64,000 nt of DNA from Alphaproteobacteria bacterium (GTDB lineage Bacteria; Pseudomonadota; Alphaproteobacteria; SP197). Within the stretch, counting starts at the first letter, position 1, and the number at the start of each line of letters is the position of its first letter. The notes under the pieces are model-generated. The model worked only from the letters and a program-made list of their open reading frames with translations. It had not been told where the DNA came from and did no database searches. The stretch spans positions 3,136,001 to 3,200,000 of the forward strand of contig OZ245842.1 in the NCBI GenBank assembly GCA_965228895.1, written 5' to 3'. The position numbers and the translations under genes are program-made. This document shows, one piece after another, positions 1-64,000 of the stretch.

Positions 1-2
1 CC

Positions 3-722
3 GTGGCGGGCGCGCTTAGGCGCGGTGGCGCGGCGGCGTTGGTGCATCTGCGCGTACGCCGACCCTGGCTTTTGATCCTGCGCTCGCTGGTGTTGCTCGG
101 CACGTTCCTGGCGTTCATCTATGGCGTCGTCCTGCTGCCTCTGGCCGATGCGGTCGCGATCAGCTTCACGACGCCGCTGCTTGCGACCGTGCTCGCCGCG
201 GTTGTTCTGAAAGAACAGGTTGCGTTGCGGCAATGGCTGGCGGTCGCCACCGGGCTCGTCGCCGTCGTCTGGATGGTGCAGCCGGGCGCCGGCGTCATCT
301 CGGCCGGTGCCGCATGGATGTTGTTGAGCGCGCTGCTCGCCGCCATCGACATCATGCTGACGCGCGTTCTGACGCGCAGTGAGAGCAACACGACGATCGT
401 GCTCGCCCTTGCCCTGACCTTCGTTGTGGTTTTGGGCGCGGCGGTGCCGTTCGTGTGGCAACCGCTGACCCTCATCGATATCGGCTTGATTATCGCCATG
501 GGCACCGCCGGCATGATGGCGCAGGCAAGCTTCACCCAGGCAAACCGGCGCGCGCCGCCGCAGGTCTTGGCGCCGTTCGACTATCTGATGCTGGTCTGGG
601 GTGTCTTCTTCGGCTTCGTCATCTGGCGTGAGTGGCCGACGCCGGAGGTGATGGCCGGCGCCGTTGTGTTGATCGCCGTCGGCCTCTATCTGGCGCGCGC
701 CGAGACCCGCGTCCAGGCCTAG
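3..722 (+). CDS. DMT/EamA family transporter (5' truncated by window edge)
   Basis: Multi-TM protein with EamA motifs (FTTPLLATVLAAVVLKEQV; APFDYLMLVWG...WREWP). Confidence 0.85.
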   Translation: MAGALRRGGAAALVHLRVRRPWLLILRSLVLLGTFLAFIYGVVLLPLADAVAISFTTPLLATVLAAVVLKEQVALRQWLAVATGLVAVVWMVQPGAGVISAGAAWMLLSALLAAIDIMLTRVLTRSESNTTIVLALALTFVVVLGAAVPFVWQPLTLIDIGLIIAMGTAGMMAQASFTQANRRAPPQVLAPFDYLMLVWGVFFGFVIWREWPTPEVMAGAVVLIAVGLYLARAETRVQA

Positions 723-753
723 ATCGCCGCCAACAACGCTTGCTGCGGATTGT

Positions 754-1461
754 TTGCAATCGCGCTATAACCCGGCTTGCGGACCGGGCGGGCTCCGCGT
801 TGCTGGGAAGAAGATCATCGTTGGCTACAAGGTCTCCGACACGTTTGCGCTGCGTTACGCAGCGGTCGTGTCGATCATCGCAAGTTTCTACCGATCGGAA
901 GCGCGCAAAGGCGGGCCGACCGCCGACATGCTGGCAGACGTCGCGCGCGAACTGGAGCGACTGGCGCCGCCGGAAGCGCCCGAACCATCCCGCCTGCCCG
1001 GCGCCAAACATCTGGCGGCCGCGCTGCCGGAAGCACTGGATGGTCCGATGGCGTCGGTCGTGCACGGCTTCATGGCGATCGAACCGGAGTGCCCGTGGTT
1101 CCAGACGGAGCACTACCGCGCGTCCCTGGGCGACGACTACATGGACAACTACGGCTACGTCACCCTGGTCGGCGACCGCGCGATCCTGAAACACGATCGC
1201 ATCGCCTGCGGCTTCTTCGTCATCGGGCCGGGACGGCACTACCCCGAGCATCACCATGAAGCCGAAGAGATCTATCACCCGCTGTCCGGCGATACGTTGT
1301 GGAGCCAGAATAGCGGGCCTGGGACGGCGCGCGCGATTGGTGAGGCGGTCCACAATCCGCCGTGGCAGCTCCACGAGATGACGACGCGCGAGACGCCGCT
1401 GTTTGCGCTTTATTGTTGGCGCGGGCGCGTGGCCGATCAGGCGCAGTTGACGGATCCCTGA
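754..1461 (+). CDS. Cupin, DMSP lyase (DddQ/DddL)-like family; true start uncertain, possibly GTG at 868
   Basis: C-terminal cupin motifs GPGRHYPEHHHEAEEIYHPLSG and HNPPWQLHEMTT...PLFALYCWRG. Confidence 0.65.
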   Translation: MQSRYNPACGPGGLRVAGKKIIVGYKVSDTFALRYAAVVSIIASFYRSEARKGGPTADMLADVARELERLAPPEAPEPSRLPGAKHLAAALPEALDGPMASVVHGFMAIEPECPWFQTEHYRASLGDDYMDNYGYVTLVGDRAILKHDRIACGFFVIGPGRHYPEHHHEAEEIYHPLSGDTLWSQNSGPGTARAIGEAVHNPPWQLHEMTTRETPLFALYCWRGRVADQAQLTDP

Positions 1462-1483
1462 ACCCCAACGGACGGAGGTGCCC

Positions 1484-2293
1484 ATGCAGACGGGAACCTT
1501 GAAGACGGACGTCGCCGACGTTTTCTACCTTCAGCAGGGCGCAGGCCCCGACATCGTCTGGATACCCGGCGGCGATCAGACGGGAGAGGAATGGGCCGAA
1601 CAGATGGCCGCCTTCCCCGACTACCGCAACACCAGCTTCGATCCGCGCGGCGCTGGCAAGACCGTGGTCCATGAACCCACGCCATGGCCGATCGCGTCGT
1701 TCGCCAAGGACTGCGCGGCGCTGATCCGCGAGGTCTGCACCCCACCGGTCAATCTGGTCGGTCTCTCGATGGGCGCGCTGATCGTGCAAGAGATGGCGCT
1801 CGCTTATCCGGAACTGGTGCGGGTCGCGATCGCCATGGGAACGTCCGGCAGCAAGGCCGGTTTCATCCATGAATGGGAGGATGCGGAGATCCGGTTCCGC
1901 GAATCCGGCGGCACCCTGCCGCCCGACTTCGCCATGGCCCACTACGCGCTCCTGATGTACCCGTCCGAAGTGCTGGGCGACGACGCGCTGTGGGAAAAGG
2001 TGAAGCCGATCGTCGCGGCGGCCTATCGCGAACGCGATGGCGACATGCTGGCCGCGCAGTGGCAGGCGTGCCTGGACTATTCGGCCATGGACCGCCTGCC
2101 CGACTGCACGCGCCCGCTGCACGTCATCGGTTTCGGTCAGGACATGCAGACTCCGCCGGCGCGCGGCAAGCTGGTCGCCGAAGCGGCCAAGGACGGTCAC
2201 TTCCATTTGCTGGAAGGCCTCGGCCACTGTTCGCTGTTCGGGCACAAACCGGAAGTCGTCAGTGCGAAGATCCGCGAGATCATCGAGACCTGA
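1484..2293 (+). CDS. Alpha/beta fold hydrolase
   Basis: GLSMG nucleophile elbow, DPRGAG, C-terminal GH; GGAGG RBS. Confidence 0.85.
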   Translation: MQTGTLKTDVADVFYLQQGAGPDIVWIPGGDQTGEEWAEQMAAFPDYRNTSFDPRGAGKTVVHEPTPWPIASFAKDCAALIREVCTPPVNLVGLSMGALIVQEMALAYPELVRVAIAMGTSGSKAGFIHEWEDAEIRFRESGGTLPPDFAMAHYALLMYPSEVLGDDALWEKVKPIVAAAYRERDGDMLAAQWQACLDYSAMDRLPDCTRPLHVIGFGQDMQTPPARGKLVAEAAKDGHFHLLEGLGHCSLFGHKPEVVSAKIREIIET

Positions 2294-2295
2294 CG

Positions 2296-2814
2296 GTGAA
2301 GGTCGAACTCATTGTAGCGGGCGATGACGACCGCGCCTTCGTGCAGGAGCTCGGGCGTTTGTACGTCTACGAGATTGCGCGCGTGTTCGGCCCCGATCCC
2401 GAATGGGCGATCGGCAAGGACTGGCTTTATGACGCCGATGACTTCGGCACCTATTGGCAGGACGGCAACCACGCGTTTCTGATAACGGCCGACGATCAGA
2501 TCGCCGGCTTCTGTCTGATCGACCACTATGAGATCGCACCCGGCATCGACTGGAACATGGGGCAGTTCTTTGTTCTCGGTCCCCATACCGGGCGCGGCGT
2601 CGGTAGGCAGGCCGCCACTGCCGCGTTCGCTCGCTTCCCGGGCCGCTGGCAAGTGACCCAGGTGCCCGGCAACGATCCGGCGATCGCGTTCTGGCGACGC
2701 GTCATCGACGACTACACCGGCGGCGGCTTTCTGGAGCAGAGCCTGCCCGATACCCGTCGCGACGACGAACCGCGCAACGTCATGACGTTCGAAAGCCCGG
2801 CGTCACAAACTTGA
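2296..2814 (+). CDS. GNAT family N-acetyltransferase
   Basis: GTG start just after upstream stop; FFVL...GRGVGR motif A, N-x-P-A-I-A-F-W. Confidence 0.8.
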   Translation: MKVELIVAGDDDRAFVQELGRLYVYEIARVFGPDPEWAIGKDWLYDADDFGTYWQDGNHAFLITADDQIAGFCLIDHYEIAPGIDWNMGQFFVLGPHTGRGVGRQAATAAFARFPGRWQVTQVPGNDPAIAFWRRVIDDYTGGGFLEQSLPDTRRDDEPRNVMTFESPASQT

Positions 2815-2874
2815 CATAGGGCGCGGTGTCGGCGCGAAGATAACGCGGCAGGTTCCGCCCATCCCAGTCACGGG

Positions 2875-4092
2875 ATGGCGCCTGCCGGGGGCACGGCGCC
2901 GTTGTTGAGTTTCCGTCTATCCCGTCTGCTGGACGTCACCGGCATCCCCCATGCCTTCACCTTTGCCGCGCTTCAGGGCGTGCAGGGCATTGCATGGGCG
3001 CTGCCCGCGGCGATTATTCCCATCGTCGCGCTGGAGCGCCTGGGCGGCGCGCTGGAGGCAAGCGTGTTTTTCTTTGCCGTCAGCTTTGTCGGCCTGTTCG
3101 GCAACATGGCCGGGCCGACATTGATCGATTGGATCGGCCGGCGCCGGACGTTTCTTTTGGGTGGCATCCTGGTCGTTCTCTCCGGCATTTTCTTTCCGAT
3201 GGACGGTATCGTCGCGCTGGTCATCGGCATGGTGTGTTACGTGCTGGGTTTCCTGTGTCTCGATCTCTGCTTCACGGTCGCCTTCATGGAGCGCATTCCG
3301 CGGCGCGCCTTCACCCGCTTCGAGCCGCTGCGCATGATGTTCATGGGCGCCGGTTTCATCATCGGCCCGACACTTGGCGTGCAGCTCAACCTGAGCGTGG
3401 CGCTGTGGGCGCCGTTCGGGTTGATGGCCGCTCTTGGTCTGATCAACGCGGTTTATGCGCTTCAAAGAAAACTGATCGACGAACCGGTAGGTGGGCCGCG
3501 GGGACGTCGCCGGTCGAACCCGCTTCAGTTCGTGCCGCGCTTCACGCGCCAGCCGCGCTTGCGGCTTGCCTGGTTCCTGGCCGTCCTCAGATCGTCGTGG
3601 TGGACGATGTACTTCATCTACGCGCCGATCTATTGCGTCGAGTACGGCCTGGGCGAGGGCTGGGCCGGCATCATTCTGTCGGTCGCCTCGACCTTTATGC
3701 TGTTGGTGCCGCTGTGGGGGCGGCTTGGCCGGCGCATCGGCCTGCGCGCGTTGTTGGCGGCCGGTTACCTGGGCACCGGTTTGCTGTCGATTCTGGTCGC
3801 GCCGGTCGCCGATTGGCCGTCATTGGGCGTTGCCGTTCTGCTGGCCGCAGCGCTCGCCGCCTCGCTGATTGATGCCGCCGGAAACTCGCTTTTCCTGCGC
3901 GCCGTCCACCCCCATGAACGGCCGCAAATGGCGTCGGTGTTCTCGACCTACCGTGAAATCGGCAAGATCGGGCCGCCCGGTCTGTGCGCGGCCTTGCTGG
4001 TCGTTTTCCCCCTGCCCGTGGTGTTTGTCGCGGCCGGCACCTTGGCCGTGACCGGCGCCTGGTACACACGGTTCGTGCCGAGGCGCTATTAG
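2875..4092 (+). CDS. MFS transporter
   Basis: About 12 hydrophobic segments, DWIGRRR motif A. Confidence 0.85.
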   Translation: MAPAGGTAPLLSFRLSRLLDVTGIPHAFTFAALQGVQGIAWALPAAIIPIVALERLGGALEASVFFFAVSFVGLFGNMAGPTLIDWIGRRRTFLLGGILVVLSGIFFPMDGIVALVIGMVCYVLGFLCLDLCFTVAFMERIPRRAFTRFEPLRMMFMGAGFIIGPTLGVQLNLSVALWAPFGLMAALGLINAVYALQRKLIDEPVGGPRGRRRSNPLQFVPRFTRQPRLRLAWFLAVLRSSWWTMYFIYAPIYCVEYGLGEGWAGIILSVASTFMLLVPLWGRLGRRIGLRALLAAGYLGTGLLSILVAPVADWPSLGVAVLLAAALAASLIDAAGNSLFLRAVHPHERPQMASVFSTYREIGKIGPPGLCAALLVVFPLPVVFVAAGTLAVTGAWYTRFVPRRY

Positions 4093-4267
4093 GCGAACGA
4101 CGCCGATCCATCCTTCACATCAACGTGATGGCTTAAGGCGGCGTAGGGTCGCGGCCCCTGCCCCGTAAGAACGGTAAGCAGCCGTGGGCTTCATGCCGCC
4201 ACCTTGCCGTGGCGGGTCCGTCCCATGGTTTCCGCGTGTCGAGCGCTTCGAGGGGAGAGTAGCTTCG

Positions 4268-5023
4268 ATGTTAAAGACCTTAGCCGTTGCCGCCCTGATC
4301 AGCCCGTTGGGCCTTCAGTCCTTAGACGATCAACTGCAGTCAACGACCGCGTTGGCGACCCAGCCAGCGGTTATCGACCAAGCGTCAGAAGGCGCGTTCG
4401 TCGACGACCTCACCTGGGATGGCGAGGACGCCGGCCTTTATGACGTCCACCACAGATACTGGCACCATGGCGGCCACGGTGGTGAGGGCGGCGAAGGCGG
4501 TGAAGGTGGCGAGGGCTATTACAACATCTATAACTACCCGAGCCACCAGACCTATTACCCCGCCTACACCAACCAACCTTATCAGGCGCCCAAGGGCCAG
4601 TCGTATTTTGGCCCGTGCAACCGCGACAGCCTGATCGGCGCGCTCGCCGGCGGCGCTGCGGGCGGTCTGCTGGGCAGCCAGATCGGCAAGGGTAACGGCC
4701 AGCTCGTCGCCGTCGGCGCCGGCGTCTTGATCGGCGCGCTGTTGGGCCAGGAAGTCGGCTCGCGGCTCAGTGCCGGCGACCTCGCCTGCGCCGAACAGGC
4801 TGGATACCAGGCGCATACCGTGCCGGTCGGCCAGCAGATCGCCTGGAACAACCCGCAGACCGGCAACTCAGGCTACGTCGTGCCGGTGCGCGACGGCACC
4901 CACCAGGGCACCGGCCAGTACTGCCGCGAGTACCAGACGGTGGTCTATGTCGGCGGCCGCCAGGAAAGCGGGTACGGCACGGCGTGCTACCGGCCGGACG
5001 GATCATGGGAAATCATTAACTAG
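4268..5023 (+). CDS. RT0821/Lpp0805 (17-kDa surface antigen-like) glycine-zipper protein with His-rich/GGE-repeat extension
   Basis: GGAAGGLLGSQIGKGNGQLVAVGAGVLIGALLG zipper; WNNPQTGNSG...YCREYQ...GTACYRPDGSW. Confidence 0.8.
   Translation: MLKTLAVAALISPLGLQSLDDQLQSTTALATQPAVIDQASEGAFVDDLTWDGEDAGLYDVHHRYWHHGGHGGEGGEGGEGGEGYYNIYNYPSHQTYYPAYTNQPYQAPKGQSYFGPCNRDSLIGALAGGAAGGLLGSQIGKGNGQLVAVGAGVLIGALLGQEVGSRLSAGDLACAEQAGYQAHTVPVGQQIAWNNPQTGNSGYVVPVRDGTHQGTGQYCREYQTVVYVGGRQESGYGTACYRPDGSWEIIN
4478..4516 (+). repeat. In-frame 9-bp repeat encoding (GGE)x4-G
   Basis: ggtggtgag ggcggcgaa ggcggtgaa ggtggcgag ggc. Confidence 0.85.
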
Positions 5024-5035
5024 AGGATCCGGCCT

Positions 5036-6451
5036 CTAGTCGGCTATCTCCGACACGAAGTCCTGGAACTTGCCGGCGGCACTGCGCGGGAGTTCGTCCA
5101 GCTCTGTGACCGTTACGTCGAAGCTTTGGCCGTACTTGTCGCGGACCCAGGCGGCGAGCGCCTTTGCCTCGTCGGCCTGAAGCGGGCGTGAGACCTCGAC
5201 GCGCAGTTCCAGGCACCTGATGTCGTGCTGCACGAATTGATAGCGGTTGATCGGTGCGAGGCTGAGCAAGGCCTTGATGTTGGGCGACGAGAGCAGTGGC
5301 CAATGGCGGTCGCCTGAGGGCATCACCAGCATGTTCTGGGTGCGGCCGTGGATCCGGGTGAGCACCGGCAGGCCGCGCCCGCACGGGCAGGGCTCGCCGA
5401 CCTCCGCATAGTCGCCGATATCGTAGCGCAGCATGGGCATGGCGAAGTTGTGGAGCGGCGTGACGACGACCCGGCCGGTTTCGCCGGGTCCGCAGGGTTC
5501 GCCCGCTTCGTCCAGCACCTCCAACAGCACGCCTTCGCTTTGCACGTGGTAGTGATCGTGGTCCGGGCATTGCAGCGCCAAGTATCCGGCTTCGCGCGCC
5601 GTATACATGTCGACCACAGGCACGTCCCAGGCTTCGCGCACGAGGTCGCGCACGGCCGGTTGCAGGATTTCGGAGATCGTCAGGACCTGCCTGAGATCGG
5701 GCAGTTCGATGCCTTGTTCCAGACATAGGCGCGCGAGATCGGCGGCGTTGCTGGGGTGGGTCAACAGATAATCGGCGTTCTGCCGGACCAGCCACAGGAG
5801 CTGATGGTCGACCGGCGTCAGGATGTTGAGGCTGACGCTTGGCCCCGTGGCGAAGACCGGGTTCGACGAACGGCCCCAACCCGGTGAGACGACGCCATCG
5901 GGATAGGGCGCCTTGCCCACGCCGGACTCGCGCAGGACAGCCAGCGTGCCCGCGCGATCGCGGCGATGCCACAGGTGGTCGCGCTGGGTGAAGGCGCTCC
6001 AGATCATCTCCCACAGTTCCGTGCGCACGGCGCGGATCGGCGTGCCGGTAGAGCCGCTGGTGAAGATCTCCTTTCGGCGGCCATGGCCCGCGGGCAGGCT
6101 ACGGGTAACGAGATCCTCGCCAGCCGCCTGGATATCGGCGCGGGTCAGCAACGGAAGACGCCGCCAAGTGTCGGGGCCCTCCAGGTCAATGGGCGTCAGA
6201 CCTGCGCCCTCGAACCGTTGGCGATAAAACGGCACGGTGAGATAGGCGTGGGCGGCGAGCTTTCCTAGTTGTTCGAACTGAGAGGCAAGCAGCCGCTCGG
6301 GTTGCCACCACTGGCTCTGCTCGAACTGATAAAGCAGCGCCAGGATGGTCGCGTTGCGCCGGTCCGGCAGTGCCGGCCAGACAATGTCGTCGATTGCCGT
6401 TGTCGGCAGATGGTCCTTCACAACGCCAAAACCCGCCTGCCCTGAATACAA
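5036..6451 (-). CDS. Phenylacetate-CoA ligase/CapK-like adenylate-forming enzyme
   Basis: TSGSTGTP P-loop, VPFYR, PLHNFAMPMLRYDIGD. Confidence 0.8.
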   Translation of the reverse strand: MYSGQAGFGVVKDHLPTTAIDDIVWPALPDRRNATILALLYQFEQSQWWQPERLLASQFEQLGKLAAHAYLTVPFYRQRFEGAGLTPIDLEGPDTWRRLPLLTRADIQAAGEDLVTRSLPAGHGRRKEIFTSGSTGTPIRAVRTELWEMIWSAFTQRDHLWHRRDRAGTLAVLRESGVGKAPYPDGVVSPGWGRSSNPVFATGPSVSLNILTPVDHQLLWLVRQNADYLLTHPSNAADLARLCLEQGIELPDLRQVLTISEILQPAVRDLVREAWDVPVVDMYTAREAGYLALQCPDHDHYHVQSEGVLLEVLDEAGEPCGPGETGRVVVTPLHNFAMPMLRYDIGDYAEVGEPCPCGRGLPVLTRIHGRTQNMLVMPSGDRHWPLLSSPNIKALLSLAPINRYQFVQHDIRCLELRVEVSRPLQADEAKALAAWVRDKYGQSFDVTVTELDELPRSAAGKFQDFVSEIAD

Positions 6452-6521
6452 GACAGACGGGTTCTAGATCATTGGCGCTGACTCCGGAATGGTCAGCAAA
6501 CAGACTTTTTTGGGACCTCGC

Positions 6522-6935
6522 CTACTGCGTCGGCGGGCGGTAGGTCGTGTTGCGGCGGCCGGCTGCGGCGCGGCGCTCCAAGATGTCGTTCCAGGGATCC
6601 CAGGTCGCCAGCGGAACCGGCGAGGTTCTGGGACAGGTCACCAGGAACTCGGTCTCGGGAAAGCGCTGCCGCAGCTTATCGAGGTCATCCTCGGTATCGT
6701 CTGGCAGATCGGTCATATCGATCAGCACAACATTGGGTTTCGGATCGCCCCTGCCCAGCGACATCAACGACTTCAAGTTGACGGCCTGCAGGGTGACGCA
6801 CATTCCCCGATAACCGAAGATATCTGCCAGTTTTTGACGAGAATCCTGGTCGCGCCCGACACAGTAAGCAAAGCTCGATGTTGCCATTGCGGCATCCCCC
6901 ACCTGAGTGGCCAAACTTGCCTCGATTCCAGCCAT
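6522..6935 (-). CDS. Hypothetical protein, possibly a degenerate receiver-like domain
   Basis: PNVVLIDM...LDKLRQRFPETEFLV resembles receiver beta3-alpha3-beta4. Confidence 0.45.
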   Translation of the reverse strand: MAGIEASLATQVGDAAMATSSFAYCVGRDQDSRQKLADIFGYRGMCVTLQAVNLKSLMSLGRGDPKPNVVLIDMTDLPDDTEDDLDKLRQRFPETEFLVTCPRTSPVPLATWDPWNDILERRAAAGRRNTTYRPPTQ

Positions 6936-7334
6936 ATTGATTCACCATTTTGAATCTTATGCCTATGGCCGTTACCGAGACATGAGATCATCTTCGTTTG
7001 ATAACCTCTTGACTCAAAACGAAGATACCATAACGGCCAATTCGTATCCAAAAGGTTAACGGATTACAGGGTGGCGTAAGTGCGCGACGTCACACGTCAA
7101 GTGTGCGCGTCGTCACGATCCCGCGTTTTGTGGTTAGACAGGGTGGTTAATCGGCAGAAAACCGCCGATTCCTGAAGGGCGCGATGACGGGCTTAAAACC
7201 CCGCGCCGGCGGCAAAACCCATCGAAAGGGGTGTGATTCCCAGAACACAGTGCTGGCGAAAAAGCACTGAGTCCGACGGACTTGGCGTCGAGTCCTGAGT
7301 CCAAGGACTCGCAAACGGCGCCAAAACTGCATCG

Positions 7335-7613
7335 TTAGGTGTCGAGGATATCGGCGAGCGCGGCGGCGGTCGCCTTACCGGTCTGGACCGGGATGATTTC
7401 GAAGGCAACGAGGTCCGACCACTGGCCGACCCAGCGCTGCAAAAGGCCGATATCGTCGCATTCCATGACCTGAAAACAGCGGCTCATGTCCGCGGCAATC
7501 CAGCTGTCGTGGAAGATCAAGCCGTCGGGCACCATGCGGCCCTGGTCGCGAAACCGGCGGTACACCGCGCGGCCGTCCTGATTGCGGAACGTCTCGATGA
7601 CGAAATAGAGCAT
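7335..7613 (-). CDS. DUF3303 family protein
   Basis: MLYFVIETF...VYRRFRDQGRM.PDGL...RCFQVMECDD...W.DLV.FEI.PV. Confidence 0.75.
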   Translation of the reverse strand: MLYFVIETFRNQDGRAVYRRFRDQGRMVPDGLIFHDSWIAADMSRCFQVMECDDIGLLQRWVGQWSDLVAFEIIPVQTGKATAAALADILDT

Positions 7614-7656
7614 ATCGGCCCTCCCCTATTCTGGTGGATCAACTTCGTTGGCATGA

Positions 7657-7724
7657 CCGGCCCGCTCCCCTCCCGGCCACCCCAAGGATGCTGCCATGGG
7701 TGGCCGGGAGGGGGAGCGGGCCGG
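7657..7724. repeat. Long GC-rich palindrome (REP-like)
   Basis: ccggcccgctcccctcccggccaccc / gggtggccgggagggggagcgggccgg; about 26-bp arms with one bulge. Confidence 0.8.
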
Positions 7725-7741
7725 CGCCGAAGCATCATTCT

Positions 7742-8695
7742 TTAGCGGAACAACGCGGATACGGACGATCCGTTGTGAATGGCGCCGATGGCATTGGCGA
7801 ACAACCCGGCGACGGACACCACCTCGACCTTGGAGCTGCGGCGTTCCGCCGGGATCGGGATCGAATTGGTGACGACGACGCGCCCGATCGGCGAACCATC
7901 CAGCTTGGCTTTGGCGTTGCCGGACATAACGGCATGCATGGCGGCGGCTTCGATCCGCTTGGCGCCCCGGCTCTGCAGATAGTCAGCGGCGGCAATCAGT
8001 GTCCCGCCGCTGGCGATCTCGTCATCGACAATCAAGGTGTCTCGCCCTTCGACATCGCCGATCAGGCCGACCGCCACCGGCTGTTCGCTATCGTCGTGCC
8101 GGCGCTTGTCGATGATCGCCATGGGCAGATTCAGCCGATGGGCGTAGTGCTCGAGATCCTTGGCCTCGCCGACATCGCCGGCGACCAGCACCGTATTTTC
8201 CAGCGGCATGGCCTGCAGCAGGTGATCGCAGACCAGAGGCGTAGCGTCGAGCTGATCGACGGGAATGCGGAAAAACCCCTGCACCTGCGGCGAATGCAGG
8301 TTCATGGTCAGCACCCGGTCGGCGCCGGCGGTCTCCAGGAGATCGGCGATCAGGCGCGCGGTGATCGAAATGCGCGGCCGGTCCTTCTTGTCCGAACGCG
8401 CATAGGGAAAATACGGCATGACGGCGGTGATGCGCCGGGCGGACGCGTGCTTCAACGCATCGATCATGATCAGGAGTTCGATAATGCCATCGGAGACAGG
8501 CGGGCAGGATGTCTGAATGACGAAGACATCGCTTTCGCGAACGTTCTCGTTGCACTGAAAGAGGATGTTTTCGTTGCCGAACCGGACGGTTTCGGTCTGC
8601 GTCAGCTCAAGATCAAGACAACCGGCAATCTCCTGGGCGAGATCCGGATGCGACGAGCCGGAGATCAGTTTGATGTCGTTTGCCACCGTCATCAC
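7742..8695 (-). CDS. prs: Ribose-phosphate pyrophosphokinase
   Basis: ELLIMIDALK.ASARRITAVMPYFPYAR, LHSPQVQGFF, IIDKRR, IVDDEIASGGT. Confidence 0.9.
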   Translation of the reverse strand: MMTVANDIKLISGSSHPDLAQEIAGCLDLELTQTETVRFGNENILFQCNENVRESDVFVIQTSCPPVSDGIIELLIMIDALKHASARRITAVMPYFPYARSDKKDRPRISITARLIADLLETAGADRVLTMNLHSPQVQGFFRIPVDQLDATPLVCDHLLQAMPLENTVLVAGDVGEAKDLEHYAHRLNLPMAIIDKRRHDDSEQPVAVGLIGDVEGRDTLIVDDEIASGGTLIAAADYLQSRGAKRIEAAAMHAVMSGNAKAKLDGSPIGRVVVTNSIPIPAERRSSKVEVVSVAGLFANAIGAIHNGSSVSALFR

Positions 8696-8790
8696 CCCCT
8701 CGCCTGACGGCCCAGGGTTTAGGCCGGGGTGACGCGATTGGCTAGAAAAATTCGGCCGTTAACCCGGCGGCCGCAAGAGTCGGCGCGGCC

Positions 8791-9075
8791 TCAGTTGTTG
8801 GCGGTCAACGGATCGATGACCTGCGAAATCTCCGTAATCTTGTTCGCCGGGATACCACTCAGCTCGGCATGTTCTTTGATCAGGTCTTCGCTCTCGGCGA
8901 GATAGATGCAGAACGTCTTGTCGGCTGCGACGTAACTGTGTTGCCACTGGATCCCGTTGCCAATCTGGCCAATGGCCTGGTTCGAGGCGCGAGACGCACC
9001 ACAAAGTTCGACGATCGACATGGCGCCGACACCAGGAATGTCCCGTTCAATCAAGAACCGCTTCATGGTTGTCAT
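8791..9075 (-). CDS. DUF4242 domain protein
   Basis: FLIERDIPG...IQWQHSYVAADKTFCIYLA...EHA..SG.PANKITE. Confidence 0.8.
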   Translation of the reverse strand: MTTMKRFLIERDIPGVGAMSIVELCGASRASNQAIGQIGNGIQWQHSYVAADKTFCIYLAESEDLIKEHAELSGIPANKITEISQVIDPLTANN

Positions 9076-9184
9076 GACTGATCCCCTCAAGTGCGTCGGG
9101 TTTGCCCAACCAATGTCGATCATGTGGGCCAAACATCAAGCTAAAGGTGCTTTATCTAGCTAAAGGCGAGCTTTATGATAGCCC

Positions 9185-10117
9185 ATGGCCACGGTGACCT
9201 ATCTCAAGTCTCTTCAGGCGCTGGAGCTTGCGGTGCGAACCGGTTCGTTACGCGCGACGGCGGAACACCTCGCGATTACGCCCGCCGCCGTCGGCCAGCG
9301 GATCAAATCTATCGAAGACTATCTTGGGTTGGAACTGGTCGTGCGCGGTCGTTACGGCGTCCACCCGACACCGGCGCTGGAACGCGTCCTGCCCCATCTC
9401 AACGCGGCCTTCGATGAGCTGGAAAAGGCTGCGGAAGCCCTGGACTTCCAACGCGTTCGCGAAATTCACATCGTGGCGAATTCGGATTGGGCCGACCTTT
9501 GGCTGTTTCCCAGGCTGCCGCGATTCAGAGCTCAAAATCCCAACATCCTGTTCTGTGTCAACGGCGTTGGTGACGTCCCGACACGCATTGGGCAGAAAGA
9601 CTGCGAAATCTGGTTTGGCAAATCGCATGCAGCGCATCCAAGCGATAGCCTGTTCAGAGACTATCTGCTGCCGGTGAGTTCGTCAGAGAACAAGCAGCGC
9701 ATCTCCGATCTGCCGGCGGAAGAACGGCTTGAAGGGTTCCCGCTCATTCACCTGGAGTGTTATGCGGATGATCCCGACGCGATCGGCTGGCCGGACTGGA
9801 TCAAGGCGCACGGCTACCGGAATACCGCGCCTGAGCGGGGCGTCAGATACCGCCATGTCACCCATGCGCTTGACGCCGTGCACTCGAGCGCCGGGCTGCT
9901 GATCTGCGGTCTGTCGCTGATACTGGGCGCGGTCGAGAAGGACCATGTTGCGCTGCCGTTTCCGATCTCACTGGGAGCCTGGACCAGCCACGCCTACCAG
10001 GTTCGTTTCCACGACAGATCGCTTCGACGACCACAGGTTCAACGGTTCAGGGACTGGCTGCTGGACGAGAGCGCAACGACCGCCAACGACCTGCATCGGC
10101 TAACCGGCAACCGGTGA
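9185..10117 (+). CDS. LysR family regulator (GcvA-like)
   Basis: N-terminal HTH TAEHLAITPAAVGQRIKSIE; WLFPRLPRFRAQNP. Confidence 0.9.
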   Translation: MATVTYLKSLQALELAVRTGSLRATAEHLAITPAAVGQRIKSIEDYLGLELVVRGRYGVHPTPALERVLPHLNAAFDELEKAAEALDFQRVREIHIVANSDWADLWLFPRLPRFRAQNPNILFCVNGVGDVPTRIGQKDCEIWFGKSHAAHPSDSLFRDYLLPVSSSENKQRISDLPAEERLEGFPLIHLECYADDPDAIGWPDWIKAHGYRNTAPERGVRYRHVTHALDAVHSSAGLLICGLSLILGAVEKDHVALPFPISLGAWTSHAYQVRFHDRSLRRPQVQRFRDWLLDESATTANDLHRLTGNR

Positions 10118-10133
10118 CAGATCACACCCGAAC

Positions 10134-12035
10134 CTAGGCACCCTTCGCGTAGCCGAGCGGTTTCAGCGCGTCGGCGATTTCGCCCAGGATGGCCGGCTCG
10201 TCGATGGTCGGCGGAACCGGCACGTCCTCGCCGTCGGCGATCTGGCGCATGGTCTTTCTGAGGATCTTGCCCGAGCGGGTCTTGGGCAGGCGGTCGACCA
10301 CGGTCGCGGTCTTGAAGCTGGCGACAGGGCCGATCTCGTCGCGCACCATCTGGACGACCTCCTTCACGATGTCCGCGTCCGGCCGGTTGACGCCTGCCTT
10401 CAGCACCAGGAAGCCGACAGGCACGTGACCCTTCAGCTTGTCGGCGACGCCGACGACGGCGCATTCGGCGACATCCTGATGTTTGGACAGAACCTCCTCC
10501 ATGCCGCCCGTCGAGAGGCGATGGCCGGCGACGTTAATCAGGTCGTCGGTGCGGCTCATGATGTAGATGTAGCCGTCCTCGTCGATCATGCCGGCATCGC
10601 CGGTCTTGTAGTAGCCGGGGAAGTCGGCCATGTAGGCGTCGATCAGGCCCTGATCGTTGTTCCAGAGCGTCGGCAAACCGGACGGCGGCAGCGGCAGTTT
10701 GACGCAGATGGCACCGATCTCGCCGGTCGCGGCCTTGTGGCCGCCGTCGTCCAGGATGTCGATGGCATAGCCTGGCACCGGTTTGGTCGGCGAACCGTAC
10801 TTGACCGGGAAGCGGCCCAGGCCCAAGCAGTTGGCGGCCATCGCCCAGCCGGTTTCGGTCTGCCACCAGTGATCGATCACCGGGCGGTCCAGGATACGCT
10901 CGGCCCATTGGATGGTGTCGGGGTCGGCGCGCTCCCCGGCCAGGAACAGCGTCACGAACTTCGAGATATCGTACTGGCCGACAAACTTGCCGTCGGGATC
11001 GTCGCGCTTGATGGCCCGGAACGCTGTCGGCGCGGTGAAGAGCGCCTTGACGCCGTGCTGCGAAATGACGCGCCAGAACACACCGGCGTCCGGCGTGCCG
11101 ACCGGCTTGCCTTCGAACAGGATGGTCGCGCAGCCGTGCAGCAATGGCGCGTAGACGATGTAGCTGTGGCCGACGACCCAGCCGATGTCGGAGGCCGCCC
11201 ACCAGACGTCGCCGGGGTCGAGGTCGTAGACCGCCTTCATCGACCATTTCAGCGCCACCATGTGGCCGCCGTTGTCGCGCACCACGCCCTTCGGTTTGCC
11301 GGTGGTGCCGGAGGTATAGAGGATATAGAGCGGATCAGTCGCCTTGACCGGCACGCAGTCGGCAGGCTCAGCCTTGGCGATTTCATCGTCCCAATCGAGG
11401 TCGCGTCCGGGTTTGAGCTCTTCGTGCTGTTGCTCGCGCTGCAAGACAATGATCGTCTTCGGCTTATGCGCAGCAATCTCGAAGGCTTCGTTCAGGATCG
11501 GCATATAGGCGACAACACGGCCGGGCTCGATACCGCAGGTCGCGGACAGAACGAGTTTCGGTTCGGCATCGTCGAGGCGCTTGGCAACCTCGCTGGCGGC
11601 GAAGCCGCCAAAGACGACGGAGTGGACGGCACCAAGACGCGCGCAGGCCAACATGGCGATGACGGCCTGGGGAACGGCGGGCATATAGATGAGAACGCGG
11701 TCACCCTTCTCGACGCCGTTGGCCTTCAAGACACCGGCAAAACGCGACACCGCGTCTTTCAGCTCGGAGAAGGTCCAGGTCTTGACGACACCGGTGATCG
11801 GGCTGTCGTAGATGAGCGCGCGCTGATCGCCCCGCCCCGCTTCGACATGGCGGTCGACGGCGTTAAAACAGGTATTGGTCTCGGCGCCGTCGAACCAGCG
11901 GTAGAACGGCGGTTTGTCGTCGTCGAGCACGCGGTCCCACGGTTTGGTCCAGTCGATATCGGCGGCCAGCTCGCCCCAGAACCCCGCAGGATCCTCCAGC
12001 GAGCGGCGATAGGCTTCGTCATAGGCCCGCGTCAT
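10134..12035 (-). CDS. prpE: Propionyl-CoA synthetase
   Basis: YTSGTTGKPKGVVRDNGGH, ASDIGWVVGHSYIVYAPL, DHWWQTETGW, PKTRSGKILR. Confidence 0.9.
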   Translation of the reverse strand: MTRAYDEAYRRSLEDPAGFWGELAADIDWTKPWDRVLDDDKPPFYRWFDGAETNTCFNAVDRHVEAGRGDQRALIYDSPITGVVKTWTFSELKDAVSRFAGVLKANGVEKGDRVLIYMPAVPQAVIAMLACARLGAVHSVVFGGFAASEVAKRLDDAEPKLVLSATCGIEPGRVVAYMPILNEAFEIAAHKPKTIIVLQREQQHEELKPGRDLDWDDEIAKAEPADCVPVKATDPLYILYTSGTTGKPKGVVRDNGGHMVALKWSMKAVYDLDPGDVWWAASDIGWVVGHSYIVYAPLLHGCATILFEGKPVGTPDAGVFWRVISQHGVKALFTAPTAFRAIKRDDPDGKFVGQYDISKFVTLFLAGERADPDTIQWAERILDRPVIDHWWQTETGWAMAANCLGLGRFPVKYGSPTKPVPGYAIDILDDGGHKAATGEIGAICVKLPLPPSGLPTLWNNDQGLIDAYMADFPGYYKTGDAGMIDEDGYIYIMSRTDDLINVAGHRLSTGGMEEVLSKHQDVAECAVVGVADKLKGHVPVGFLVLKAGVNRPDADIVKEVVQMVRDEIGPVASFKTATVVDRLPKTRSGKILRKTMRQIADGEDVPVPPTIDEPAILGEIADALKPLGYAKGA

Positions 12036-12161
12036 GCTTGCCTCCCCGTTTTTCTATGATCGGGTATGCCACCCCCGGGCACATCGAATCAACAGTGGCG
12101 CCCGTTGCATTCCACCGGCTCGTCGGGCATCTAAGGAGAGGGTTCGGTATGGGAGGCCGCG

Positions 12162-13805
12162 ATGGCCAAAACCAGCATCTATGACGACCATTTGGGGCGC
12201 AACGCGGCCAATCACGTGCCGTTGACGCCACTTTCGATCCTGCCCCGGACCGCGGCGATCTATCCCGAACGCACGGCCTATATCCACGGCACCGTGAGGC
12301 GGAGCTACAAGGACTATGACGCGCGCTGCCGTCAGCTTGCTTCGGCCCTCACCCAGCGCGGCATCGGCAAGGGCGACACGGTCGCGATCATGGCCGCCAA
12401 CATCCCGGCTTTTCTGGAAGCCAGCTTTGGTGTGCCGGCGACCGGCGGCGTCTTGAACTCGCTGAACACACGGCTCGACGCGGCGGCCATCGCGTTCATC
12501 CTGGACCACGGCGAAGCCAAGGTGCTGCTCACCGATACGGCGTTTTCCGGTGTCATCAAGGAGGCGCTAGACCAAGCGAAGGCCAAACCTCTGGTGGTCG
12601 ATATCGCCGATCCGGAGAACGCGGCAGGCGGCGAGCGGTTGGGCGAAATCGAATACGAAGATTTCATCGCGACCGGCGATCCGGCGGGACCGTGGCGCAT
12701 GCCCGACGACGAATGGGACGCGATCACGTTGAACTATACATCGGGTACGACCGGCGACCCGAAGGGTGTCGTCTATCACCATCGCGGCGCCTATCTGCTG
12801 GCGATGGGCAATGTGCTGTCGTGGTCGCTACCGCCGGAGCCGGTCTATCTGTGGACGCTGCCGATGTTCCACTGCAACGGCTGGTGTTTCCCGTGGACAC
12901 TGCCGCTTGTTACCGGCACCAGCGTGTGCCTGCGCCAGGTCGCGGCCAAACCCATCTTCGATGCCATTGCCGATCATCAGGTGACGCACTTTTGTGGCGC
13001 GCCGATCGTGTTGAACATGCTGATCAACGCCAGACCGGAGGAACAGCGGACCTGGGACCACAAGGTCCAGGTGATGACCGCGGCAAGCGCACCGCCCGCC
13101 TCTGTCCTGGCGCACATGGACCAGATGGGTTTCGACGTCGCCCACGTCTATGGCCTGACCGAAACCTACGGTCCGGCGGCGGTCTGCGCCTGGCATGACG
13201 AATGGGACGCGCTGCCGATCGAAGAGAAGGCAGACCTGAAGGCGCGCCAGGGTGTCGCCTATCCGGTACTGGAGGCGCTCACCGTCGGTGACGCCGAAAC
13301 CTGTGAGCCTGTGCCGGCCGACGGCGAAACCATGGGCGAGGTGCTGTTCCGCGGCAATGTCGTGATGAAAGGGTATCTGAAGAACCCAAAGTCGACGGAC
13401 GCGGCCTTTGCCGGCGGCTGGTTTCATTCCGGCGATCTCGGCGTCATGCACCCCGACGGCTATATCCAGCTGAAGGACCGGGCCAAGGACATCATTATCT
13501 CCGGCGGTGAAAACATCTCGACCCTGGAAGTCGAAAGCGTGCTCTACCGCCACCCCCAGGTGTTGGAGGCCGCGGTTGTCGCGCGGCCCGACGACAAGTG
13601 GGGTGAGACGCCGTGCGCCTTCGTCACGCTCAAGGACGGTCAGAAGGCAAGCGAGGAGGAGATAATCGCGTTCTGCCGCGATAACATGGCGCACTTCAAA
13701 GCGCCCAAGACCGTGGTGTTCGGCGATCTGCCCAAGACGTCGACCGGCAAGGTGCAGAAGTATGTGTTGCGCGATCAGGCGACCGCATTGAACCAGCAGG
13801 AATAG
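12162..13805 (+). CDS. Short/medium-chain acyl-CoA synthetase (AlkK/DmdB-like)
   Basis: NYTSGTTGDPKGVVYHHRGAYL, LPMFHCNGWCFPW, YGLTE, PKTSTGK. Confidence 0.9.
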   Translation: MAKTSIYDDHLGRNAANHVPLTPLSILPRTAAIYPERTAYIHGTVRRSYKDYDARCRQLASALTQRGIGKGDTVAIMAANIPAFLEASFGVPATGGVLNSLNTRLDAAAIAFILDHGEAKVLLTDTAFSGVIKEALDQAKAKPLVVDIADPENAAGGERLGEIEYEDFIATGDPAGPWRMPDDEWDAITLNYTSGTTGDPKGVVYHHRGAYLLAMGNVLSWSLPPEPVYLWTLPMFHCNGWCFPWTLPLVTGTSVCLRQVAAKPIFDAIADHQVTHFCGAPIVLNMLINARPEEQRTWDHKVQVMTAASAPPASVLAHMDQMGFDVAHVYGLTETYGPAAVCAWHDEWDALPIEEKADLKARQGVAYPVLEALTVGDAETCEPVPADGETMGEVLFRGNVVMKGYLKNPKSTDAAFAGGWFHSGDLGVMHPDGYIQLKDRAKDIIISGGENISTLEVESVLYRHPQVLEAAVVARPDDKWGETPCAFVTLKDGQKASEEEIIAFCRDNMAHFKAPKTVVFGDLPKTSTGKVQKYVLRDQATALNQQE

Positions 13806-13810
13806 AACGG

Positions 13811-15274
13811 ATGCCCGAGAAACAAGCGCTTCTTTCCGCCGTCGGCGGCCTGGCCGGCGCGCAGGTCATGTGCATCGGCGATCTTATGCTGGACCGGTTC
13901 GTCTACGGCGAAGTCGACCGCGTGTCGCCGGAGGCGCCGATCCCGGTGTTCCTGGTCGGCAGCGACGAAAGCATGCTGGGCGGCGCCGGCAATGTGGTGC
14001 GCAATCTGGTCGCGCTTGGCCTTGAGGCCTGCCTGGTCGCGGTTGTCGGCGATGACCCGACCGGCCACGACCTGGTCGAGATGGTCGGCGAAGAAACGCA
14101 GATCGAGCCTTACCTTTTGGTCGAACGCGCGCGCCGCTCGACGACCAAGGTGCGCTATGTCGCCGGCGGCCAGCAGATGTTGCGCGCCGACCGCGAGACC
14201 GACCGGCCGATCGAGGCGACGACGCGCGCACGCATCATCGATGTTGTCGCGACCGGCCTGGACGGTATCGGTGCATTGATCCTGTCGGATTACGCCAAGG
14301 GCGTGCTGGCGGGCGATCTGCTGGAGACCATTATCGGCCACGCGCGTGACGCCGGCGTTCCCGTCGTCGTCGACCCCAAGGGCGGCGACTTTTCGATCTA
14401 CAAGGGCGCGACGGTCCTAACGCCGAACCGCAAGGAACTGACCCAGGCGACGCGCATGCTGGCCGAGACCGACGACGAAATCGTCGCCGCCGCCCGGCGC
14501 GCGATCGAGGAATGCGGTGTCGACGCAATCCTGGCAACACGCGGCGCCGACGGTCTTTCGCTGATCGCCGCCGACGGCACGGTCGTGCACATGCCCGCCG
14601 AGGCGCGCGAAGTCTACGATGTCTCCGGTGCCGGCGACACGGTGGTCGCGACCGTCGCCGCGGCGCTGGCGCGCCAGATGGACCTGTCGGCGGCGGCCCG
14701 GCTGGCCAACATCGCCGGCGGCATCGTCGTCGGCAAGATCGGCACCGCCGTGGTGCATCGCGAGGATCTGGAGCGGGTGTTGCGGGCGGAATCCCTGCAC
14801 GCCAACGAAGACAAGATCATCTCTGCCGATGCCGCCGCCGATCAGGTGAAGCGTTGGCGCGCCAAGGGAGAGAAGATCGGCTTCACCAACGGCTGCTTCG
14901 ACCTGCTGCATCCCGGCCACGTTTCGCTGATGCGCCAGGCAAAGGCGCGTTGCGACCGGCTAATCGTCGGGCTGAACAGCGATGCGTCGGTCGGACGGCT
15001 TAAAGGAGCCGACCGACCGGTCCAGAACGAGTCTGCCAGAGCCCAGGTGATCGCGTCGCTCGGCGACGTCGATGCGGTCGTGATCTACGAAGAGGATACG
15101 CCGCTTGCTCTGCTGGAACTGCTAAGGCCGGATGTGCTGATCAAGGGCGCCGACTACACCGAAGATCAGGTCGTCGGCGCGACTGAGGTCAGATCGTGGG
15201 GCGGCGATGTCTATTTAGCTGAGTTGGTGGATGGCCAGAGCACGTCGACGACAATCTCGCGCCTGACGGCCTGA
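13811..15274 (+). CDS. hldE: Bifunctional heptose-7-phosphate kinase / heptose-1-phosphate adenylyltransferase
   Basis: RVSPEAPIPV, DVSGAGDTV, GFTNGCFDLLHPGH, GLNSDASV. Confidence 0.93.
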   Translation: MPEKQALLSAVGGLAGAQVMCIGDLMLDRFVYGEVDRVSPEAPIPVFLVGSDESMLGGAGNVVRNLVALGLEACLVAVVGDDPTGHDLVEMVGEETQIEPYLLVERARRSTTKVRYVAGGQQMLRADRETDRPIEATTRARIIDVVATGLDGIGALILSDYAKGVLAGDLLETIIGHARDAGVPVVVDPKGGDFSIYKGATVLTPNRKELTQATRMLAETDDEIVAAARRAIEECGVDAILATRGADGLSLIAADGTVVHMPAEAREVYDVSGAGDTVVATVAAALARQMDLSAAARLANIAGGIVVGKIGTAVVHREDLERVLRAESLHANEDKIISADAAADQVKRWRAKGEKIGFTNGCFDLLHPGHVSLMRQAKARCDRLIVGLNSDASVGRLKGADRPVQNESARAQVIASLGDVDAVVIYEEDTPLALLELLRPDVLIKGADYTEDQVVGATEVRSWGGDVYLAELVDGQSTSTTISRLTA

Positions 15275-15372
15275 TCTAATGATGAATGAAAGCGTTGCCT
15301 GACCGCGCTTGATGGCAAGTCAGGCTTCTGTCTCCGGGGTCGGGCCGCCTCGTTCTCGGCCCGACCGGCAAC

Positions 15373-15403
15373 AAAAAACCCGGAGCGCTTATGCGATCCG
15401 GGT
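15373..15403 (-). terminator. Intrinsic terminator for the DUF465 gene
   Basis: aaaaaacccgga...tccgggt stem with an A-run (U-tract on the minus strand). Confidence 0.65.
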
Positions 15404-15413
15404 GTGCGAGAGG

Positions 15414-15584
15414 CTAGGAGAAGCCCTCCCTCTTGGACAGTTCTTCCTTGACCTTCAGTTTCTCCCTCTTCAGCTCGGTCAGGTGGACCTGGTCCGGGAG
15501 AGGACGGTTGATCTCTTCGTCGATCTGACGCTCGAGATCAGCGTGTACGGTCTCCAATTCCGCCATATCAACCATTTGGCCCAT
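15414..15584 (-). CDS. YdcH/DUF465 family small protein
   Basis: HADLERQIDEE..RP.PD...L.ELKREKL..KEE; GGAGG RBS. Confidence 0.85.
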   Translation of the reverse strand: MGQMVDMAELETVHADLERQIDEEINRPLPDQVHLTELKREKLKVKEELSKREGFS

Positions 15585-15714
15585 CGGCACCTCCAGATTA
15601 AGGTTGCTCACGCGCGGACCACTCGGTGCGCATCACGGCCTCTTCCAATCGGGATCCAAGCCGGATGCGCGCCGTCATGGTCCTAACGAAATAGTATAGC
15701 TTGGGACGGCGAGC

Positions 15715-16305
15715 ATGGCGACTCCACAAAGGCTGATCGTTGGAATCAGCGGCGCATCGGGCGTTGTCTATGGCATCCGTTTGCTTCAAGCGCTGCGCGA
15801 CCTCGCGATCGAGAGCCATCTCGTCATGTCGAAATCCGCAGAATTGACGGCTTCCTACGAGTCGCCCAAATCCGGGACTGAGATCCGCGCCCTCGCCGAT
15901 CATATCCACAAGGACGGCGACCTCGGCGCGCTGCCCTCCAGCGGCTCGTTCAAGACACTAGGTATGGTGGTTGCACCGTGCTCGATACGCAGTATGTCGG
16001 AAATCGCCACAGGCACCACGACGACGCTGCTGACCCGCGCGGCGGATGTCACGTTGAAGGAGAAGCGCCGGCTGGTCTTGATGGTGCGCGAGACGCCGCT
16101 GCATGCCGGCCACCTGCGCAACATGCTGGCGCTGGCCGAAATGGGCGCGGTCATCGCCCCGCCGGTGCCGGCCTTCTACACCAAACCTCAGACCATCGGC
16201 GATCTGGTCGACCATTCGGTCGGGCGCGTGCTCGATCTGTTCGATATCGACAACGACCTCGCCAAACGCTGGGACGAGATCCATCCCAAGGACGCCAAGT
16301 CCTAG
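15715..16305 (+). CDS. ubiX: Flavin prenyltransferase
   Basis: IVGISGASG, SSGSF, APCS, RAADVTLKEKR.LVLMVRETP, PPVPAFY. Confidence 0.93.
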   Translation: MATPQRLIVGISGASGVVYGIRLLQALRDLAIESHLVMSKSAELTASYESPKSGTEIRALADHIHKDGDLGALPSSGSFKTLGMVVAPCSIRSMSEIATGTTTTLLTRAADVTLKEKRRLVLMVRETPLHAGHLRNMLALAEMGAVIAPPVPAFYTKPQTIGDLVDHSVGRVLDLFDIDNDLAKRWDEIHPKDAKS

Positions 16306-16829
16306 GACGTCGAGGCGCCCGCCCCGACCGGCACCAAAATCGGACAGTTCGTGCATGCGGCGCTGTCGCACAGACGGCAGGTCCTGAGTTTGTGCGTGTC
16401 ATCGCGCGATCCCGCGATCAGCAGTTTCTCAAGCAGTCTGCCTAGCGACCGTTGGTCGCCTGCCGAAAGACCGGAGACCAGAGGGACAAGCGTGGCTTCG
16501 CGTTCCTTCAAAATCTCCCGCCGGATCGCCTCCCCGGCTTTGGTCAGGTAGAGCGCGGCGACGCGTCTGTCGTGTGCCGCCGTACGCCGCTCGACCAGCT
16601 TATCGTCAATCAACCGGTCGATCAGGCGAACGGTCCCGGTGTGGGTCAGGCCGAGCAGACGGCTCAAGCCGTCGTTGGAGAGGCCGGGCTGATGGCCAAG
16701 GGCGCAAAGCGCCGCCGCCGACTCGCCACCGTGGCCCGAACTCTGTTCGACGGCCTGCTTCAGTTCGTCGTGCAGGCCAAGCACCGCCGCGCCAAGCAGG
16801 TTGGCGGTGCGCAAGGTTAGTTTGCTCAT
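16302..16829 (-). CDS. MarR family regulator with C-terminal Cys cluster
   Basis: wHTH LGLTHTGTVRLIDRL...DRR; CRLCD..AC..CP tail. Confidence 0.85.
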   Translation of the reverse strand: MSKLTLRTANLLGAAVLGLHDELKQAVEQSSGHGGESAAALCALGHQPGLSNDGLSRLLGLTHTGTVRLIDRLIDDKLVERRTAAHDRRVAALYLTKAGEAIRREILKEREATLVPLVSGLSAGDQRSLGRLLEKLLIAGSRDDTHKLRTCRLCDSAACTNCPILVPVGAGASTS

Positions 16830-16836
16830 GGAAAAA

Positions 16837-16897
16837 ATATGTGACTCACACACTTGAATGGCAAGGCCTCATCAATATATGTGAGTCGAACACATAT
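16837..16897. promoter_or_regulatory. Paired operator sites ATATGTG-N7-CACATAT (likely MarR)
   Basis: Perfect site at 16877-16897 and partial copy at 16837-16857 in the divergent intergenic region. Confidence 0.6.
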
Positions 16898-17001
16898 TTT
16901 AGGGGGACCGGCCATGCGCGTTCAGCCCACCGTTTCCGATGCAACGCCGAGGCGGTCTCATCATCCTGCACCAGCCAACCTGCCTTCAGGGAGTTAAAGA
17001 C

Positions 17002-18054
17002 ATGATCACGACATCCCGACGCCGGGTTCTCGGTACACTCGCGAGCACGGCTGCCATCGCGCTGCCGTCGACAATGGCTTCACCATCCGTCGCGCGAGCC
17101 AGCAATCGCAACGCCGATAATCTGTCACCCGCGGTCGATCCGATGGAGACCTTCGCGGGGACCTGGCCGTTCCAAGCCCGCTACGACACCGCGTCCGGAT
17201 TCGCCATGCATTACATCGACGAGGGCCACGGCGACGACACCCTGCTCCTGCTGCATGGCGAACCGACCTGGGGTTATCTCTTCCGTCAGCAGATACCGTT
17301 GTGGGCGCGCCAGGCGCGCGTCATCGCGGTCGACCACATGGGCTTCGGCAAGAGCGCGACACCAGGCGACAGGACCTATTGGCTGCAGGACCATATCGAC
17401 AATCTCGAGCGTTTCGTGGTGTCACAAGACCTGCGCGACCTGACGCTTGTCATGCACGATTTCGGCGGTCCGGTCGGCATGGGACTGGCGATCCGCCACC
17501 CCGACCGGATCAAACGCATTGTGTCAATCAACGGCCCGACACCGCTCGGACAAACGGATCTGATCGACCGGCTCACGGCCAATGCCGCCATCGCGCCGTG
17601 GTTCCAGTGGATCTTGAAGGCAGAAGCCGACGGCACGCTGGAAAACGTGCTGGGCCAGCTCGATTACAACATCCTGTCGACCCTGAAACTTAACGGGTTC
17701 GAGCGTAACGAGATCATCACCGATACATGGCTTGCAGCCTATCGCGCGCCCTTCCCGACCCCTGCTCAAGCGGCAGGCGCGATCGGCTGGGCCAAGGGTT
17801 TTGCCACCGGCGCCCACGTTTTCGAAACGCCGGATGCAGCCGCCGCCGCAGAACTGGCGACAAAACCCGCGCTGGCACTTTGGGGCGAGGCCGACCGAAC
17901 CCTACACGCCGACCATTTCCTGCCGCTGTTCCGTCAGGCTTTTCCAGAAGGCCGCGTACACCGCCTTGCCGGCGCCGGGCACTACAGCCCCGAAGACGCG
18001 CCAGGCGATGTCGGCCGGCTTGTCGCCGATTTCATCGGCACCATACCGTCCTAA
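17002..18054 (+). CDS. Tat-exported haloalkane dehalogenase-like alpha/beta hydrolase
   Basis: SRRRVLG twin-arginine signal; LHGEPTWGYL, DHMGFGKS, MHDFGG, AGHYSPED. Confidence 0.8.
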   Translation: MITTSRRRVLGTLASTAAIALPSTMASPSVARASNRNADNLSPAVDPMETFAGTWPFQARYDTASGFAMHYIDEGHGDDTLLLLHGEPTWGYLFRQQIPLWARQARVIAVDHMGFGKSATPGDRTYWLQDHIDNLERFVVSQDLRDLTLVMHDFGGPVGMGLAIRHPDRIKRIVSINGPTPLGQTDLIDRLTANAAIAPWFQWILKAEADGTLENVLGQLDYNILSTLKLNGFERNEIITDTWLAAYRAPFPTPAQAAGAIGWAKGFATGAHVFETPDAAAAAELATKPALALWGEADRTLHADHFLPLFRQAFPEGRVHRLAGAGHYSPEDAPGDVGRLVADFIGTIPS

Positions 18055-18602
18055 CCCGTCAACGCGGCTTCCAATGCCGCTTCGGCGGCATCGGCACCGG
18101 CATCGGGGCAGCCGGCGGTAAGTAGAGCGAGCAAGGCATCGCGGTCTTCCTTGGCAAGCGGCGCGGGATTCAAGCCGGCGACGGCGGCAAGACCGGCGGC
18201 GGCTGTCGCGAGGTCACCGGACTCCTTGACGTCGTGGGCGGCCGGGGCCTTGGTCGCGGCAATCAGCATGATCTGTTCGATCTGCTCGGCTTCCAGTTCC
18301 AAGCCCAGGAGTTTCTTGCGCAACTCCTCGACCTCGTCGGCGGGCGCGTTCGGGATACCGCCCTTCAAATCACGCCGAAGCTGGCGGATCGGTTCGATGG
18401 CGGTGGCGCGCACCGGCGCCATGGTCTCGGTCAAGGCGGCGGCACCGGCGGCGTCCAGCGCTGGGCGGCCGGTCGCGGCGAGCCACAAAACATAGATCAG
18501 CAGGTTCACGTCGCTGCCACGCGCGTCCTGCAGATGGATGGCCGCGCCTTGAAAACCCTCGCGCGGATAGACTTTGAGTGAAAAATCCCAGAGTTCCGAC
18601 AT
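18051..18602 (-). CDS. TIGR02444 family protein
   Basis: LWDFSLKVY...LQD..G.DVNLL...P.RQLRR.LK...LELEAEQIEQ. Confidence 0.8.
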   Translation of the reverse strand: MSELWDFSLKVYPREGFQGAAIHLQDARGSDVNLLIYVLWLAATGRPALDAAGAAALTETMAPVRATAIEPIRQLRRDLKGGIPNAPADEVEELRKKLLGLELEAEQIEQIMLIAATKAPAAHDVKESGDLATAAAGLAAVAGLNPAPLAKEDRDALLALLTAGCPDAGADAAEAALEAALTG

Positions 18603-18657
18603 CGCGTGCCCCCCTTTCCTGACCGCATGGCAACGCAGGTCGGGCGCCAGCGGTGGG

Positions 18658-19395
18658 TCAGCGCGAACTGCGTTCTTCGTGCTTGTGCGTGTACATGGCC
18701 TTATCCGCCAAGGCCAGCGCCGAAGCCGCGTCATCGCGCGATGTCAGGGTGTGGACGCCGAAGGAAATGGAAACATAGATCGGGCCGCCGCCGACGATCA
18801 GCGGTTTGCCCTGTGCCATCACCGGCTGTTCGGCGATCAACTGGGCGAGCTCCGATACCTTCTTGAACGCCTGATCACTGTCGGCATGGGGCAGGATCAG
18901 GCCGAACTCGTCGCCGCCCAGACGTCCGACAAGATCCGAGCGGCGGAGGTTCTGAACCAGGGTGTTGGCGACATGAAGCAGCGCCAGATCGCCGGCCACG
19001 TGGCCATACTGGTCGTTGATCTCCTTCATCTGGTTCAAGTCCACGTAGACCACGCTGGACGCGATCTTGTGCCGGTAGGCATAGGCGATCGTGCGGTCGA
19101 GCTCGCGCATAAAGGCACGGCGGTTGGCAACCGGGGTCAGCGCGTCCTGGTCAGTCAGGCGCTCCAGATACTCGATGCGGGAACGGGTGTTGAACAGCTC
19201 CTGGCGCAGGCGTTCAACGTCCTCCAGCAGGCGGATAATGGTCGACCGCACATGGGGCGTCATCTGCTCGCGCGGAATGCCGATCGCCTTGACCAGATCG
19301 TCTGTCGCGTCCCCCGATGCGACAGGATCCCGGTCTTGTGCCGGCGCGCCTGTTCCAGTGCGGGACACAGGTATCCCGTCGTTTTTCTCGCTCAT
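18658..19395 (-). CDS. GGDEF domain diguanylate cyclase
   Basis: DALTPVANRRAF, KEINDQYGHVAGD, GRLGGDEF, ADKAMY. Confidence 0.9.
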   Translation of the reverse strand: MSEKNDGIPVSRTGTGAPAQDRDPVASGDATDDLVKAIGIPREQMTPHVRSTIIRLLEDVERLRQELFNTRSRIEYLERLTDQDALTPVANRRAFMRELDRTIAYAYRHKIASSVVYVDLNQMKEINDQYGHVAGDLALLHVANTLVQNLRRSDLVGRLGGDEFGLILPHADSDQAFKKVSELAQLIAEQPVMAQGKPLIVGGGPIYVSISFGVHTLTSRDDAASALALADKAMYTHKHEERSSR

Positions 19396-19658
19396 GACAT
19401 CCTTTCCCCCCTCGTGATCCATTGCTGGACCTTATCCAAGGCCCCGGATGCGCGGGCTCTGGCAAATGGTTGTTCACACGCTCGCAGTCAGGTGTCGCGG
19501 TCCGATCATGGTTTCGGCCTCGACTTGTTTCACCTGTGTGATGCAGCAAACGTGCCAGCATACGGATCCCTCTCCAAATTTCCTGACAGAGGCGATACAG
19601 AGCTTGAGGTTACCCCCCTAAGACACCAGAATGGCCGCCTTTTTTAGGAAGCTGGGAA

Positions 19659-20165
19659 ATGAGCGCCATGGCGAGCGAGGGTCCTCGCGTCGGGATTATC
19701 ATGGGCAGCCAGTCGGACTGGGAGACCATGCGCCACGCGGCGGAAACGCTGGCGGAGCTTGGTGTGGCCTCAGAAACCAAGATCATGTCGGCCCACCGTA
19801 CGCCCGACCGCATGTTCGCCTATGCCGAAGCCGCCAAGGGCCGCGGGCTTCAGGTCATCATCGCCGGCGCCGGGGGCGCCGCCCACCTGCCCGGCATGAC
19901 GGCAGCCAAGACGCCGCTGCCGGTGCTCGGCGTACCCGTCGAAAGCAAGGCGCTGAGCGGGATGGACAGCCTGCTCTCCATCGCCCAGATGCCCGGTGGC
20001 ATCCCGGTCGGCACGCTCGCGATCGGCCGTGCCGGCGCGGTGAACGCAGCGCTTCTGGCAGCCGCCATCGTTGCCCTGCAGGACGAGACGATCGCCGCTG
20101 CCCTGGATGCCTGGCGGGCCAATCAAACCGCGAACGTGGCCGACGCGCCCAGCGATAAGACTTGA
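19659..20165 (+). CDS. purE: N5-CAIR mutase
   Basis: [28 protein letters not shown]. Confidence 0.95.
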
Positions 20166-20172
20166 CCGGAAC

Positions 20173-21261
20173 GTGACGGACGACGGCAGGATCGTTCCGC
20201 CCGGCGGCACCATCGGCATTGTCGGCGGCGGCCAGCTTGGCCGCATGACGGCACTCGCCGCCGCGCCGCTCGGCTATCGCTGCCATATCTATTGTCCCGA
20301 CGCCGACAGTCCGGCCGAACAGGTTGCCGACAAGGCGACGGTCGCGCCCTATGACGATGCCGACGCGCTCGACCGGTTCGCCGCCGAGGTCGACGTCATC
20401 ACCTATGAGTTCGAGAACCTGCCGACCGAAGCCTTTGCGCGCATGGGCCGGCAGGCACCGGTGCGCCCGCACTGGCGCTGCCTGGAAACGACCCAGCATC
20501 GGGTGACGGAGAAAGATTTCATCAACGCCCAGGGTATCGGCACCGCGCCCTACCAGTTGGTGCAGGGCCCCGACGAGCTTGCCGCTGCGCTCGAGGCCGT
20601 CGGCCGACCGGCGGTCTTGAAGACGACACGGCTGGGCTATGACGGCAAGGGTCAGGTCGGGATCAAGGACGGCGACGATCCGGCCGAAGCCTGGGCCGCC
20701 ATGAACGGCGATGAAGGCATCCTGGAAGGCTTCGTCGATTTCCGCTGCGAGGTCTCGTCGATCATCGCGCGCGGCCTGGACGGTGAGACCGCGGCCTTCG
20801 ACGTGGTGGAGAACCGCCACACCAACCACATCCTGGCGACCACCACCGCGCCCGCCGCGATCTCGAGCGACCTGGCGCGCGATGCCCAGGCAATGGCGGC
20901 AACGCTTGCCACCGCGCTCGATCTGGTCGGCCTGCTGGCGGTCGAGATGTTCGTCAGGTCAGACGACCGGCTTCTGGTCAACGAACTGGCGGCGCGGCCG
21001 CATAACTCCGGCCACTGGTCGATCGACGCCTGCCACGCCAGCCAGTTCGAACAGTTCGTGCGCGCCGTCTGCGGCCTGCCGCTAGGCGACCCGACACGCC
21101 ACAGCGACGCCGTCATGACCAACCTGCTGGGCGACGACATCGATCAGTGGCAGACGCTGCTGGCCGAGCCCAACGCGCATCTGCACCTCTACGGCAAGGC
21201 CGAAGCCCGGCCCGGCCGCAAGATGGGTCACGTGACGCGGGTCAATCCGCTAACGCGTTAG
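20173..21261 (+). CDS. purK: N5-CAIR synthase
   Basis: GGGQLGRM, TYEFEN, GYDGKGQ, NELAARPHNSGH, YGK...RKMGH. Confidence 0.95.
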   Translation: MTDDGRIVPPGGTIGIVGGGQLGRMTALAAAPLGYRCHIYCPDADSPAEQVADKATVAPYDDADALDRFAAEVDVITYEFENLPTEAFARMGRQAPVRPHWRCLETTQHRVTEKDFINAQGIGTAPYQLVQGPDELAAALEAVGRPAVLKTTRLGYDGKGQVGIKDGDDPAEAWAAMNGDEGILEGFVDFRCEVSSIIARGLDGETAAFDVVENRHTNHILATTTAPAAISSDLARDAQAMAATLATALDLVGLLAVEMFVRSDDRLLVNELAARPHNSGHWSIDACHASQFEQFVRAVCGLPLGDPTRHSDAVMTNLLGDDIDQWQTLLAEPNAHLHLYGKAEARPGRKMGHVTRVNPLTR

Positions 21262-22144
21262 ATCGCGTCCGCCGTCCCTCGAACAAGTCCCGGTCGGCGT
21301 GGATGCGCTGGGCGATGAAGTCGGTGAACAGGCGCACGCGCGCGACTTGTCTGACATCCGGGTGGGTGAGCACCCATAGATCCGGCGCGGTCTCGACGAC
21401 CGGCTCGGCAATGATGCGCCGCAGTTCGGGATCGGGGTCGCTGACATAACAGGGCAAGGCGACGACGCCCAATCCCTGCTGCGCCATGGCGCGCATGGTC
21501 TGCAGATCGTCGACACGGTGGCGAATGCGCGCCTGAGGATAGCTGCTCAGGATCGTCAATTGGTCATAGGCTTCGTCCTGCCAGCCGATCCATGTCCAAT
21601 CGGCGGGACCCGAACCATCGACGGCGTGCGTGGTTTCCGACGGTGAGGCATAGACGCCGAGCGCGGCTTTGGCGAGCCGCCGGCCGACCAGCGTATCCGG
21701 CGGCCGGCTGGCGACGCGTACCGCGATATCGGCTTCGCGCCGGCCCAGGCTCAAGTGCTGGAACGTACAGATGACGCTGAGATCGATCTCCGGGTGGTCG
21801 ACCAGGAAGTCGGCGAGATGGGGTGCAAGATAAAGGTTCGCCATGACCTCGGTGCAGGTGATCCTGATCGCGCCAGTCAGCCGGCGATCCTGTCCGAACA
21901 CCTTGCGGTCGATGCTGTTCAGTTCGTCTTCGATCTGCTCGACGGCTTCGACAATCTCCATGCCCGGCGCCGATAAGACGTAGCCCGACGGCGTGTGTTC
22001 GAGCAGGCGAACGCCAAGACCATCCTCCATCGCCTTCAGGCGACGCGATACGGTCGGTTGGCTGACGCCCAACGCCTTGGCCGCCTCGGTCAGGGTGCGG
22101 GCACGGGCGATGGCGAGGAAGTAGCGGTAGTCGTCCCAGTTCAT
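21242..22144 (-). CDS. LysR family regulator
   Basis: MNWDDYRYFLA..AAKALGVSQPTVSRRL; RREADIAVR. Confidence 0.9.
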   Translation of the reverse strand: MNWDDYRYFLAIARARTLTEAAKALGVSQPTVSRRLKAMEDGLGVRLLEHTPSGYVLSAPGMEIVEAVEQIEDELNSIDRKVFGQDRRLTGAIRITCTEVMANLYLAPHLADFLVDHPEIDLSVICTFQHLSLGRREADIAVRVASRPPDTLVGRRLAKAALGVYASPSETTHAVDGSGPADWTWIGWQDEAYDQLTILSSYPQARIRHRVDDLQTMRAMAQQGLGVVALPCYVSDPDPELRRIIAEPVVETAPDLWVLTHPDVRQVARVRLFTDFIAQRIHADRDLFEGRRTRSNALAD

Positions 22145-22157
22145 CGTTTCCTCACGT

Positions 22158-22173
22158 CATTCAAATTTGAATG
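22158..22173. promoter_or_regulatory. Perfect 16-bp palindrome, probable LysR binding site
   Basis: cattcaaatttgaatg between the divergent lysR and solA-like genes. Confidence 0.55.
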
Positions 22174-22273
22174 CGAACTATCGAAACTTGTCGATGGTAC
22201 TTCAAAATTGTTGAAATGTAGATTGAGTCCGCAAGGCCGATGATCGGCCAGGCCATCCGAGGAGACAGGGCCC

Positions 22274-23428
22274 ATGGGGACATTCGATGTCATCGTCGTG
22301 GGGTTAGGCGCGATGGGCGGCGCCGCCGCCTTTCACTGCGCCAAGCGCGGCGCCCGTGTCCTTGGCCTCGATGCCAATCCGCCCCATCACCGCCTGGGCT
22401 CGTCCCATGGCGCGACGCGGGCCATTCGCGAGACCTATTTCGAGTCACCTGACTACGTGCCCTTGGCATGGCGTTCATTCGACCTGTGGCGCGAGCTGGA
22501 GGCCGAAACGGGCAACGCCTTGCTGTCCTGCAATGGCGCGGTCTATGTCGGGCCGGAAGGCCATCCGATGATGAACGGTGTCGCATCGGCGGCCTTGCAA
22601 CACGGCCTTGATTACGAAACGCTCGCGCGCGCAGACGCGATGCGGCGCTTTCCCGGTTTTTCCATGCCCGATGGCTGGCAGGCGATCTACGAACGACGCG
22701 GCGGTGTCCTGCAGGCCGACCGTTGTCTGGACGGCCATGCCGATCTGGCGCGCCGGCACGGCGCCGACCTGCGTTTCGGCGAAAGCGTCCGGGCGTGGCG
22801 GCAGAGCGATAACGGATCGGTAGCCGTCGAAACAGACAGCGGCGCGCACGAAGCCGGCGCGATGATTTTGACCGTCGGCCCGTGGGCCTGCGAAGCGCTC
22901 GACGAACTCGGCCTGCCGCTGACCGGCCGACGCATTACCGTCGTTCACTTCGAAACCGACCAGCCAGCGCTTTACGATCCCGATAGCATGTCGGTCTATT
23001 TCTGGGCGACGCCCGAAGGCGTCTATGCCGGCTTTCCGCATTTCGACAATGAAGGTACCAAGATCATGCGCCACGACACCGGCGATGTGTGCACGCCGGC
23101 GACCGTGCGGCGCACGGTTACCGACGATGACATGGCGGACGTCACGGGCTTCGCCGATACCTATATGCCGCACGCCAACAACGGCGTGCGTGAAAGCCAT
23201 GTCTGTCTCTACACGATGACGCCGGACAACCACTTCATCATCGATCGGCATCCCGGCTTTGAAAACGTTGCCTATGCCACGGGCTTCAGCGGCCATGGCT
23301 TCAAGTTCGCGCCGGTGGTCGGCGAGATCCTGGCCGACTTCGTGCTGGATCAACAATCGTCGCGCCCGATCGGTTTCCTGAGCGCCGACCGCTTTGCCGG
23401 CGCGGACGTCACAAGCGCCACGGACTGA
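22274..23428 (+). CDS. solA: Monomeric sarcosine oxidase / N-methyltryptophan oxidase family
   Basis: GLGAMG, GSSHG.TR.IR..YFE, CLYTMTPD.HFIID, SGHGFKFAP. Confidence 0.85.
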   Translation: MGTFDVIVVGLGAMGGAAAFHCAKRGARVLGLDANPPHHRLGSSHGATRAIRETYFESPDYVPLAWRSFDLWRELEAETGNALLSCNGAVYVGPEGHPMMNGVASAALQHGLDYETLARADAMRRFPGFSMPDGWQAIYERRGGVLQADRCLDGHADLARRHGADLRFGESVRAWRQSDNGSVAVETDSGAHEAGAMILTVGPWACEALDELGLPLTGRRITVVHFETDQPALYDPDSMSVYFWATPEGVYAGFPHFDNEGTKIMRHDTGDVCTPATVRRTVTDDDMADVTGFADTYMPHANNGVRESHVCLYTMTPDNHFIIDRHPGFENVAYATGFSGHGFKFAPVVGEILADFVLDQQSSRPIGFLSADRFAGADVTSATD

Positions 23429-23440
23429 CGCCACGACGGA

Positions 23441-24049
23441 TCAGGTTTCGCGCGTCTGCTCCAGGCCGGCGACAAAACACGACATCAAGGTCTCCGCCAT
23501 CGCGTGAACGGTCTGGTCGGAGACGATCTGGAGTTTGCCGGCCCCCGACAGCGAACAAATGCCGTGCAGGCTGGCCCACAGAACCCTGGCCGCGCCTTTC
23601 AGGCTGTCGTCATCGAGATCCGGCAGACGCCGTGCAAGTGCGGCTTCGATCAAACCCAAGACCCGGTCGATCTTCTGCACGTACCAGTCTGGCAGTGTCT
23701 GGCCGGCCGATAGCCGGTGTTCGAACAGGACCGCCCACAGGTTCCGGTTGCCGTCGAGAAAATCGAGGTAACCGGTGAGCAGCGCGTTGAGATCGCGGGC
23801 CGGATCGCCGGTCTGTGGGATGGCGGCCAGGTCGTCGAAAAGCGCGTCCAGGGTACGCCCGTTCATGTGGACGATCAGATCGTCCAGATCGTCGAAGACG
23901 TTGTAGAGCGTTCCCGGTGAATAGCCGATCGCCTGCGCGACCTTGCGCGCGGTGAGTGCCGAGAGGCCGTCATTGGTGACAATGCCGCGCGCGGCGGTCA
24001 GAGCGAGGTCATAGAGCTCCTCGCGGCTGTGATCGGATCTGCGCCCCAT
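23441..24049 (-). CDS. TetR/AcrR regulator (WHG C-terminal type)
   Basis: LTARKVAQAIGYSPGTLYNVF; LWASLHG. Confidence 0.9.
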   Translation of the reverse strand: MGRRSDHSREELYDLALTAARGIVTNDGLSALTARKVAQAIGYSPGTLYNVFDDLDDLIVHMNGRTLDALFDDLAAIPQTGDPARDLNALLTGYLDFLDGNRNLWAVLFEHRLSAGQTLPDWYVQKIDRVLGLIEAALARRLPDLDDDSLKGAARVLWASLHGICSLSGAGKLQIVSDQTVHAMAETLMSCFVAGLEQTRET

Positions 24050-24093
24050 TTTCCCTGCTTTTTCCGTTGGTTCCCCTGATCTGAAAAAATATA

Positions 24094-24137
24094 TTGAACG
24101 ATGTTCAATTGCAACCTATATTTTGAACGCTGTTCAA
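24094..24137. promoter_or_regulatory. Two TTGAAC-N3-GTTCAA palindromes, probable TetR operators
   Basis: 24094-24108 and 24123-24137, between tetR and the ynb-like operon. Confidence 0.7.
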
Positions 24138-24159
24138 TTCTTGGATGTGGGAGGATCGT

Positions 24160-24810
24160 GTGTCGCTCTACAATCTCAAGCCACGCTTCCTGTTCATGCT
24201 GTGTCCGCTGGCCCGCGCGCTGGCGCGCCGCCGGGTCACGCCCAACCAAGTCACCCTGTCGGCCGCGCTTGGGTCGCTGGTCGTGGGCGCCATCGTGTTC
24301 GGCTTTGCCAGCACACGCTGGATCTTCCTGCTGATCCCGATCTGGCTGTTTGCCCGCATGGCGCTGAACGCACTGGACGGGATGATCGCCCGCGACGCCA
24401 ACCAGACCACCAAACTCGGCGCCTACCTGAACGAGTTGTCGGATGTGGTCTCCGATACCGCGATCTATCTCCCGTTTGTCCTCATCGCCCCGTTCAATGG
24501 CTATTCTGTCGCGATCGTCATCTATCTCGGTGTCCTGTCGGAGTTCGCCGGCGTGCTCGGCCCGACGGTCGGCGCCTCGCGTCGTTATGACGGCCCCATG
24601 GGCAAGAGCGACCGTGCGCTTGTCTTCGGCGGCTTGGGCCTTGCCGTGGCCTGCACGACGACCCTGCCGGCATGGCTTGCCTGGTTCTTCCCGATCATGG
24701 GCGTTGCCTTGCTCATCACGATCGTCAACCGGGTGCGCGGCGGTCTCATGGCCACGCGTACGGCGACAGCCCCCTTACCCCACCATCAACGCCCCAGCCA
24801 TCAGGAATGA
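24160..24810 (+). CDS. ynbA: CDP-alcohol phosphatidyltransferase (YnbA-like)
   Basis: LYNLKPRF, TPNQVT, RMALNALDGMIAR, GPMGKSDRA. Confidence 0.85.
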   Translation: MSLYNLKPRFLFMLCPLARALARRRVTPNQVTLSAALGSLVVGAIVFGFASTRWIFLLIPIWLFARMALNALDGMIARDANQTTKLGAYLNELSDVVSDTAIYLPFVLIAPFNGYSVAIVIYLGVLSEFAGVLGPTVGASRRYDGPMGKSDRALVFGGLGLAVACTTTLPAWLAWFFPIMGVALLITIVNRVRGGLMATRTATAPLPHHQRPSHQE

Positions 24811-24816
24811 TCCATC

Positions 24817-26574
24817 ATGAAATCGCGAACGGTCACCGAAACAACGTTTGATACCCATGACGGCGCCAAGCTGTTCTACCGTCACTGGCCTGCCCTGACC
24901 GATAACCCGAGGGGCGCCATCGTTCTGCTGCACCGGGGCCACGAGCATTCCGGACGCGTCGCCCACCTGGTCGGCGAACTCAATCTGCCGGAGTTTTCGT
25001 TTTTTGCCTGGGACGCGCGCGGTCACGGTCTGTCGTCCGGCGAGCGCGGCTTCAGCCCGAGTGCGGCAACGTCGGTTCGCGACGTCAAAAGCTTCGTCGA
25101 TCACATCACCTGTACCCACGATGTGTCTTCCGGCGATATCGTGGTGATCGGTCAAAGCATCGGCGCGGTCCTGGCCGCTGCCTGGGTGCACGACTATGCC
25201 CCGAACATACGCGCCCTTGTGCTCGCCGCGCCCGCGTTCAGCGTCAACTTGCGCATCCCCCTTGCCTTGCCTGCCTTGCGGCTGAAACACGCGGTCGGCG
25301 GCAACTTCTTCGTCAAGAGTTACGTCAAGGTGAAACAGTTGACCCATGACCGCAATCGCATCGCCTCCTACAACAACGACCCCCTGATCAGCCGGCCGAT
25401 CTCATCGACCATGTTGTTGGACCTGCATGATCTGTCGGCACGCCTCGTTGATGACGCTGCCGCCATCACGGTTCCGACCCAGCTTCTGATCCCGGGCAAG
25501 GACCGGATTGTCGATCAGGCTCCGCAACACCGCTTCTATGAGCGGCTTGGCGCCCCGGTCAAAGAGCGGCATGTCTTTCCCGGTCATCTGCATGACATCT
25601 TGGGAGAGAAAGACAGGCGTCCGGTCATCGAGTGTACGCGCGCGTTTGTTTTGGCAAACTTCGACAAGCCGACCGCCCCGCCGTCGCTTCTGGATGCCGA
25701 CAAACATGGTCCGACGTGCCGCGACGTCGATCGGTTGCGCGCGCCGCTGCCGACGTTGTCGGCGAAGGGGCTTTACTGGTCCAGTCTGCGGTTGGCGTTA
25801 CGGCTTGGCGGCTGGTTGTCCAAGGGCCTACGCATCGGACGGCGCTACGGCTTCAATTCGGGCACCATGCTCGACTACGTCTATCAGAACAGGCCTAAAG
25901 GCCTGACACCGCTGGGCCGCGCGCTTGACCGCGCCTATCTGAACGCGGTCGGATGGAAAGGTATCCGCCAGCGCAAACCTCACCTTGAGGAGCTGCTGCG
26001 CTCAGCCATCGAACGGGTGCGTGAGGCCGGCGAGCCCCTGCACATCCTCGACATCGCCGCCGGACGCGGCCGCTATGTGCTGGACGTTGTCGAGGCCATC
26101 GAGCCACGGCCGCAGTCCGTCATGCTGCGCGATATCAGCGACGTGAACGTCGAAGCGGCAACGCAGTCGATCGCACACAGGCGATTGAGCGACATCGTCA
26201 CCTTCACCAAGGGCGACGCGTTCGACACCGACGGCATCGCCGCCATCGAACCCCACCCGACGGTCGCCATCGTTTCCGGCCTCTACGAGCTGATCCCCGA
26301 TAACGCCCCCGTCCGGGCATCGCTGGAAGGGCTTGGGCGCGCCGTTCGCGACGGTGGTTACCTGATCTATACGGGGCAGCCCTGGCACCCCCAGCTGGAA
26401 ATGATCGCCCGCACCCTGACGGACCACAAGCACGGCGCACCCTGGATCATGCGTTGCCGCACTCAAGTCGAACTGGACCAGCTCGTCGCCGCCGCTGGCT
26501 TCAAGAAGATCGATCAGCGGGTCGACGCGTGGGGCATCTTCACCGTCTCGCTGGCGCAAAAGGTGACGTCATGA
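24817..26574 (+). CDS. ynbC: Alpha/beta hydrolase-methyltransferase fusion (YnbC-like)
   Basis: HRGHEHSGR, WDARGHG; LDIAAGRGRY, YTGQPWHPQLEMIAR. Confidence 0.85.
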   Translation: MKSRTVTETTFDTHDGAKLFYRHWPALTDNPRGAIVLLHRGHEHSGRVAHLVGELNLPEFSFFAWDARGHGLSSGERGFSPSAATSVRDVKSFVDHITCTHDVSSGDIVVIGQSIGAVLAAAWVHDYAPNIRALVLAAPAFSVNLRIPLALPALRLKHAVGGNFFVKSYVKVKQLTHDRNRIASYNNDPLISRPISSTMLLDLHDLSARLVDDAAAITVPTQLLIPGKDRIVDQAPQHRFYERLGAPVKERHVFPGHLHDILGEKDRRPVIECTRAFVLANFDKPTAPPSLLDADKHGPTCRDVDRLRAPLPTLSAKGLYWSSLRLALRLGGWLSKGLRIGRRYGFNSGTMLDYVYQNRPKGLTPLGRALDRAYLNAVGWKGIRQRKPHLEELLRSAIERVREAGEPLHILDIAAGRGRYVLDVVEAIEPRPQSVMLRDISDVNVEAATQSIAHRRLSDIVTFTKGDAFDTDGIAAIEPHPTVAIVSGLYELIPDNAPVRASLEGLGRAVRDGGYLIYTGQPWHPQLEMIARTLTDHKHGAPWIMRCRTQVELDQLVAAAGFKKIDQRVDAWGIFTVSLAQKVTS

Positions 26575-27278
26575 GCGCGGTCGTCGACCCCGCCTATGCC
26601 GACCAGGCGGGGCATCGCCCGTCCGCCCTCAGGCAGTGGCTGGCGTCCCTGTTCACCGCCGCCGTGCTGGTGTTCGTGCGGCTGATGACCTCGGCAACGA
26701 CCACCTGGGTCGGGTCGAAGCCGTTGCCCGTGCAGCGCATCTATTTCGCCAACCACGCCAGCAATGGCGACTTTGTTCTCATTTGGTCCGCACTGCCCCG
26801 CGCGCTGCGGTCCATGACCCGGCCCGTGGCCGGCGCCGACTATTGGCTGAAGAACGCCGTGCAGCGGTTTGTCGCGACGGACGTGTTCGGCTCGGTTTTG
26901 ATCGACCGAAGCTGCTCGGCTCCCGCAGCCGAGGCTCTGGAACACATGGCCGATGCCTTGCGCGACGGCGCATCACTCATCCTGTTCCCCGAAGGCACGC
27001 GCAACATGACGGACGCGCCCTTGCTGCCGTTCAAAAGCGGCCTGTTTCATTTGGCCAAACGGCAACCCGATGTCGAAATCGTGCCGGTCTGGCTCGCCAA
27101 CACCGGGCGTGTGTTGCCGAAAGGCGAGATCGTGCCCGTGCCGCTGCATTGCACCGTGACGTTCGGCGCGCCGCTCAAGCTGAAATCCAAGGAACCAAGG
27201 GCTGCGTTTTTGGAGCGCGCATCAAACGCGCTGCTTTGTCTGGCGCCAAAGGCCCTTCCCAACGCGGCGCCTGCGTGA
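26571..27278 (+). CDS. Lysophospholipid acyltransferase
   Basis: FANHASNGD (HX4D), FPEGTR, FKSG; ATGA overlap with upstream gene. Confidence 0.88.
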   Translation: MSAVVDPAYADQAGHRPSALRQWLASLFTAAVLVFVRLMTSATTTWVGSKPLPVQRIYFANHASNGDFVLIWSALPRALRSMTRPVAGADYWLKNAVQRFVATDVFGSVLIDRSCSAPAAEALEHMADALRDGASLILFPEGTRNMTDAPLLPFKSGLFHLAKRQPDVEIVPVWLANTGRVLPKGEIVPVPLHCTVTFGAPLKLKSKEPRAAFLERASNALLCLAPKALPNAAPA

Positions 27279-28222
27279 TGATACCCGCGTTCGACATGAT
27301 CGCGTTGTTCGGCGGTCTTGCCGCGGTGCTGACGCTGGCGACCGTGGTTGGTCGGGTCCTGGCGCGCACCCGTCAAACAAATCAATCGCGGCATGTCATC
27401 GAGAATGTGAACCAACGCGTCAATGCATGGTGGGTGATGGTCGCCGTGATGGGCGTTGCCTTCCTGCTCGGCGCGAGCGCCATCGTGATCCTGTTTGCGC
27501 TCTTGTCATTTGCCGCGTTCCGCGAGTTCATGTCGTTGGCCGAGACCAGGCGCAGCGACCACTGGGTCCTGCTCAGCGGATTTTTTGTCGTGTTGCCGGT
27601 CCAGTACCTTCTGGTGTGGCAGGGCTGGCTGGAACTGGCCGCTCTCTTCATTCCGGTATGCGTCTTCATTCTGCTGCCCATCGTTTCGGCCTTGCAGGGT
27701 GATGCCGCGGGTTACCTCGGACGCATCGCGGCAACGCACTGGGGCCTGATGCTGTGCATCTACTGTCTTTCTTTCGTCCCGATGTTGACGAGCCTCGACA
27801 TACCGGGTTTCGAGCAGCGCCAACTTCTGCTCGTCGCCTTCTTCCTCGTCATCGTCCAGGCCAGTGACGTCTTCCAGTTCATCTGGGGCAAACTTGTTGG
27901 GCGTCACAAGGTTGCGCCGACGCTCTCGCCGTCGAAAACGATCGAAGGCCTGGTGGGCGGCGTCATCTGTGCGGCCGCACTGGGCGCCGCACTCGCGTGG
28001 CTTACGCCGTTCAACCCGTGGCAGGCATCATTGATGGCCCTGATGATCGCCGTCCTTGGTTTCTTTGGCGGGCTCGTGATGTCAGCCATCAAACGTGACC
28101 GCGGGGTCAAGGATTGGGGTGCGATGATCGCCGGTCATGGCGGCGTCCTTGATCGTCTGGACTCCGTCGTCTTCGCGGCGCCCGTCTTCTTCTATGCCGT
28201 GCAGTATGGATGGGCTGTCTGA
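27278..28222 (+). CDS. ynbB: Phosphatidate cytidylyltransferase (YnbB-like)
   Basis: SDVFQFIWGK, SPSKTIEG, SAIKRDRGVKD, GHGGVLDRLDS. Confidence 0.88.
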   Translation: MIPAFDMIALFGGLAAVLTLATVVGRVLARTRQTNQSRHVIENVNQRVNAWWVMVAVMGVAFLLGASAIVILFALLSFAAFREFMSLAETRRSDHWVLLSGFFVVLPVQYLLVWQGWLELAALFIPVCVFILLPIVSALQGDAAGYLGRIAATHWGLMLCIYCLSFVPMLTSLDIPGFEQRQLLLVAFFLVIVQASDVFQFIWGKLVGRHKVAPTLSPSKTIEGLVGGVICAAALGAALAWLTPFNPWQASLMALMIAVLGFFGGLVMSAIKRDRGVKDWGAMIAGHGGVLDRLDSVVFAAPVFFYAVQYGWAV

Positions 28223-28342
28223 GTCGGTGGATACGACCGCGCGGAACGGTTCAACTGTCTGCCGCCGCGATAACTTGGTTTGTGCGCGCTACGCTCTCCG
28301 TTAGGCTGTGCGATCAAACGCAAGCCATGGCCGGAACACAAC

Positions 28343-28858
28343 ATGACAGCCCAAGGCGTTCTCATCACGGGCGTTTACGGCACCGGCAAGTCGTCGGTGG
28401 TTGAGGAGATCGCGGGACTTCTCGAAGAGGCCGGCCACAACTACGGCGCCATCGATCTGGACTGGCTGCAGTGGTTCGACGCCGACATCGACGAAGCCAG
28501 AAGCACGGCCGTCTATCTGGCCAACCTCTCAGCCGTCGCCGGCAACTACATCGATGTCGGCGTCGAGCGGTTGGTGATGGCGGGCGCCATTCGCGATGAA
28601 ACCACGCTGGCTGCCATCAGGTCAGCCGTTCCCGTGCCGATGCGTGTTGTCCGCCTGACCGCGCCCTTCGCCACGATCGAGGCGCGACTGGGTACGGCGA
28701 TCACGGCTGGGCGCGCGGATGACCTGCGGGTTGCCGCGGAATGGCTCGAGGCCTCCATCGGCGTCGGCTTTGAAGACATCGCCGTGGCCAACGACCGGCC
28801 GGTACGCGAGACCGCGCTTGAGGTGCTGGACTGGTTAGGCTGGTGGTCGCCGGCTTGA
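28343..28858 (+). CDS. P-loop kinase-like hypothetical protein
   Basis: Walker A GVYGTGKSS, IDLDWL. Confidence 0.7.
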   Translation: MTAQGVLITGVYGTGKSSVVEEIAGLLEEAGHNYGAIDLDWLQWFDADIDEARSTAVYLANLSAVAGNYIDVGVERLVMAGAIRDETTLAAIRSAVPVPMRVVRLTAPFATIEARLGTAITAGRADDLRVAAEWLEASIGVGFEDIAVANDRPVRETALEVLDWLGWWSPA

Positions 28859-28876
28859 TCGAGATCGCTGGACATC

Positions 28877-28901
28877 CGGCCGTCGCCTAAAGCGACGGCC
28901 G
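28877..28901. terminator. Hairpin between convergent genes
   Basis: cggccgtcgc-ctaaa-gcgacggccg. Confidence 0.5.
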
Positions 28902-28912
28902 ATCATCAAGGC

Positions 28913-29341
28913 CTATTCTTCCTCAGGCACAAGATCGACGGCAATCAAGACCGTCGGCACGTCGCCCATGTTGCCACCCCAATGCCGCATGCTCGCATCC
29001 TCGAACCAATAAGTACCGGCGCCATGGGCGATCTGCTCCCCTGCGTCTGGTACCTCGGTAAACGAGCCGCTGATGAGATAGACAGCGATGGGTCTCTGCT
29101 CGTGCGAATGATGCGCGACGATCGCGCCCGGCTCCAATGTGATCTGACGGACACGAAGGACATAGCCCTCCATCGCTGGGATCTGTTCGGCCAGTGGCAA
29201 GATGTCCATAGAGTCGATCGTTATGCCCGACGACTCTTGCGGTGGCGCATCCTGAGCGCTGGTGATTTGGACAGATGCCAGCAATACCAGACCTGCAATG
29301 ACTGGCACGCTCCATCGCGTCATTTGTCGACTAAAGCTCAT
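28913..29341 (-). CDS. Exported cupin domain protein
   Basis: Signal peptide; LEPGAIVAHHSH...RP, HWGGN. Confidence 0.75.
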   Translation of the reverse strand: MSFSRQMTRWSVPVIAGLVLLASVQITSAQDAPPQESSGITIDSMDILPLAEQIPAMEGYVLRVRQITLEPGAIVAHHSHEQRPIAVYLISGSFTEVPDAGEQIAHGAGTYWFEDASMRHWGGNMGDVPTVLIAVDLVPEEE

Positions 29342-29419
29342 GATTCCTCCCCTTTCGTTACGATATTGCCATGGTCGCCAGCCGATCGGTGCAACGCCGG
29401 CGTCATGTAGATCACGCTA

Positions 29420-30256
29420 TCACGCGACGGGCACGCCCTCGACCGTGACACGGTGCATGACGCGGCGTTCGCCGGGATAGTCGTTGATCGCCTTGTGCCA
29501 GGTCGCGCGGTTATCCCAGATGCCGAGCGTGCCCGGCTGCCATCTTACGCGGCAGGTGAACTCCGGCTGCGCGCAGTGTTCGTAGAGCTGGGTCAACAGC
29601 GGCGCCGACTCTTCCGCCGTCCAACCGTCGATATGGGTGGTGAACGTGCGGTTGACGTAGATGCCGCGCCGTCCCGAAAGCGGATGAGTAATGACGACGG
29701 GATGCAGCGCGTCCTGGGTCGCGTCGCCGGCGTTCATGTATTTTCCGGGCTGCTCGCCGTCCTGTTGCCTGCCGCGCTCGCTGTCGACGCCGAACACATG
29801 GCGCGACGAATGCCACGCCTTCAGCCCGTCAAGGGTCGCGCGGAAACCTTCCGACAGCGCCATATAGGCGGCGTGCATGGAAGCGAACGCGGTGTCACCG
29901 CCGGCATCCGGTGTTTGCACCGCATAGAGCAGCGATCCCATCGCGGGAATCTGATCGTAGGAATGATCGGTATGCCATTCCTCGCCGGTGACGCGGGTCT
30001 CGCCCGGTTCCTTGATGACCGTCGCGATCTCGGGATGACTGTCTAGCCGTTGGAAGAACCGGTTGACGTTGATGTTGCCCCAGCGCCGCGCGAAGGCCAG
30101 GTGCTCGTCGGGTGACAGATCAAGGCCGCGAATGGCGACCACGGAATAGTCCACGAACGCCTGGCGAATCGCCTCGAAGTGGTCATCGCGCGAGAGATCT
30201 GCGTCGTAGATTTCGGCGCCGAAGGTGGGCGTCATCGGTCGAATGTCGGGGGTCAT
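29420..30256 (-). CDS. TauD/TfdA family 2-oxoglutarate-Fe(II) dioxygenase
   Basis: WHTDHSY, GGDTAF, HPVV..HP, WDNRATWH. Confidence 0.9.
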   Translation of the reverse strand: MTPDIRPMTPTFGAEIYDADLSRDDHFEAIRQAFVDYSVVAIRGLDLSPDEHLAFARRWGNINVNRFFQRLDSHPEIATVIKEPGETRVTGEEWHTDHSYDQIPAMGSLLYAVQTPDAGGDTAFASMHAAYMALSEGFRATLDGLKAWHSSRHVFGVDSERGRQQDGEQPGKYMNAGDATQDALHPVVITHPLSGRRGIYVNRTFTTHIDGWTAEESAPLLTQLYEHCAQPEFTCRVRWQPGTLGIWDNRATWHKAINDYPGERRVMHRVTVEGVPVA

Positions 30257-30311
30257 TGGCTACCATTCCATCACGCCGTTGGATTGTCCGAAGCATAGAC
30301 CAGTCTGCCCG

Positions 30312-32156
30312 CTACGCTCCAGTGCAGCGTAAACTGATCAGGCGGAACAACACGATCGACTGGTTGCGGCCGCGCAGGGTGGTCGGGCCGAGCGGTTCGG
30401 TGACATAAGCCTGGGACGTCGCGGCCAACGTGTCCTCGGTCACCAGGATCGTGACGTCGCCTTGCATGTGCTGGCGCCCGGCCGCCTCGACTCGGCTCGC
30501 AACATTCACGGTATCGCCGATGGCGGTGTAGTTGATGCGGCTTTCCGCCCCGAGGTCGCCGACAATGGCATCACCGGTATGAATGCCGATACGAACCTGG
30601 ATCGGCGGCTCGCCGCAGTCGCGGCGCTCCTGATTGTTGGCCGACAACGCACGACCTATGGCCAAGGCGGCCCGGCACGCCCGGTCGGCATGATCGACCT
30701 GCTGTTCGGGCGCGCTCCAAAACGCCAACAGACCATCGCCGATGTACTTGTCGATGGTGCCGTCTTCATCGTCGACACAGGCGCCGATGCGCGCGAAGTG
30801 GTCGTTCAGCAAGGCGGCGGTCGCCTGAGGCGTCATGTTTTCGGCCATGGGCGAGAAACCGACGATATCGACAAAAAGAAGTGTCAGCTGCCGTTGGTCG
30901 GCATCGATCCGTTCGCGGCCCTCGCGCACGATCATTTCGACCAGGCGTTTGGGCACGTAGCGCTCGAAGATGCGCAAACCAGCGAACATGGCGTCGAACG
31001 CCTTGGCGGCGCTATCCAGCTCAACGATGCGGCTGCCGGTCAGCGGTTTGTAGGCGTCGAGATCCATGCGCTGAATGGCGATGGCGTTGTCGGTCAGGTG
31101 GCGGAACGGACGCGCCATGCGCCGTCCAAGCAGACCGCCAACGCCGATGAACAGAAACAGCATGCCGACAGCGATGCCAAGCACCCACCAGAACTGCCGG
31201 ACCTCCGTACCTTCGATCGAGGAGTCATAGTGAAAACCGATCAGCCAGGGCGTTTCGCCATAGGCAGACGTCTCGACGAAGATGAAGACCTGCCACTCGC
31301 CGTCTTCGTAGAAGTAGTGGCCTTGTCCGATGTTCATGCTGGCTTGGGAGATTACCGGGCTGGTATCCGGGCGCCAAATTTGGCTAAAGCGGTCGTCACC
31401 GATACTGTGGATCGTCGCCATCGGTTGTTCGAGAGAGGCTTCGAACGTGCCTTCCGTCAGCTTGGGGTGCGCGATGATGTTCTCGCGCCCGTGCAGCACA
31501 AAGACGGTCTGGCCCAGGCCAGTGGACAGTTGTTTGGCATAGCTTGACAGCGCGAAGAGGTCGACGCCGGCGAAGAGAATGCCGAGAAAGCGGTCGCCCT
31601 GCCAGACGGCCTCGCGGCGCACGATAATGGTGCGCCCGACATTGGGACTGAACAACGGATCGCTCCAACCCATGGGCTCACCATCCGGTCCCCGCGCCTC
31701 GGCCTCGCGCATCGCGGCCACCACCTCGTCGCGTCCGGAGAGGTCGTTGACGTAGACGCCGCCATCGGGGCGCTCGACCCGGATCGAGCTGGTGTCGGGC
31801 CGCATGAAGGCAATGGCTGTCACCTGCTCCGTGCCAGCCAAGGCGGCCTCCAGGGCGATTGCCAGCCGCGCGTTGTCGCCGGCGAGCGTGTCGTTCCCCG
31901 CTATCAGGTTGCTGAGATAGACCGACTGACCGTTGACGACCGAGAGGTGATCGTCGACGCGCGCACTAATCGCTCCCAGTGCCAGGTCCGATTCATCGGC
32001 CAGACCTTCGATCAGATCCAGACGCGCGCTGATCGTCGTCAAGGCCAGGACGGTGCCGACCGAGATAAGAACGATCAAGCCCAGTACGATCGAGAACAAC
32101 GATGCGATCGGCAGGCGCAACCGGCTGGGTGCGGTATCCGTGTTCGGTGTGGTCAA
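30312..32156 (-). CDS. Membrane adenylate/guanylate cyclase (sensor-HAMP-cyclase)
   Basis: Two TM segments; LFVDIVGFS, DKYIGDG, RIGIHTG, YTAIGDTVNVASR. Confidence 0.9.
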   Translation of the reverse strand: MTTPNTDTAPSRLRLPIASLFSIVLGLIVLISVGTVLALTTISARLDLIEGLADESDLALGAISARVDDHLSVVNGQSVYLSNLIAGNDTLAGDNARLAIALEAALAGTEQVTAIAFMRPDTSSIRVERPDGGVYVNDLSGRDEVVAAMREAEARGPDGEPMGWSDPLFSPNVGRTIIVRREAVWQGDRFLGILFAGVDLFALSSYAKQLSTGLGQTVFVLHGRENIIAHPKLTEGTFEASLEQPMATIHSIGDDRFSQIWRPDTSPVISQASMNIGQGHYFYEDGEWQVFIFVETSAYGETPWLIGFHYDSSIEGTEVRQFWWVLGIAVGMLFLFIGVGGLLGRRMARPFRHLTDNAIAIQRMDLDAYKPLTGSRIVELDSAAKAFDAMFAGLRIFERYVPKRLVEMIVREGRERIDADQRQLTLLFVDIVGFSPMAENMTPQATAALLNDHFARIGACVDDEDGTIDKYIGDGLLAFWSAPEQQVDHADRACRAALAIGRALSANNQERRDCGEPPIQVRIGIHTGDAIVGDLGAESRINYTAIGDTVNVASRVEAAGRQHMQGDVTILVTEDTLAATSQAYVTEPLGPTTLRGRNQSIVLFRLISLRCTGA

Positions 32157-32181
32157 CCGCGCATTCTTCGGTCGAGGGGTG

Positions 32182-32847
32182 TCAGGCGCGCCTGCCCCGA
32201 AGCCGGGTGAAGAACCCTTCGACCAGGCGGTCCGGGTTGGGCAGGACCTTCTCCAGACGGAAACGGGCCTTTTGGATGCTCATGACGTTATTGATGCGCC
32301 GGTCGAGAAAAGCCCAGGTGTCGGCGAAACCTTCGGACTTGTCGTTGATCCAGTAGAGCAGCGTCGAAGAGTAAACGCCCGCCAGCAGCATGCGCTTGGT
32401 GTAGAAGTTGATGTCGGTCGCGTCATCGCCGGCGGCGCGCCACATGAGATCGACCGTCCTGTAGAGGCCGCGGATCGTGCCCGGCCCGTTCTGCGGCATG
32501 ACCTGAAGCGACAGCGCCCGGCGCACGGCCTCGCGGTGGGGCGCGTGCAGTTCCAGACGCACGCGCACGGCGGTCGCGATGCGCTCGCGGATGCGCATGG
32601 CCGGCAGGTCGCGTGCTTCCAGTGCTTCGACCATGCGCCGGTCGGCCTCGGCGACGAACAGGTCGACCATTTCGTCGGCGCCGCCGGGGAACAGCCGCCG
32701 GATCTCGGCGAGGTCAAACCCCAGATCGTCCCCACCGGCGCGCATCGCCGTCATGGTCCAGCCGTCGAAGGCAACATGGGGCAAGGTTGCCGCGAGCAGA
32801 TCACGGCGCAGCGTGTCGCGGGACGTCTTGGCTTTGGTGGTGGTCAT
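32182..32847 (-). CDS. COQ9 family protein
   Basis: HVAFDGW, RIRERI..AV..RL, WRAAGD..TD.NFYTKR, TWAFLDRRI. Confidence 0.88.
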   Translation of the reverse strand: MTTTKAKTSRDTLRRDLLAATLPHVAFDGWTMTAMRAGGDDLGFDLAEIRRLFPGGADEMVDLFVAEADRRMVEALEARDLPAMRIRERIATAVRVRLELHAPHREAVRRALSLQVMPQNGPGTIRGLYRTVDLMWRAAGDDATDINFYTKRMLLAGVYSSTLLYWINDKSEGFADTWAFLDRRINNVMSIQKARFRLEKVLPNPDRLVEGFFTRLRGRRA

Positions 32848-32905
32848 CGCCTTGTCTCCTTGGGCCCTCTAAACGCTTGTTCGCTCGGAAAAGCCCGATG
32901 GTTCA

Positions 32906-33457
32906 CTACTCGGCCGCCGCATCCTCGCCGGCATCCTCGATGTCGACTTCGCGCGGCGCGTACCAGCGCCATTCGCTTTCAAAGATCAGCTGCGACAGGT
33001 CCGCCATGCGCTGAGGATAGAGGATGCCGTCCAGATGATCGAACTCATGCTGGACGACAACCGCGTGCATGCCGTCGACCGTGCGGTCGATCGCCTCACC
33101 TTCCGGCGTCACCCCGGTGTAGCGCACCATGGGCGAGCGCGGCACCATACCGCGCAGTTCGGGCACCGAAAGGCAGCCTTCCCAGCCTTCGACCCGCTCG
33201 TCGCTCAAGAGTTCCCAGACCGGGTTGACGATGGCCGTGACGCCTTCGTAGTCGGGATCTTCCGGCGTGATAAAGACGGCGACGCGCAGGGGCACGTGGA
33301 CCTGCGGCGCGGCAAGGCCGCGGCCATTGGCGTCGTGCATGGTTTCGATCATGTCGTCGACCAGGCGGCGCACGCCGGGTAGTGTGGGGTCCGGCACCTC
33401 TTCGGCGCGGCGGCCCAGGACCGGATGTCCCATGCGGGCGATTTTAAGGATGGGCAC
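32906..33457 (-). CDS. def: Peptide deformylase
   Basis: G.GLAAPQ, EGCLSVP, QHEFDHLDG. Confidence 0.93.
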   Translation of the reverse strand: MPILKIARMGHPVLGRRAEEVPDPTLPGVRRLVDDMIETMHDANGRGLAAPQVHVPLRVAVFITPEDPDYEGVTAIVNPVWELLSDERVEGWEGCLSVPELRGMVPRSPMVRYTGVTPEGEAIDRTVDGMHAVVVQHEFDHLDGILYPQRMADLSQLIFESEWRWYAPREVDIEDAGEDAAAE

Positions 33458-33466
33458 GCGTTGCTC

Positions 33467-34351
33467 CTAGTTGTGCACGAGATCGGAACCAGAATACCGG
33501 AAACCGAAACCGTTGCCGCGCCCGGTGATATGGCCGATCGACGGCAACGGGAAATGCTGGGTCATGACGAGGACATCGCGTTCGCAGTAGCTGTCCAGAA
33601 ACCGGCGGCGCGTTTCGCCGCCCATTGCGGGATCGAAGTCGAAGGACGGCGACCATTCGGGGTGCGGCAACTGCATGGGGCAATGGATGAGATCGCCGGT
33701 CATGACGCCATCGGCGCCGTTCGAGCGCAAACGGAAGGCGACATGGCCGGCGGTGTGACCGGGCGTCGGTTCAAGCCAGATGTTGTCGTCGAGCTGATGG
33801 TCCATCTCGACAATGACCGCCTGGCCGGACTCGACCACCGGCAAGACGCTTTCCTCGTAGACCTTGTCCTCGCCGCCCGCCTCGGCCGCGGCGGCCTCCA
33901 GCTCGGCGCGCGCGAAAACGTACTTGGCGTTCGGGAAGGTCGGCACCCAGCGGCCATCAAGCAGCTTGGTGTTCCAGCCGACATGGTCGTAGTGCATGTG
34001 GCTGCACATGACGAAATCGATCGCTTCGGGCTGGACACCGGCCGCCGCCAGCTTGGTCAGCAGCGGCGATGCGCCCCATTGGTGGGCATCAGGTGTGCTG
34101 GGGATGGTCTTGTGGCTGCCGATACACGTATCGAGCAGGATGGTGTGACGGCCGGTCCTGACCAGATAGGTCTGGACCGGCATGATCAGCTCTCCCGTTT
34201 TGGGACAGATGGCCGCCGGTTCAAGCCACGACCGGTGGGGTTCGAGCGCTTCCGGCACCGCATCCGGGAAATCGCGATGCGGCAGGCCGGCCAGATCGAT
34301 CCGCTCGACCATGGCCTGAACCTGGATATCGCCGATGGAAAAACCCGTCAT
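33467..34351 (-). CDS. MBL-fold metallo-hydrolase
   Basis: SHMHYDHVGWN, PGHTAGH, GDLIH. Confidence 0.88.
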   Translation of the reverse strand: MTGFSIGDIQVQAMVERIDLAGLPHRDFPDAVPEALEPHRSWLEPAAICPKTGELIMPVQTYLVRTGRHTILLDTCIGSHKTIPSTPDAHQWGASPLLTKLAAAGVQPEAIDFVMCSHMHYDHVGWNTKLLDGRWVPTFPNAKYVFARAELEAAAAEAGGEDKVYEESVLPVVESGQAVIVEMDHQLDDNIWLEPTPGHTAGHVAFRLRSNGADGVMTGDLIHCPMQLPHPEWSPSFDFDPAMGGETRRRFLDSYCERDVLVMTQHFPLPSIGHITGRGNGFGFRYSGSDLVHN

Positions 34352-34503
34352 GCCTTGAAAACCCTGCTGTTCGGCTTCAACTTATATAGTGACGGCGGCG
34401 CTTCACAACCCGTTGGCGCTGTGCTAGAAGCCGCCTCCCAGTTCATTTGAGCCGACTCGGGCCACGGGCCCAGACGACGAAGCCGACGTTAAGGAGACGA
34501 CCC

Positions 34504-34713
34504 ATCGTTCAAGTAAGTGTCCGCGACAACAATGTCGACCAGGCCCTGCGCGCGCTGAAGAAGAAGATGCAGCGCGAGGGCGTGTACCGTGAAATGAAGC
34601 TGCGTCGCCACTTCGAGAAGCCTTCGGAGAAGCGCAAGCGCGAGCAGGCCGAGGCTGTGCGCCGTCAGCGCAAGCTGGCCAGAAAGCGCGCCCAGCGCGA
34701 AGGCGCCGATTAA
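34504..34713 (+). CDS. rpsU: 30S ribosomal protein S21 (start codon apparently non-canonical)
   Basis: [24 protein letters not shown]...FEKPSEKR; AAGGAG RBS at 34491-34496. Confidence 0.93.
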
Positions 34714-34740
34714 GGCACGGATAGGTCATAGCCGACCACA

Positions 34741-34773
34741 AGGGCGGTGCGCTTCGGCGCAGCCGCCCTTTTT
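34741..34773 (+). terminator. Intrinsic terminator after rpsU
   Basis: agggcgg-tgcgc-ttcg-gcgca-gccgccct followed by tttt. Confidence 0.8.
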
Positions 34774-34807
34774 GCTGCGCAGGCCTGCTTGCGCGCCAGC
34801 GCGCAAC

Positions 34808-35021
34808 CCCCTCACCCCAGCCCTCTCCCTCGCTGGGGAGAGGGAGCCCGGCTTCGTTTCCCTCGCCCCTTGAGGGAGAGGGATGCGCAGGCTCGGGCGC
34901 GTCAGCGCCACGGAGCCCGATCGACCCACATCGAACGATGTGGGTCGTGAATCGGCCTCCGATTATGAGGCAAGAGCTAGGCCACCGAATGGCCTAGCTC
35001 GGGCCGGAGCTGAGTGAGGGG
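34808..35021. repeat. Composite palindromic (REP/MITE-like) element
   Basis: Terminal cccctcac/gtgagggg enclosing several hairpins, e.g. cgacccacatcg-aa-cgatgtgggtcg and gagctaggcca/tggcctagctc. Confidence 0.7.
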
Positions 35022-35047
35022 AAACCGTTCAAACAGGATCCGCTTGA

Positions 35048-36439
35048 TCACCCCAGCGACTTGACGACGTCCTCGACCATCTTCTTGGCGTCGGCGAACA
35101 GCATCATGGTGTTGTCGCGGTAGAAGAGCGGGTTGTCGATGCCGGCGTAACCGGGCGACAGCGACCGTTTGACCACCAGCACCGTGTTCGCCTTTTCCGC
35201 ATCCAGGATCGGCATGCCGGCGATCGGGCTCGACGGGTCGGTCTTGGCCAGCGGGTTGCAGACGTCGTTGGCGCCGATAACGAAGGCGACGTCGGCGGTA
35301 GCGAACTGGCTGTTGATCTCCTCCAGCTCAAACACCTCGTCATAGGGGACGCTTGCCTCGGCCAGCAGCACGTTCATGTGGCCGGGCATGCGGCCCGCGA
35401 CCGGGTGGATGGCATAGGCGACGTCGACGCCTGCCTCCTTCAGCATGTCGGCCATTTCGCGCACCGCGTGCTGGGCCTGGGCGACGGCCATGCCGTAGCC
35501 CGGCACGATGATGACCTTGCTGGCGTTCTGCATGATGAAGGCGGCGTCATCGGCGCTGCCCTGCTTCACCGTGCGGTCGCCGAGATCAGCGCCGGGTGCG
35601 GCACCCTCGCCGCCGAAACCGCCCAGGATGACGTTGAAGAACGAGCGGTTCATGCCCTTGCACATGATGTAGCTCAAGATCGCGCCGGACGAGCCGACCA
35701 GGGCGCCGGTGATGATCAAAAGCTCGTTTTCCAGCGTGAAGCCGATGCCTGCGGCGGCCCAGCCGGAATAGCTGTTCAGCATGGAGACGACGACGGGCAT
35801 ATCGGCGCCGCCGATCGGGATGATCAGCGTCACGCCGATCAGGAAGGCGAGTGCCGCGATGAGCAAGAACGCGAGTTCACTTTGTCCCGTGGCGAACCAG
35901 GCGCCGAGCGCGATAATCGCGATGCCGATGGCAAGGTTCAGGATGTGCTGGCCGGGGAAGACGACCGGCGCGCCGGAGACCAGACCCTGCAGCTTGGCAA
36001 AGGCGATGACCGAGCCGGAGAACGTGATGGCGCCGATCGCCATGCCGATCGCCATCTCGATGCGGCTCGCCATCTTGATGGTGCCGTCGGCGCCGACGAT
36101 GTTGTAGGCCTCCGGCGCATAGAACGCGGCGGCCGCGACCAGGACGGCGGCCATGCCGACAAGACTGTGGAATGCCGCGACAAGCTGCGGCATCGCCGTC
36201 ATCTGGATCCTGAGCGCGATGACGACACCTATCGCGCCGCCTATCACCAGGCCGGCGATAATCCAGGTATAGGAGAGCACGTTCGGATCGAGCACGGTGG
36301 TGACGATGGCGATCACCATGCCGGCGATGCCGATGATGTTGCCGCGCCTGGACGACGTCGGCGACGACAGACCCTTCAGCGCCAGGATGAAGCAGATCGC
36401 TGCGATCAGGTAAGCGATCGCGGAGAGATTGGCTGACAT
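35048..36439 (-). CDS. pntB: NAD(P) transhydrogenase beta subunit
   Basis: MPQLVAAFHS, IGGADMPVV.SMLNSYSG, HPVAGRMPGHMNVLLAEA. Confidence 0.95.
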   Translation of the reverse strand: MSANLSAIAYLIAAICFILALKGLSSPTSSRRGNIIGIAGMVIAIVTTVLDPNVLSYTWIIAGLVIGGAIGVVIALRIQMTAMPQLVAAFHSLVGMAAVLVAAAAFYAPEAYNIVGADGTIKMASRIEMAIGMAIGAITFSGSVIAFAKLQGLVSGAPVVFPGQHILNLAIGIAIIALGAWFATGQSELAFLLIAALAFLIGVTLIIPIGGADMPVVVSMLNSYSGWAAAGIGFTLENELLIITGALVGSSGAILSYIMCKGMNRSFFNVILGGFGGEGAAPGADLGDRTVKQGSADDAAFIMQNASKVIIVPGYGMAVAQAQHAVREMADMLKEAGVDVAYAIHPVAGRMPGHMNVLLAEASVPYDEVFELEEINSQFATADVAFVIGANDVCNPLAKTDPSSPIAGMPILDAEKANTVLVVKRSLSPGYAGIDNPLFYRDNTMMLFADAKKMVEDVVKSLG

Positions 36440-36448
36440 GACCCGGCC

Positions 36449-36745
36449 CTAGCGCTGCTTTTTCTTGAACATCTGCAGCATGCGCTGCGTCACCGTGAAG
36501 CCGCCGAAGATGTTGACGGCGGCCAGCGTCACCGCGACGAACCCCAGGATCTTGGAGAGGTTCATGTCGGCGGGCCCGACGGCGATCAACGCGCCAACGA
36601 TGATGACGCTGGAAATCGCGTTGGTGACTGCCATCAGCGGCGTGTGCAGCGCCGGCGTCACGCTCCAGACGACGTAATAGCCGACGAAGATCGCCAGCAC
36701 GAAGACGGTCAGGCGGAAGACGAAGGGATCGACCGCAGCTTCCAT
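36449..36745 (-). CDS. pntAB: NAD(P) transhydrogenase alpha subunit part 2
   Basis: [31 protein letters not shown]. Confidence 0.93.
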
Positions 36746-36748
36746 TGT

Positions 36749-37906
36749 CTATTCTCCCCCTTGAGCGACCATCAGCGACGGATGAACGAGTTCGCCATCG
36801 CGCATGGCGCAGGCGCCGGCGATAACCTCGTCTTCCCAATCGATGGCGATGGCGCCTTGTTCGGTGTCGACCATGGGCGACAAGAAGTTCAGCAGATTGC
36901 GCGCGTAAAGCGCCGAGGCGTCGGCAGCCAGTCGCGCGGCGACGTTGGCGAACCCGACGATGGTCACGCCACCGGCCTGCACGACCTGATCGTATTCGGT
37001 GAGCTCGCAGTTGCCGCCGCCCTCAACCGCCAGATCGACGATCACCGACCCGGCCTTCATGTCGGCGACCATCTGGGCTGTGATCAGCTTGGGCGACGGT
37101 TTGCCCGGGATCTGCGCGGTGGTGATGCAGATGTCGTTTTTCTTCAAGGCCCCGTGGATCGCCTCGGCCTGGCGGCGTTTGTAGTCCTCGTCCATCTCCT
37201 TGGCGTAACCGCCAGAGGTCTCGGCTTCACCGGCGCCTTCGACCTCGACAAAGCTGGCGCCCAGGCTCTCGACCTGTTCCTTGACGGCGGGCCGGACGTC
37301 AAACGCGGAGACGACACCGCCCAGACGGCGTGCTGTGGCGATCGCCTGCAGACCGGCAACGCCCGCACCCAGGATCAAGACCTTGGCGGGCGCCACAGTA
37401 CCGGCTGCGGTCATCATCATCGGCATAACGTGTTTGTAATAGATGCCGGCGTCCAGCACGGCCTTGTAGCCGGCCAGGTTCGCCTGAGACGACAGCGCGT
37501 CCATCGACTGCGCGCGACTGATGCGCGGCACCAGTTCCATGGCGAAGACGGTCAGGTGGCGCTCGGCATAGCCGGCGAACTGGCCGGCTTCAGCCTGCGG
37601 ATTCAAAAGACCGATCAGAATCGCGCTTGGCGGCATGAGCGACAGTTCGTCGACGCCGCCATCGGCAACCGTCATCGGCCGCTGGACCTTCAACACGACA
37701 TTGGCGCCCGCAAGCGTTTGGGCGGCGTCGGCGGCAATCTGGGCGCCTGCCTCGGCAAATGCCGCATCGCTCAGGCCCGCGCCATCGCCCGCACCCGCCT
37801 CGATGGCGACCTCGAAACCCAAGGCGGCCAGTTTTTTCACCACGTCCGGAGACGCCGCCACGCGGGTCTCACCCGCCCGGCGCTCCCTGATAATCGCGAC
37901 TTTCAT
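36749..37906 (-). CDS. pntAA: NAD(P) transhydrogenase alpha subunit part 1
   Basis: ETRVA, PRISRAQSMDALSSQ, GAGVAGLQA, GGYAKE. Confidence 0.95.
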   Translation of the reverse strand: MKVAIIRERRAGETRVAASPDVVKKLAALGFEVAIEAGAGDGAGLSDAAFAEAGAQIAADAAQTLAGANVVLKVQRPMTVADGGVDELSLMPPSAILIGLLNPQAEAGQFAGYAERHLTVFAMELVPRISRAQSMDALSSQANLAGYKAVLDAGIYYKHVMPMMMTAAGTVAPAKVLILGAGVAGLQAIATARRLGGVVSAFDVRPAVKEQVESLGASFVEVEGAGEAETSGGYAKEMDEDYKRRQAEAIHGALKKNDICITTAQIPGKPSPKLITAQMVADMKAGSVIVDLAVEGGGNCELTEYDQVVQAGGVTIVGFANVAARLAADASALYARNLLNFLSPMVDTEQGAIAIDWEDEVIAGACAMRDGELVHPSLMVAQGGE

Positions 37907-38058
37907 GCCTTCCCCGGTCCACCCTCGCCCGTGTTGCAGTGCACAATGACCGATGGACTGGGGTTTGTGAAGCCCTCCTTGGGGGCGGTTTTCCGGGATA
38001 ATCACGAAACCGCGATGATCTGCCGGGCGCGGTTGACGGTTTCGGGTAAAGGTAATAT

Positions 38059-38074
38059 TTAACCATATGGTTAA
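38059..38074. promoter_or_regulatory. Palindromic ArsR operator overlapping the start codon
   Basis: ttaaccatatggttaa; TTGACG at 38033 upstream suggests a leaderless transcript. Confidence 0.65.
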
Positions 38075-38435
38075 TCAACAACAGGACGATCTGTCGTCTG
38101 CCTTTCACGCGCTGGCCGACCCGACGCGGCGCGCCATCCTGGCCCGGCTGGCGCAAGGCGAAGCGCCGGTCGGCGAGTTGGCGCGGCCGTTCGCCATGTC
38201 GGCGCCGGCGATCACCAAACACCTGAAGGTCCTGGAGCGCGCCGGCCTGATTCGCCGACGCGTCGAAGGCCGCGTGCATCATTGCCGGCTGGAAGCCGAA
38301 CCCCTGTCGCGCGCCCAAGACTGGATCGAAGAACATCGCGCGATCTGGGAACGGCAATTCGATCGCCTGGCACGCTACCTCGAACGCACACAAGACGCCG
38401 ACATCACACCAGAAGATGAGGAGAAAACACCATGA
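38067..38435 (+). CDS. ArsR/SmtB family regulator
   Basis: FHALADPTRRAIL, ITKHLKVLERAGLI. Confidence 0.9.
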   Translation: MVNQQQDDLSSAFHALADPTRRAILARLAQGEAPVGELARPFAMSAPAITKHLKVLERAGLIRRRVEGRVHHCRLEAEPLSRAQDWIEEHRAIWERQFDRLARYLERTQDADITPEDEEKTP

Positions 38436-38878
38436 CCGCCACGCAGCTGAAAACCGAATCGCTGACCATGCAGCGCCGCTTCAAGGCACCACGCGATCGC
38501 GTGTTCAAGGCCTTTACCGATCTGGACGTTCTGCGCGAATGGTGGGGACCGGAAGGCATGGATCTTCCCGAGGCGTCTTTGGACCTGAAGGTCGGCGGCG
38601 CTTATGACTTCCACATGCGCAATTCAGAAGGTGGCATCCACCGCGTTCATGGCACTTATGTCGAGATCGACGAACCCGAACGCCTGGTCTTCACCTGGCA
38701 ATGGGTGCGCGACGAACCGACTGCCGAAATGCTGATCACGCTCACCTTCCGCGACCACGGCGATGAGACGGAGCTTGAGCTGTTCCAGGAGAAGATGCCC
38801 GACGCCGAATCCGTCGCCGGACACGAGAAGGGTTGGATCAGCAGCTTCAACTGCCTTGAACAGTACCTGGCCGGATAA
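38432..38878 (+). CDS. SRPBCC/AHSA1 domain protein
   Basis: RRFKAPRDRVFKAFTD..WWGP, PERLVFTW, H.KGW. Confidence 0.88.
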   Translation: MTATQLKTESLTMQRRFKAPRDRVFKAFTDLDVLREWWGPEGMDLPEASLDLKVGGAYDFHMRNSEGGIHRVHGTYVEIDEPERLVFTWQWVRDEPTAEMLITLTFRDHGDETELELFQEKMPDAESVAGHEKGWISSFNCLEQYLAG

Positions 38879-38892
38879 GGAGCGCGTCGACG

Positions 38893-39522
38893 ATGGCCGA
38901 TCTCATTCTTTACGGCGGGCCGCTCAGCAACTTCGTGCGCACGGCCCGCATCGCCTGCCACGAAAAGGGCGTCGAGTACGATCTGGAATCGGATTTTGAA
39001 TTGAGCAGTCCCGAGCACGCGGCGCGCCATCCCTTCGGGCTGATCCCCGCCATGCGTCACGGCGATATCCGGCTGTTCGAGACCTTAGGTATCGCGACCT
39101 ATGTCGATCGCGCCTTCGACGGCCCGGCCCTGGTGCCCGCCGATGCGCTGGGCGCCGCACGCACCATGCAGTGGGTGAGCGCGTTCACTGATTTCGTCGT
39201 GCGCCACCTGGGCCGCGCCGTCATCTTCGAGCGTCTGGCCAAACCCCATTTCGGCATGGAGACGGACGAAGCGCGCATCGCCGAGGCCATGCCGAAGGTC
39301 GAGCGGATCATGGATGTCTATGACGAGACGCTCGCCGCAGCACCTTACTTTGGCGGTGATAACGCGACGCTCGCCGACTTCTTTATCATCGCCCAGATGT
39401 TCTACGCGGCTATCTGCCCGGACACCGAAACGATGATCGCCAGCAAACCGGCCATCACCGCGTGGATGGACCGCATGAACGAACGCGACAGCGTCAAGGC
39501 GACCGTGCCGCCGTTCGGTTGA
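38893..39522 (+). CDS. Glutathione S-transferase
   Basis: HPFGLIPAM, FET..I..Y, TLAD. Confidence 0.88.
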   Translation: MADLILYGGPLSNFVRTARIACHEKGVEYDLESDFELSSPEHAARHPFGLIPAMRHGDIRLFETLGIATYVDRAFDGPALVPADALGAARTMQWVSAFTDFVVRHLGRAVIFERLAKPHFGMETDEARIAEAMPKVERIMDVYDETLAAAPYFGGDNATLADFFIIAQMFYAAICPDTETMIASKPAITAWMDRMNERDSVKATVPPFG

Positions 39523-39562
39523 GGCACTGTCATGGCGCCGCCGTATCGGCTAGCGTCGCGCC

Positions 39563-40672
39563 ATGACAATTTCGACGACTCTACGTCCCCGTGCCCGAGA
39601 GGCCGGCGTTCCTTTCGAGGGGACACCTGGGCCGCTTAACGCGGTGACCGATATCGCCGGTGTCGAAGTCGGACATACGACGATCGTTCGCGGTGACGGC
39701 CCGCTCGTCATCGGCGAAGGGCCGGTGCGCACCGGTGTCACCGTGGTCTTTCCGCGCGGGCGCGCCGGCGTGATGGATCCCTGCTTCGCCGGCTATCACG
39801 GCCTGAACCCGTGGGGCGAACTGACGGGCATCCAGCGGTTGGAGGCCCAGGGTCTGATGGGCGGGCCGCTCGCGACCACCAACAGCATGTCGGTCGGCCT
39901 GGTGCGCGACACCATCGCGCGCTGGCTGACCGAAGGTCACGACAACGAAACGATGATGACCCTGATGGGCCAATCGATCCGCGTCGTCGGCGAGACCCAT
40001 GACGGTTTCCTGAACGATATCGTCGGCCAGCACGTGACGCGTGAGCACGTGATCGCCGCGCTGGGGGGCGCCACCGGCGGTGCGGTCGCCGAAGGCAGCG
40101 TCGGCGGCGGCACCGGCATGACGGTCTACGAGTTCAAGGGCGGCATCGGCACGGCGAGCCGGGTCGCCGCGACAGAGCCCGGAACCTGGACGCTGGGGGT
40201 GATTGTGCAAGCCAACCACGGGCTGCGCCGCGACCTGACAATCGCGGGTGTGCCTGTCGGCCGCCTTCTGGGCGGCGGACTGCGCGAGCGCGAAGCCGGG
40301 TCGATCATCGGCATGGCGATCACCGACGCGCCGCTGTTGTCGCCACAATTGAAACGCATCGCCCAACGGGTCGGCCTGGGCGTCGCGCGCAGCGGGGCGA
40401 TCGGGCGCAACAATTCCGGCGACATGTTTGTCGCGCTGTCGACCGCCAATCCGGGCACCCTGGCAGCGACCGACGGGCTCCGCGAAGCGCGGTTCCTGCA
40501 CGACGCCCATATCGATCCCCTGTTCGAGGCGGCGGTCGAGGCCGCCGACGAGGCCGTGATCAACGCCCTGTTCGCCGCCGAGACCATGACTGGTTGCGAC
40601 GGCAACAGGGCGCCGGAACTGCCCATCGATGACGTGCTGGAACTCCTTCGTCAGCATGGGCGTAAAGCCTGA
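39563..40672 (+). CDS. DmpA-like P1/S58 family aminopeptidase
   Basis: NAVTDIAGVEVGH, RTGVT, EGSVGGGTGM, GSII autoprocessing site. Confidence 0.88.
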   Translation: MTISTTLRPRAREAGVPFEGTPGPLNAVTDIAGVEVGHTTIVRGDGPLVIGEGPVRTGVTVVFPRGRAGVMDPCFAGYHGLNPWGELTGIQRLEAQGLMGGPLATTNSMSVGLVRDTIARWLTEGHDNETMMTLMGQSIRVVGETHDGFLNDIVGQHVTREHVIAALGGATGGAVAEGSVGGGTGMTVYEFKGGIGTASRVAATEPGTWTLGVIVQANHGLRRDLTIAGVPVGRLLGGGLREREAGSIIGMAITDAPLLSPQLKRIAQRVGLGVARSGAIGRNNSGDMFVALSTANPGTLAATDGLREARFLHDAHIDPLFEAAVEAADEAVINALFAAETMTGCDGNRAPELPIDDVLELLRQHGRKA

Positions 40673-40759
40673 GCCGCATTCGGATGAGAAATCCGGGCGG
40701 GCCTGCTATATGGGGACCGAGGTGGCGCATCTGAACCTGGAGCAACGGAGCCCCGTCGA

Positions 40760-41602
40760 ATGATCAAACGCGTGCTGGTCGGCGTCTGCCAATCGCCGGC
40801 CCAGAACGACATGGCAGCCCTGGCCGTCGACATCGCGAAACGCGCCGAGGCTGGCGTTACCGGCCTTGCGGTGGTCGATGCCGACCGCATCGCGCCGGTG
40901 TCGCCGGCAGTGACCGGCGTCTATTCCTCGCAAATCAAGCAGCGGGAAAACGAGCTGGCGGCGGCGCGCGATCAGGCGACCGTGCATATGGCGCCGCTGC
41001 GCAAGGCCGTCGAAGCGGAAGGCTTGCCCTTCAACGAACTAAGACTGGAAGGCGATAGCAGCGATGTCCTGCAGGACGCCTGGCGTTTTCAGGATATCTT
41101 CATCATGGCCAACCGTCCGTGGCCGCCGGGCGAGCGCACCGCCATGCAGGTGACCGCGGTGCTGCGGCTGATCGCCAGCGGCGTCAGGCCCGTCATTGCC
41201 GTTCCGCCGGGCGCGGCGGCATCGCCCCAGACGGTCATGGTCGCGATGTCCGGTTCGCTGGAATGCGCGAAGTCGATGAAGAACCTTCTGCAGATGAACA
41301 TCTGGCCCGATGCCGCCTTGCACCTTGTGACCTCGGCACCAGTCAAGACGGGCGAGCCGGCCGAGCAGCTCCTGGAGCACGCCGCAGAGTTCGCCCAGGC
41401 GTTTGGCCGCAAGACGTCGACCACGGTCATCGAGCGGCCCGCCGACCGCACCGGCGCCCTTATCGCCGCGGCGGCCGATGCGGGCGCGGAGGCGCTCGTC
41501 ATCGGCTCCAGCTACAAACGCTTTCTGGCCGTGCAGCGTTTCGGCAGCCACGCCCAGGAACTGCTACAGCGCTTCCCCGGCGCGGTGTTCGTGTCGCATT
41601 AG
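40760..41602 (+). CDS. Universal stress protein (tandem USP domains)
   Basis: MIKRVLVG; C-terminal ALVIGSS...FGSHAQELL....V.VSH. Confidence 0.8.
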   Translation: MIKRVLVGVCQSPAQNDMAALAVDIAKRAEAGVTGLAVVDADRIAPVSPAVTGVYSSQIKQRENELAAARDQATVHMAPLRKAVEAEGLPFNELRLEGDSSDVLQDAWRFQDIFIMANRPWPPGERTAMQVTAVLRLIASGVRPVIAVPPGAAASPQTVMVAMSGSLECAKSMKNLLQMNIWPDAALHLVTSAPVKTGEPAEQLLEHAAEFAQAFGRKTSTTVIERPADRTGALIAAAADAGAEALVIGSSYKRFLAVQRFGSHAQELLQRFPGAVFVSH

Positions 41603-42808
41603 GGTCGGTATAGGTGAGAGGATGGAACACCGCTAGCTGTCGGTGATATCGAACATTGGATGGCTGTGTAGACAGCAGAAAATGGCGATGAATGAGCAAC
41701 GAAATCTTCTCTAAGAGCCACAACTCTCTTGAGTGATGACGTGTTCAGCAACGCGATTGCGGTCAACATCTAGAAAGACCTCTCGAATCGTCGCTCCTTC
41801 ATTCAGCAACAACACAGCCGGTGGATAAGAGCAAACATAGACTTCGACCAGCGTTTGAAAGAGTACGTCTTGAATCAGCTCTTCAAGATCGGCGCCATAG
41901 GCGGCGGAATCGATGACGTAGGTGCGGGTCAGCAAATTGCCGCTGGCCTGCATATGAAGCAACGTTGTCTCCTCATCGACGTAAACAGGTTGTGGCGCTT
42001 GGCGCGCGATGATACGCAACACTCTCGACAGGCTATTTGTCCGCAGGAGCGACTCTAGCTCGGCAACGACTGCCGCCGGATCGTCCGACGGCAGGAGTAT
42101 CGGCTGCTCGTCAAGCCTGTCGCTGACAAAGACTGACAGCACCGCCGCTGCGATTAGCACGGCGCAGCCTGTTGCAATGCCGGGTCCACCCATCTGCGGC
42201 AGCGGTGTGTTCGAATGGCCTGACGAAATGCTGTTCGTTGACGGCTTAAAGAACAGAACAAGATTTAGAATCGGGAGGACGGCAAGGGCGGCGTAAGCCT
42301 CGTCAGCAACACAGTCGAGCGACCGTGCCTTTGCGATACGGTAACAACTCCACCCGATCAGAATCATCCAACCGGCGTTAGCGGCGACAAGCACCCACAG
42401 GTACCCGCCAGACCGTGCTTCCAGAACGAAAATCCAAATGGCTTGGCTTGCGGCAACAGCAAAGATCAACAGCGCTGTATATCCAAAGTACGGGCCACGA
42501 CGCATCACGCGAAGTCGATGCCTCACGAAAGCAGCGACGATCGCGCCGAATAGGAACAGGCCGTAACTGATCGCCCAACGTCCGGCGTCCGACATTGTGA
42601 CGAAGTCGTAGGCTATATCTTCTATGAATTGCATTTCGTTATATGATCAACATCTAATAGTTGTGTCAACGCCAGTGCGACTTCATTGCTATGGCTGTCA
42701 TCATCGGTGCGCGTTGAGACGGGTGATGCGGACAGCAACCTCTAGGCAAGAACACGTCCAGGAAACGCTGCAACGCCTCCCCGGCGCGGCGTTTGTGTCG
42801 CACTAGGG
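41549..42808 (+). repeat. 56-bp imperfect direct repeat (usp 3' end) flanking a single-gene insert
   Basis: 41549-41604 vs 42753-42808, 47/56 identical by manual alignment, both ending in TAG-gg. Confidence 0.85.
41711..42634 (-). CDS. Hypothetical membrane protein (N-terminal TM bundle, soluble C-terminus)
   Basis: Long ORF in a visibly lower-GC segment; about 5 TM segments. Confidence 0.7.
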   Translation of the reverse strand: MQFIEDIAYDFVTMSDAGRWAISYGLFLFGAIVAAFVRHRLRVMRRGPYFGYTALLIFAVAASQAIWIFVLEARSGGYLWVLVAANAGWMILIGWSCYRIAKARSLDCVADEAYAALAVLPILNLVLFFKPSTNSISSGHSNTPLPQMGGPGIATGCAVLIAAAVLSVFVSDRLDEQPILLPSDDPAAVVAELESLLRTNSLSRVLRIIARQAPQPVYVDEETTLLHMQASGNLLTRTYVIDSAAYGADLEELIQDVLFQTLVEVYVCSYPPAVLLLNEGATIREVFLDVDRNRVAEHVITQESCGS

Positions 42809-42868
42809 AACCCGCCACACTTATCGCGCGCCGGCTCAAGGCCGGGATGCGACGATGTCTTGGATGCG

Positions 42869-43555
42869 CTAGCCGGTGCGCGTCAGCCGGGCCTTGACGG
42901 CGTCGCTGGTGAGTTCGCGGCCGGCGTCGCGGCCGATCCAGCGGGCGGTCTTGTCATCCATGGCGACGAGTTCCTCGGCGAGCGCTAGCGCCGCCGCATT
43001 AAGCGGCGGATTGCGCTTACCGATCTGGCGCAGGGCCCAATTGACGGCTTTCTTGACGAAGTTGCGTTCGTCGGTTGCCGCGCGGCGGATGAGCGGCAGG
43101 TAGGCGGCGAACGTCTTGTCGGGCGCCTTCTTGTCGTGCACGGCGAGTGTCGCGATGAGGGCGAAACCGGCGCGGCGCACAAAGGTCTCCTTGCGCCGGC
43201 ACCACGATTTTGCTTTCGCGTGAGCGAACGGGGTCTTGCGGAGCAGACCCATGCAGAGCTGATCGCAGACATCCCAGGAATCGACGTCGACGACCCAGCG
43301 CTCGGCCTGCTCCTCCGTCACCTGTTTGGGGTCGTCGACGAGGACGCCGAGGATGCGTGCTTCGTGGATGCCGCTTTGCCAGAGCGCCTCGGCCAAGTCA
43401 TGGTCACGGCCGAGCTCCCTAGCGATCTTGCGTAGATCGGCGACCGAGATGCCGAGCGTGCCGTCGGGGTTGATGCCGAAGCGCGCCATGCCGGCGACGT
43501 TCTCGGCATTCCTCATCGCCTTCAGGCGATCAAGGACGGCCCCAACATCGCTCAC
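42869..43555 (-). CDS. DNA alkylation repair protein (AlkD-like HEAT repeat)
   Basis: GMARFGI, DSWDVCD, DERNFVKKAVNWALRQIGKR. Confidence 0.88.
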   Translation of the reverse strand: MSDVGAVLDRLKAMRNAENVAGMARFGINPDGTLGISVADLRKIARELGRDHDLAEALWQSGIHEARILGVLVDDPKQVTEEQAERWVVDVDSWDVCDQLCMGLLRKTPFAHAKAKSWCRRKETFVRRAGFALIATLAVHDKKAPDKTFAAYLPLIRRAATDERNFVKKAVNWALRQIGKRNPPLNAAALALAEELVAMDDKTARWIGRDAGRELTSDAVKARLTRTG

Positions 43556-43567
43556 GACGAAGGCTGG

Positions 43568-44464
43568 TCAGTCGCGCCAGATCGGGTTGGACCAGGCGCG
43601 CTTGCCGGTCTTGTCGGCGACCGTGACGCGGAACCAGCTGTCCTTGAGACGCTTCAGCGGCAAGACCGCCTGCTGCATGTCGTCGCCCATCACCATGGCC
43701 GACTTCGAGCCGCGGCCCTGCAGCGAGACGGTCGCCGCCGGCGAGCAGCGCACGGTGACCGCGCCGTTATCGACGTCGATGCCGTGGATCTCCGGCCCCT
43801 GGCTTGAATAGTAGCGCCCGGCCTTCAGGGATTCCGTCAGCGCGTCGGGGTCGAGTTCCTCGGCATGCACCATGACCCAGCCGCCCAGCCAATCGTGGGT
43901 CAGCATGTGGGCGTCGTCGGTCGCATAACCGCTGAGCCGCCAGCCCTCGTTCAAGAGCTGATCGAGAAACGGCCAATCGTTGCCGCGGTCGACCTCGACG
44001 GCACTGCCGTGGTTATAGATCTCGATCGCGTGGGCGTTCGGGATCTTGCGCGCGTCGTTGTGGGTCAGCCCGTACCAGGAGGGATGGACAATGCCGACGA
44101 AGGCGCCGGCCTGATAGGCGCGCTCGGCCAGCTCCGGGCCGGTCTCGTCCGGCTTGTTCGGCTCGAAATCAAGCGGCAGGCCGATGCCGTGGACATGCCA
44201 GATTTCGTCGACCTCGGTGCGCGGGGCGTGCAGCTCCGCCGCAATGATCGTCGTGAAGTCCTTGGTGCGGCAATCGCGGGTATCGGAGACCGGATAGTCG
44301 TAGCACTCCATAAAGTGGTCGGAGAGCGCCAGGAAGTCATAGCCGGCATCGCGGTACGCCGCGCACACCCGTTCCGGCGCGTGATCACCGTCGGAATTGG
44401 TCGAATGGGTGTGAAGATTGCCCTTGTAGAACCGGCCCGGCCGGTCGAATGGCAGATTGAGCAT
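43568..44464 (-). CDS. PHP domain (CehA/McbA-like) metallohydrolase
   Basis: KGNLHTHSTNSDG, DFLALSDH, TDDAH, AWSNPIW. Confidence 0.85.
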   Translation of the reverse strand: MLNLPFDRPGRFYKGNLHTHSTNSDGDHAPERVCAAYRDAGYDFLALSDHFMECYDYPVSDTRDCRTKDFTTIIAAELHAPRTEVDEIWHVHGIGLPLDFEPNKPDETGPELAERAYQAGAFVGIVHPSWYGLTHNDARKIPNAHAIEIYNHGSAVEVDRGNDWPFLDQLLNEGWRLSGYATDDAHMLTHDWLGGWVMVHAEELDPDALTESLKAGRYYSSQGPEIHGIDVDNGAVTVRCSPAATVSLQGRGSKSAMVMGDDMQQAVLPLKRLKDSWFRVTVADKTGKRAWSNPIWRD

Positions 44465-44648
44465 GGTCGGCAGAATCCCCGCTGAAGCCGATGGTCGCCG
44501 CTGCGATATGGCAGCATGTTGTGACAATTCCAACCATGGCAACACAAAATATTGGCAATCGCGGGGCAGATGGCCGGCGGCAACACGCGATCTGTCCGAC
44601 TGGACGCGGGTCGGCTAGACTTCCGGCAAGAAAACGAGGGGAGGATCA

Positions 44649-44972
44649 ATGCCGCATTTCTCGATTTTGTCTGCCGCCTTTTTGACCATCATCGCCATCA
44701 TCGCCATCGGCCAACCGGTCATGGCCGACGATCCCGTCGCCGGCGAGGTGCTGTCAGAAGTCTGGTGTTCGTCGTGCCACGCCATCCGTCCCGACGAGGC
44801 GACCAGCGACGCGGCGCCGTCGTTCGACACCATCGTCAACGTCTACGAACGAAGCCCCGATTTTCTATGGGGATGGCTGGCGAACCCGCACGGCGCCATG
44901 CCCAACCCCAACCTCTCCCGCGGCGAGATCGACGACATCGTCAGCTACATGGAAACCTTGCGCGAGTCCTGA
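44649..44972 (+). CDS. Monoheme cytochrome c
   Basis: Signal peptide, CSSCH, HGAMP axial Met. Confidence 0.88.
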   Translation: MPHFSILSAAFLTIIAIIAIGQPVMADDPVAGEVLSEVWCSSCHAIRPDEATSDAAPSFDTIVNVYERSPDFLWGWLANPHGAMPNPNLSRGEIDDIVSYMETLRES

Positions 44973-44990
44973 ACGCAGGCGCACCGGTCC

Positions 44991-45248
44991 ATGAGCCATC
45001 GCAATGACATCCCCGCGACACTGCACCAGCACGGCAACCGCTTCGTCGACAACGATGCCGTCGCCATGGGCGCGATGATCCTTTAAGCCGGTGACCGCAT
45101 CGGCCCGATGATGGCGCTCAGCGACATCAATCCCGACGCCTTCGCGCGCGGCCAAACGCAAGCCGCTCGTGCGATCAGCGCGGCGTTTCGGGCAGGCCTC
45201 GCGACGCCGTGGATGGGCCGGTTCTACCTCGACCGCCAGCGGCTTTGA
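44991..45248 (+). pseudogene. Possible decayed CDS with an internal TAA
   Basis: Coding-like frame MSHRNDIPAT...MIL*AGDRIG...RQRL*, stop at 45084-45086. Confidence 0.3.
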
Positions 45249-45535
45249 CCCGCCATTTGAGTCCGAAATGGCAGATGGCGGCCGGCCCGTGACCTGCTCA
45301 AAGGTGGCATGTCACACATACTCCCTCTTGATTATCGACAAGCGGGCCCTGGCGGAGAACCATAAGGGCAAGATTTCGGCCGGCTGCCGGCGGGTTTCAC
45401 AACCGTCTCGCGCCGCGTCATACGGACCGAAACAGAGCGCGTAAACGTGAACAAGAATTGCAACTGGGCACGGTGGCAACACCATCTCGTGCACCCAAAT
45501 GCATGCGATACAGGCTTGGATTGCGGAGGAAAAAC

Positions 45536-46462
45536 ATGGCGTTAAGCCGGCGAGATCTACTCGCATCGGCTGGCGGAGCAACGTTGGGGACGGCGCTGCA
45601 TGGGCGTTTGGCATGGGCCGGCGGTGACGGCCCCCTGACGCGCGTTATCCCTAGCTCTGGCCAGGAACTGCCGGTTATCGGCATGGGTAGCTGGATCACC
45701 TTCAATGTCGGGGAAGACGAGGCCTTGCGCGACGATCGCACCCAGGTGCTGCAGCGCTTCTTCGACCTGGGCGGTGCGATGGTCGACTCATCGCCCATGT
45801 ACGGCACCGCGCAGGAAGTGATCGGCTATTGTCTGGATCGCACCGAAAACAACGAAAACCTGTTCTCCGCCACCAAGGTCTGGACGCTGCTGCAATCCGA
45901 CGGGCCGGCCCAATTGGCCGAAGCGCGCAAGCTTTGGGGTGTCCAGAACTTCGATTTGGTCCAGATCCACAACCTCGTCAACTGGGAGGGCCACATGGAG
46001 ACCCTGCTGGAGGACCGGGCCAAAGGCGACCTCACGTATATCGGTATCACCACATCGCATGGGCGCCGCCACGAGGAGTTCGAGGAGATCGTCGAGAGCC
46101 AGCCGATCGACTTCATCCAACTGACCTACAACATCATGAACCGGCAGGCCGAGCAGCGGCTGTTGCCGATGGCCGCCGAGCATGGCGTGGCCGTGGTCGC
46201 CAACCGTCCGTTCCAGGGCGGCGCGTTGTTCGACATGTTCGGCGATCATCCGCTGCCCGAGTGGGCGGGCGAGTTCGGCGCAGAGAACTGGTCGCAGTTC
46301 TTCTTGAAGTTCATCGTTTCGCACCCCGCGATCACCTGCGCCATCCCCGCGACCTCGCAGCTGGACCATATGGACGAAAACATGGGCGCGCTTTATGGCG
46401 TTCTGCCGGACGCGGCAACGCGCCAGCGGATGATCGACTATGTGGAGAGCCTCTCGATCTAG
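45536..46462 (+). CDS. Tat-exported aldo/keto reductase
   Basis: LSRRDLL signal; LPVIGMG, DSSPMYG, ATKV, QIHN, IPAT. Confidence 0.88.
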   Translation: MALSRRDLLASAGGATLGTALHGRLAWAGGDGPLTRVIPSSGQELPVIGMGSWITFNVGEDEALRDDRTQVLQRFFDLGGAMVDSSPMYGTAQEVIGYCLDRTENNENLFSATKVWTLLQSDGPAQLAEARKLWGVQNFDLVQIHNLVNWEGHMETLLEDRAKGDLTYIGITTSHGRRHEEFEEIVESQPIDFIQLTYNIMNRQAEQRLLPMAAEHGVAVVANRPFQGGALFDMFGDHPLPEWAGEFGAENWSQFFLKFIVSHPAITCAIPATSQLDHMDENMGALYGVLPDAATRQRMIDYVESLSI

Positions 46463-46597
46463 AGCGGATCGTGAACAGGTGGAACCGTGGAGCGGCTTCA
46501 CCTGTTCACGTGAATCCGCTCTCTATCTATGAGTAGAGCAGATTCGCCCGTCTTGACGGCATCGCAGAGCGATACCATCAAACGGGATCTGCTCTAG
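46459..46597. repeat. CTAG-bounded double-hairpin element (CIR/RIME-like)
   Basis: Ends CTAGAGCGGATC / GATCTGCTCTAG; two long internal hairpins at about 46461-46522 and 46534-46596. Confidence 0.75.
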
Positions 46598-46603
46598 CGT
46601 CCT

Positions 46604-47245
46604 ATGCTGCCGTTCGACGCCGACGTCCTGACCTCGCTGTACGAGCAGGTCAACCGGGCGGTATGGCCGGCGCAGCTTGCCGTCTTTGTTCTGGCTGCCG
46701 TCTTGGTGGCCCTACCCTTCAAGCCGTTTGCGCTGGCTGGCCGATTGGCCGGTCTTGTTCTGGCCGGCGGATGGCTCGTCTGCGGCGCCGTCTTCCAGCT
46801 CGGCTACTTCGCACCGCTTAACTTCGCGGCACCGGTCTATGGCTGGTGTTTCATCGCCCAGGCCCTGTTGTTGCTGTGGACTCTGGTCTTGCGCAACAAG
46901 GTCCGGTTCGTTTGGGACGGCGGTTTCTACAGCTGGGCAGGTCTGGTCCTGGCGGTGGTGGCGCTGCTTCTGGCACCCTTGGGCAGCGTGCTGTTCGGCG
47001 CCGGGTGGGCAGCGGCCGAGCTACCGGGCCTGATGCCCGATCCGACCGCCCTTTTCACCCTCTCGCTTCTCCTGCTGGCACGCGCTCGCGCGCCGTGGCA
47101 CCTGATCGTGCTGCCGTTCCTTTGGTGTCTGGTCGCCGGCGCCACCGGATGGATCCTGGACGCCCCCTCCCTGATGATTCTGCCAGCCGCCGGCGTTCTG
47201 GCCACGCTGCTCCTGATCGCCAAGAACCGGCGGGTTGTCGCCTGA
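46604..47245 (+). CDS. DUF6064-like membrane protein
   Basis: MLPF......LY...N.AVWPAQ; NFAA..YG..F..QA; PDPTALFT. Confidence 0.75.
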   Translation: MLPFDADVLTSLYEQVNRAVWPAQLAVFVLAAVLVALPFKPFALAGRLAGLVLAGGWLVCGAVFQLGYFAPLNFAAPVYGWCFIAQALLLLWTLVLRNKVRFVWDGGFYSWAGLVLAVVALLLAPLGSVLFGAGWAAAELPGLMPDPTALFTLSLLLLARARAPWHLIVLPFLWCLVAGATGWILDAPSLMILPAAGVLATLLLIAKNRRVVA

Positions 47246-48697
47246 TCAGCCGTTGGCGATGTGGACCGGCGGGCGGCGATTGCGCCACGGCGCTGCTACT
47301 TCCAGCGCGCCAGCCAATCGCAGGAGAACATCTTCGGCGCCGAAGCGCGCGACAAAATGCACGCCGACCGGAAGACCGTCCGCCGTCCAGTGGAGCGGCA
47401 GGCTGATCGCCGGTTGGCCCGTCAGGTTGATCAGCGGCGTATAGCAAAAATAGCTGTAAAGGCGATCCATGATCGCCTGGGTGTCCTCGCCCGCGTGATT
47501 CAGGTCGACCGTGCCCAAGGGCGCCGGCGGGCGCGCGATGGTCGGCGTCATCAGAAGATCGTAGGTGTCAAAAAATCCCGCCATCTGTCGGGTGATCGTG
47601 TTGACCTGGTCGAAGGCCAGAATGAGATCGGTGGCGGTCATGCCGAGGCCGCGCTCGTACATCGCGAGCACGTTGGGCTCGACCGTCGTGTCGTCGATCG
47701 CCCGCCCGGTTTCCGCCGCCACCGCGCCCAGCATGGCTGGTTTGGCCGAGCACCAGAGATCGGTGAAGGTCTGGAAGTAGCTCTCGAAGCTGATCGCCGG
47801 GCTCGCCTCTTCGACCTTGTTGCCCATGCTTTCAAGCAGCGCCGCTGTCTTGTGCACCGCCTCGACCACCTGGGGATCGGGCGCGTAGGGCCCCCACGCT
47901 TCCGTCGACATGCCGATCCTGAGCGTCCTTGTCGGCGCACCGACTTCTTGGACATAGGGGCGGTAAGGCGGTGCGATCTCGAACGCCTCGCCCGGCGCCG
48001 GTCCGTGCAGTGCGTCGAGCAGGGCCGCCGTATCGCGGACGCTGCGCGTCATGCCGAGTTCGATGGCGAGTGGCGAGACCAGCGTCGAACCGCCGGGCGC
48101 CTTGGTCACACGCCCGCGCGACGGCTTGAGCCCGACCAGGCCGCAGGCGCTGGCCGGGATGCGCAGGGAGCCGCCGCCATCGCCGCCGCTGGCCATCGGC
48201 ACGACGCCGGCCGCGATGATGGCCGAGGAGCCGCCGCTGGAACCGCCCGAACTGTGGCCAGTGTTCCACGGGCTGCACGTCGCCCCGGTCAGGATGGATT
48301 CGGTTGTGCCGGTGGCGCCAAACTCCGGCGTCGTGGTGCGCCCCATCGGCACCAGTCCGGCGGCGCGAACGCGGCGCATGGTTTCCGTATCCTCGCGCGC
48401 GACAAAACCGGCGGCGAGCCGGCTGCCGGATTCACGGTTGCGACCGGCCTCCGCGCAGCCGAGATCCTTGATGAAATAGGGCACGCCGCGAAACGGTCCG
48501 TCGGGCAGCGCGTCGGCCTCGATGCCGTCGCGCCGGTCCTCGAAGATCTCGATGACGGCGTTGAGCTCAGGATTGACCGCCTCGGCACCGGCGACCGCGA
48601 GCCGCTGCAGTTCACCCGCCGTGACCTCGCCATCACACACCAGCCGCGCCAGATCGGTCGCGTCAAACGACGCGTACTCCTCAAGGTTCACAACCAC
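47246..48697 (-). CDS. Amidase (amidase signature family)
   Basis: GVPYFIKD, GGSSGGS, DGGGSLRIPASACGLVGLKPSRG. Confidence 0.92.
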   Translation of the reverse strand: MVVNLEEYASFDATDLARLVCDGEVTAGELQRLAVAGAEAVNPELNAVIEIFEDRRDGIEADALPDGPFRGVPYFIKDLGCAEAGRNRESGSRLAAGFVAREDTETMRRVRAAGLVPMGRTTTPEFGATGTTESILTGATCSPWNTGHSSGGSSGGSSAIIAAGVVPMASGGDGGGSLRIPASACGLVGLKPSRGRVTKAPGGSTLVSPLAIELGMTRSVRDTAALLDALHGPAPGEAFEIAPPYRPYVQEVGAPTRTLRIGMSTEAWGPYAPDPQVVEAVHKTAALLESMGNKVEEASPAISFESYFQTFTDLWCSAKPAMLGAVAAETGRAIDDTTVEPNVLAMYERGLGMTATDLILAFDQVNTITRQMAGFFDTYDLLMTPTIARPPAPLGTVDLNHAGEDTQAIMDRLYSYFCYTPLINLTGQPAISLPLHWTADGLPVGVHFVARFGAEDVLLRLAGALEVAAPWRNRRPPVHIANG

Positions 48698-48750
48698 ACT
48701 CCCCGTTGCTCGCGGTCAGGCTAGCACGGGTCAGGATTCGCGGAAGCCGC

Positions 48751-49428
48751 TTATACGTGCCAATGCGGCGGATAGGCGTCGTCGTAGCCCGGCAGTTCGG
48801 CTGTGCGTGTGCGCCATGCATCGATGTTGGGGTAACGCTCCGCCAAGGTGTCGAAGCCGAGATCGAGGTGGCGCAGGGTGTCGCGCGCGGCGATGCGCAG
48901 AAAGAACTCGAGATAGGTATGGGCGACGATATCGGCGGCGCTAACGATTTCGCCGGCGAGCCAGGGGCGATTGCCGAGCACGGTTTCGAAACGGGTGAAC
49001 TCCGCGTGCAGATCACCGGCGGCGGCGCGCATGTCGTCGGCATGATCGTCGACCGTGCATGCGAAGGCCGGGTTGATGATGCGGTTGGCGTTGGGTTCGA
49101 TGTGATAGACGGTGGCGAAGATCCAACGCCAGATCTCGCCGGTCGCCGTCGGATCGGCGCCGAACAGCGGCGGGTCTGGGAAGCGGGCGTCGAGATAGGT
49201 CATGATCGCGATGGATTCGGTGAGCGTGACGTCGCCGTCGCGCAGCACCGGCACCTCGCCGCGATCGTTGAGCGCCAGATAGGCCGGCGCCTTGTGCTCC
49301 TTTTGGGAGAACTGAAGCTGGTGCGAGGTGAACGGGATATCCTTCAGCGCGGCGGTCAAAAGGACGCGCCAGGCAAAGGGGCTGCCGCTGCCCCAGTAGA
49401 TCTCGATGCCGGGCGCGCCCGGTGTCAT
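48751..49428 (-). CDS. Glutathione S-transferase
   Basis: SPFAWRV, N.RGEVPVL, LTESIAI, SAAD. Confidence 0.88.
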   Translation of the reverse strand: MTPGAPGIEIYWGSGSPFAWRVLLTAALKDIPFTSHQLQFSQKEHKAPAYLALNDRGEVPVLRDGDVTLTESIAIMTYLDARFPDPPLFGADPTATGEIWRWIFATVYHIEPNANRIINPAFACTVDDHADDMRAAAGDLHAEFTRFETVLGNRPWLAGEIVSAADIVAHTYLEFFLRIAARDTLRHLDLGFDTLAERYPNIDAWRTRTAELPGYDDAYPPHWHV

Positions 49429-49452
49429 GACATCACCCTGCTGCTGACCGGC

Positions 49453-49869
49453 TCAGGCGAGGATCGGATGATCGGGTTCGACCGGAACGGTCTTCCAGTG
49501 TTCGCTCTCGCCGTGGGTGACATAGGTCTCCCATACCAGCCCAGCCGGATCGACGATGCTGGTCTTGTCGGAAATGGCATAGCAGCAGTGAACGCAGCCT
49601 TCCACGTCGGCCGAGTCCTCATTGTCCTGCAGGCGTCGGTCGAGCGCCGCGAACGCGTCCTTGGTATCGGCCTGAATGCCGACGTGATCGAGACCGGTGC
49701 GGTCGGGGCTGGTGTTGAGGCTGACCGCGAAGTTGATGCGCGGGTCGTCCAGCAGCCACTTGGCGTAGCCGTCCTTGACGGCGGTCGGCGGCGCATCGAA
49801 CAGATTGCCGTAGAAACGGATAGCTTCGTCCATGTCGGGAACCGAGACATGCATGTGAAGTCGGTACAT
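49453..49869 (-). CDS. arsI: ArsI/CadI family VOC metalloenzyme
   Basis: RLHMHVSV, YAKWLLDDPRINFAVS, LDHVGIQ, CCYA.SDK, DP.G..WE. Confidence 0.8.
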   Translation of the reverse strand: MYRLHMHVSVPDMDEAIRFYGNLFDAPPTAVKDGYAKWLLDDPRINFAVSLNTSPDRTGLDHVGIQADTKDAFAALDRRLQDNEDSADVEGCVHCCYAISDKTSIVDPAGLVWETYVTHGESEHWKTVPVEPDHPILA

Positions 49870-49883
49870 GGGTGTTGCTCCTC

Positions 49884-50237
49884 TCAGCGGACGCGAGCGG
49901 ACTCGCGGCGCTTGGCTGATTTGCGGCGCGGTGCGGTGCGCAGCGGGCCTTCGTGAACCCGGCAGCAGTCTTCGGTCAGGAAGCGCAGCAGTCTGTCGGT
50001 CCCGTCGTGGTTGATCGCGTACATGATCTGGCGCTGCTCGCGCCACGACCGCAGCAGATTGGCGCGTTCGAGCTGGGCCAAATGACGCGACATGGTTGAC
50101 GGATTGGCACCGAGCTTCGCGGCAATCTCGCCGGACGGCAGGCCGTGGGGTTCGTGTTCGACCAACAGGCGATAGGCCGCAAGGCGGGTCTCCTGCCCCA
50201 GGGCCAGCAAGGCGTCGATGACGTTTTCTGATTTCAT
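49884..50237 (-). CDS. arsR: ArsR regulator with C-terminal vicinal Cys pair
   Basis: ALGQETRLAAYRLLV, HLAQLERA, FLTEDCC; palindrome ttgcac-N4-gtgcaa at 50240-50255. Confidence 0.85.
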   Translation of the reverse strand: MKSENVIDALLALGQETRLAAYRLLVEHEPHGLPSGEIAAKLGANPSTMSRHLAQLERANLLRSWREQRQIMYAINHDGTDRLLRFLTEDCCRVHEGPLRTAPRRKSAKRRESARVR

Positions 50238-50348
50238 ATTTGCACTATCGTGCAATTATACAGTTGCGTCAAACACAATGTCTTTTCGCGACCTCACCAC
50301 ATGGTCAGGCAACGACGTCAACGGATCAGCCGTCAGATCTGTCTGCTG

Positions 50349-50708
50349 TCAGTTCGGGAACACGTTGATAAAGAGGAGCGGCTCGCCATCGAAACGTTTG
50401 TCGTCGTACTGACGCAGAACCAGAGCGAACCGGCCGGGGCGCGACGCATCGACGATCATTTCTGCGGGTTCTAACGGTCCGACCTGCAGGCCTATATCGA
50501 AGTTCTCCAGCAAAATGACGGCACTGCGATCCGTCCTCACCCGGATCACGATCATACTGCCGACGGTCGTGTCATAGCCTACCTGCCCGCCTTCGGCCCG
50601 GCCCTGCTCGATCGTCAGGTCGATCTGGAAATTGTCAGCCCAGGCCCCGTGTGCATGCGCCACAAACACGGCAACGCTGGCCAGGATGAGAACAGTGAAA
50701 CGCAACAT
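50349..50708 (-). CDS. Exported hypothetical protein (possible cupredoxin-like beta fold)
   Basis: Signal peptide; alternating beta pattern, PGRF motif; no obvious Cu ligands. Confidence 0.55.
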   Translation of the reverse strand: MLRFTVLILASVAVFVAHAHGAWADNFQIDLTIEQGRAEGGQVGYDTTVGSMIVIRVRTDRSAVILLENFDIGLQVGPLEPAEMIVDASRPGRFALVLRQYDDKRFDGEPLLFINVFPN

Positions 50709-50979
50709 CGGCAAACCACCTCGCATCTACGACAACCACGGACAACGCAGTTCAACCGACGCGACAGGTCCGGCCTTACATGCGCTCAACGCCTGCTGTT
50801 CTAGCGCGGTTGGCGCCGGACGGCCATACGCCAGTGGTTGACGAACCCAGCGGTCGGAACAACGGGCCAACGCGGCGCGGGAGATAACTGCGAAGGCCGC
50901 TGCCAGCAAGCAGCAACCGGCCCGAACGCGCCTTTCGCGGCATCGGTCCAAGACTTCACCATCAAAGCGAAACGAGGTC

Positions 50980-51114
50980 CTATGCGGCCGGCCGCTTCTT
51001 CTTGGTTGCCATGAAGACGCCGAAACCCGCGACAACCATGCCAACCCACGCGAGCGGCGGCATGATCTCGTCCAGCACGGTCCAGGCAAAGGCCGCCGCC
51101 ATGAGGGGCTGCCC
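50980..51114 (-). pseudogene. C-terminal remnant of a DMT/EamA transporter
   Basis: Frame reads GQPLMAAAFAWTVLDEIMPPLAWVGMVVAGFGVFMATKKKRPAA*, matching the last two EamA helices. Confidence 0.65.
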
Positions 51115-51123
51115 AGGTGGTCG

Positions 51124-51804
51124 TCAGCCGGCGGCGACCGGCGTGAAGTCGCCGGTTGTCTTGTTCAGCCAGTGGAGTTCGCCTTCGGCGATCGAGAACC
51201 AGGCGCCATGCAGATCGAGGCTGCCCGCTTCGACGGCTTCGGCAACGAAAGGGAAACTCTTCAGGTGATCGAGTGATTGTTCGATTGCCAATCGCTCGAG
51301 GATGCGCAGACGTTCGGACTTCGTCAGACCGTTATCGCATGCCTGCATCGCGGCGCGCGCCGGCGCCAGAAGATCGACCCACGGACCGATGAACCGGCCC
51401 TGGGGCATGTTCTCGGCCGCCAGCGCGGCAGCCACGCCACTGCAAGAGCCGTGACCCATGACGACGATAACGTCGACACCGAGCACCGTGACGGCAAATT
51501 CAACCGCCGCGGACGTGCCGTGGAACGAGCCGGTCTCCGGGTGGTGGGTATCGCAAGGCGGCACGATGGCACCGACATTGCGCACGACAAACAGTTCACC
51601 CGGCGCGGCCGAAAAAATCGTCGCCGGATCAACCCGGCTGTCGGCGCAGCCGATGATCATGGTGCGCGGCGCTTGTCCTTCGGCGAGTTCGCGGAACAAC
51701 GCCGACTGTTCGGCGTATCGCCCCTGGCGAAAGCGTCGGTAGCCGCGAAGCAGGCGTTCGGGCACCAGTCTGGGCTGTGTTGGTGCCGTGGTGGTGACGG
51801 TCAT
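51124..51804 (-). CDS. Beta-class carbonic anhydrase
   Basis: GCADSRVDP, GELFVVRNV, VMGHGSCSG. Confidence 0.92.
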   Translation of the reverse strand: MTVTTTAPTQPRLVPERLLRGYRRFRQGRYAEQSALFRELAEGQAPRTMIIGCADSRVDPATIFSAAPGELFVVRNVGAIVPPCDTHHPETGSFHGTSAAVEFAVTVLGVDVIVVMGHGSCSGVAAALAAENMPQGRFIGPWVDLLAPARAAMQACDNGLTKSERLRILERLAIEQSLDHLKSFPFVAEAVEAGSLDLHGAWFSIAEGELHWLNKTTGDFTPVAAG

Positions 51805-51841
51805 GGGACGCCCCTGTCGGAAGTCTTCGTGCTAGATCGCA

Positions 51842-52153
51842 TCAGAACCGCTCCGCGCGCAAGACCTGACAGTCGCTAACGGCGACAACGCCGATATGAC
51901 GCTCGACGACCTGGAAGATGGAATCCAGAAGGCCGTCTAGCCGATCGGGTCGGATGACACAGACAACCTGCACCATGCCGCCGGCGCGCCCGACCTGGCC
52001 TTCGCTGCTCCAATGGCCCGAGCGACCGGAACCGCCGATGACAGGCAGAATCGAATAGCCGGTCACGCCCGCCGCTTCGATCGCGTCCGTCAGCCGGCCT
52101 TTCATGGGCGCTTCGATGATGATGGCCACGCGTTTGGCTTCATGGGTTTCCAT
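51842..52153 (-). CDS. sbtB: PII-like protein SbtB
   Basis: AKRV.III E, AGVTGYS, GGSGRSG, SDCQVLR.ERF; directly downstream of sbtA. Confidence 0.8.
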   Translation of the reverse strand: METHEAKRVAIIIEAPMKGRLTDAIEAAGVTGYSILPVIGGSGRSGHWSSEGQVGRAGGMVQVVCVIRPDRLDGLLDSIFQVVERHIGVVAVSDCQVLRAERF

Positions 52154-52157
52154 GGTT

Positions 52158-53141
52158 CTAGACTCCCGTAATCGCGCGCGCGACGGCAAGGTAGATGGGT
52201 AACCCGAGGATGAGATTAAACGGAAACGTAACCCCGAGCGACAACGTTAGATAGACCGCCGGATCCGCCTCCGGCACCGCGACGCGCATGGCCGCCGGCA
52301 CGGCGATATAGGAGGCCGAGGCCGACAGCACCATCAGAAGCATCACGCCGCCTGTGGAGAGGCCCAAGAGCGCCCCCGCCCCGGCACCGAACAACGCGCC
52401 GATGATGGGCATTAGACCGCCGAAGAGGAGCAATCCGGGCGTCATGAGTTTGCGGCTTTCGCGCAAACCCCGCCCGGCGATCAGGCCCATGTCGAGGAGG
52501 AACAGGCAGAGCGCGCCCTTGAACGGCGCGACCATGAAGGCCTCGATTTCGGCCAGCCCCTCTGGCCCGGTGATCATGCCGATGGCGAAGGCGCCGACCA
52601 AAAGCACGATGGAGCCGTTGAGCAAGATTTCGCGCCACAAGGCGCCATCCATGCGCGACGTGCCGCTGGAGCTCAGCAGCCAAAGCGCCGAGAGGATCGC
52701 CGGCGCCTCCATGGCGGCGGCGACGGCAACCATGAACCCCTCCGCGGCGATCCCCTGAGTTTCCAGAATCGAGCTTCCCGCCACGAACGTGACGATCGAG
52801 ATCGAGCCGTAGTGCGCGGCGACCACCGCCGCGTTGGTGCGGTCCAGCCGCGTCATCACGCGAAGCAGGCCGAAGGCGACGAAAGGCAATCCGGCCGAAA
52901 GGATGATACCGGCGGCAAGCGTCGAGCCGAGATGAAAATCGATGCCGTGTTCGGCGACGGAAACGCCGCCCTTGAACCCAATGGCAAAGAGCAGATAGAT
53001 CGAGAGTGCCTTGGCGGCGGCCTCGGGAAACGTGAGCTCGGAGCGTGCGAAGGCGGCGGCGACACCCAAAACAAATGCCAGGATCAGCGGCGATCCCAGA
53101 TTCTCCAACGCAAGCCCGAAAAACCCTTCCACCAACACCAC
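52158..53141 (-). CDS. sbtA: Sodium-dependent bicarbonate transporter
   Basis: SIYLLFAIGFKGG, AHYGSISIVTF, MEAPA, SASYIAVPAAMR, TFPFN. Confidence 0.9.
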   Translation of the reverse strand: MVLVEGFFGLALENLGSPLILAFVLGVAAAFARSELTFPEAAAKALSIYLLFAIGFKGGVSVAEHGIDFHLGSTLAAGIILSAGLPFVAFGLLRVMTRLDRTNAAVVAAHYGSISIVTFVAGSSILETQGIAAEGFMVAVAAAMEAPAILSALWLLSSSGTSRMDGALWREILLNGSIVLLVGAFAIGMITGPEGLAEIEAFMVAPFKGALCLFLLDMGLIAGRGLRESRKLMTPGLLLFGGLMPIIGALFGAGAGALLGLSTGGVMLLMVLSASASYIAVPAAMRVAVPEADPAVYLTLSLGVTFPFNLILGLPIYLAVARAITGV

Positions 53142-53229
53142 CCCGCTGCCCGAGAAATCCGCCCGCTCCTATGTCGAACTATCGGTCCATTTGCAACTTG
53201 TATCGGGGATTGGAGCGAGGTAGCGGCGC

Positions 53230-53583
53230 CTACTGCTGCTCGCAAATGACGGGGATGTCGTTCATCCATTCCATCGCGATCATGATCTCGTCCATCGGGA
53301 TTTCGGCCTGCAGCGCGTCGGACGCCTCCCGGTCGTTGGTGACCTGGGCGACCACCATCTCCTGCTGCTTCGGGGTAAGGTCAAGCCGCGCTCTTTCGCC
53401 GACGCACGCGCAGCCGCTGTCGGAAAGGTTAAGTTGAACTCGGCACTCCGCAACCAGCGTGTCGGCGGCATCGGGAGACGAGGCGTCGGCAGCGGTGCCG
53501 CCGGCGTCGGGGGCCGATTGACAGGCCGCGACGAGCGAAGCCAGCAGAACGACGGACGCAAAGACGCCATGGCGTTTGGCCAT
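53230..53583 (-). CDS. 4-Cys small lipoprotein, array paralog 1
   Basis: Lipobox-like LVAAC; C-x10-CxC...WM-x3-P-x2-CE. Confidence 0.8.
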   Translation of the reverse strand: MAKRHGVFASVVLLASLVAACQSAPDAGGTAADASSPDAADTLVAECRVQLNLSDSGCACVGERARLDLTPKQQEMVVAQVTNDREASDALQAEIPMDEIMIAMEWMNDIPVICEQQ

Positions 53584-53633
53584 CGCTCCCCTTCTCCCGA
53601 CCAGACGTCGCAACGTTGGCGCGGCGGCCGCGG

Positions 53634-53957
53634 TTACGGCTGCTCACAATCGGTGGGGGCGCTCATCATCCACTCGGCCGCCTGGGTCATTTCTTCGACG
53701 GTCATGCCCTGCATCAGGCTGTCGGATGCGGCTTTGTCATCGGTCACCTGGGCCAGCACAAACTCTTGCTGAGTCTCCGAAAGATCGCGGCGTGCGCTTT
53801 CACCGATGCAAGCGCAGCCACTATCGGAGAGCTCAAGTTGAACGTGGCATTCGTCCACCAGATCATCCGCGGCGTCCGCGTGCGCCTGACCAGCGATGAG
53901 GCCTGAAGCCAGTAAGGCGCCGAGGACGGCAGCGCCGAGACGGTGTGACGAAATCAT
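53634..53957 (-). CDS. 4-Cys small exported protein, array paralog 2
   Basis: Signal peptide ending AHA; same Cys/Trp motif. Confidence 0.8.
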   Translation of the reverse strand: MISSHRLGAAVLGALLASGLIAGQAHADAADDLVDECHVQLELSDSGCACIGESARRDLSETQQEFVLAQVTDDKAASDSLMQGMTVEEMTQAAEWMMSAPTDCEQP

Positions 53958-54066
53958 GATCTTTCCCCTATCGCTGATCAGCAGAAATCCACGGGTGACC
54001 TTTTAGGCCGCGAGGGCCGATCTGTCGAACGACCGGAGGTAGATGAGAGAAAACGCCACTGTCTTG

Positions 54067-54387
54067 TCAGTCGAACTCACATTTTGCCGGCGCATTGTCC
54101 ATCCAATCGCCGACATCGAAGACTTCTGTATCGGTCATCTCGCCTTCGAGTTTGGTGGACGCGGCTTCATCGCCGGTCAACTGCGCGACGACGTAGCCGC
54201 GCTGCGTTTTCGATAGCTCCTTGTCCGCGCTGTTGGCGATGCACTTGCACACGCTTTCGGCCAACTCAAGCTGGCCGAGGCAGGCCTTAACCAGCGGGTC
54301 GGCGGTTTCGGCCCGGGTCCCGGCTGAGAAAGCCAGGACGAGAACCGTGCCCGCCACGGCGACCCAGGACAGCGATGGCTTGGTCAT
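54067..54387 (-). CDS. 4-Cys small exported protein, array paralog 3
   Basis: Signal peptide; same Cys/Trp motif. Confidence 0.8.
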   Translation of the reverse strand: MTKPSLSWVAVAGTVLVLAFSAGTRAETADPLVKACLGQLELAESVCKCIANSADKELSKTQRGYVVAQLTGDEAASTKLEGEMTDTEVFDVGDWMDNAPAKCEFD

Positions 54388-54441
54388 GGTGTTCCCTTCC
54401 CTACCGACCAGCGAACGATCTCGTCGGCCGACTGCACACGC

Positions 54442-54765
54442 CTACTCAAACTCGCACTCGGCCGGCACTTGGTCCAACCAATCCAGAGAATAGTCGATTT
54501 CCTCGTCGGTCAGGTCCTGCGCGATCTCGTCGGCCACGGCGTCATCGCCCCAGACCAGCGCCAGTACGAAGTCCTGCTCATCCAGACTGAGCTCTTCGGC
54601 TGCGCTGTCGCCAAGGCACTCGCAGGCGCTCTCTGTCATGTCCAACTGAATGAGGCATTCCTCAACCAACGCCTCGACCGCATCCGCGCGTGCGGTTCCA
54701 ACAAAGAGAGACGAAGTGATGAGTGCACCGGCGATCGCGGCGCAGAACATACGAGCGTTGAGCAT
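54442..54765 (-). CDS. 4-Cys small exported protein, array paralog 4 (very acidic)
   Basis: Signal peptide ending ARA; same Cys/Trp motif. Confidence 0.8.
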   Translation of the reverse strand: MLNARMFCAAIAGALITSSLFVGTARADAVEALVEECLIQLDMTESACECLGDSAAEELSLDEQDFVLALVWGDDAVADEIAQDLTDEEIDYSLDWLDQVPAECEFE

Positions 54766-54907
54766 AGTGTTCCCCTGCAAAGTCTTTGTTGAACAAGCGT
54801 GTAGAGGACTCGACATGTCGGCCCAGAACGGGCCTGAGACAGATTGCCTGCGCCTTGTTTACGACGGCCAAATGCCGCTGTCGATCATCCCTAAGACGGT
54901 CTGCCGG

Positions 54908-54936
54908 TTGACACGGCCCGGCGACACACCTATGTG
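54908..54936 (+). promoter_or_regulatory. Sigma70-type promoter for the thrS leader
   Basis: TTGACA-17 bp-TATGTG, ending 7 nt before the leader ATG. Confidence 0.6.
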
Positions 54937-54943
54937 AACGCCC

Positions 54944-55021
54944 ATGTTCGGCTGGAATGCACAAACGTGGACGACCACGACGACCCGCAAAGGCGGGCCG
55001 CTGGGTTGTCGCGCGCGCTGA
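54944..55021 (+). CDS. Thr-rich leader peptide MFGWNAQTWTTTTTRKGGPLGCRAR
   Basis: Six Thr codons (five consecutive) directly upstream of a terminator and thrS. Confidence 0.85.
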   Translation: MFGWNAQTWTTTTTRKGGPLGCRAR

Positions 55022-55051
55022 ACGCCGCTTAGATAAAACACACACCCATTG

Positions 55052-55080
55052 GCCCCGCCGGCGACGGACGGGGCTTTTTT
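55052..55080 (+). terminator. Attenuator terminator upstream of thrS
   Basis: gccccg...cggggc followed by tttttt; 5' arm can alternatively pair with 54992-55006. Confidence 0.85.
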
Positions 55081-55124
55081 GTGTCCGGCCTCCGTCCACG
55101 CCCACGATGCAACGGAGACAAGAC

Positions 55125-56300
55125 ATGGACGAGAACGATCATAGAGCCATCGCCAACCGGATGGACCTGTTCCACCAGCAGGAGGAAGGTCCCGGTATGG
55201 TGTTCTGGCATCCCCGAGGATTCGCGCTCTACCGGATCATCGAGGACCACATCCGCGGCCACATGAAGCGCTCAGGCTTTCGCGAAATCCGCACGCCACA
55301 GCTTTTGGCGCGCGAGCTGTGGGAAAAAAGCGGTCACTGGGAAAAGTTCGCCGGCAACATGTTCGTCATCGACGACGACGAACACGCCCATGCGCTGAAA
55401 CCCATGAGCTGTCCGGCGCACGTGCAGGTCTTCAACAAGCGGGTGCGCTCGTTCCGCGACCTGCCGCTTCGTCTCGCCGAGTTCGGCGCCTGTCACCGCA
55501 ACGAACCGTCCGGTGCGCTTCATGGCCTGATGCGCACACGCGCGTTCGTGCAGGACGACGCGCATATCTTCTGCGCGCCCGATGATGTCGAATACGAGGT
55601 CGCGCGGTTCTGCCGCATGCTGTTCCAGATCTATGACGCGTTCGGCTTCGATGATGTCGCCGTCGCGTTTTCGACACGACCAGACAAGCGCGCGGGATCA
55701 GACGAAGCCTGGGACTGCGCCGAAGCCGCCCTGGAGGCTGCCGCCAAGGCGGCCGAACTCGACTATCGAGTCGACCCGGGCGAAGGCGCGTTTTATGGAC
55801 CCAAGCTGGACTTCCATCTGCGCGACAGTCACGGGCGCGACTGGCAGTGCGGCACCGTGCAGCTTGACCTGGTGCTGCCCGAACGCCTGGACGCCAGCTA
55901 CATCGACAGCGACGGCCAGCGCGCGCGTCCGGTGATGATCCACCACGCGGTGCTGGGCAGCATCGAGCGTTTTATCGGCATGCTGCTGGAACACCATAGC
56001 GGCGATCTGCCCCTGTGGCTGGCGCCCGAGCAGGTTATTGTCGCGAACATCACCGACGCCTCGGCGCCTTATGCGCACGAGGTCGCATCGAAGCTGGAAG
56101 CCGACGGCTTGCGCGTTGCACTCGATGTGCGATCGGATCGCATCGCCAAGAAGATCATCGATGCGCGCAGCGCGGGCATCCCGGTCCTGGCCGCCGTTGG
56201 TGAGCGCGAAGCACGCGACGGCACGGTCTCGCTTCGCCAGCGCGACGGCAGTCAAGACGTTGTGGCTCTCAACGACGCGGCCTGTGTCTTGGCTCCCTGA
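55125..56300 (+). CDS. thrS: Threonyl-tRNA synthetase, short form lacking TGS/editing domains
   Basis: Begins at the DHR motif; SGHW, KPMSCP, HRNEPSGALHGLMR, QDDAH, GEGAFYGPK, WQCGTVQLD, LGSIERF; GGAG RBS. Confidence 0.93.
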   Translation: MDENDHRAIANRMDLFHQQEEGPGMVFWHPRGFALYRIIEDHIRGHMKRSGFREIRTPQLLARELWEKSGHWEKFAGNMFVIDDDEHAHALKPMSCPAHVQVFNKRVRSFRDLPLRLAEFGACHRNEPSGALHGLMRTRAFVQDDAHIFCAPDDVEYEVARFCRMLFQIYDAFGFDDVAVAFSTRPDKRAGSDEAWDCAEAALEAAAKAAELDYRVDPGEGAFYGPKLDFHLRDSHGRDWQCGTVQLDLVLPERLDASYIDSDGQRARPVMIHHAVLGSIERFIGMLLEHHSGDLPLWLAPEQVIVANITDASAPYAHEVASKLEADGLRVALDVRSDRIAKKIIDARSAGIPVLAAVGEREARDGTVSLRQRDGSQDVVALNDAACVLAP

Positions 56301-56374
56301 GCGCGCCCGGTACGGCCCGGCATTGCGTGAACTTTGTGGTCGCGTAGAGTGCAGGATTCGATGGGGGAGCCTTC

Positions 56375-57913
56375 ATGGAAGATCGCTACGCCAAGAAATG
56401 GCGCGCGCTGGTCGGCATCAGCCTGCTTTCGTTTATCGTTTTCATGGATTACGGCATCGTCAACACGATTCTGCCGGGCATCCAGGCCGACCTCCTGGCG
56501 AGCGTCAGGCAATTGCAATGGGTCATGAACGTCTTCTTTATGACGCTTGCCATGTTCATGGTGACGATGGGGCGTCTGGGCGACATCTATGGCCGCCGGC
56601 GCGTGCTCTATATCGGCGTTGTCGTCTTCGGCGTCGCCTCGGCGGTGTGCGGCGCGTCGCCTGACCCCGCCATTCTGATCGCCGCGCGTGCGGTGCAGGG
56701 CACGGCGGCCGCAATCGGGCTGACCTGTGCGGCATCGCTGGTCACCCATGCCTTTCCGGAGGACGAGAAAGGCCGCGCGCTCGGTTTCTTCATGAGCATC
56801 ACCGCCGTCGGCATGGCGATCGGCCCGGTGATCGGCGGTTTCTTCCTGTCGTTTCTGTCGTGGCGCTGGGCGTTTTACGTCAACATTCCCGTCATCATCG
56901 TCGGCTTCATGATCTGCCGTGGCGCGGTGCCGGAAACGCCGCGCCTGCTGAGCGAAAAGGTCGACTGGCTGGGCCTGTTGTTCCTGGTGCCGGGCATCGG
57001 CGTCATGGTGCTGGCGATCATGCAGGGCAATAGCTGGGGCTGGGGCTCCGACGTCATGATCGCGCTCTATATCGTGACCGCCCTCTGCCTGGTCGCGTTT
57101 ATCGTTGTCGAGAAGCGCGTGGCCTCGCCCATCGTAGACCTTAAACTTTTTCGCCACCCAATGTTCCAAAGCGCGGTCTTCGCCGGCTTCGGCCTGGGCG
57201 GCTTTATCGGCATCGGCACGTTTCTGCCGGCGCTTTTCCTGATCAACATCCAGGGAATGCCGGCCTATGTCGCCGGCATGATGCTGCTGCCGATCACCGT
57301 GCTTGTCATGATCATCCCGCCGGCGATCGGCAAACTGGTCGACGCCAGGGGCCCGGCCGGTTTCATGATCCTGGGTCAGGCGATCCTGGTGATCGCCGCA
57401 GTTGTCCAGGTCTTCTTCGTCCCGGCGTCGCCGGCCTGGTTCGTGCTGCTGGGGCTTGCGCTGTTCGGCCTGGGCTGGGGTTTCCAGCAGGCCTCGACGG
57501 CGGTCGCTGCTACCAGCGCACTGCCGCCCGAAGCGGCCGGGCTTGCCATCGGCTCGCTGTGGACGTTCTGGAACATCGCCTCGTCGATCACGCTCGCGGT
57601 CGGTGGCATGATCCTGCGCGTCGTCGATCAGTCGCGCCTGGACGCGTCGCTGGCGGCGAACAACATCTCGCTCAGCAACCAGCAGCAGCATGTCATCCGC
57701 AGCCTTTTGTCGGACCCCAGTCGCGCAGAACAGACGCTGGGCGAACTGCCGGCCAAACTGTCGACGGAAATCACGCCCCTGTTCCACGACAGTTTCACAG
57801 AAGGCTACAACGGCGCCATGCTGTTCATGGCGATCTGGTGCGCGGTATGTCTGATCGGCACGATCCTGACCGCCATGCGCGGGCGCAAGGCCACTGCAGC
57901 AACGCCAGACTGA
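56375..57913 (+). CDS. MFS efflux transporter, DHA2 (EmrB/QacA) family
   Basis: D.GIVN..LP.I, GRLGDIYGRRR, GPVIGG, WRWAFYVNIP; about 14 TM. Confidence 0.9.
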   Translation: MEDRYAKKWRALVGISLLSFIVFMDYGIVNTILPGIQADLLASVRQLQWVMNVFFMTLAMFMVTMGRLGDIYGRRRVLYIGVVVFGVASAVCGASPDPAILIAARAVQGTAAAIGLTCAASLVTHAFPEDEKGRALGFFMSITAVGMAIGPVIGGFFLSFLSWRWAFYVNIPVIIVGFMICRGAVPETPRLLSEKVDWLGLLFLVPGIGVMVLAIMQGNSWGWGSDVMIALYIVTALCLVAFIVVEKRVASPIVDLKLFRHPMFQSAVFAGFGLGGFIGIGTFLPALFLINIQGMPAYVAGMMLLPITVLVMIIPPAIGKLVDARGPAGFMILGQAILVIAAVVQVFFVPASPAWFVLLGLALFGLGWGFQQASTAVAATSALPPEAAGLAIGSLWTFWNIASSITLAVGGMILRVVDQSRLDASLAANNISLSNQQQHVIRSLLSDPSRAEQTLGELPAKLSTEITPLFHDSFTEGYNGAMLFMAIWCAVCLIGTILTAMRGRKATAATPD

Positions 57914-57998
57914 CTGTCGTCACCACATCGTTGTTCACTAAAGCGCGGCAATGGCAGACTTCGGATCATTTGGAACGGTGTATGAAAGGTAAATCTTC

Positions 57999-58949
57999 AT
58001 GAGATATGTTGTACGGGCCATCGCGGCCGCTCTCGTCGTTTGGGTGGGCGTCGGTTTCGCGCCGACGACCATGGCGCAGGACCATCCGCCGGCGGTGATC
58101 TTTGAAGGCTTGATGGACAACTTCTTCGGCCAGGACAACGGTCTCGTGGTCTTCGGCACTTATGACATCGCCTTTGCGCCGGAGGGCCAAATCGATGCCA
58201 TCGTCGGCGTCGTCAATTCCGACGGCGAGGTAATGGCGCAGTTCCCGTTTTTCCCGGATTACAAAATTCACGAGGGGGTGTTCGGACGCATCCAAGTTGT
58301 TGGACCGGCCGACGTTCAATTGACCGAACCTGGTATCTACACGATGGTCTTTGTCGTGGACGGCGAACCGATCACACGGTTTCCGTTTCTGCTGGAACAG
58401 ACCGGTGACGGTTCGGATCCTTTCGATCCCGAAAAAACCTACGCCTTCGACGGATACTGGCGCACGCTCGCTCACATCACGACCGGCAGTGTGAACGATC
58501 AACCAATTCCGATATTTTCGATTTGGCTCGGCGGCGTCGATATGCCGACGCCGGATACCTTCCAGGAGTACTTCGCGGCCGAACTCATGCGCGATGGCGT
58601 GCTCATTGCCCATGCCCAAAAGCAAACGAGCTCCTACAGCAATGGTCAATTCAGGCGCCAAGAGGTCATCATCTACCAGCCCCATGAGGAAAATCAGGCG
58701 CACAACGCCATTGCGTTCACCATGGCCGACATGTCTGTTGACGGTTCCTATGAGCTGAACATCAGTCGACAATCCGACGGCGGCCTGTTGCGCAGTTACC
58801 GCTTTACGGTTTCCGGCGGTGAGATCGTACCTTTGCCCCGGACACAACTGGGCTTCGAACCGGCATCCGACTACATCGTGCCGCGAGTCACGCGTAAAGG
58901 ATCGACCATCTACGAGTTCGAAGAAGTAATCTGGATCGCCAGTGAATAG
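57999..58949 (+). CDS. Exported hypothetical protein (beta-rich, acidic)
   Basis: Signal peptide ending TMA; 316-aa ORF, no recognised motif. Confidence 0.75.
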   Translation: MRYVVRAIAAALVVWVGVGFAPTTMAQDHPPAVIFEGLMDNFFGQDNGLVVFGTYDIAFAPEGQIDAIVGVVNSDGEVMAQFPFFPDYKIHEGVFGRIQVVGPADVQLTEPGIYTMVFVVDGEPITRFPFLLEQTGDGSDPFDPEKTYAFDGYWRTLAHITTGSVNDQPIPIFSIWLGGVDMPTPDTFQEYFAAELMRDGVLIAHAQKQTSSYSNGQFRRQEVIIYQPHEENQAHNAIAFTMADMSVDGSYELNISRQSDGGLLRSYRFTVSGGEIVPLPRTQLGFEPASDYIVPRVTRKGSTIYEFEEVIWIASE

Positions 58950-58972
58950 CATGGTGCGATCAAGAGCATGAG

Positions 58973-59001
58973 TTGACCACGCGCCCGCAACGGCATAGAT
59001 A
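58973..59001 (+). promoter_or_regulatory. Sigma70-type promoter for the metG leader
   Basis: TTGACC-17 bp-TAGATA, ending 5 nt before the leader ATG. Confidence 0.55.
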
Positions 59002-59006
59002 GAGGC

Positions 59007-59087
59007 ATGGTCAATCTGACGAACCTTTCGGCCGCGATGATGAAACCGCACATGATGCATGGGGCGGCTTCCTTCGTTATGTCCTGA
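59007..59087 (+). CDS. Met-rich leader peptide MVNLTNLSAAMMKPHMMHGAASFVMS
   Basis: Five internal Met codons including two ATG-ATG pairs, upstream of a terminator and metG. Confidence 0.8.
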   Translation: MVNLTNLSAAMMKPHMMHGAASFVMS

Positions 59088-59116
59088 CGACACCAAGAAT
59101 TACCTGACCACGAAAC

Positions 59117-59148
59117 AAGCCGCCTCCTTCGCGAGGCGGTTTTTCTTT
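59117..59148 (+). terminator. Attenuator terminator upstream of metG
   Basis: aagccgcctc-cttcgc-gaggcggttt followed by ttcttt; 5' arm can alternatively pair with ggggcggctt at 59061-59070. Confidence 0.85.
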
Positions 59149-59188
59149 GTCGAATGCCGTCTTGCGTCTTGGCGCAGCGGAGAACGAC

Positions 59189-60754
59189 ATGAACTACCAT
59201 TCCGACACGACCCGAAGACCGTCCTGGTACATCACGACGGCGATCCCTTACGTCAATGCCGCGCCCCATATCGGCTTTGCGCTGGAGCTGGTGCAGGCCG
59301 ACTGCCTGGCGCGCTTTCATCAGGCCGCCGGCTATGACGTGCGCTTCCAGACAGGTAGCGACGAAAACAGCCTGAAGAATGTTGTCGCCGCCGAGAAGGC
59401 CGGCGTCACGGCACGCCAGCTTGTCGCCGAGAACGCGCAGCTCTTCGTGCGCCTGGGCAACGCGCTGAACACACGCGCCGACGGTTTCATCCGCACCAGC
59501 GCCGATGCGCGCCATCGCCTTGGCGTCGAAAAGCTGTGGCGCGCCGCTGACGCGCGCGGCGACATCTACAAAAAGGCCTATAGCGGCCTCTATTGCGTGG
59601 GCTGCGAACAATTCTATCGGCCCGACGACCTCGAACACGGCAGGTGTCCGGAACACGGCACCGAACCGGAGGAGGTCGAGGAAGAGAACTACTTCTTCCG
59701 ACTATCGCGCTACCGCCATGCGCTGCTTGAACGCATCACCTCTGGCGAGCTTTCGATCGAACCGGCGGGCCGCAGGAACGAAGTGCTGCGATGGCTCGAG
59801 GAAGGGCTGGATGACTTTTCGATCTCGCGGTCAAGCGAACGTGCCCATGGCTGGGGCTTGGCCGTGCCGGGCGATCCCGATCAGGTCATCTACGTCTGGT
59901 TCGATGCGCTGGGCAACTATGTCACCGCGCTCGATTACGATATCGAAGGCGGCCTTTATCAACGTTACTGGACCGGCGCCGCACAGCGCAGCCATGTTGT
60001 CGGCAAAGGCATCACTCGGTTTCACGCGATCTATTGGCCGGCCATGCTGCTGTCGGCCGGTCTGCCCTTGCCCGATCGTATTCTGGTGCACGGCTATGTC
60101 ACTGTCGAAGGCGACAAGATCGGCAAGTCGACGGGCAACGCCGTCGACCCGCTTCCGGTCATCGCCGCTTACGGCGCGGACGCGCTGCGCTACTACCTGC
60201 TGCGCCATATCCGAACCGCCGAAGACGGCGACTTCAGCCACGAGCGGCTGGCGCAAACCTATCAAACCGAGCTCGCCGGGCAATACGGCAACCTCGCCAA
60301 CCGCGTGTTGAGTTTGATCGAACGCTATGCGGATGGCGTTGTGCCCGCACGCGCCGAGAACGCCGAACCGACTGCGCTCGCCAAAGCAGTGGCGGACCTG
60401 CCGAACGCCGTTGCGGCGCATGTCGACCGGTTCTCGCTGCACGAAGCCGTGGCCGCGATCTGGGACGTCATCGGCGAGGCCAACCGCCATGTCGCCGCGA
60501 CCGAACCGTGGTCGCTGGCCAAACAGGTCGCGGCCCTCGACGACAGCACGGAGGCAAGCGCGGCGCGGCGGGCTCTCAATACCTGCTTGCACGACCTCGC
60601 CACAGCACTTGATGCCGTGGCACGTGCCTGCTGGCCGTTTCTGCCCGAGACGTCGGAAAAACTGCTGGCGCAGCTCGGCCTGACATCGGCCGTTGACCGT
60701 CGACCTCTCACGGGGCGGCGTGTGCGCTCAGGGTCGGTGTTGTTTCCGCGTTGA
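59189..60754 (+). CDS. metG: Methionyl-tRNA synthetase, short atypical form
   Basis: YITTAIPYVN..PHIGF, TGSDE, YCVGCE...CPEH knuckle, YVWFDAL.NY, GK.ITRFH, KIGKS.GN, GNL.NR. Confidence 0.93.
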   Translation: MNYHSDTTRRPSWYITTAIPYVNAAPHIGFALELVQADCLARFHQAAGYDVRFQTGSDENSLKNVVAAEKAGVTARQLVAENAQLFVRLGNALNTRADGFIRTSADARHRLGVEKLWRAADARGDIYKKAYSGLYCVGCEQFYRPDDLEHGRCPEHGTEPEEVEEENYFFRLSRYRHALLERITSGELSIEPAGRRNEVLRWLEEGLDDFSISRSSERAHGWGLAVPGDPDQVIYVWFDALGNYVTALDYDIEGGLYQRYWTGAAQRSHVVGKGITRFHAIYWPAMLLSAGLPLPDRILVHGYVTVEGDKIGKSTGNAVDPLPVIAAYGADALRYYLLRHIRTAEDGDFSHERLAQTYQTELAGQYGNLANRVLSLIERYADGVVPARAENAEPTALAKAVADLPNAVAAHVDRFSLHEAVAAIWDVIGEANRHVAATEPWSLAKQVAALDDSTEASAARRALNTCLHDLATALDAVARACWPFLPETSEKLLAQLGLTSAVDRRPLTGRRVRSGSVLFPR

Positions 60755-60769
60755 TCCGAAAACCGGAAC

Positions 60770-61561
60770 TTAAGGACTAGCCGCCATCCATTCGCTCGCC
60801 AGGCGTTGGGCTTCGGCCATCTGGTCGGAGGTCATTTCTGTGAGCACGATGTCGCGGTTGTGGGCGGCAACAGTGTCGCCCTGGGCTGCGGCGAGACCGA
60901 ACCACAGGAAGGCGCGGGCGAGATTGCGCTCCATACCGGCGCCGTCATAGTACATGACCGCCAGGCGGTGCTGGGCACCGGCATGACCTTGGTCGGCGGC
61001 GCGGCGAAACCACGTCGCGGCGATCGTGTCGTCCTGCGTCACACCGCGGCCCATGTAATGCATGTTGCCCAGATTGAACTGTGCCTTGACGTTACCCTGC
61101 CATGCGGCTTCCGAGAACCAGGTGACGGCGGCCGCGTAGTCGAGCGGCACACCCTCGCCCTTGACATACATGGTGGCGAAGTCGAATTGCGCGACGTGGA
61201 AACCCTGCTCGGCCGCACGGCCAATCCACTTCGCGGCTTCGCCGTGGTCCTGCGGCACGCCGATGCCGGCATAGTACATGACGCCGATATTGTACTGCGA
61301 CATGAAGTGGCCGCCTTCGGCCGCGCGGGCGAACCACAGTGCGGCGCTCTCGTTGTCCTGGGGCACGCCGAGGCCGTCGAAATAGAGCGCGCCGACATTG
61401 TACTGGGCTTGCGTCAGGCCTTGCTCTGCGAGCGGCATCCATGCCGCCATCGCAGCCTCGTAGTCACCGCTTTCGTATGCGCTGGTGCCGTCCTGGAGCG
61501 TGGCTTGCGCCGGCGCCGCCAGCAGCACGGTCACGACACACAACAAGGCCAGATATCGCAT
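60770..61561 (-). CDS. Exported Sel1-like repeat protein
   Basis: Five repeats of AQ.N.G.MY..G.GV.QD...A..WF.RAA.QG. Confidence 0.92.
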   Translation of the reverse strand: MRYLALLCVVTVLLAAPAQATLQDGTSAYESGDYEAAMAAWMPLAEQGLTQAQYNVGALYFDGLGVPQDNESAALWFARAAEGGHFMSQYNIGVMYYAGIGVPQDHGEAAKWIGRAAEQGFHVAQFDFATMYVKGEGVPLDYAAAVTWFSEAAWQGNVKAQFNLGNMHYMGRGVTQDDTIAATWFRRAADQGHAGAQHRLAVMYYDGAGMERNLARAFLWFGLAAAQGDTVAAHNRDIVLTEMTSDQMAEAQRLASEWMAASP

Positions 61562-61808
61562 GCCTGCCTCCGCCATGACGGCAAGCCTACGCCCGGCCAT
61601 CAAAAGCGCCGGTAACCGCCGTCACTGATCTGACATCAGCCTACGCGAAACGCGCCTTCTGGCTCAGACAATGAAATGTGACAGGGCCGCCGAGAACCCT
61701 TGTGAAACTGCCAAAAACCCGATGTCTGGCTGTCGCGGATGTGGTGCCTGAACGTCTTATTCTTGCAATGTATCTGTCATGTGGAAAACGCGTGGCACGA
61801 CTGACGGC

Positions 61809-62240
61809 TTATCTGTCGAGCTCTTGCTGGAACAAGTCCGGCCGTTCGCGTTTGGCGATGTTCATCATCGCTTCCGTTACCCTCGCCATCGCCTGCGGCT
61901 GCTGCAATCGCTGGCCGATCCGCGTAATCGTGACCACGGCACCGTCGAGTTCGCGTTGTTCAAACGCCCCGCCAAGAAAGACCCAAAAAAATCGGCCCGT
62001 CTTCACCCCGAACGTCCCACAGTTTGACACCATCACATAGATTTCCGTGTGGTACGCGATGTCTTTGTCACCTACCTGAACCCGGACGTCGGCGTCATAG
62101 GCAGCGCCCGTTTCGTACTGTTCGGGCACCTGATCAACGAGCATACCGACGAACAGACCCGCCCCCGGCAACTTCATGATGATATCTTTGCGTCGAACGG
62201 TCGCACTGAGACCGCTCATGTTGTTGTGCCCATCCGTCAT
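61809..62240 (-). CDS. Hypothetical protein
   Basis: Starts 7 nt after the upstream stop; no recognised motif. Confidence 0.55.
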   Translation of the reverse strand: MTDGHNNMSGLSATVRRKDIIMKLPGAGLFVGMLVDQVPEQYETGAAYDADVRVQVGDKDIAYHTEIYVMVSNCGTFGVKTGRFFWVFLGGAFEQRELDGAVVTITRIGQRLQQPQAMARVTEAMMNIAKRERPDLFQQELDR

Positions 62241-62247
62241 CGCCCAC

Positions 62248-62625
62248 TCACGGCACCATCACGCATTGGCCGAGCATGATCGTGTTGTAGCCGGCATCCC
62301 AGCGCGAACTGTTTAGCTCATACGGCGCGTTGCAGGCGGCATAGCCGATCTGGTTGTCGCATGACGAAAGGTTGACGATCTCGTCGGCCTGGATGGCAAC
62401 CAGTTCGAAGTTGTCACTCTGACAACTACCCAACGCACCGTCGCCGTAGCAGCACGCGTAAGCGTTGATGTCACGGTCGCAGGTGTTCTGCAGGCTGACG
62501 TTTCGTGTATGCCCGCGCAGTTCGACGCATTCAGTCGCGAACTCGTCACCGGCCGCGGCCGACCAGAGCAGTGGAACCAGAAGCGCGACAACGAGGCCGG
62601 CTACAACAAGGGTTCTCATGTGCAT
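62248..62625 (-). CDS. Exported Cys-rich hypothetical protein
   Basis: Signal peptide; 8 Cys in the mature part. Confidence 0.7.
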   Translation of the reverse strand: MHMRTLVVAGLVVALLVPLLWSAAAGDEFATECVELRGHTRNVSLQNTCDRDINAYACCYGDGALGSCQSDNFELVAIQADEIVNLSSCDNQIGYAACNAPYELNSSRWDAGYNTIMLGQCVMVP

Positions 62626-62800
62626 CTCCGTCAGGTCCTGTGCCGCGCGCCTCAGCGCAGCGGCGTCACGACGTTACGGGCGCCCTTCATCGGATGCGTT
62701 CATCATAACACAACCCCGCATATGCGGGGGTTATGGCCGTCACACATATATGGGAGATGGTTAATGGCTTAGAAGGCGGTTTTTACGGCAATTCCGACGC

Positions 62801-63166
62801 TTAGCCTTGATTCAGGCCGAGTTCGCGCTGCTTTTTTTTGGTCAGGTTTAACGACGCCAGGCGGTGGGATTCGGCGAGGTAGTCCATTAGCTCGTCGTCG
62901 GCAAGGCCGGGTTCCTCAAAGTGCTGGATCCAGCTCATGCCGCGCGAGGCGAAATAGGGTGCGGGACGCACACCCGGCTGCTGCTTCAGCATCTCATAGG
63001 CGATCTTGGAGACCTTGAACGTGAAGCGCGCGCCGTCGCCGTCGTCCCAGCCGCCGATAGCGAAGACCTTGTCGCCGACCTTCCAGACGTCGGAACCGCC
63101 CCATTGAACGACATGGCTGGTCGCCGGCAGGGAGGCGCAGAAGGTGTTGAACTCGTCATAGGTCAT
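62801..63166 (-). CDS. MmcQ/YjbR family DNA-binding protein
   Basis: FC.SLPAT.HVVQWGGSDVWKVGDKVFA, RPAPY.ASRG..W. Confidence 0.88.
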   Translation of the reverse strand: MTYDEFNTFCASLPATSHVVQWGGSDVWKVGDKVFAIGGWDDGDGARFTFKVSKIAYEMLKQQPGVRPAPYFASRGMSWIQHFEEPGLADDELMDYLAESHRLASLNLTKKKQRELGLNQG

Positions 63167-63196
63167 GATGCGTCGCCACCTTCCCCGCACCGCACC

Positions 63197-64000
63197 CTAC
63201 TGGTTGCCGCGCGCTTTCAGTTCGGCGTCGACGGCATCCATGTTCTGCTCCAAGAGGTCCGGAATATCGGCCACCGGCGGATGATCGGGATAACGCTCGT
63301 TCATGGTATCGATAATGGTCTGGCGCTCCTTGTAGCTCAACACCCGGTCCGTATTGGCCGCGGCGACCAGCGACACGAAATCTTCCAGATAAGACTTTTG
63401 CGCCGGCACCAGATCGGCGAGCGGGCCCGGCTCGCCGTGACCGGGGTATACCATGACATCGGGCTCAAAGGTCCTGGCCAGCCAGTCGAGCTGTTTGATC
63501 CAGTCCAGCACGTGACCGTCAAGCAGGAACGGCGTGCGCCCGACCGCGAAGAGGTCGCCGGCGATCAGCATGCGCCGCGAGGGTTCGTAGTAAAGCGTCA
63601 TGGTGACGGACTCGCCGTGGCCGAGCTCATAGATCTCGAACGTGAAGTCGCCGAGCGTTAGCGTTTCGCCGTCGGCGACAATACGATCGATCACCAGCGG
63701 TTCCACCGCACTGTCATCAGGGTAAAGCTCGCGGGTCAATGCGAGATGACCCTTGGTGTCATTCGCGAGTTCGTCGGCGGTGGCTTGGGAACCGATGACC
63801 GGGGCGCCGAACGCATCACGAAAGACGTTGATGCCGCCGACATGATCGGGATGGGGGTGCGTGATCAAGACACCGGCCACACGCTCGGCGCGATCACCGA
63901 CGACCTCCACGACATCGCCGGCGAGCGAGCGAAGTCTCTGGCTATCAATGATGACGACCGTGTTGCCGTCATCGAAGATATAGGTGTTGACCTCGCCATC
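63197..64000 (-). CDS. MBL-fold metallo-hydrolase (5' end beyond the window)
   Basis: NTYIF...VIID, ITHPHPDHVGG, AGDL, YPGHG. Confidence 0.85.
   Translation of the reverse strand, partial: DGEVNTYIFDDGNTVVIIDSQRLRSLAGDVVEVVGDRAERVAGVLITHPHPDHVGGINVFRDAFGAPVIGSQATADELANDTKGHLALTRELYPDDSAVEPLVIDRIVADGETLTLGDFTFEIYELGHGESVTMTLYYEPSRRMLIAGDLFAVGRTPFLLDGHVLDWIKQLDWLARTFEPDVMVYPGHGEPGPLADLVPAQKSYLEDFVSLVAAANTDRVLSYKERQTIIDTMNERYPDHPPVADIPDLLEQNMDAVDAELKARGNQ

What the first reader, a model, noticed from the sequence alone, without database searches (positions are those of the whole stretch)
54908..60754. Candidate inducible backup aminoacyl-tRNA synthetase system: two atypical synthetases, each behind a cognate-amino-acid leader attenuator
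Seen: within 6 kb, a truncated thrS and an atypical metG share one upstream layout. Each has a TTGAC-17-TA promoter, a leader ORF starting at about the predicted +1, a run of the enzyme's own amino acid, an antiterminator strand and an intrinsic terminator. A DHA2 efflux pump and an exported unknown lie between them. Established: ribosome-mediated attenuation senses lack of charged tRNA (E. coli pheST), and auxiliary inhibitor-resistant synthetases can be induced this way (Streptomyces indolmycin-resistant TrpRS). Inference: these are second copies switched on when Thr-tRNA or Met-tRNA charging fails, through starvation or natural-product inhibitors, forming a rescue or resistance locus.
Basis: partly seen in the sequence, partly recalled or inferred. 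Interest (0 to 1): 0.9.

Follow-up and report, generated by a model that had tools for sequence, protein, structure and literature searches.

The report
Spare tRNA synthetases behind leader attenuators
This bacterium carries a second, shortened threonine-tRNA synthetase and a second, divergent methionine-tRNA synthetase, each preceded by a tiny upstream reading frame rich in its own amino acid plus a transcription stop signal, a layout that most likely switches the spare enzyme on only when charged tRNA runs short.

Summary
Window 54908-60754 holds a 391-aa ThrRS without the N-terminal TGS and editing domains, a DHA2 efflux pump, a 316-aa exported protein of unknown function, and a 521-aa MetRS. 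Both synthetases are second copies: the genome also has a full-length thrS and another metG.

Each spare gene sits behind the same layout: TTGAC-N17-TA promoter, a leader ORF starting 5-7 nt after the -10 element, cognate codons (TWTTTTT; MM..MM), and an intrinsic terminator.

The leaders are conserved in relatives.
- All 28 loci encoding the truncated ThrRS clade have a leader ORF and a near-invariant terminator. Twelve have at least 4 Thr in 7 codons (0.2 expected). None of 27 canonical thrS upstream regions has even 3.
- Among MetRS relatives of at least 52% identity, 13 of 22 have Met-rich leaders (1.2 expected).

Rfam, Pfam and NCBIfam have no matching family, and my literature searches found no description.

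The most likely mechanism is classical ribosome-mediated attenuation that senses Thr-tRNA and Met-tRNA charging. The case is strong for Thr and weaker for Met.

The resistance reading is unsupported. ThrRS2 keeps Gly463 and Leu489, no biosynthetic cluster is nearby, and the two cassettes occur separately in other taxa. No expression data were available.

The parts
54908..54936 (+). Promoter-like element of the Thr leader: TTGACA, 17 nt, TATGTG
   Evidence: Sequence. TTGAC and a TA-start -10 at the same spacing are conserved in the alignment of thrS2 upstream regions. The simple sigma-70 scan did not call it.
54944..55021 (+). Thr leader ORF (25 codons): MFGWNAQTWTTTTTRKGGPLGCRAR, starting 7 nt after the -10 element (leaderless-like)
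   Evidence: Homologous leaders occur in 28 of 28 thrS2 loci. 12 of 28 have at least 4 Thr in 7 codons against 0.2 expected.
54970..55010 (+). Hairpin 1:2. The 5' arm (54970-54988) holds the Thr codons. The 3' arm (54993-55010) holds the GGCGGG antiterminator strand (region 2).
   Evidence: MFE fold. In 26 of 26 unique leaders region 2 pairs with the last regulatory codons when no ribosome is placed.
55052..55080 (+). Intrinsic terminator of the Thr leader: stem 55052-55059 with 55066-55074 (regions 3 and 4), then six T
   Evidence: The core is invariant in 24 aligned homologs and the lower stem covaries. The core pattern occurs once in the whole genome.
55087..55117 (+). Anti-SD (GGCCTCCGTCC, 55087-55097) pairing with the thrS2 Shine-Dalgarno (ACGGAG, 55112-55117)
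   Evidence: Fold: the probability that the SD is unpaired is 0.00 with the terminator formed and 0.45 when region 3 is removed. A rise above 0.2 was seen in 7 of 25 homologs only.
55125..56300 (+). thrS2: 391-aa ThrRS with catalytic core and anticodon-binding domain, lacking the TGS and editing domains
   Evidence: It belongs to a clade of about 395-aa proteins that is monophyletic in the tree. It is 56% identical to the genome's own full-length ThrRS.
56375..57913 (+). DHA2-family MFS efflux transporter (512 aa), 75 nt downstream of thrS2, possibly co-transcribed
   Evidence: It is conserved between thrS2 and metG2 in G001 and G002. The scan found no terminator between thrS2 and this gene.
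57999..58949 (+). 316-aa exported protein of unknown function, a strain-specific insert at this position
   Evidence: No family found. Absent from this position in G001 and G002. A 62%-identical homolog lies just downstream of the metG2 homolog in L141.
58973..59001 (+). Promoter-like element of the Met leader: TTGACC, 17 nt, TAGATA
   Evidence: Sequence. The same spacing is seen in L129, L130, L140-L144.
59007..59087 (+). Met leader ORF (26 codons): MVNLTNLSAAMMKPHMMHGAASFVMS. Met pairs lie at 59037-42 and 59052-57. Region 2 (GGGGCGGCTT) is at 59061-59070, inside the ORF.
   Evidence: Met-rich leaders occur in 13 of 22 relatives of at least 52% identity against 1.2 expected. All leader-bearing MetRS fall in one clade.
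59117..59148 (+). Intrinsic terminator of the Met leader: AAGCCGCCTC, CTTCGC loop, GAGGCGGTTT, then a T-run
   Evidence: Region 3 is complementary to region 2.
59189..60754 (+). metG2: 521-aa MetRS with a CxxC...CxxH knuckle, 43% identical to the genome's own metG

Best explanation
These are two independent 'spare synthetase' cassettes, each controlled by a classical ribosome-mediated (leader-peptide) transcription attenuator that reads the charging level of the enzyme's own tRNA.

Proposed mechanism:
1. Transcription starts at or just before the leader ATG.
2. If Thr-tRNA (or Met-tRNA) is plentiful, the ribosome runs through the cognate codons. Region 2 is then either covered or re-pairs with region 1. 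Regions 3 and 4 form the terminator, and RNA polymerase stops before thrS2 (or metG2).
3. If charged tRNA is scarce, for any reason, the ribosome stalls on the Thr run (or Met cluster). Region 1 is masked, so region 2 pairs with region 3. The terminator cannot form and the spare synthetase is made. For thrS2, the downstream efflux pump is probably made as well.

Shown:
- The sequence elements.
- Second-copy status.
- Conservation of cognate-codon leaders and the terminator across relatives.
- Folding compatibility.

Inferred:
- The transcription start.
- Stalling.
- Read-through.
- The physiological trigger.

The truncated ThrRS cannot edit Ser-tRNA(Thr) in cis. It is therefore most likely an emergency supplier that relies on the resident full-length enzyme, or tolerates error.
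For: Second copies:
- Searches show a canonical thrS and metG elsewhere in the genome.
- 5 of 5 other genomes with thrS2 also have full-length thrS.
- G342 and G002 have both types of metG.

Thr leader:
- 28 of 28 thrS2 loci (26 unique) carry a leader ORF followed by the conserved terminator.
- These loci come from the window's genus, two other alphaproteobacterial families and a Paraburkholderia MAG.
- 12 of 28 have at least 4 Thr in 7 codons (0.2 expected) and 17 of 28 have at least 3 (1.7 expected). None of 27 canonical thrS upstream regions has 3 or more.
- In 26 of 26 unique leaders, the nascent RNA pairs region 2 with the last regulatory codons. With a ribosome footprint on those codons, region 3 pairs with region 2.
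- Equilibrium P(terminator) in the window falls from 1.00 to 0.23-0.63 for stalls on Thr codons 2-5 of the run.
- Terminator: 84% of cells paired and 5 of 13 pairs with changes on both sides. The covariation score of 0.152 was reached by 3 of 500 shuffles and beats every slid register.
- The short ThrRS form one clade (SH-aLRT 100), and the terminator core is unique in the genome.

Met leader:
- G342 has MMM in its leader plus a terminator.
- 13 of 22 loci of at least 52% identity have 2 or more Met in 7 codons (1.2 expected), and 8 have 3 or more (0.0 expected). Below 52% identity the figures are 5 of 50 and 1 of 50.
- All 25 leader-bearing rows lie in one 35-row clade, and 8 of 8 rows in the window's subclade have a leader.
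- A stall at the first Met cluster lets region 3 pair upstream in 13 of 13 leaders.
- The full-leader MFE contains the terminator in 11 of 13.
Against: - There is no expression evidence. No RNA run was listed, so the transcription start, termination and induction are all inferred.
- Equilibrium modelling is only partly supportive. In most Thr homologs the very stable terminator stays at P near 1 under any mask. In the window's Met leader P(terminator) drops only from 0.86 to 0.73.
- The window's Met leader has only a weak 1:2 hairpin. In the nascent-RNA fold, region 3 pairs with region 2 even without a ribosome or with one at the stop codon. A stall on the second Met pair would cover region 2.
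- The same-genus Met leaders have only isolated Met codons (..KTMPRMF..).
- 16 of 28 thrS2 leaders, all in one genus, are mixed Thr/Ile/Val with only 1-3 Thr in any 7 codons.
- The 52% identity cut-off and the leader labels on the MetRS tree were chosen after I had looked at the data.
- One Met 'hit' (L149) lies inside an upstream gene.
- Related sequences are not independent.
Confidence: 0.75

Rival explanations
1. The locus is chiefly an antibiotic-resistance unit. Under this reading, ThrRS2 and MetRS2 are inhibitor-insensitive isoforms and the MFS pump exports the inhibitor. All are induced when a natural ThrRS or MetRS inhibitor lowers charging. This concerns the selective reason, and it is compatible with the attenuation mechanism.
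For: - Auxiliary resistant synthetases are an established theme. ObaO is one (10.1101/704981, passages read; PMC11252418, passages read). TrpRS1 is another, seen only as a reference-list entry in PMC4787780.
- A DHA2 efflux gene follows thrS2 by 75 nt with no terminator found between them. It is conserved in all 3 genomes of the genus.
- Both spare enzymes are old, divergent lineages rather than recent duplicates.
Against: - ThrRS2 aligns without gaps to E. coli ThrRS 242-614. It keeps Tyr462, Gly463 and Leu489, whereas ObaO has Ser and Met at the last two.
- No NRPS, PKS or other biosynthetic genes were found in the flanks scanned.
- In the 10 other thrS2 loci inspected, the gene is monocistronic with unrelated neighbours.
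- No MFS or thrS2 lies near the other metG2 homologs.
- I know of no natural MetRS inhibitor that would select for metG2. This is from recall, not a search.
Confidence: 0.2
2. The leader ORFs are general translation-stress sensors, like erm- or whiB7-type uORFs. They would respond to ribosome-targeting drugs and turn on the pump, and their Thr and Met codons would be incidental.
For: An efflux pump lies in the putative thrS2 operon. uORF sensors of ribosome-targeting antibiotics are known, for example PMC12121999 (search listing only).
Against: - The enriched amino acid matches the downstream enzyme in both cassettes and across many relatives.
- The pump is absent from the thrS2 cassette outside this genus.
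- The enriched codons lie in or next to region 1, as in amino-acid attenuators.
Confidence: 0.05
3. ThrRS2 is not a translational synthetase. It would be a ThrRS-like enzyme with another role, such as supplying an aminoacyl donor for a non-ribosomal pathway, and the leader would merely tune it to Thr supply.
For: It lacks the TGS and editing domains. aaRS paralogs with non-translational roles are known (PMC9437257, passages read).
Against: - It scores above the TIGR00418 equivalog cut-off (468 against 384 bits).
- It keeps the anticodon-binding domain.
- It keeps Cys96, His147 and His273, which correspond to E. coli 334, 385 and 511. Their role as zinc ligands is recalled, not tested.
- Its leader logic switches it ON when Thr-tRNA is low. 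That suits a charging enzyme, not a consumer of threonine.
Confidence: 0.04

Closest known systems
E. coli pheST leader (pheM) attenuator (recalled, not fetched)
   Same: A short leader ORF with a run of the cognate amino acid, then an intrinsic terminator, in front of an aminoacyl-tRNA synthetase gene. Both use ribosome-mediated attenuation.
   Different: It controls the only, housekeeping PheRS. Here the controlled genes are extra copies, the amino acids are Thr and Met, the leader starts at about +1, and the sequences are unrelated (no Rfam, Pfam or NCBIfam match).
Streptomyces coelicolor auxiliary TrpRS1 attenuator (Vecchione & Sello 2010, J Bacteriol 192:3565). Seen only in the reference list of PMC4787780; the paper is not held.
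   Same: An auxiliary second synthetase switched on through ribosome-mediated transcriptional attenuation.
   Different: That enzyme is indolmycin-resistant. No resistance marker was found in ThrRS2. The phylum, amino acid and sequence also differ.
Bacillus subtilis thrZ, the spare ThrRS induced by Thr starvation or thrS depletion through T-boxes (recalled; EMBO J 1992 reference seen in the list of PMC4787780)
   Same: A normally silent second ThrRS is induced when tRNA(Thr) charging falls.
   Different: The sensor there is a T-box riboswitch that binds uncharged tRNA, and the enzyme is full-length. Here the sensor is a leader peptide and the enzyme lacks the editing domain. Rfam found no T-box.
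His leader peptide upstream of hisS paralogs in bacilli (Naville & Gautheret 2010, PMC2965389; passages read)
   Same: A cognate-codon leader peptide was predicted by comparative genomics in front of a duplicated synthetase gene.
   Different: The amino acid, phylum and sequence differ. That case is also only predicted.
E. coli thr operon leader thrL, Rfam Thr_leader (recalled)
   Same: A Thr-rich leader (Thr plus Ile) controls a terminator. The Thr/Ile/Val leaders of one genus resemble it in composition.
   Different: It controls biosynthetic genes. There was no Rfam match even at E up to 10.
Anabaena T2 ThrRS (Rubio et al. 2015, PMC4787780; passages read)
   Same: A duplicated, editing-impaired ThrRS is used under stress, with the housekeeping enzyme proposed to edit in trans.
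   Different: T2 is full-length with a degenerate editing domain and is induced by zinc shortage, not by a leader peptide.
Crenarchaeal ThrRS-cat (Aeropyrum ThrRS lacking a cis-editing domain; reference seen in the list of PMC4787780)
   Same: A natural ThrRS consisting of the catalytic and anticodon-binding domains only.
   Different: It is the archaeal housekeeping enzyme, paired with a separate editing protein. Here the enzyme is bacterial-type and an extra copy.

Membership tests
Ribosome-mediated (leader-peptide) transcription attenuator | Short upstream ORF with clustered codons for the regulating amino acid | tested here: met
   Thr: TWTTTTT in the window; 12 of 28 homologous loci have at least 4 Thr in 7 codons against 0.2 expected. 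Met: MM..MM in the window; 13 of 22 relatives of at least 52% identity have 2 or more Met in 7 codons against 1.2 expected.
Ribosome-mediated (leader-peptide) transcription attenuator | Intrinsic terminator between the leader ORF and the regulated gene | tested here: met
   Thr: hairpin 55052-55074 plus T6, with a conserved core and covarying lower stem. Met: 59117-59142 plus a T-run. Terminators were found automatically in 11 relatives and set by hand in 2 more. In one genus the T-tract of the Thr element is weak.
Ribosome-mediated (leader-peptide) transcription attenuator | Antiterminator (2:3) mutually exclusive with the terminator (3:4) | tested here: met
   GGCGGG pairs with CCCGCC in 26 of 26 Thr leaders. 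GGGGCGGCTT pairs with AAGCCGCCTC in the window's Met leader, and 13 of 13 Met leaders show upstream pairing of region 3 on a stall. The paired cores do not vary, so covariation cannot be scored.
Ribosome-mediated (leader-peptide) transcription attenuator | Region 1 overlapping the regulatory codons and sequestering region 2 when translation is unhindered | tested here: inconclusive
   Met for the Thr leader: a 16-bp hairpin covers the Thr codons, and 26 of 26 leaders agree. Weak for the window's Met leader, where region 3 pairs with region 2 even without a ribosome in the nascent fold. The full-leader MFE still holds the terminator.
Ribosome-mediated (leader-peptide) transcription attenuator | Read-through rises when the cognate charged tRNA is limiting | not testable with these tools
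   No RNA run was listed. This needs reporter fusions or term-seq.
Threonine--tRNA ligase (TIGR00418 equivalog) | Score above the curated cut-off, with class II core and HGTP anticodon domain | tested here: met
   468.4 bits against a cut-off of 383.65, with PF00587 and PF03129.
Threonine--tRNA ligase (TIGR00418 equivalog) | N-terminal TGS and editing (N2) domains of bacterial ThrRS | tested here: not met
   Only model positions 170-548 of 565 are matched. The protein aligns to E. coli residues 242-614 only. Upstream lie the leader and promoter, with no domain remnant. The whole clade is about 395 aa.
ObaO-type inhibitor-resistant ThrRS | Gly463Ser (and Leu489Met) substitutions, and a gene inside the producer's biosynthetic cluster | tested here: not met
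   Gly225 and Leu251 are retained, equivalent to E. coli 463 and 489. No biosynthetic genes were found in the flanks scanned.
Methionine--tRNA ligase (TIGR00398) | Score above the cut-off, with HIGH and KMSKS-type motifs | tested here: met
   416.8 bits against a cut-off of 336.35. HIGF and KIGKS are seen in the translation. It falls below the cut-off of the PRK12267 equivalog (504 against 598).
T-box leader | Match to the T-box covariance model | tested here: not met
   No Rfam match at gathering scores on the whole window, nor at E up to 10 on either leader.

The most novel reading that the evidence does not exclude
The promoter, near-leaderless cognate-codon leader, terminator and synthetase gene together form self-contained, horizontally mobile 'self-regulating spare synthetase' cassettes.

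- One cassette carries an editing-less ThrRS. It has spread, with its near-invariant attenuator, through several alphaproteobacterial families and into a betaproteobacterium.
- The other carries a Zn-knuckle MetRS behind what would be the first described methionine-specific leader-peptide attenuator. That sensor must cope with the fact that its own start codon also depends on MetRS.
- In this genus the two cassettes have been joined around an efflux pump into a translation-rescue island.
Probability: 0.35. Interest if true: 0.7.

Novelty: new variant of a known kind. Interest (0 to 1): 0.6.

Why it matters
Leader-peptide attenuation is textbook for amino-acid biosynthesis. For synthetases it is known for pheST and for a few spare enzymes.

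- This finding extends it to ThrRS and MetRS in Alphaproteobacteria, which largely lack T-boxes.
- It defines two conserved RNA elements absent from Rfam.
- It points to a widespread clade of naturally editing-less bacterial ThrRS that is kept under tight 'emergency only' control. That makes a testable case for how cells trade fidelity for supply.
- A Met-sensing leader peptide would be unusual, because methionine genes are normally controlled by SAM riboswitches, T-boxes or protein regulators.
- The elements are short and portable, so they could also serve as sensors of tRNA charging.

Tried and rejected
Collection scans
It returned almost only canonical thrS, and only L045 was of the truncated type.
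- Class-wide samples found the two clades to be rare. ThrRS2 was in 3 of 400 other genomes and MetRS2 in 1 of 400. These are samples, not proof of absence.

Family libraries
- Rfam at gathering scores and in E-value mode gave nothing meaningful.
- Pfam and NCBIfam found no family for the two leader peptides.

Ideas tested and dropped
- Equilibrium masking as a general test. P(terminator) falls in the window's genus and a few others but stays near 1 in most Thr homologs and many Met homologs. I therefore relied on nascent-RNA folds, which are a model and not data.
- RNAduplex with shuffles. The 2:3 pairing is only modestly better than shuffles in single sequences. My region-1 search in that script was flawed because it cut off the adjacent arm, so I discarded it.
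- A six-segment cascade in which region 4 pairs with the anti-SD to free the SD. It is supported in 7 of 25 Thr leaders, the window among them, but not family-wide.
- A Met leader that is 'default ON' without translation, suggested by the fold. The leader folded from its ATG to the terminator end contains the terminator in 11 of 13 cases, including the window.
- A zinc-sparing backup. This is rejected for MetRS, because the spare copy has the Cys knuckle and the housekeeping one does not. ThrRS2 keeps the residues at E. coli 334, 385 and 511.
- A producer's self-resistance gene. No biosynthetic genes were found in the flanks scanned.

Blanks and limits
- Sequencing runs: no RNA holder was listed.
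- The 316-aa protein: the Atlas gave only unnamed clusters.
- Literature: searches found no description of a Thr or Met leader peptide in front of thrS or metG. One search, which required methionyl-tRNA synthetase, leader peptide and attenuator together, found 0 papers. The library holds open-access papers only. Vitreschak et al. 2004 (FEMS Microbiol Lett), which I recall as the main survey of proteobacterial attenuators, could not be checked.

Full report
WHAT IS THERE

The window is G000:C1:3136001-3200000 of a 5.53-Mb single-contig genome with about 63% G+C. Between 54908 and 60754 on the + strand I find the following features:
- A promoter-like TTGACA-N17-TATGTG at 54908-54936.
- A 25-codon ORF at 54944-55021 encoding MFGWNAQTWTTTTTRKGGPLGCRAR.
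- A G+C-rich hairpin at 55052-55074 followed by six T.
- A Shine-Dalgarno GGAG and the ATG at 55125 of a 391-aa threonyl-tRNA synthetase (thrS2, ending at 56300).
- A 512-aa DHA2 MFS transporter at 56375-57913.
- A 316-aa exported ORF with no family at 57999-58949.
- A second promoter-like TTGACC-N17-TAGATA at 58973-59001.
- A 26-codon ORF at 59007-59087 encoding MVNLTNLSAAMMKPHMMHGAASFVMS.
- A terminator at 59117-59142 with a T-run, which is the best hit of the terminator scan.
- The ATG at 59189 of a 521-aa methionyl-tRNA synthetase (metG2, ending at 60754).

The long 447-aa and 535-aa ORFs listed mechanically for the two synthetases run through the terminators. The shorter starts are supported by the SD sequences and by the lengths of relatives, about 395 aa and 517-540 aa.

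ARE THEY SECOND COPIES?

Yes.
- The genome has a full-length thrS (662 bits over TIGR00418 positions 1-564) and another metG (524 bits) elsewhere.
- ThrRS2 matches only positions 170-548 of the ThrRS model. It aligns without gaps to E. coli ThrRS residues 242-614. It therefore lacks the TGS and editing domains.
- It is 56% identical to the resident ThrRS. MetRS2 is 43% identical to the resident MetRS.
- MetRS2 carries a CxxC...CxxH knuckle that the resident enzyme lacks.

DISTRIBUTION

- Among 40 relatives, only the two other genomes of the genus have thrS2 (94% and 89% identity) and metG2 (88% and 87%). In both, the genes lie on one contig with the MFS gene between them but without the 316-aa ORF.
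- In an even sample of the class, ThrRS2-type genes were found in 3 of 400 other genomes and MetRS2-type genes in 1 of 400. No sampled genome outside the genus had both.
- In the family of one of those hits, 23 of 40 genomes have ThrRS2.
- The protein database holds many proteins of about 395 aa that are 66-91% identical to ThrRS2. Source names include Kiloniellales, Ferrovibrio, Falsiroseomonas and Minwuiales MAGs. It also holds many MetRS 55-72% identical to MetRS2, named from Methylocapsa, Bosea, Chelativorans, Methylocystis and Rhizobium.
- 5 of 5 tested genomes with ThrRS2 also have a full-length thrS. G342 and G002 have both kinds of metG. G001 is 95% complete and showed only the metG2 type at E up to 1e-80.
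- In a tree of 135 ThrRS catalytic regions, the 28 short enzymes form one side of a branch (SH-aLRT 100, stem length 0.39). One from a Paraburkholderia MAG is among them.
- In a tree of 93 MetRS, the resident alphaproteobacterial enzymes form a separate clade on a branch of length 0.5. MetRS2 lies in another lineage.
- Both spare genes are therefore old, distinct lineages that were acquired, not recent duplicates.

THE THR LEADER IS A CONSERVED ELEMENT

- All 28 thrS2 loci (26 unique upstream sequences) have the same layout. It runs TTGAC-N17-TA, an ATG 7-10 nt later, a leader of 24-32 codons, GGCGG, then the hairpin GGCCCCGCCGG-nnAC-GGACGGGGCC.
- 12 of 28 have at least 4 Thr in a 7-codon window (0.2 expected from dinucleotide shuffles), and 17 of 28 have at least 3 (1.7 expected). 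Upstream of 27 canonical thrS genes, none has 3 or more (1.0 expected).
- The other 16 loci, all from one genus, carry a mixed leader (MQSIILTV[AV]TIKVTA..) with 1-3 Thr in any 7 codons, interleaved with Ile and Val.
- The peptide outside the regulatory codons is not conserved. In the window's genus, codons 4-6 differ, as does the loop of hairpin 1:2 (AAAG, AATG, TTTG).
- The apparent Gly-Gly-Pro motif is the RNA-level region 2.
- On the 24-sequence alignment, the terminator has 84% of cells paired and 5 of 13 pairs with changes on both sides. All five lie in the lower stem (GAGG/CCTC, GGGG/CCCC, AAGG/CCTT). The covariation score is 0.152 against 0.112 for shuffles, reached by 3 of 500, and it is higher than every slid register.
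- The core does not vary. I attribute this (inference) to region 3 having to pair with both 2 and 4, and region 2 with both 1 and 3, together with horizontal spread of the whole cassette.
- The core pattern occurs once in the genome.

FOLDING OF THE THR LEADER

- In the window the MFE structure is a 16-bp hairpin whose 5' arm is the Thr codons, followed by the terminator. The z-score is -2.96.
- In 26 of 26 unique leaders, nascent RNA made before region 3 pairs GGCGG with the last regulatory codons. With a footprint placed on those codons, region 3 pairs with region 2.
- At equilibrium, the terminator probability in the window is 1.00 free or with the ribosome at the stop codon. It is 0.23-0.63 for stalls on Thr codons 2-5 of the run. 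The two congeners reach 0.01-0.06.
- In most other homologs the terminator is too stable for an equilibrium effect. The mechanism would therefore have to be kinetic, as in the classical model.

THE MET LEADER

- The window has two Met pairs.
- The two congeners have ..KTMPRMF.., with single Met codons only.
- G342, whose enzyme is 55% identical and which also has a canonical metG, has ..VSMMMRPL.. followed by a terminator.
- In metagenome relatives, Met-rich leaders are frequent. Examples are ..PVMAMPLMTM....FSMMMPLL....AMMSMNMQM....FFMMSMVMRMRG.. and ..NSMMMAMAMR...
- Of 72 loci with at least 200 nt upstream, the 22 with at least 52% identity include 13 with 2 or more Met in 7 codons (1.2 expected) and 8 with 3 or more (0.0 expected). 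The 50 below 52% include 5 (2.4 expected) and 1 (0.1 expected).
- The cut-off was chosen after looking. One hit (L149) lies inside an upstream gene. Eight loci were dropped because their upstream sequence was too short.
- On the tree, all 25 leader-bearing rows fall in one 35-row clade (SH-aLRT 96), and 8 of 8 rows in the window's subclade have a leader. I assigned the labels after viewing the sequences.
- A recurrent AUG-CCGC (Met-Pro) puts CCGC next to the Met codons as region 1, opposite GCGG of region 2.
- Stalling at the first Met cluster leaves region 3 paired upstream in 13 of 13 leaders. The complete leader folds with the terminator in 11 of 13.

Weak points of the Met case:
- In the window's leader the 1:2 hairpin is weak.
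- Region 3 pairs with region 2 in the nascent fold even without a ribosome.
- The equilibrium terminator probability falls only from 0.86 to 0.73.
- A stall on the second Met pair would cover region 2.

I therefore rate the Met attenuator lower than the Thr one.

WHAT IT IS NOT

- Rfam has no match at gathering scores. At E up to 10 the best hit is E 0.11 on the opposite strand. It is therefore neither a T-box nor a known leader family.
- The leader peptides match no Pfam or NCBIfam model.
- ThrRS2 keeps Tyr224, Gly225 and Leu251, equivalent to E. coli 462, 463 and 489. The obafluorin-immunity enzyme ObaO has Ser and Met at the last two, and G463S alone confers resistance to obafluorin and borrelidin (PMC11252418, passages read; alignment).
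- The flanks encode a bicarbonate transporter, a carbonic anhydrase, Sel1 repeats and small secreted proteins. No biosynthetic cluster is present.
- In 10 other thrS2 loci, the gene is followed by unrelated or opposite-strand genes.
- None of the 79 other metagenome metG2 loci has thrS2 or the pump nearby.

MECHANISM AND ROLE

The best-supported reading is two independent cassettes, each a classical leader-peptide attenuator in front of a spare synthetase. The cassettes came together in this genus around an efflux gene. Any cause of low Thr-tRNA or Met-tRNA would induce them, whether starvation, loss or inhibition of the housekeeping enzyme, or some other stress.

ThrRS2 cannot edit Ser-tRNA(Thr) in cis. 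The full-length enzyme is always present (5 of 5 genomes), so editing in trans is possible. This would resemble what was proposed for Anabaena T1 and T2 (PMC4787780, passages read), but it is inference.

Whether resistance to a natural inhibitor is the selective reason remains open. The pump is the only hint for it, and the retained Gly463 and Leu489 speak against the known routes.

COMPARISON AND NOVELTY

Known precedents for this kind of control:
- pheST (recalled).
- The auxiliary TrpRS1 of Streptomyces (reference-list entry only).
- His leaders at hisS paralogs in bacilli (PMC2965389, passages read).
- T-box-controlled thrZ in Bacillus (recalled).

What appears new:
- Thr and Met versions in Proteobacteria.
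- A conserved, apparently mobile attenuator tied to a clade of editing-less bacterial ThrRS.
- Methionine as the sensed amino acid.

My seven literature searches found no description. I rate this a new variant of a known kind, with interest 0.6.

LIMITS

- There are no expression data.
- The folding tests are models.
- Related sequences are not independent.

Noticed in passing
window 53230-54816 (- strand): Four tandem paralogous ORFs of 106-127 aa. Each has a signal-peptide-like N-terminus and conserved Cys motifs (..EC.VQL.LS.SGCAC.. and ..P..CE..). One was scanned and matched no Pfam family.
   Followed up: partly
window 57999-58949; L141:2297-2992: The 316-aa exported ORF of unknown function is missing from this position in the two congeners, which have only 33%-identical homologs elsewhere. 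A 62%-identical homolog lies directly downstream of the closest metagenomic metG2 (72% identity). This may be a recurring partner of the MetRS cassette.
   Followed up: partly
L127, L226-L230, L232-L241 (one genus of family f111): The leader of the truncated ThrRS is a mixed Thr/Ile/Val peptide (MQSIILTV[AV]TIKVTA..) instead of a Thr run, and its terminator has a weak T-tract. It may sense several amino acids or work differently.
   Followed up: partly
L165, L166, L172, L175, L177 (also L158, L162, L167, L168, L203, L182): High-G+C metagenome contigs carry a mini-ORF (MMPRSRGR or variants) overlapping a CCCCGC/GCGGGG hairpin upstream of a MetRS about 53% identical to MetRS2. A second hairpin follows. 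This looks like a distinct, very short Met-codon sensor in which the codon after the start is the only regulatory codon.
   Followed up: partly
L045:6815-8191 (Paraburkholderia MAG): A betaproteobacterial MAG carries a truncated ThrRS (62% identity) with a Thr-run leader (..AAVTTTTTTFTGG..) and the same terminator core. This indicates transfer of the whole cassette across classes.
   Followed up: partly
window 55087-55117: After the Thr-leader terminator, an anti-SD (CCTCCGT) pairs with the thrS2 Shine-Dalgarno. It is also complementary to the 3' arm of the terminator, which suggests a second, translational layer of control. The effect was supported in 7 of 25 homologs only.
   Followed up: yes
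G000:C1:2270268-2271734 (L007) versus window 59189-60754: The housekeeping MetRS has no cysteine knuckle in its connective peptide, whereas the spare MetRS2 has CxxC...CxxH. This is the opposite of a zinc-sparing backup.
   Followed up: partly
window 51124-53138 (- strand): A Na+-dependent bicarbonate transporter (Sbt family) lies next to a beta-carbonic anhydrase, a small inorganic-carbon uptake pair.
   Followed up: no
window 58000-60000: G+C drops to 0.589 here, against about 0.63 elsewhere. The dip covers the 316-aa ORF and the start of metG2, which is consistent with foreign origin.
   Followed up: no

What the first reader, a model, noticed from the sequence alone, without database searches (positions are those of the whole stretch)
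55125..60754. Each synthetase is depleted of its own cognate amino acid
Hand count from the translations: MetRS (521 aa) has only one internal Met (WPAML) but about 26 Thr. ThrRS (391 aa) has only 6 Thr but 10 Met. The depletion is reciprocal and reaches conserved motifs: KMSKS becomes KIGKS and FTQDDAH becomes FVQDDAH. Inference: selection so that each rescue enzyme can be translated when its charged tRNA is scarce, which independently supports the attenuator model.
Basis: partly seen in the sequence, partly recalled or inferred. Interest (0 to 1): 0.8.

Follow-up and report, generated by a model that had tools for sequence, protein, structure and literature searches.

The report
Backup synthetases purged of own amino acid
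Two spare tRNA-charging enzymes, one for threonine and one for methionine, each sit behind a switch that senses shortage of their own amino acid and are built with unusually little of it, a pattern shared by many relatives in other bacteria.

Summary
The counts are right. The 391-aa ThrRS-like protein has 6 Thr and 10 Met. The 521-aa MetRS-like protein has 1 internal Met and 26 Thr. Each is an extreme outlier in its own genome: 2 of 2206 long ORFs are as poor in that residue.

The depletion is a clade property.
- 120 of 120 nearest MetRS relatives have 0-7 internal Met. 120 housekeeping alphaproteobacterial MetRS have 8-15, with no overlap.
- The truncated ThrRS clade has about 2.1% Thr against about 3.6% in housekeeping ThrRS over the same region. 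This is weaker, and the ranges overlap.

A Thr-run leader ORF plus hairpin precedes 10 of 11 truncated ThrRS loci and 2 of 70 full-length ones. A Met-pair leader plus hairpin precedes 18 of 37 low-Met MetRS loci and 1 of 29 normal ones.

The motif argument fails. Housekeeping MetRS already carries KISKS (111 of 120), and 21 of 85 housekeeping ThrRS already carry V in FTQDDAH.

Best reading: these are auxiliary synthetases switched on by low charged tRNA and purged of cognate codons so that they can still be translated. The trigger (starvation or an inhibitor) is open, and the leader/depletion link is essentially one origin per family. In nine literature searches I found no description of this for synthetases.

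The parts
54944..55021 (+). Thr leader ORF, 25 codons plus stop: MFGWNAQTWTTTTTRKGGPLGCRAR. Six Thr codons at positions 8 and 10-14 (ACG x4, ACC x2).
   Evidence: Thr-run leader ORFs occur in the same place in 10 of 11 truncated ThrRS loci.
54992..55000 (+). Predicted antiterminator strand GGCGGGCCG, inside the leader ORF (the G-G-P codons). It can pair with the 5' arm of the terminator.
   Evidence: Fold of 54986-55066 without the 3' arm gives -36 kcal/mol. The GGCGGG block is conserved in the alignment of 10 leaders. The pairing is predicted, not shown.
55051..55081 (+). Terminator-like hairpin GGCCCCGCCGG..CGGACGGGGC (55051-55075) followed by UUUUUU (55076-55081).
   Evidence: Folds. The stem is nearly invariant in sequence in 10 of 10 aligned loci from alpha- and betaproteobacteria. 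The simple consensus scan did not flag it.
55090..55117 (+). Hairpin in which CUCCGU pairs with ACGGAG, the likely ribosome-binding site just before the ThrRS2 start.
   Evidence: Minimum-energy fold. Similar CCTCC...GGAG arrangements are seen by eye in the leaders printed. Not analysed further.
55125..56300 (+). ThrRS2: an N-terminally truncated threonyl-tRNA synthetase paralog of 391 aa (class II core plus anticodon-binding domain, no TGS or editing domains). 6 Thr.
   Evidence: Pfam PF00587 and PF03129 only. TIGR00418 scores 468 bits against a cut-off of 384. It aligns to residues 250-623 of a 641-aa solved ThrRS (6vu9) and to 242-614 of the 642-aa chain 1qf6, the span also covered by 401-411-aa ThrRS chains such as 1evk. 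It is 56% identical to the genome's full-length ThrRS.
56375..57913 (+). MFS transporter of 512 aa, DHA2/EmrB-like efflux type, with normal Thr and Met content (4.5% each). Possibly co-transcribed with ThrRS2.
   Evidence: PF07690. TIGR00711 scores 203.5 bits, below its cut-off of 230.2. No strong terminator was flagged in the 74-nt gap. Not linked to ThrRS2 in the other genomes.
57999..58949 (+). Hypothetical protein of 316 aa with a hydrophobic N-terminus. Role unknown.
   Evidence: Only a sub-threshold DUF6941 match (23.2 bits against 27). No NCBIfam match.
59007..59087 (+). Met leader ORF, 26 codons plus stop: MVNLTNLSAAMMKPHMMHGAASFVMS. Two Met-Met pairs plus one more Met.
   Evidence: Met-pair or Met-triple leaders occur upstream of related low-Met MetRS genes, for example MNRSLANATMMMPRS in a Rhizobium plasmid and MITPSRQHRMMPRTRGC in a Streptomyces plasmid.
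59062..59070 (+). Predicted antiterminator strand GGGCGGCUU, directly after the second Met pair. It can pair with the terminator's 5' arm AAGCCGCCU.
   Evidence: Fold of 59062-59134 gives -20.9 kcal/mol, z -2.7, with 1 of 200 shuffles as good. Predicted only.
59117..59150 (+). Intrinsic terminator: a 10-pair stem (59117-59142) followed by a T-rich tail.
   Evidence: Flagged by the consensus scan. Fold gives -17.3 kcal/mol, z -3.4.
59189..60754 (+). MetRS2: a second methionyl-tRNA synthetase of 521 aa, of a type with a CxxC...CPxH knuckle, with HIGF and KIGKS in place of the usual signature motifs. One internal Met (M286).
   Evidence: PF09334. TIGR00398 scores 417 bits against a cut-off of 336. 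42% identical to the genome's housekeeping MetRS. Best solved relative is 4dlp, a chain named methionine--tRNA ligase. Clade alignment A1.

Best explanation
The locus holds two auxiliary aminoacyl-tRNA synthetases next to the genome's normal ones.
- ThrRS2 is a naturally truncated ThrRS with the catalytic and anticodon-binding domains only.
- MetRS2 is a distant MetRS paralog.

Each is preceded by a ribosome-mediated transcription attenuator: a short leader ORF rich in the cognate codon, a strand that can form an antiterminator, and an intrinsic terminator.

Inferred working:
1. When charged tRNA-Thr (or tRNA-Met) is plentiful, the leader is translated quickly, the terminator forms, and the gene stays off.
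2. When charged tRNA is scarce, the ribosome stalls on the Thr (or Met) codons. The scarcity may come from lack of the amino acid or from failure or inhibition of the housekeeping synthetase.
3. The antiterminator then forms and the spare synthetase is transcribed.
4. That same shortage would also stall ribosomes inside the spare gene. So selection has removed cognate codons from it wherever the protein tolerates the change.
   - Met is down to 0-7 residues across the MetRS2 clade, and only three internal alignment columns are mostly Met.
   - Thr is cut by about 40% in ThrRS2, with the two universally conserved Thr kept.

This is the 'cognate bias' logic proposed for amino-acid biosynthetic enzymes, applied here to synthetases.

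Shown here: the sequence features, their specificity to the cognate residue, and their conservation across relatives. Inferred: the regulation, the enzymatic activity and the selective reason.
For: 1. Both proteins are at the extreme of their own proteome for exactly the cognate residue.

2. The depletion is clade-wide.
- The 120 best MetRS2 relatives (55-100% identical) have 0-7 internal Met (median 3; 0.57%) and normal Thr (4.4%).
- 120 housekeeping alphaproteobacterial MetRS have 8-15 (median 11). There is no overlap.
- Met is the most depleted residue (0.62% against 2.18%).
- The 120 best ThrRS2 relatives, all 371-421 aa, have 4-14 Thr (median 2.03%) and normal Met.
- 85 housekeeping ThrRS have 9-20 Thr over the same region (median 14).
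- Thr is the most depleted residue against a GC-similar set (ratio 0.60, but only n=8).

3. Same-genome pairs, truncated against full-length ThrRS: 7v12, 8v14, 9v16, 10v14, 6v15, 6v20 and 6v13. That is 7 of 7 lower.

4. Among 134 full-length representatives of MetRS clusters at 50% identity, 18 have <= 0.4% Met, many with none. On a tree of 170 rows, a large clade of 44 holds 40 low-Met rows despite long branches. Low-Met rows also appear elsewhere; well-supported branches force at least 12 changes.

5. Leaders.
- A Thr-run leader plus hairpin occurs in 10 of 11 truncated ThrRS loci and 2 of 70 full-length ThrRS 5' regions.
- A Met-pair leader plus hairpin occurs in 18 of 37 low-Met, 4 of 11 intermediate and 1 of 29 normal-Met MetRS loci. 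Control pairs of W, C, H or Y appear in at most 4 of 37.

6. Terminators and alternative pairings are predicted for both leaders. The Thr terminator stem is conserved in 10 of 10 loci.

7. Both proteins pass NCBI's equivalog cut-offs for ThrRS and MetRS.

8. Accessory status.
- Both genes have a normal partner in this genome.
- All 7 other genomes with a truncated ThrRS had two matches.
- Relatives sit on plasmids of Rhizobium, Sinorhizobium, Streptomyces, Burkholderia and Caballeronia.

9. Negative control: a full-length plasmid thrS in Acetobacter lies beside a Fur-family repressor and folE. It has 30 Thr in 625 aa and is not depleted.
Against: 1. The Thr effect is modest.
- Against its own housekeeping copy it is not significant (p=0.087).
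- ThrRS2 counts (4-14) overlap the housekeeping range (9-20).
- Leader-bearing copies on the Burkholderia sp. M701 and Caballeronia sp. SBC2 plasmids have 12 and 14 Thr.

2. Housekeeping ThrRS is itself Thr-poor over this region (3.6% against 5.4% for the proteome). Part of the signal is therefore a family trait.

3. Leader and depletion co-occur as one clade per family. The test on independent pairs found only 4-5 usable pairs, with no difference in most. The Fisher p is inflated by relatedness. Effectively there are two independent cases, Thr and Met.

4. 19 low-Met MetRS loci have no leader. 18 of these were examined: 16 come from AT-rich contigs (31-47% GC, the other two 54% and 67%), and pooled flanking ORFs are mostly also Met-poor. 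So low Met can have other causes.

5. L084 has the conserved hairpin but a leader without a Thr run.

6. MetRS2 carries HIGF instead of HIGH. Activity is assumed, not shown.

7. The proteome used for percentiles is a crude ORF set with unrefined start codons.

8. The comparison trees are FastTree or quick IQ-TREE builds.
Confidence: 0.68

Rival explanations
1. These are inducible resistance copies against natural synthetase inhibitors. An inhibitor of the housekeeping ThrRS or MetRS lowers charged tRNA, the attenuator opens, and an insensitive spare enzyme is made. In this genome an efflux pump may be made with it. Cognate depletion then serves the same purpose, but the real-world trigger is an antibiotic rather than starvation.
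For: - A DHA2/EmrB-like MFS transporter lies 74 nt downstream of ThrRS2 with no flagged terminator between them.
- Drug-related neighbours occur in 2 of the 7 other loci whose neighbours were listed; 10 neighbouring ORFs from five of them were scanned in Pfam. One locus has an MFS plus a GyrI-like AraC regulator (L001). Another has an aminoglycoside N-acetyltransferase-family gene (L081).
- Copies are plasmid-borne, some on conjugative plasmids.
[quoted passage not shown] The paper itself is not held.
Against: - No conserved resistance or biosynthetic neighbours were seen. Neighbours differ in every locus examined.
- No known resistance-conferring residues were tested.
- The MFS scores below its family cut-off, and its linkage is unique to this genome among the loci seen.
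Confidence: 0.22
2. The low counts are a composition or lineage effect. This kind of synthetase, or this lineage, simply has few Thr or Met, with no selection tied to regulation.
For: - Housekeeping ThrRS is already Thr-poor over the same region (3.64%).
- KISKS and FVQDDAH are ordinary variants.
- AT-rich lineages have low-Met MetRS without leaders, alongside Met-poor neighbouring genes.
- Each leader-bearing clade may be a single origin.
Against: - The depletion is specific to the cognate residue in each family, while the other residue is normal.
- MetRS2 and housekeeping MetRS from similar high-GC alphaproteobacteria do not overlap at all.
- The low level is held across branches of 0.5-1.3 changes per site, with many members at exactly zero Met.
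- Same-genome pairs are 7 of 7 lower for Thr.
Confidence: 0.06
3. Met is removed from MetRS2 to make an oxidation-proof enzyme, since Met is easily oxidised. The Thr depletion would then be unrelated.
For: Met-free proteins resist methionine oxidation (general knowledge, recalled). Nothing from the calls points to this specifically.
Against: - MetRS2 has more Cys than housekeeping MetRS, not less (1.57% against 0.67%).
- The gene is preceded by a Met-codon leader, which senses Met-tRNA.
- A parallel cognate depletion exists in ThrRS2, where oxidation is no argument.
Confidence: 0.04

Closest known systems
Cognate bias in amino-acid biosynthetic enzymes (Alves and Savageau 2005, as described in Fasani and Savageau 2014, PMC4209129; passages read)
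   Same: The logic is the same. A protein needed to end a shortage of amino acid X should contain little X, so that it can still be made during the shortage. The depletion is measured against the proteome.
   Different: That work concerns biosynthetic enzymes. In the passages found, PMC4209129 and PMC3468366 do not treat tRNA synthetases. Here the proteins are spare synthetases, the depletion reaches zero Met in many members, and it comes paired with a leader rich in the same codon.
Leader-peptide transcription attenuators (the classical trp/thr/his type; His leaders upstream of hisS paralogs in bacilli, PMC2965389, passages read)
   Same: Each has a short ORF with a run of the regulatory codon, an intrinsic terminator and a competing pairing. 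In bacilli such a leader also controls extra copies of a synthetase-family gene.
   Different: No Rfam family matches either leader. A Met-codon leader and a Thr leader in front of a synthetase were not found in my literature searches. Only two or three Met codons are used. The Thr terminator stem is unusually conserved in sequence.
Auxiliary, stress-specific synthetase copies: the cyanobacterial ThrRS T2 induced at low zinc (PMC4787780; review PMC9437257, passages read), and the antibiotic-resistant TrpRS of Streptomyces under ribosome-mediated attenuation (title only)
   Same: A second synthetase gene is kept silent and switched on when the main enzyme cannot keep up. In the Streptomyces case the title says the switch is ribosome-mediated attenuation.
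   Different: T2 answers to zinc, not to charged tRNA. The review's passages list no duplicated MetRS, no leader and no starvation case (0 occurrences of 'MetRS', 'leader' and 'starvation'). None of the passages I read mentions depletion of the cognate residue.
Short ThrRS chains in the Protein Data Bank (401-411 aa, e.g. 1evk, 4hwo)
   Same: ThrRS2 covers the same span as these chains. It aligns to residues 242-614 of the full-length chain 1qf6.
   Different: ThrRS2 is a natural gene. That the short chains are laboratory N-terminal deletions which charge tRNA but cannot edit Ser-tRNA-Thr is recalled, not checked here.

Membership tests
Threonyl-tRNA synthetase (class II, NCBIfam TIGR00418) | Whole-protein score above the curated equivalog cut-off | tested here: met
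   468.4 bits against a cut-off of 383.65.
Threonyl-tRNA synthetase (class II, NCBIfam TIGR00418) | Class II catalytic core plus HGTP anticodon-binding domain | tested here: met
   PF00587 at residues 82-291 and PF03129 at 303-382.
Threonyl-tRNA synthetase (class II, NCBIfam TIGR00418) | N-terminal TGS and editing domains of bacterial full-length ThrRS | tested here: not met
   The protein starts at the position matching residue about 247 of the genome's 645-aa ThrRS and residue 250 of 6vu9. The sequence upstream is the leader and terminator. It is therefore a truncated form.
Threonyl-tRNA synthetase (class II, NCBIfam TIGR00418) | Active-site Cys/His/His blocks (that these are the zinc ligands is recalled) | tested here: met
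   The blocks MSCPAH, QDDAHIF and VMIHHAVLGS align with the housekeeping copy and with 6vu9.
Methionyl-tRNA synthetase (class I, NCBIfam TIGR00398) | Score above the curated cut-off | tested here: met
   416.8 bits against 336.35. PF09334 E=2e-94.
Methionyl-tRNA synthetase (class I, NCBIfam TIGR00398) | HIGH signature (motif name recalled) | tested here: not met
   It reads HIGF. H27, G29 and F30 are invariant in the 115-row clade alignment. HxGF also occurs in normal-Met MetRS: 13 of 46 HxGF rows have >1.0% Met. So it is a natural variant, but its effect on activity is unknown.
Methionyl-tRNA synthetase (class I, NCBIfam TIGR00398) | KMSKS signature (motif name recalled) | tested here: inconclusive
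   It reads KIGKS. K310, I311 and K313 are invariant and S314 nearly so. Housekeeping relatives read KISKS in 111 of 120.
Leader-peptide transcription attenuator | Short ORF with clustered codons for the regulating amino acid, just upstream of the gene | tested here: met
   Thr leader has 6 Thr in 7 codons. Met leader has two Met-Met pairs. Both are conserved in relatives.
Leader-peptide transcription attenuator | Intrinsic terminator between the leader and the gene | tested here: met
   The Met terminator was flagged by the scan and folds at -17.3 kcal/mol. The Thr hairpin with its U6 tract is predicted by folding, was not flagged by the scan, and is conserved in 10 of 10 loci.
Leader-peptide transcription attenuator | Mutually exclusive antiterminator pairing that a stalled ribosome would favour | tested here: inconclusive
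   Alternative pairings are predicted for both leaders. The covariation term is only -0.12, and no antiterminator appears in the consensus fold.
Leader-peptide transcription attenuator | Read-through rises when the cognate charged tRNA falls | not testable with these tools
   No RNA run was listed for this sequence.
T-box riboswitch (the usual charge sensor of synthetase genes in Gram-positive bacteria) | Match to the Rfam T-box model | tested here: not met
   No Rfam match at E<=1 in window 54600-60900. There was also none in the 16 leaderless low-Met loci.
Cognate bias (as defined for biosynthetic enzymes) | Cognate residue under-represented relative to the proteome and to comparable proteins | tested here: met
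Cognate bias (as defined for biosynthetic enzymes) | The protein is an enzyme of the cognate amino acid's biosynthetic pathway | tested here: not met
   Both proteins are tRNA synthetases. The locus works like the concept but lies outside its original definition.
Antibiotic-resistant auxiliary synthetase | Insensitivity to an inhibitor, or linkage to the inhibitor's biosynthetic genes | tested here: inconclusive
   Resistance cannot be tested here. Neighbours vary and show no biosynthetic cluster in the loci examined. An efflux-type MFS is adjacent only in this genome.

The most novel reading that the evidence does not exclude
There may be a widespread, unrecognised class of 'shortage-proof' spare synthetases built on one design rule. 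The sensor (the leader) is enriched in a codon, and the effector (the gene) is purged of that same codon. For MetRS this reaches complete absence of internal Met. It spans Proteobacteria and Actinobacteria, is often plasmid-borne, and may have arisen several times. The same rule may hold for other synthetase families. These genes may be the natural inducible defence against synthetase-targeting antibiotics made by competitors, here co-induced with an efflux pump.
Probability: 0.3. Interest if true: 0.85.

Novelty: new variant of a known kind. Interest (0 to 1): 0.7.

Why it matters
This would extend a long-standing idea, that proteins which relieve a shortage avoid the scarce residue, from biosynthetic enzymes to the translation machinery itself.

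It would give a sequence-only rule for spotting conditionally expressed spare synthetases: a cognate-rich leader plus a cognate-poor gene.

It would define two sizeable, unnamed paralog clades that current annotation simply calls 'threonine--tRNA ligase' and 'methionine--tRNA ligase':
- a truncated, editing-less ThrRS;
- a nearly Met-free MetRS with HIGF and KIGKS.

It makes a clean experiment possible: add back cognate codons and measure rescue.

The editing-less ThrRS also raises a fidelity question. It is unclear whether Ser is mischarged during Thr shortage, or whether the full-length enzyme proofreads in trans.

If the trigger is an inhibitor, these genes matter for how soil bacteria resist natural synthetase inhibitors.

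Tried and rejected
- Rfam found no known family for either leader and no T-box in the leaderless low-Met loci.
- The single genome-contig scan with ThrRS2 was swamped by housekeeping ThrRS through the pattern QDDAHIFC. Only L001 was of the truncated type. I used the other loci as housekeeping controls instead.
It gave a gradient of identities rather than the clade alone.
- MetRS2 at E<=1e-130 was found in 0 of 300 other genomes of the class and in 0 of 23 genomes of the order of G301. So I have no same-genome MetRS pair other than G000's. That the plasmid-borne copies accompany a chromosomal metG is assumed.
- The independent-pairs test of leader against low Met had only 4-5 pairs and was uninformative.
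- A genome-wide scan of G000 for codon-run leaders was far too noisy and was dropped.
- HxGF is not a marker of low Met.
- No RNA holder was listed.
- No conserved neighbours of ThrRS2 were found.
- No structure prediction, complex prediction or atlas search was run.
- Supplementary files of papers were closed and not requested. Those of PMC4209129 might list per-gene biases.
- Literature searches: (nine in all). From these I saw listings and abstracts. I read passages of PMC2965389, PMC4209129, PMC9437257, PMC4787780 and PMC3468366. None of the passages described cognate-depleted synthetases, a Met-codon leader, or a truncated bacterial ThrRS behind a Thr leader. The library omits most subscription journals.

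Full report
WHAT IS THERE

On the + strand the region reads as follows:
- a 25-codon leader ORF (54944-55021, MFGWNAQTWTTTTTRKGGPLGCRAR);
- a GC-rich hairpin with a U6 tract (55051-55081);
- a 391-aa ThrRS-like gene (55125-56300);
- an MFS transporter gene (56375-57913);
- a 316-aa gene of unknown function (57999-58949);
- a 26-codon leader ORF (59007-59087, MVNLTNLSAAMMKPHMMHGAASFVMS);
- an intrinsic terminator (59117-59150);
- a 521-aa MetRS-like gene (59189-60754).

The ThrRS-like protein has only the class II core and the anticodon-binding domain. It passes NCBI's thrS equivalog cut-off. It aligns to residues 250-623 of a 641-aa solved ThrRS and to 242-614 of the full-length chain 1qf6, so it is a natural N-terminal truncation without the editing domain. 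The MetRS-like protein passes the metG cut-off.

The genome (5.53 Mb, one contig) also encodes a full-length ThrRS (645 aa, 56% identical) and a second MetRS (519 aa, 42% identical) elsewhere. The two window genes are therefore extra copies. I call them ThrRS2 and MetRS2.

THE OBSERVATION

- ThrRS2 has 6 Thr and 10 Met.
- MetRS2 has 2 Met (the start and M286) and 26 Thr.
- The two genes between them are ordinary: the MFS has 4.5% Met and 4.5% Thr; the 316-aa protein has 2.8% and 6.0%.

In a crude ORF-based proteome of the genome (3587 ORFs; Thr 5.44%, internal Met 2.50%), the binomial tails are 7.7e-5 and 2.7e-5. Only 2 of 2206 ORFs of at least 300 aa are as Thr-poor as ThrRS2, and only 2 of 2206 are as Met-poor as MetRS2. 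The two Thr-poor ones look like non-coding frames.

Against the housekeeping copies of the same genome the picture splits.
- MetRS2 has 1 internal Met against 10 (p=0.0056).
- ThrRS2 has 6 Thr against 13 over the aligned region (p=0.087).

The housekeeping ThrRS region is itself Thr-poor.

THE MOTIF CLAIM FAILS

The genome's own housekeeping MetRS already reads KISKS, as do 111 of 120 housekeeping alphaproteobacterial MetRS. The loss of Met from that motif therefore predates MetRS2.

At the FTQDDAH position, 119 of 128 truncated ThrRS have V, but so do 21 of 85 housekeeping ThrRS.

The two Thr that are invariant in all ThrRS (positions 57 and 244 of ThrRS2) are kept. The clade even has a Thr of its own at position 138.

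THE DEPLETION IS A CLADE PROPERTY

ThrRS. The 120 best database relatives of ThrRS2 are all 371-421 aa and 66-100% identical. They carry 4-14 Thr (median 2.03%) with normal Met (2.26%). Over the same region, 85 housekeeping ThrRS from Proteobacteria carry 9-20 Thr (median 14; 3.64%).

In seven genomes that hold both forms, the truncated copy always has fewer Thr: 7v12, 8v14, 9v16, 10v14, 6v15, 6v20 and 6v13. Against the few housekeeping sequences of similar composition (n=8), Thr is the most depleted of the 20 residues, at a ratio of 0.60.

MetRS. The signal is much stronger. The 120 best relatives (55-100% identical) have 0-7 internal Met (median 3; 0.57%) and normal Thr. 120 housekeeping alphaproteobacterial MetRS have 8-15 (median 11). 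The two distributions do not overlap, and Met is the most depleted residue.

In the clade alignment only three internal columns are Met in half or more of the rows (positions 34, 286 and 376). Sporadic Met has a median of one per sequence. The window's protein has replaced even two of those three.

Wider family. Among 134 full-length representatives of MetRS clusters at 50% identity nearest to MetRS2, 18 have at most 0.4% Met, many with none. On a FastTree of 170 rows, MetRS2 falls in a clade of 44 rows, of which 40 are low-Met, despite terminal branches of 0.5-1.3 changes per site. Further low-Met rows sit beside normal-Met sisters elsewhere. Well-supported branches force at least 12 changes of state. 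The low level has therefore been held for a long time and may have arisen more than once.

LEADERS GO WITH THE DEPLETED CLADES

ThrRS. With one fixed rule (small ORF, at least 3 Thr in 5 codons, stop 40-230 nt before the gene, local hairpin of -15 kcal/mol or better):
- 10 of 11 truncated ThrRS loci score. These are the window, seven genomes, a Paraburkholderia MAG, and plasmids of Burkholderia sp. M701 and Caballeronia sp. SBC2.
- 2 of 70 true 5' regions of full-length ThrRS score.

The exception, L084, has the hairpin but a leader without a Thr run. The hairpin stem is almost invariant in sequence across 10 of 10 aligned loci from alpha- and betaproteobacteria.

MetRS. With the analogous rule (two Met within three codons):
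- 18 of 37 low-Met loci score, along with 4 of 11 intermediate and 1 of 29 normal-Met loci.
- Control residue pairs (W, C, H, Y) score in at most 4 of 37.

Named examples:
- Rhizobium sp. CCGE532 plasmid metG: 1 internal Met, leader MNRSLANATMMMPRS.
- Sinorhizobium sp. RAC02 conjugative plasmid: 1 Met, leader MHTNPINVTMMMLRS.
- Rhizobium sp. ACO-34A plasmid: 3 Met.
- Streptomyces sp. NBC_01558 plasmid: 1 Met, leader MITPSRQHRMMPRTRGC.

Switch structures. For both window leaders, folding predicts the terminator. It also predicts an alternative pairing of the terminator's 5' arm with a strand lying just after the cognate codons. That is the layout of a classical attenuator. No Rfam family matches.

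CAVEATS THAT CUT AGAINST THE READING

- The Thr effect is modest and its range overlaps the housekeeping range. Two leader-bearing betaproteobacterial plasmid copies have 12 and 14 Thr.
- The link between leader and depletion is essentially one clade per family. On a tree of 73 loci only 4-5 phylogenetically independent pairs differ in Met level, and the leader did not differ in most of them. The Fisher p of 3e-5 is therefore inflated. The honest count is two independent cases, Thr and Met.
- Nineteen low-Met MetRS loci have no leader. Of the 18 examined, 16 are AT-rich contigs (31-47% GC, the other two 54% and 67%), and their pooled flanking ORFs are mostly also Met-poor, which points to a proteome-wide effect. 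They have no T-box.
- MetRS2 has HIGF where most MetRS have HIGH. This variant also occurs in normal-Met MetRS. Activity is assumed.
- No expression data exist.

HOW IT MOST LIKELY WORKS

Low charged tRNA-Thr or tRNA-Met stalls the ribosome in the leader. The antiterminator forms and the spare synthetase is transcribed. Because it contains few cognate codons, it can be completed under the very shortage that induced it, and it restores charging. This is the 'cognate bias' logic proposed for biosynthetic enzymes (PMC4209129, passages), moved to synthetases.

Whether the natural trigger is starvation or an inhibitor of the housekeeping enzyme cannot be told.
- For the inhibitor reading: the adjacent efflux-type MFS, the drug-related neighbours in two other loci, and the plasmid location.
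- Against it: the lack of any conserved neighbour.

A useful negative control is a full-length plasmid thrS of Acetobacter beside a Fur-family repressor and folE. It looks like a metal-limitation copy and is not Thr-depleted, with 30 Thr in 625 aa.

WHAT IS KNOWN

- Cognate bias is described for biosynthetic enzymes (PMC4209129, PMC3468366; passages). In those passages neither paper treats synthetases.
- Leader peptides in front of synthetase-family paralogs are reported for hisS copies in bacilli (PMC2965389, passages).
- A review of duplicated synthetases lists ThrRS T2 (zinc), resistant TrpRS, SerRS and others. It has no occurrence of 'MetRS', 'leader' or 'starvation' (PMC9437257).
- An attenuator-controlled resistant TrpRS in Streptomyces is known to me by title only.
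- Nine full-text searches turned up no description of cognate-depleted synthetases, of a Met-codon leader, or of the truncated ThrRS clade. The library lacks most subscription journals, so this is absence in what I could search, not proof.

VERDICT

The conserved-motif argument is wrong. It is a new variant of known kinds (cognate bias plus leader-peptide attenuation), applied to two unnamed synthetase paralog clades. The tallies include two unpublished genomes (G040, G240) in their denominators only.

Noticed in passing
window 53230-54816, minus strand: Four tandem paralogous small ORFs (127, 107, 106 and 124 aa). Each has a hydrophobic N-terminus and shares Cys-containing blocks (..EC..QL.L..S.C.C.G...) and a C-terminal ..W(M/L)...P..CE.. 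block. They look like a tandem family of small secreted proteins, directly upstream of the Thr leader and divergently oriented.
   Followed up: no
window 55090-55117: Between the Thr terminator and the ThrRS2 start, CUCCGU pairs with ACGGAG, the likely ribosome-binding site, in the minimum-energy fold. Similar CCTCC...GGAG pairs are visible in other ThrRS2 leaders. This suggests a second, translational layer of control.
   Followed up: partly
L182 1-5433 and L183 1-3619 (Acetobacter oryzifermentans and Gluconobacter albidus plasmids): A thrS copy (annotated full length, 625 aa, in L182; the match is unannotated in L183) sits after folE, a DUF1826 gene and a Fur-family repressor. In Acetobacter an ABC transporter follows. 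It looks like a metal-limitation synthetase copy carried on plasmids. The Acetobacter one is not Thr-depleted.
   Followed up: partly
L084 715-950: One truncated ThrRS locus keeps the conserved hairpin, but its leader reads MQNVILTVVTIKVAAAGGGRGRCAC. This is a mix of Ile, Val and Thr with no Thr run, so it may sense something else or may have decayed.
   Followed up: no
L131, L099, L108, L115, L101, L106, L179 (leaders upstream of the MetRS-like genes): Many Met leaders end in or contain the same ..MMPR.. peptide, in metagenome contigs and in a Streptomyces plasmid. The conserved AUGAUGCCCCGC may be kept for RNA pairing rather than for the peptide.
   Followed up: no
window 59189-60754 (residues 136-156 of MetRS2): MetRS2 has a CxxC...CPxH knuckle that the genome's housekeeping MetRS lacks. 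Its clade is richer in Cys (1.57% against 0.67%). The two MetRS copies therefore belong to different structural subtypes rather than being a recent duplication.
   Followed up: partly
G058, G062, G170, G182, G221, G233, G237: Seven further genomes of the class sample also showed two ThrRS matches, with weaker best E-values. Their second copies were not listed among the 150 matches shown and were not examined.
   Followed up: no
L136 (upstream of a normal-Met MetRS): A small ORF upstream carries both a TTTT run and a Met cluster (MSEQQQRTISTTTTWSMSIMDMSLPC...) before a hairpin. The MetRS downstream has 8 Met. It may be chance or a different attenuator.
   Followed up: no

What the first reader, a model, noticed from the sequence alone, without database searches (positions are those of the whole stretch)
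58973..59188. Methionine-sensing ribosomal attenuator upstream of metG
Seen: leader 59007-59087 has Met codons at 59037, 59040, 59052, 59055 and 59079. Mutually exclusive pairings are a protector (gccgc 59031-35 with gcggc 59064-68), an antiterminator (ggggcggctt-cc-ttcgt 59061-77 with acgaa-ac-aagccgcctc 59110-26) and a terminator (59117-59148). Established: Met genes are normally controlled by MetJ/MetR, SAM riboswitches or T-boxes; I know of no characterised Met leader-peptide attenuator, though I cannot search. Inference: stalling at the first MM pair frees the antiterminator. This is mechanistically odd because MetRS also supplies the initiator tRNA needed to start the leader, so the device may read elongator versus initiator charging.
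Basis: partly seen in the sequence, partly recalled or inferred. Interest (0 to 1): 0.85.

Follow-up and report, generated by a model that had tools for sequence, protein, structure and literature searches.

The report
Methionine-codon attenuator before a spare MetRS gene
A short, methionine-rich leader reading frame followed by a terminator sits in front of a second, horizontally acquired methionyl-tRNA synthetase gene and most likely switches that gene on when charged methionine tRNA runs low, a methionine version of the classic tryptophan attenuator that I did not find described.

Summary
A 26-codon ORF (59007-59087) has Met codons at positions 11, 12, 16, 17 and 25. An intrinsic terminator follows (59117-59142 plus a T run), and an alternative pairing sequesters its 5' arm.

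Comparative evidence supports the reading as a ribosome-mediated attenuator that senses Met-tRNA.
- **Second copy.** The gene is a second MetRS, 43% identical to the housekeeping copy in the same genome. It belongs to a clade scattered over Alphaproteobacteria, Chloroflexi and Actinobacteria.
- **Association with that clade.** 27 of 43 clade members carry a Met-rich upstream sORF, against 5 of 95 other MetRS genes.
- **Twelve alphaproteobacterial-type leaders.** 27 of 48 codon slots at positions 11-14 are Met. The antiterminator core pairs in 84 of 84 cells, with two compensatory pairs.
- **Probably leaderless.** 11 of 12 have a sigma-70-like promoter ending 5-7 nt before the leader ATG.
- **Fold simulations.** A ribosome stalled at codons 11-12 lowers terminator probability from 0.86 to 0.13-0.34.

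There are no Rfam hits, and no paper found describes a Met leader before metG. No expression data exist, so the mechanism is inferred. I rate it a new member of a known kind.

The parts
58973..58978 (+). -35-like hexamer (TTGACC) of the leader promoter
   Evidence: Read. A TTGNNN/17 nt/TANNNN/5-7 nt/ATG arrangement is found at 11 of 12 alphaproteobacterial-type leaders. Background is 0.0018 per position in the window. The consensus scanner did not call it, because it demands T at position 6 of the -10.
58996..59001 (+). -10-like hexamer (TAGATA). It ends 5 nt before the leader ATG, so the transcript probably starts at or next to the ATG (leaderless leader).
   Evidence: The transcription start itself is not measured; no RNA run is available.
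59007..59087 (+). Leader ORF of 26 codons, with Met at codons 1, 11, 12, 16, 17 and 25
   Evidence: The orthologous ORF has the same length (81 nt) in G001 and G002 despite many substitutions, and also in five more distant loci.
59037..59042 (+). Sensing codons: tandem Met codons 11-12
   Evidence: Codons 11-14 hold Met in 12 of 12 alphaproteobacterial-type leaders; 27 of 48 slots by hand count. A simulated stall here lowers terminator probability from 0.86 to 0.34 and 0.13.
59052..59057 (+). Second tandem Met pair (codons 16-17), role unclear
   Evidence: Met at codon 16 is kept in G001, G002 and L152. A simulated stall here leaves the terminator at 0.89-0.94.
59029..59036 (+). Region 1 (protector 5' strand), pairs with region 2
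   Evidence: RNAduplex gives leader nt 23-30 with nt 54-65 at -12.2 kcal/mol. This is the weakest of the three helices.
59060..59077 (+). Region 2 (antiterminator 5' strand; 7-nt core at 59061-59067)
   Evidence: The core starts at leader nt 54-58 in all 12 alphaproteobacterial-type leaders.
59110..59126 (+). Region 3 (antiterminator 3' strand, which is also the terminator 5' arm; core at 59120-59126)
   Evidence: Covariation with region 2 is shown: 84 of 84 cells paired and 2 of 7 pairs compensatory.
59117..59151 (+). Intrinsic terminator: 10-pair stem at 59117-59142, 6-nt loop, T-rich tail
   Evidence: The hairpin energy is -16.1 kcal/mol. An equivalent terminator is found at the same relative place in 13 of 13 alphaproteobacterial and Chloroflexi loci examined, which were chosen because one search listed a terminator.
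59179..59182 (+). Shine-Dalgarno-like GGAG of the MetRS gene
   Evidence: Read; it lies 6 nt before the ATG.
59189..60754 (+). Auxiliary methionine--tRNA ligase (521 aa, MetRS1-like, no C-terminal appended domain)
   Evidence: It scores above the curated cut-off of TIGR00398. The closest solved structures are bacterial MetRS1 enzymes. It is 43% identical to the second copy at G000:C1:2270310-2271749.

Best explanation
This is a ribosome-mediated (leader-peptide) transcription attenuator that reports the supply of charged elongator tRNA-Met. It controls a second, horizontally acquired MetRS gene.

Proposed sequence of events:
1. Transcription starts at or next to the leader ATG (59007), so the leader ORF is probably translated without a 5' UTR.
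2. When Met-tRNA is plentiful, the ribosome runs through the Met codons to the stop at 59085-87. Region 2 is then covered by the ribosome or captured by region 1, so region 3 pairs with region 4. RNA polymerase terminates at about 59145-59151, before the MetRS gene.
3. When Met-tRNA is scarce, the ribosome stalls with codon 11 or 12 in its A site. It covers region 1 and leaves region 2 free. Region 2 pairs with region 3 as soon as region 3 is made, the terminator cannot form, and transcription reads into the MetRS gene.
4. The extra MetRS then raises charging capacity. This would matter under methionine shortage, or when the housekeeping MetRS is inhibited or damaged.

Shown here: the sequence elements, their conservation and covariation, their association with one MetRS clade, and the thermodynamic switch in silico.

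Inferred: translation of the leader, the transcription start, termination in vivo, and the response to Met-tRNA.
For: **1. Elements present in the window**.

**2. The gene is a spare copy.**
- G000 has two MetRS genes above the TIGR00398 cut-off, 43% identical to each other.
- The housekeeping copy follows a holB-like gene and has no Met leader.
- The paralog type was found in 2 of 401 sampled genomes of the class.
- Alphaproteobacterial carriers G002, G041, G042 and G043 also have two copies.

**3. Met-rich sORFs track this MetRS clade, not the host.**
- Tandem in-frame Met codons in a sORF of 60 codons or fewer, within 350 nt upstream, occur in 24 of 78 related loci. The reverse strand gives 2 and shuffles give 1.8.
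- They occur in 0 of 27 alphaproteobacterial housekeeping metG loci.
- They occur in 1 of 24 ordinary actinobacterial metG loci (two loci from unpublished genomes dropped).
- On a FastTree tree of 138 MetRS, 27 of 43 rows in the clade (support 95) carry a Met-rich sORF, against 5 of 95 outside it.
- A further 18 of 74 metagenome loci carry one.

**4. Positional conservation in 12 alphaproteobacterial-type leaders**. Met fills 27 of 48 slots at codons 11-14, against 15 of 247 other non-start codons (hand count). Region 2 always starts at nt 54-58.

**5. Antiterminator covariation**. 84 of 84 cells pair. 2 of 7 pairs have changes on both sides (7 cells). 0 of 500 shuffles reach the covariation score. 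Slid registers pair at only 35-67%. Region 4 tolerates the same region 3 changes through G-U pairs.

**6. Simulated ribosome positions.**
- Terminator probability in the window is 0.86 free, 0.34 and 0.13 with a stall at codons 11 and 12, and 0.95 with the ribosome at the stop codon.
- G001 goes from 0.97 to 0.01, and Rhizobium locus L035 from 0.94 to 0.08-0.24.
- In the Reyranellaceae-type and Ktedonobacterales loci, region 3 is 0.16-0.60 paired when free and 0.60-0.98 paired with a stall at the Met run, before region 4 exists.

**7. Leaderless architecture.** 11 of 12 alphaproteobacterial-type leaders have -35/17/-10 ending 5-7 nt before the ATG (background 0.0018). 7 of 10 actinobacterial leaders have TANNNT 5-8 nt before the start (background 0.010).

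**8. No rival RNA family.** There are no Rfam matches of note in the window and none at gathering score in 9 related loci.
Against: - No expression data. No RNA run holds the region, so leader translation, the transcription start and a 3' end near 59145 are unverified.
- The two closest relatives (G001, G002) have only three internal Met codons and no tandem pair.
- The whole-leader fold is not significantly more stable than shuffles (z = -1.53).
- In the own genus the protector helix is weak. In the transcript truncated before region 4, the antiterminator is predicted even without a stalled ribosome (0.91-0.96 free and 0.80-0.91 at the stop codon). The default 'off' state there rests on the full-length equilibrium and on kinetics that I cannot model.
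- For the Reyranellaceae-type loci and three of the five Chloroflexi loci, the full-length equilibrium keeps the terminator whatever the ribosome position.
- The antiterminator duplex beats shuffles clearly only in the window (z = -4.0). In the other 12 loci z ranges from -2.5 to +0.7.
- Stalling at the second Met pair or at codon 25 would, in the simple model, favour termination.
- 16 of 43 clade members got no Met-leader call.
- Actinobacterial leaders lack a U-tract terminator: none was listed for any of the 12 actinobacterial loci, nor for L065, L098 or L099.
- The related sequences are kin, so the counts overstate independence.
Confidence: 0.75

Rival explanations
1. This is a general translation-stress attenuator. 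The leader senses any ribosome slowing (antibiotics, overall amino-acid starvation) rather than Met-tRNA specifically, as the leaders of some inducible resistance genes do. On this view the Met codons are incidental or serve another purpose.
For: - The architecture (short ORF, alternative hairpins, terminator) is the same as in such systems.
- The gene sits next to a DHA2-family MFS efflux pump in all three genomes of the genus.
- G001 and G002 have few Met codons.
Against: - Met codons are concentrated at codons 11-14 in 12 of 12 alphaproteobacterial-type leaders.
- Met-rich sORFs recur in three or more phyla specifically before this MetRS clade.
- The regulated gene is the cognate synthetase.
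Confidence: 0.1
2. This is an independent small transcript. The promoter, sORF and terminator would form a self-contained small gene (a micropeptide or sRNA) that merely lies upstream. The MetRS gene would be expressed by constitutive leakage or from its own promoter.
For: - The terminator is strong.
- Attenuator-derived sRNAs and functional leader peptides exist in a related class; see Sinorhizobium rnTrpL/peTrpL in the search listing.
Against: - Only about 40 nt separate the terminator from the MetRS start, with no promoter-like site called.
- The module always sits directly upstream of this MetRS clade, in otherwise different neighbourhoods.
- Apart from the Met codons and the parts that form RNA helices, the peptide sequence is poorly conserved.
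- Region 2 to region 3 covariation has no purpose in a plain terminator.
Confidence: 0.07
3. Control acts mainly after or apart from intrinsic termination. Leader translation would modulate Rho-dependent termination or the accessibility of the MetRS ribosome-binding site. In that case the hairpin with its U tract is not the deciding element.
For: - Actinobacterial members of the clade have Met leaders but no U-tract terminator was listed for any of them.
- In the Reyranellaceae-type loci the MetRS Shine-Dalgarno sequence is predicted to be mostly paired (0.10-0.14 unpaired).
- A conserved C-rich element lies between the terminator and the Shine-Dalgarno sequence.
Against: - A canonical terminator with U tract is present in the window and in all alphaproteobacterial-type loci.
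- Predicted Shine-Dalgarno accessibility does not differ consistently between the terminator and antiterminator forms.
Confidence: 0.05
4. It is a ligand- or tRNA-binding RNA (a SAM or Met riboswitch, or a T-box), or the target of a regulatory protein.
For: Met genes in Alphaproteobacteria and Gram-positive bacteria are commonly under SAM riboswitches or T-boxes (established knowledge; see also the listing for the SAM-II work).
Against: - No Rfam family reaches even E = 0.5 in 58700-59400 apart from unrelated eukaryotic models.
- There were 0 gathering-level hits in 9 related loci.
- The leader is only about 140 nt, and most of it is an open reading frame kept in frame across lineages.
Confidence: 0.03

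Closest known systems
E. coli pheST attenuator (pheM leader). Recalled from general knowledge; not retrieved here.
   Same: An aminoacyl-tRNA synthetase operon is controlled by a short leader ORF rich in codons for the cognate amino acid, followed by alternative hairpins and an intrinsic terminator.
   Different: It senses Phe rather than Met. Its leader has a Shine-Dalgarno sequence. It controls the only PheRS of the cell, not a spare copy.
Streptomyces coelicolor trpRS1. Regulation of this auxiliary TrpRS by ribosome-mediated attenuation is recalled (Vecchione and Sello). The review PMC9437257, of which I read one passage, lists TrpRS1 as indolmycin-resistant.
   Same: A second, divergent synthetase copy is kept silent and induced through a leader peptide when charging of the cognate tRNA falls. 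This is the closest functional analogue.
   Different: It senses Trp. Its resistance role is proven there, whereas here no inhibitor or resistance is known.
Leaderless leader peptides before leuS, trpS, alaS, thrS and 'metL' before metNIQ in Streptomyces lividans TK24 (PMC8079986, passages read)
   Same: These are leaderless short ORFs enriched in the cognate amino acid upstream of synthetase genes. One is a Met-containing leader upstream of a methionine transporter.
   Different: None is reported before metG or metS ('metg' and 'methionyl' occur 0 times; the single 'mets' word-start match is an author name in the reference list). The metL peptide there has scattered Met and Cys codons and no clear terminator.
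[quoted passage not shown]
   Same: The concept is the same: transcripts that begin with the AUG of a short ORF rich in the cognate residue (for example cysS).
   Different: The list is in a supplementary table that I could not open, so I cannot say whether metG is among them. The main text does not mention metG (0 occurrences).
Polycysteine leaderless sORF attenuators of mycobacteria (bioRxiv 10.1101/834739; seen only in the search listing and the start of the abstract)
   Same: These are leaderless sORFs with runs of one codon that act as amino-acid-responsive attenuators.
   Different: They sense Cys and control biosynthetic operons. As I recall it, that mechanism does not rest on a canonical terminator.
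E. coli trp operon attenuator (established textbook system)
   Same: It has the four-region logic: region 1:2 protector, 2:3 antiterminator and 3:4 terminator, with regulatory codons just upstream of or in region 1.
   Different: Here region 2 lies inside the leader ORF, 17-24 nt before the stop codon, rather than after it. The protector is weak in this genus. The sensed codon is also the start codon.
T-box-controlled backup synthetases thrZ and tyrZ of Bacillus subtilis (recalled; TyrZ is listed in PMC9437257)
   Same: There is a housekeeping synthetase and a normally silent spare copy that is induced when charging of the cognate tRNA drops.
   Different: Sensing there is by direct binding of uncharged tRNA to the leader RNA, not by a translating ribosome. 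No T-box is present here.

Membership tests
Ribosome-mediated (leader-peptide) transcription attenuator | A short translatable ORF in the 5' leader of the regulated gene | tested here: met
   The ORF is at 59007-59087. Its frame and 81-nt length are kept in G001 and G002 and in five more distant loci despite many substitutions.
Ribosome-mediated (leader-peptide) transcription attenuator | Enrichment of codons for the amino acid that relates to the regulated gene, at a conserved place | tested here: met
   The window has 5 internal Met among 25 codons. 27 of 48 slots at codons 11-14 are Met across 12 leaders (hand count). 24 of 78 related loci have a tandem-Met sORF, against 1.8 expected. 27 of 43 clade rows carry one, against 5 of 95 outside.
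Ribosome-mediated (leader-peptide) transcription attenuator | An intrinsic terminator between the leader ORF and the gene | tested here: met
   A 10-pair stem plus T run lies at 59117-59151. Equivalent terminators are present in all 12 alphaproteobacterial-type loci and in 5 of 6 Chloroflexi loci examined.
Ribosome-mediated (leader-peptide) transcription attenuator | An antiterminator helix mutually exclusive with the terminator, supported by covariation | tested here: met
   Searches show it in the window. In one search, 84 of 84 cells pair, 2 of 7 pairs are compensatory, and 0 of 500 shuffles reach the covariation score.
Ribosome-mediated (leader-peptide) transcription attenuator | Geometry: a ribosome stalled at the regulatory codons frees the antiterminator, and a ribosome that finishes the ORF allows the terminator | tested here: inconclusive
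   Equilibrium simulations agree for the window, G001, G002, L035 and L040. The truncated-transcript test agrees for the Reyranellaceae-type and Chloroflexi loci. However, each test fails for some loci, and kinetics are not modelled.
Ribosome-mediated (leader-peptide) transcription attenuator | Leader translated in vivo, with premature 3' ends and readthrough that respond to the charged tRNA level | not testable with these tools
   No RNA run was listed for this sequence.
T-box leader | A match to the T-box covariance model (specifier loop and conserved T-box sequence) | tested here: not met
   There is no T-box match up to E = 10 in 58700-59400 and none at gathering score in 9 related loci.
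SAM riboswitches (SAM-I, SAM-II, SAM-V and others in Rfam) | A match to any SAM riboswitch covariance model | tested here: not met
   Searches give no such match.
Methionine--tRNA ligase (the regulated gene) | A score above the curated cut-off of the metG equivalog-domain model, with an intact reading frame | tested here: met
   TIGR00398 scores 416.8 bits against a cut-off of 336.35. The genome search also places it over the cut-off, with no internal stops.

The most novel reading that the evidence does not exclude
The MetRS gene and its Met-codon leader form a mobile cassette that has moved between Chloroflexi, Actinobacteria and Alphaproteobacteria. It would act as an inducible backup or resistance synthetase. 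Because the leader is leaderless, starting it needs charged initiator tRNA while passing codons 11-14 needs charged elongator tRNA-Met. The device would then act as a comparator: it fires only when elongator charging falls while initiation still works. Such a state is expected when the resident MetRS is partly inhibited, for example by a natural MetRS inhibitor, rather than under total starvation.
Probability: 0.2. Interest if true: 0.75.

Novelty: new member of a known kind. Interest (0 to 1): 0.6.

Why it matters
**A missing amino acid.** Leader-peptide attenuation is a textbook mechanism known for Trp, His, Leu, Thr, Phe, Ile/Val and, more recently, Cys and a few others. Methionine has been the odd one out. 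Met genes are thought to be run by repressors, SAM riboswitches and T-boxes, and the Met codon is also the start codon.

**What this finding adds.** It indicates that a Met version exists. It is not a one-off: it accompanies one MetRS clade across at least three phyla. In Alphaproteobacteria it guards a rare spare MetRS, found in 2 of 401 sampled genomes.

**Why that is useful.**
- It gives a simple, testable system for asking how cells tell elongator from initiator Met-tRNA supply.
- It points to a possible inducible backup or resistance function for auxiliary MetRS genes. A recent review of duplicated synthetases does not mention MetRS at all ('MetRS' occurs 0 times).

**Practical consequence.** These sORFs are unannotated, and the leaders match no Rfam family. 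Genome annotation and riboswitch or attenuator catalogues therefore miss them.

Tried and rejected
- **Rfam.** A permissive search of 58700-59400 and a gathering-level search of nine related loci gave nothing relevant. I therefore rejected a riboswitch or T-box.
- **Consensus promoter scan.** It found 0 sites. Its rule needs T at the last -10 position, which this promoter lacks, so I used my own spacing pattern with a measured background instead.
- **Sequencing runs.** No RNA holder was listed. Read laying was therefore not used and nothing can be said about expression.
- **Dual-control idea.** I tested whether region 4 pairs with a conserved C-rich element and so frees the MetRS Shine-Dalgarno sequence. 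Predicted accessibility did not differ consistently between the two forms, so I dropped the idea as a claim.
- **Cys leader.** I looked for one upstream of the cysS gene that precedes the MetRS in L033 and L034. None was found; that region is the end of a gltX-like gene.
- **Other Met attenuators in this genome.** There were 5 candidates, and the other 4 have weak hairpins. I see no evidence for a Met-leader regulon.
- **Terminator helix covariation.** I could not count it with the tool, because loop length differences put the 3' arm in two registers in alignment A3. I give per-locus pairing instead.
- **Literature.**
  - Searches found no description of a Met leader before metG or metS.
  - One search was swamped by 'MetS' meaning metabolic syndrome.
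  - Supplementary table S9 of PMC4007540 and the supplements of PMC4833913 could not be opened and may list such leaders.
  - The Russian-school surveys of attenuators in aminoacyl-tRNA synthetase genes, which I recall, are not in the searchable library.
- **Unpublished genomes.** The sample includes six genomes flagged unpublished (G474, G546, G514, G444, G574, G508). The tally of 115 of 151 genomes with a match does include them.
- **Rows dropped before the tree.**
  - Duplicates of earlier loci: L031, L111-L115, L121.
  - From unpublished genomes: L135, L146.
  - Split or partial genes: L118, L119, L092, L139.
Full report
**What is in the sequence.**

An ORF of 26 codons runs from 59007 to 59087. 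It has in-frame ATG codons at 59037, 59040, 59052, 59055 and 59079, which are codons 11, 12, 16, 17 and 25.

The terminator scan finds a 10-pair, G+C-rich stem at 59117-59142 followed by a T-rich tail. The minimum-energy fold of 59003-59155 contains the long alternative helix between 59061-77 and 59110-26, which uses up the 5' arm of that terminator.

Duplex calculations give three helices:
- Terminator: -16.1 kcal/mol.
- Antiterminator core: -17.9 kcal/mol (0 of 500 shuffles as good).
- Upstream protector, leader nt 23-30 with region 2: -12.2 kcal/mol.

The MetRS gene starts at ATG 59189 behind a GGAG. The overall fold energy of the leader is not exceptional (z = -1.53), so the case does not rest on stability.

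**The gene is a spare MetRS.**

The protein (521 aa) scores above the curated metG cut-off. Its closest solved relatives are bacterial type-1 MetRS enzymes.

The same genome has another MetRS at C1:2270310-2271749. It is 43% identical and of the type that all 40 sampled relatives carry. That housekeeping copy follows a holB-like gene and has no Met-rich sORF.

Among the 40 relatives, the window's type occurs only in the two other genomes of the genus, at 87-88% identity. In an even sample of the class it was found in 2 of 401 genomes, counting the window's own.

Outside the genus, the nearest relatives are a few alphaproteobacterial MAGs and a Rhizobium isolate (56-60%). After them come Chloroflexi and Actinobacteria.

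Copy number varies by lineage:
- Alphaproteobacterial carriers have two MetRS genes (G002; G041, G042 and G043).
- A Ktedonobacterales-like genome and a Frankia genome have only this type.
- Three sampled actinobacterial genomes have it as a second copy.

On a FastTree tree of 138 MetRS sequences, the window's protein falls in a clade with support 95. The nine alphaproteobacterial auxiliary copies form one subclade with support 99, next to Chloroflexi sequences. This pattern is what horizontal acquisition would give. The direction of transfer is not established.

**The Met-rich leader travels with that clade.**

Reading the upstream regions of the related loci showed short ORFs with two or three consecutive Met codons, usually followed by a terminator. 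These occur in Alphaproteobacteria, Ktedonobacterales, Frankia, Amycolatopsis and others.

I then counted one fixed criterion: in-frame tandem ATG inside an ORF of at most 60 codons, within 350 nt upstream.

| Set | With tandem-Met sORF |
|---|---|
| Related loci | 24 of 78 (reverse complement 2; shuffles 1.8) |
| Alphaproteobacterial housekeeping metG | 0 of 27 |
| Ordinary actinobacterial metG (38-45% identity; two loci of unpublished genomes left out) | 1 of 24 |
| Further metagenome loci | 18 of 74 |

With a slightly wider criterion (tandem Met, or three Met in seven codons), 27 of 43 rows of the clade have such a sORF, against 5 of 95 rows outside it. The rows are kin, so the Fisher value printed there overstates independence. 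The contrast within Actinobacteria and within Alphaproteobacteria is nonetheless clear.

In the window's own genome this is the only convincing tandem-Met sORF with a strong terminator.

**Anatomy of the alphaproteobacterial-type leaders.**

Twelve leaders could be compared:
- three from the genus;
- one 72%-identity metagenome locus;
- two other metagenome loci;
- four Reyranellaceae-type loci;
- the Rhizobium isolate;
- one genome from another family.

They share the following features:
- **ORF length.** Eight of the 12 ORFs are exactly 26 codons long, although their N-terminal halves differ greatly.
- **Met position.** Every one has Met within codons 11-14. By hand count, Met fills 27 of 48 of those slots, against 15 of 247 other non-start codons.
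- **Region 2.** It starts at leader nt 54-58 in all 12.
- **Promoter.** 11 of 12 have a TTGNNN hexamer, 17 nt, a TANNNN hexamer, and then 5-7 nt before the leader ATG. The background for this pattern is 0.0018 per position. That spacing puts the transcription start at or next to the A of the ATG, so the leader is probably translated from a leaderless mRNA.
- **Actinobacterial start.** 7 of 10 actinobacterial leaders have a TANNNT 5-8 nt before their ATG or GTG start (background 0.010).

**Covariation.**

Region 3, the core of the terminator 5' arm, exists in three sequence variants that differ at two positions. Region 2 changes in step with them, so all seven core pairs are kept in all 12 leaders. 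Region 4 stays the same and pairs through G-U where region 3 has changed.

On an alignment made by reference (A3), the antiterminator core gives these results:
- 84 of 84 cells are paired.
- 2 of 7 pairs have changes on both sides (7 cells).
- 0 of 500 shuffles reach the covariation score.
- Sliding the partner by 1-3 columns leaves 35-67% paired.

Twelve related sequences make a small sample. Even so, a helix that exists only to compete with the terminator is hard to explain except by attenuation.

**Does the geometry work?**

I masked the RNA covered by a ribosome, up to 12 nt past the first base of the A-site codon.

*Full-length equilibrium, probability of the terminator:*
- Window: 0.86 free; 0.34 and 0.13 with a stall at codons 11 and 12; 0.89-0.95 with a stall at codons 16, 17 or 25; 0.95 with the ribosome at the stop codon.
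- G001: 0.97 falls to 0.01 with a stall at its codon 13.
- Rhizobium locus: 0.94 falls to 0.08-0.24 with a stall at its tandem pair.
- Reyranellaceae-type loci and three of the five Chloroflexi loci: the full-length equilibrium always favours the terminator.

*Transcript truncated before region 4.* This is the state when the decision is being prepared.
- Reyranellaceae-type and Ktedonobacterales loci: region 3 is 0.16-0.60 paired when free and 0.60-0.98 paired with a stall at the Met run.
- Window's genus: the antiterminator forms even without a stall in this truncated state. Its protector helix is weak.

Each lineage therefore passes one of the two tests and not the other. Real behaviour will depend on kinetics that I cannot compute.

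The first Met position (codons 11-14) is the plausible sensor. The role of the second pair (codons 16-17) and of the Met near the stop codon is unexplained.

**Rivals.**
- **A riboswitch or T-box** is unsupported. There are no Rfam matches, and most of the leader is a conserved reading frame.
- **A plain terminator of the upstream gene** does not explain the module. It sits directly before this MetRS clade in unrelated neighbourhoods, and region 2 covaries with region 3.
- **A general translation-stress sensor** remains possible and can only be separated by experiment. The adjacency to a DHA2 efflux pump within the genus is its best argument.
- **Actinobacteria.** I found no U-tract terminators after the leaders there. 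The output step may differ in that phylum, for example Rho or translation.

**What is known.**

Attenuation of synthetase genes by leader peptides is established knowledge that I recall: pheST in E. coli and the auxiliary trpRS1 of Streptomyces.

- Leaderless leader peptides before leuS, trpS, alaS and thrS, plus a Met-containing 'metL' before metNIQ, were proposed in S. lividans (PMC8079986, passages read).
- Fourteen leaderless leader peptides for synthetase and biosynthesis genes were proposed in Deinococcus deserti (PMC4007540, section 16 read). Their list is in a supplement I could not open.
- Leaderless poly-Cys sORF attenuators are described in mycobacteria (search listing only).
- No paper in the library holds 'metG', 'attenuator' and 'leader peptide' together. 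My other searches found no Met leader before a MetRS gene.
- A review of duplicated synthetases does not mention MetRS.

I therefore file this as a new member of a known kind. The mechanism is classical. The new elements are the amino acid, the cross-phylum spread with one MetRS clade, and the link to a spare MetRS. Unseen supplements, or papers outside the library, may already list it.

**Verdict.**

Confidence is 0.75 that this is a Met-tRNA-sensing leader-peptide attenuator of an auxiliary MetRS. Nothing here is experimental; no RNA data exist for the organism.

Noticed in passing
G000:C1:2270268-2271734 (minus strand; outside the window): This is the housekeeping MetRS of the same genome, 43% identical to the window's copy. 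It lies downstream of a holB-like gene and has no Met-rich sORF upstream.
   Followed up: yes
window 56375-57913 (+): A DHA2-family MFS efflux transporter (EmrB-like, below the curated cut-off) lies just upstream. In G001 and G002 its stop codon lies directly before the leader promoter, so pump-MetRS adjacency is conserved in the genus but not in other carriers.
   Followed up: partly
window 57999-58949 (+): A 316-aa ORF with only weak, sub-threshold family hits (DUF6941; a CsgH-like chaperone model) lies between the efflux pump and the leader. It is absent from that position in G001 and G002.
   Followed up: partly
L002, L003, L152, L032-L034, L086, L153 and L154, between the terminator and the MetRS start (the window equivalent, 59152-59178, is diverged): A conserved C-rich element lies downstream of the terminator and resembles region 3. 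It can pair either with region 4 or with the MetRS Shine-Dalgarno sequence. In the Reyranellaceae-type loci the Shine-Dalgarno sequence is predicted to be mostly paired. A test for a second, translational layer of control was inconclusive.
   Followed up: partly
window 59079-59081, and the last or second-to-last sense codon of 7 of the 12 alphaproteobacterial-type leaders: A further Met codon sits one or two codons before the leader stop codon. A stall there would favour termination in the simple model. Its purpose is unexplained.
   Followed up: no
Leaders of many loci: A Pro codon, often followed by Arg, comes within one to four codons after the Met run in most leaders across phyla. Many actinobacterial leaders end with Met-Met-Pro-Arg. 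This may reflect the C-rich region 1, or a nascent-peptide effect on the stalled ribosome.
   Followed up: no
L033:1-2775 and L034 (equivalent positions): In the Reyranellaceae MAGs the auxiliary MetRS and its leader follow a gltX-like gene end, a cysS gene and a DUF7002 gene. No Cys-rich leader precedes that cysS.
   Followed up: yes
G449, G520 and G576 (loci L123-L125 and second hits): Some Actinomycetota also carry this MetRS clade as a second copy beside their ordinary MetRS. Two of the three (L124, L125) have a tandem-Met leader; L123 got no call.
   Followed up: partly
window 60770-61603 (-): A convergent ORF with repeated Sel1/TPR-like motifs follows the MetRS gene. The MetRS gene is therefore monocistronic.
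   Followed up: no
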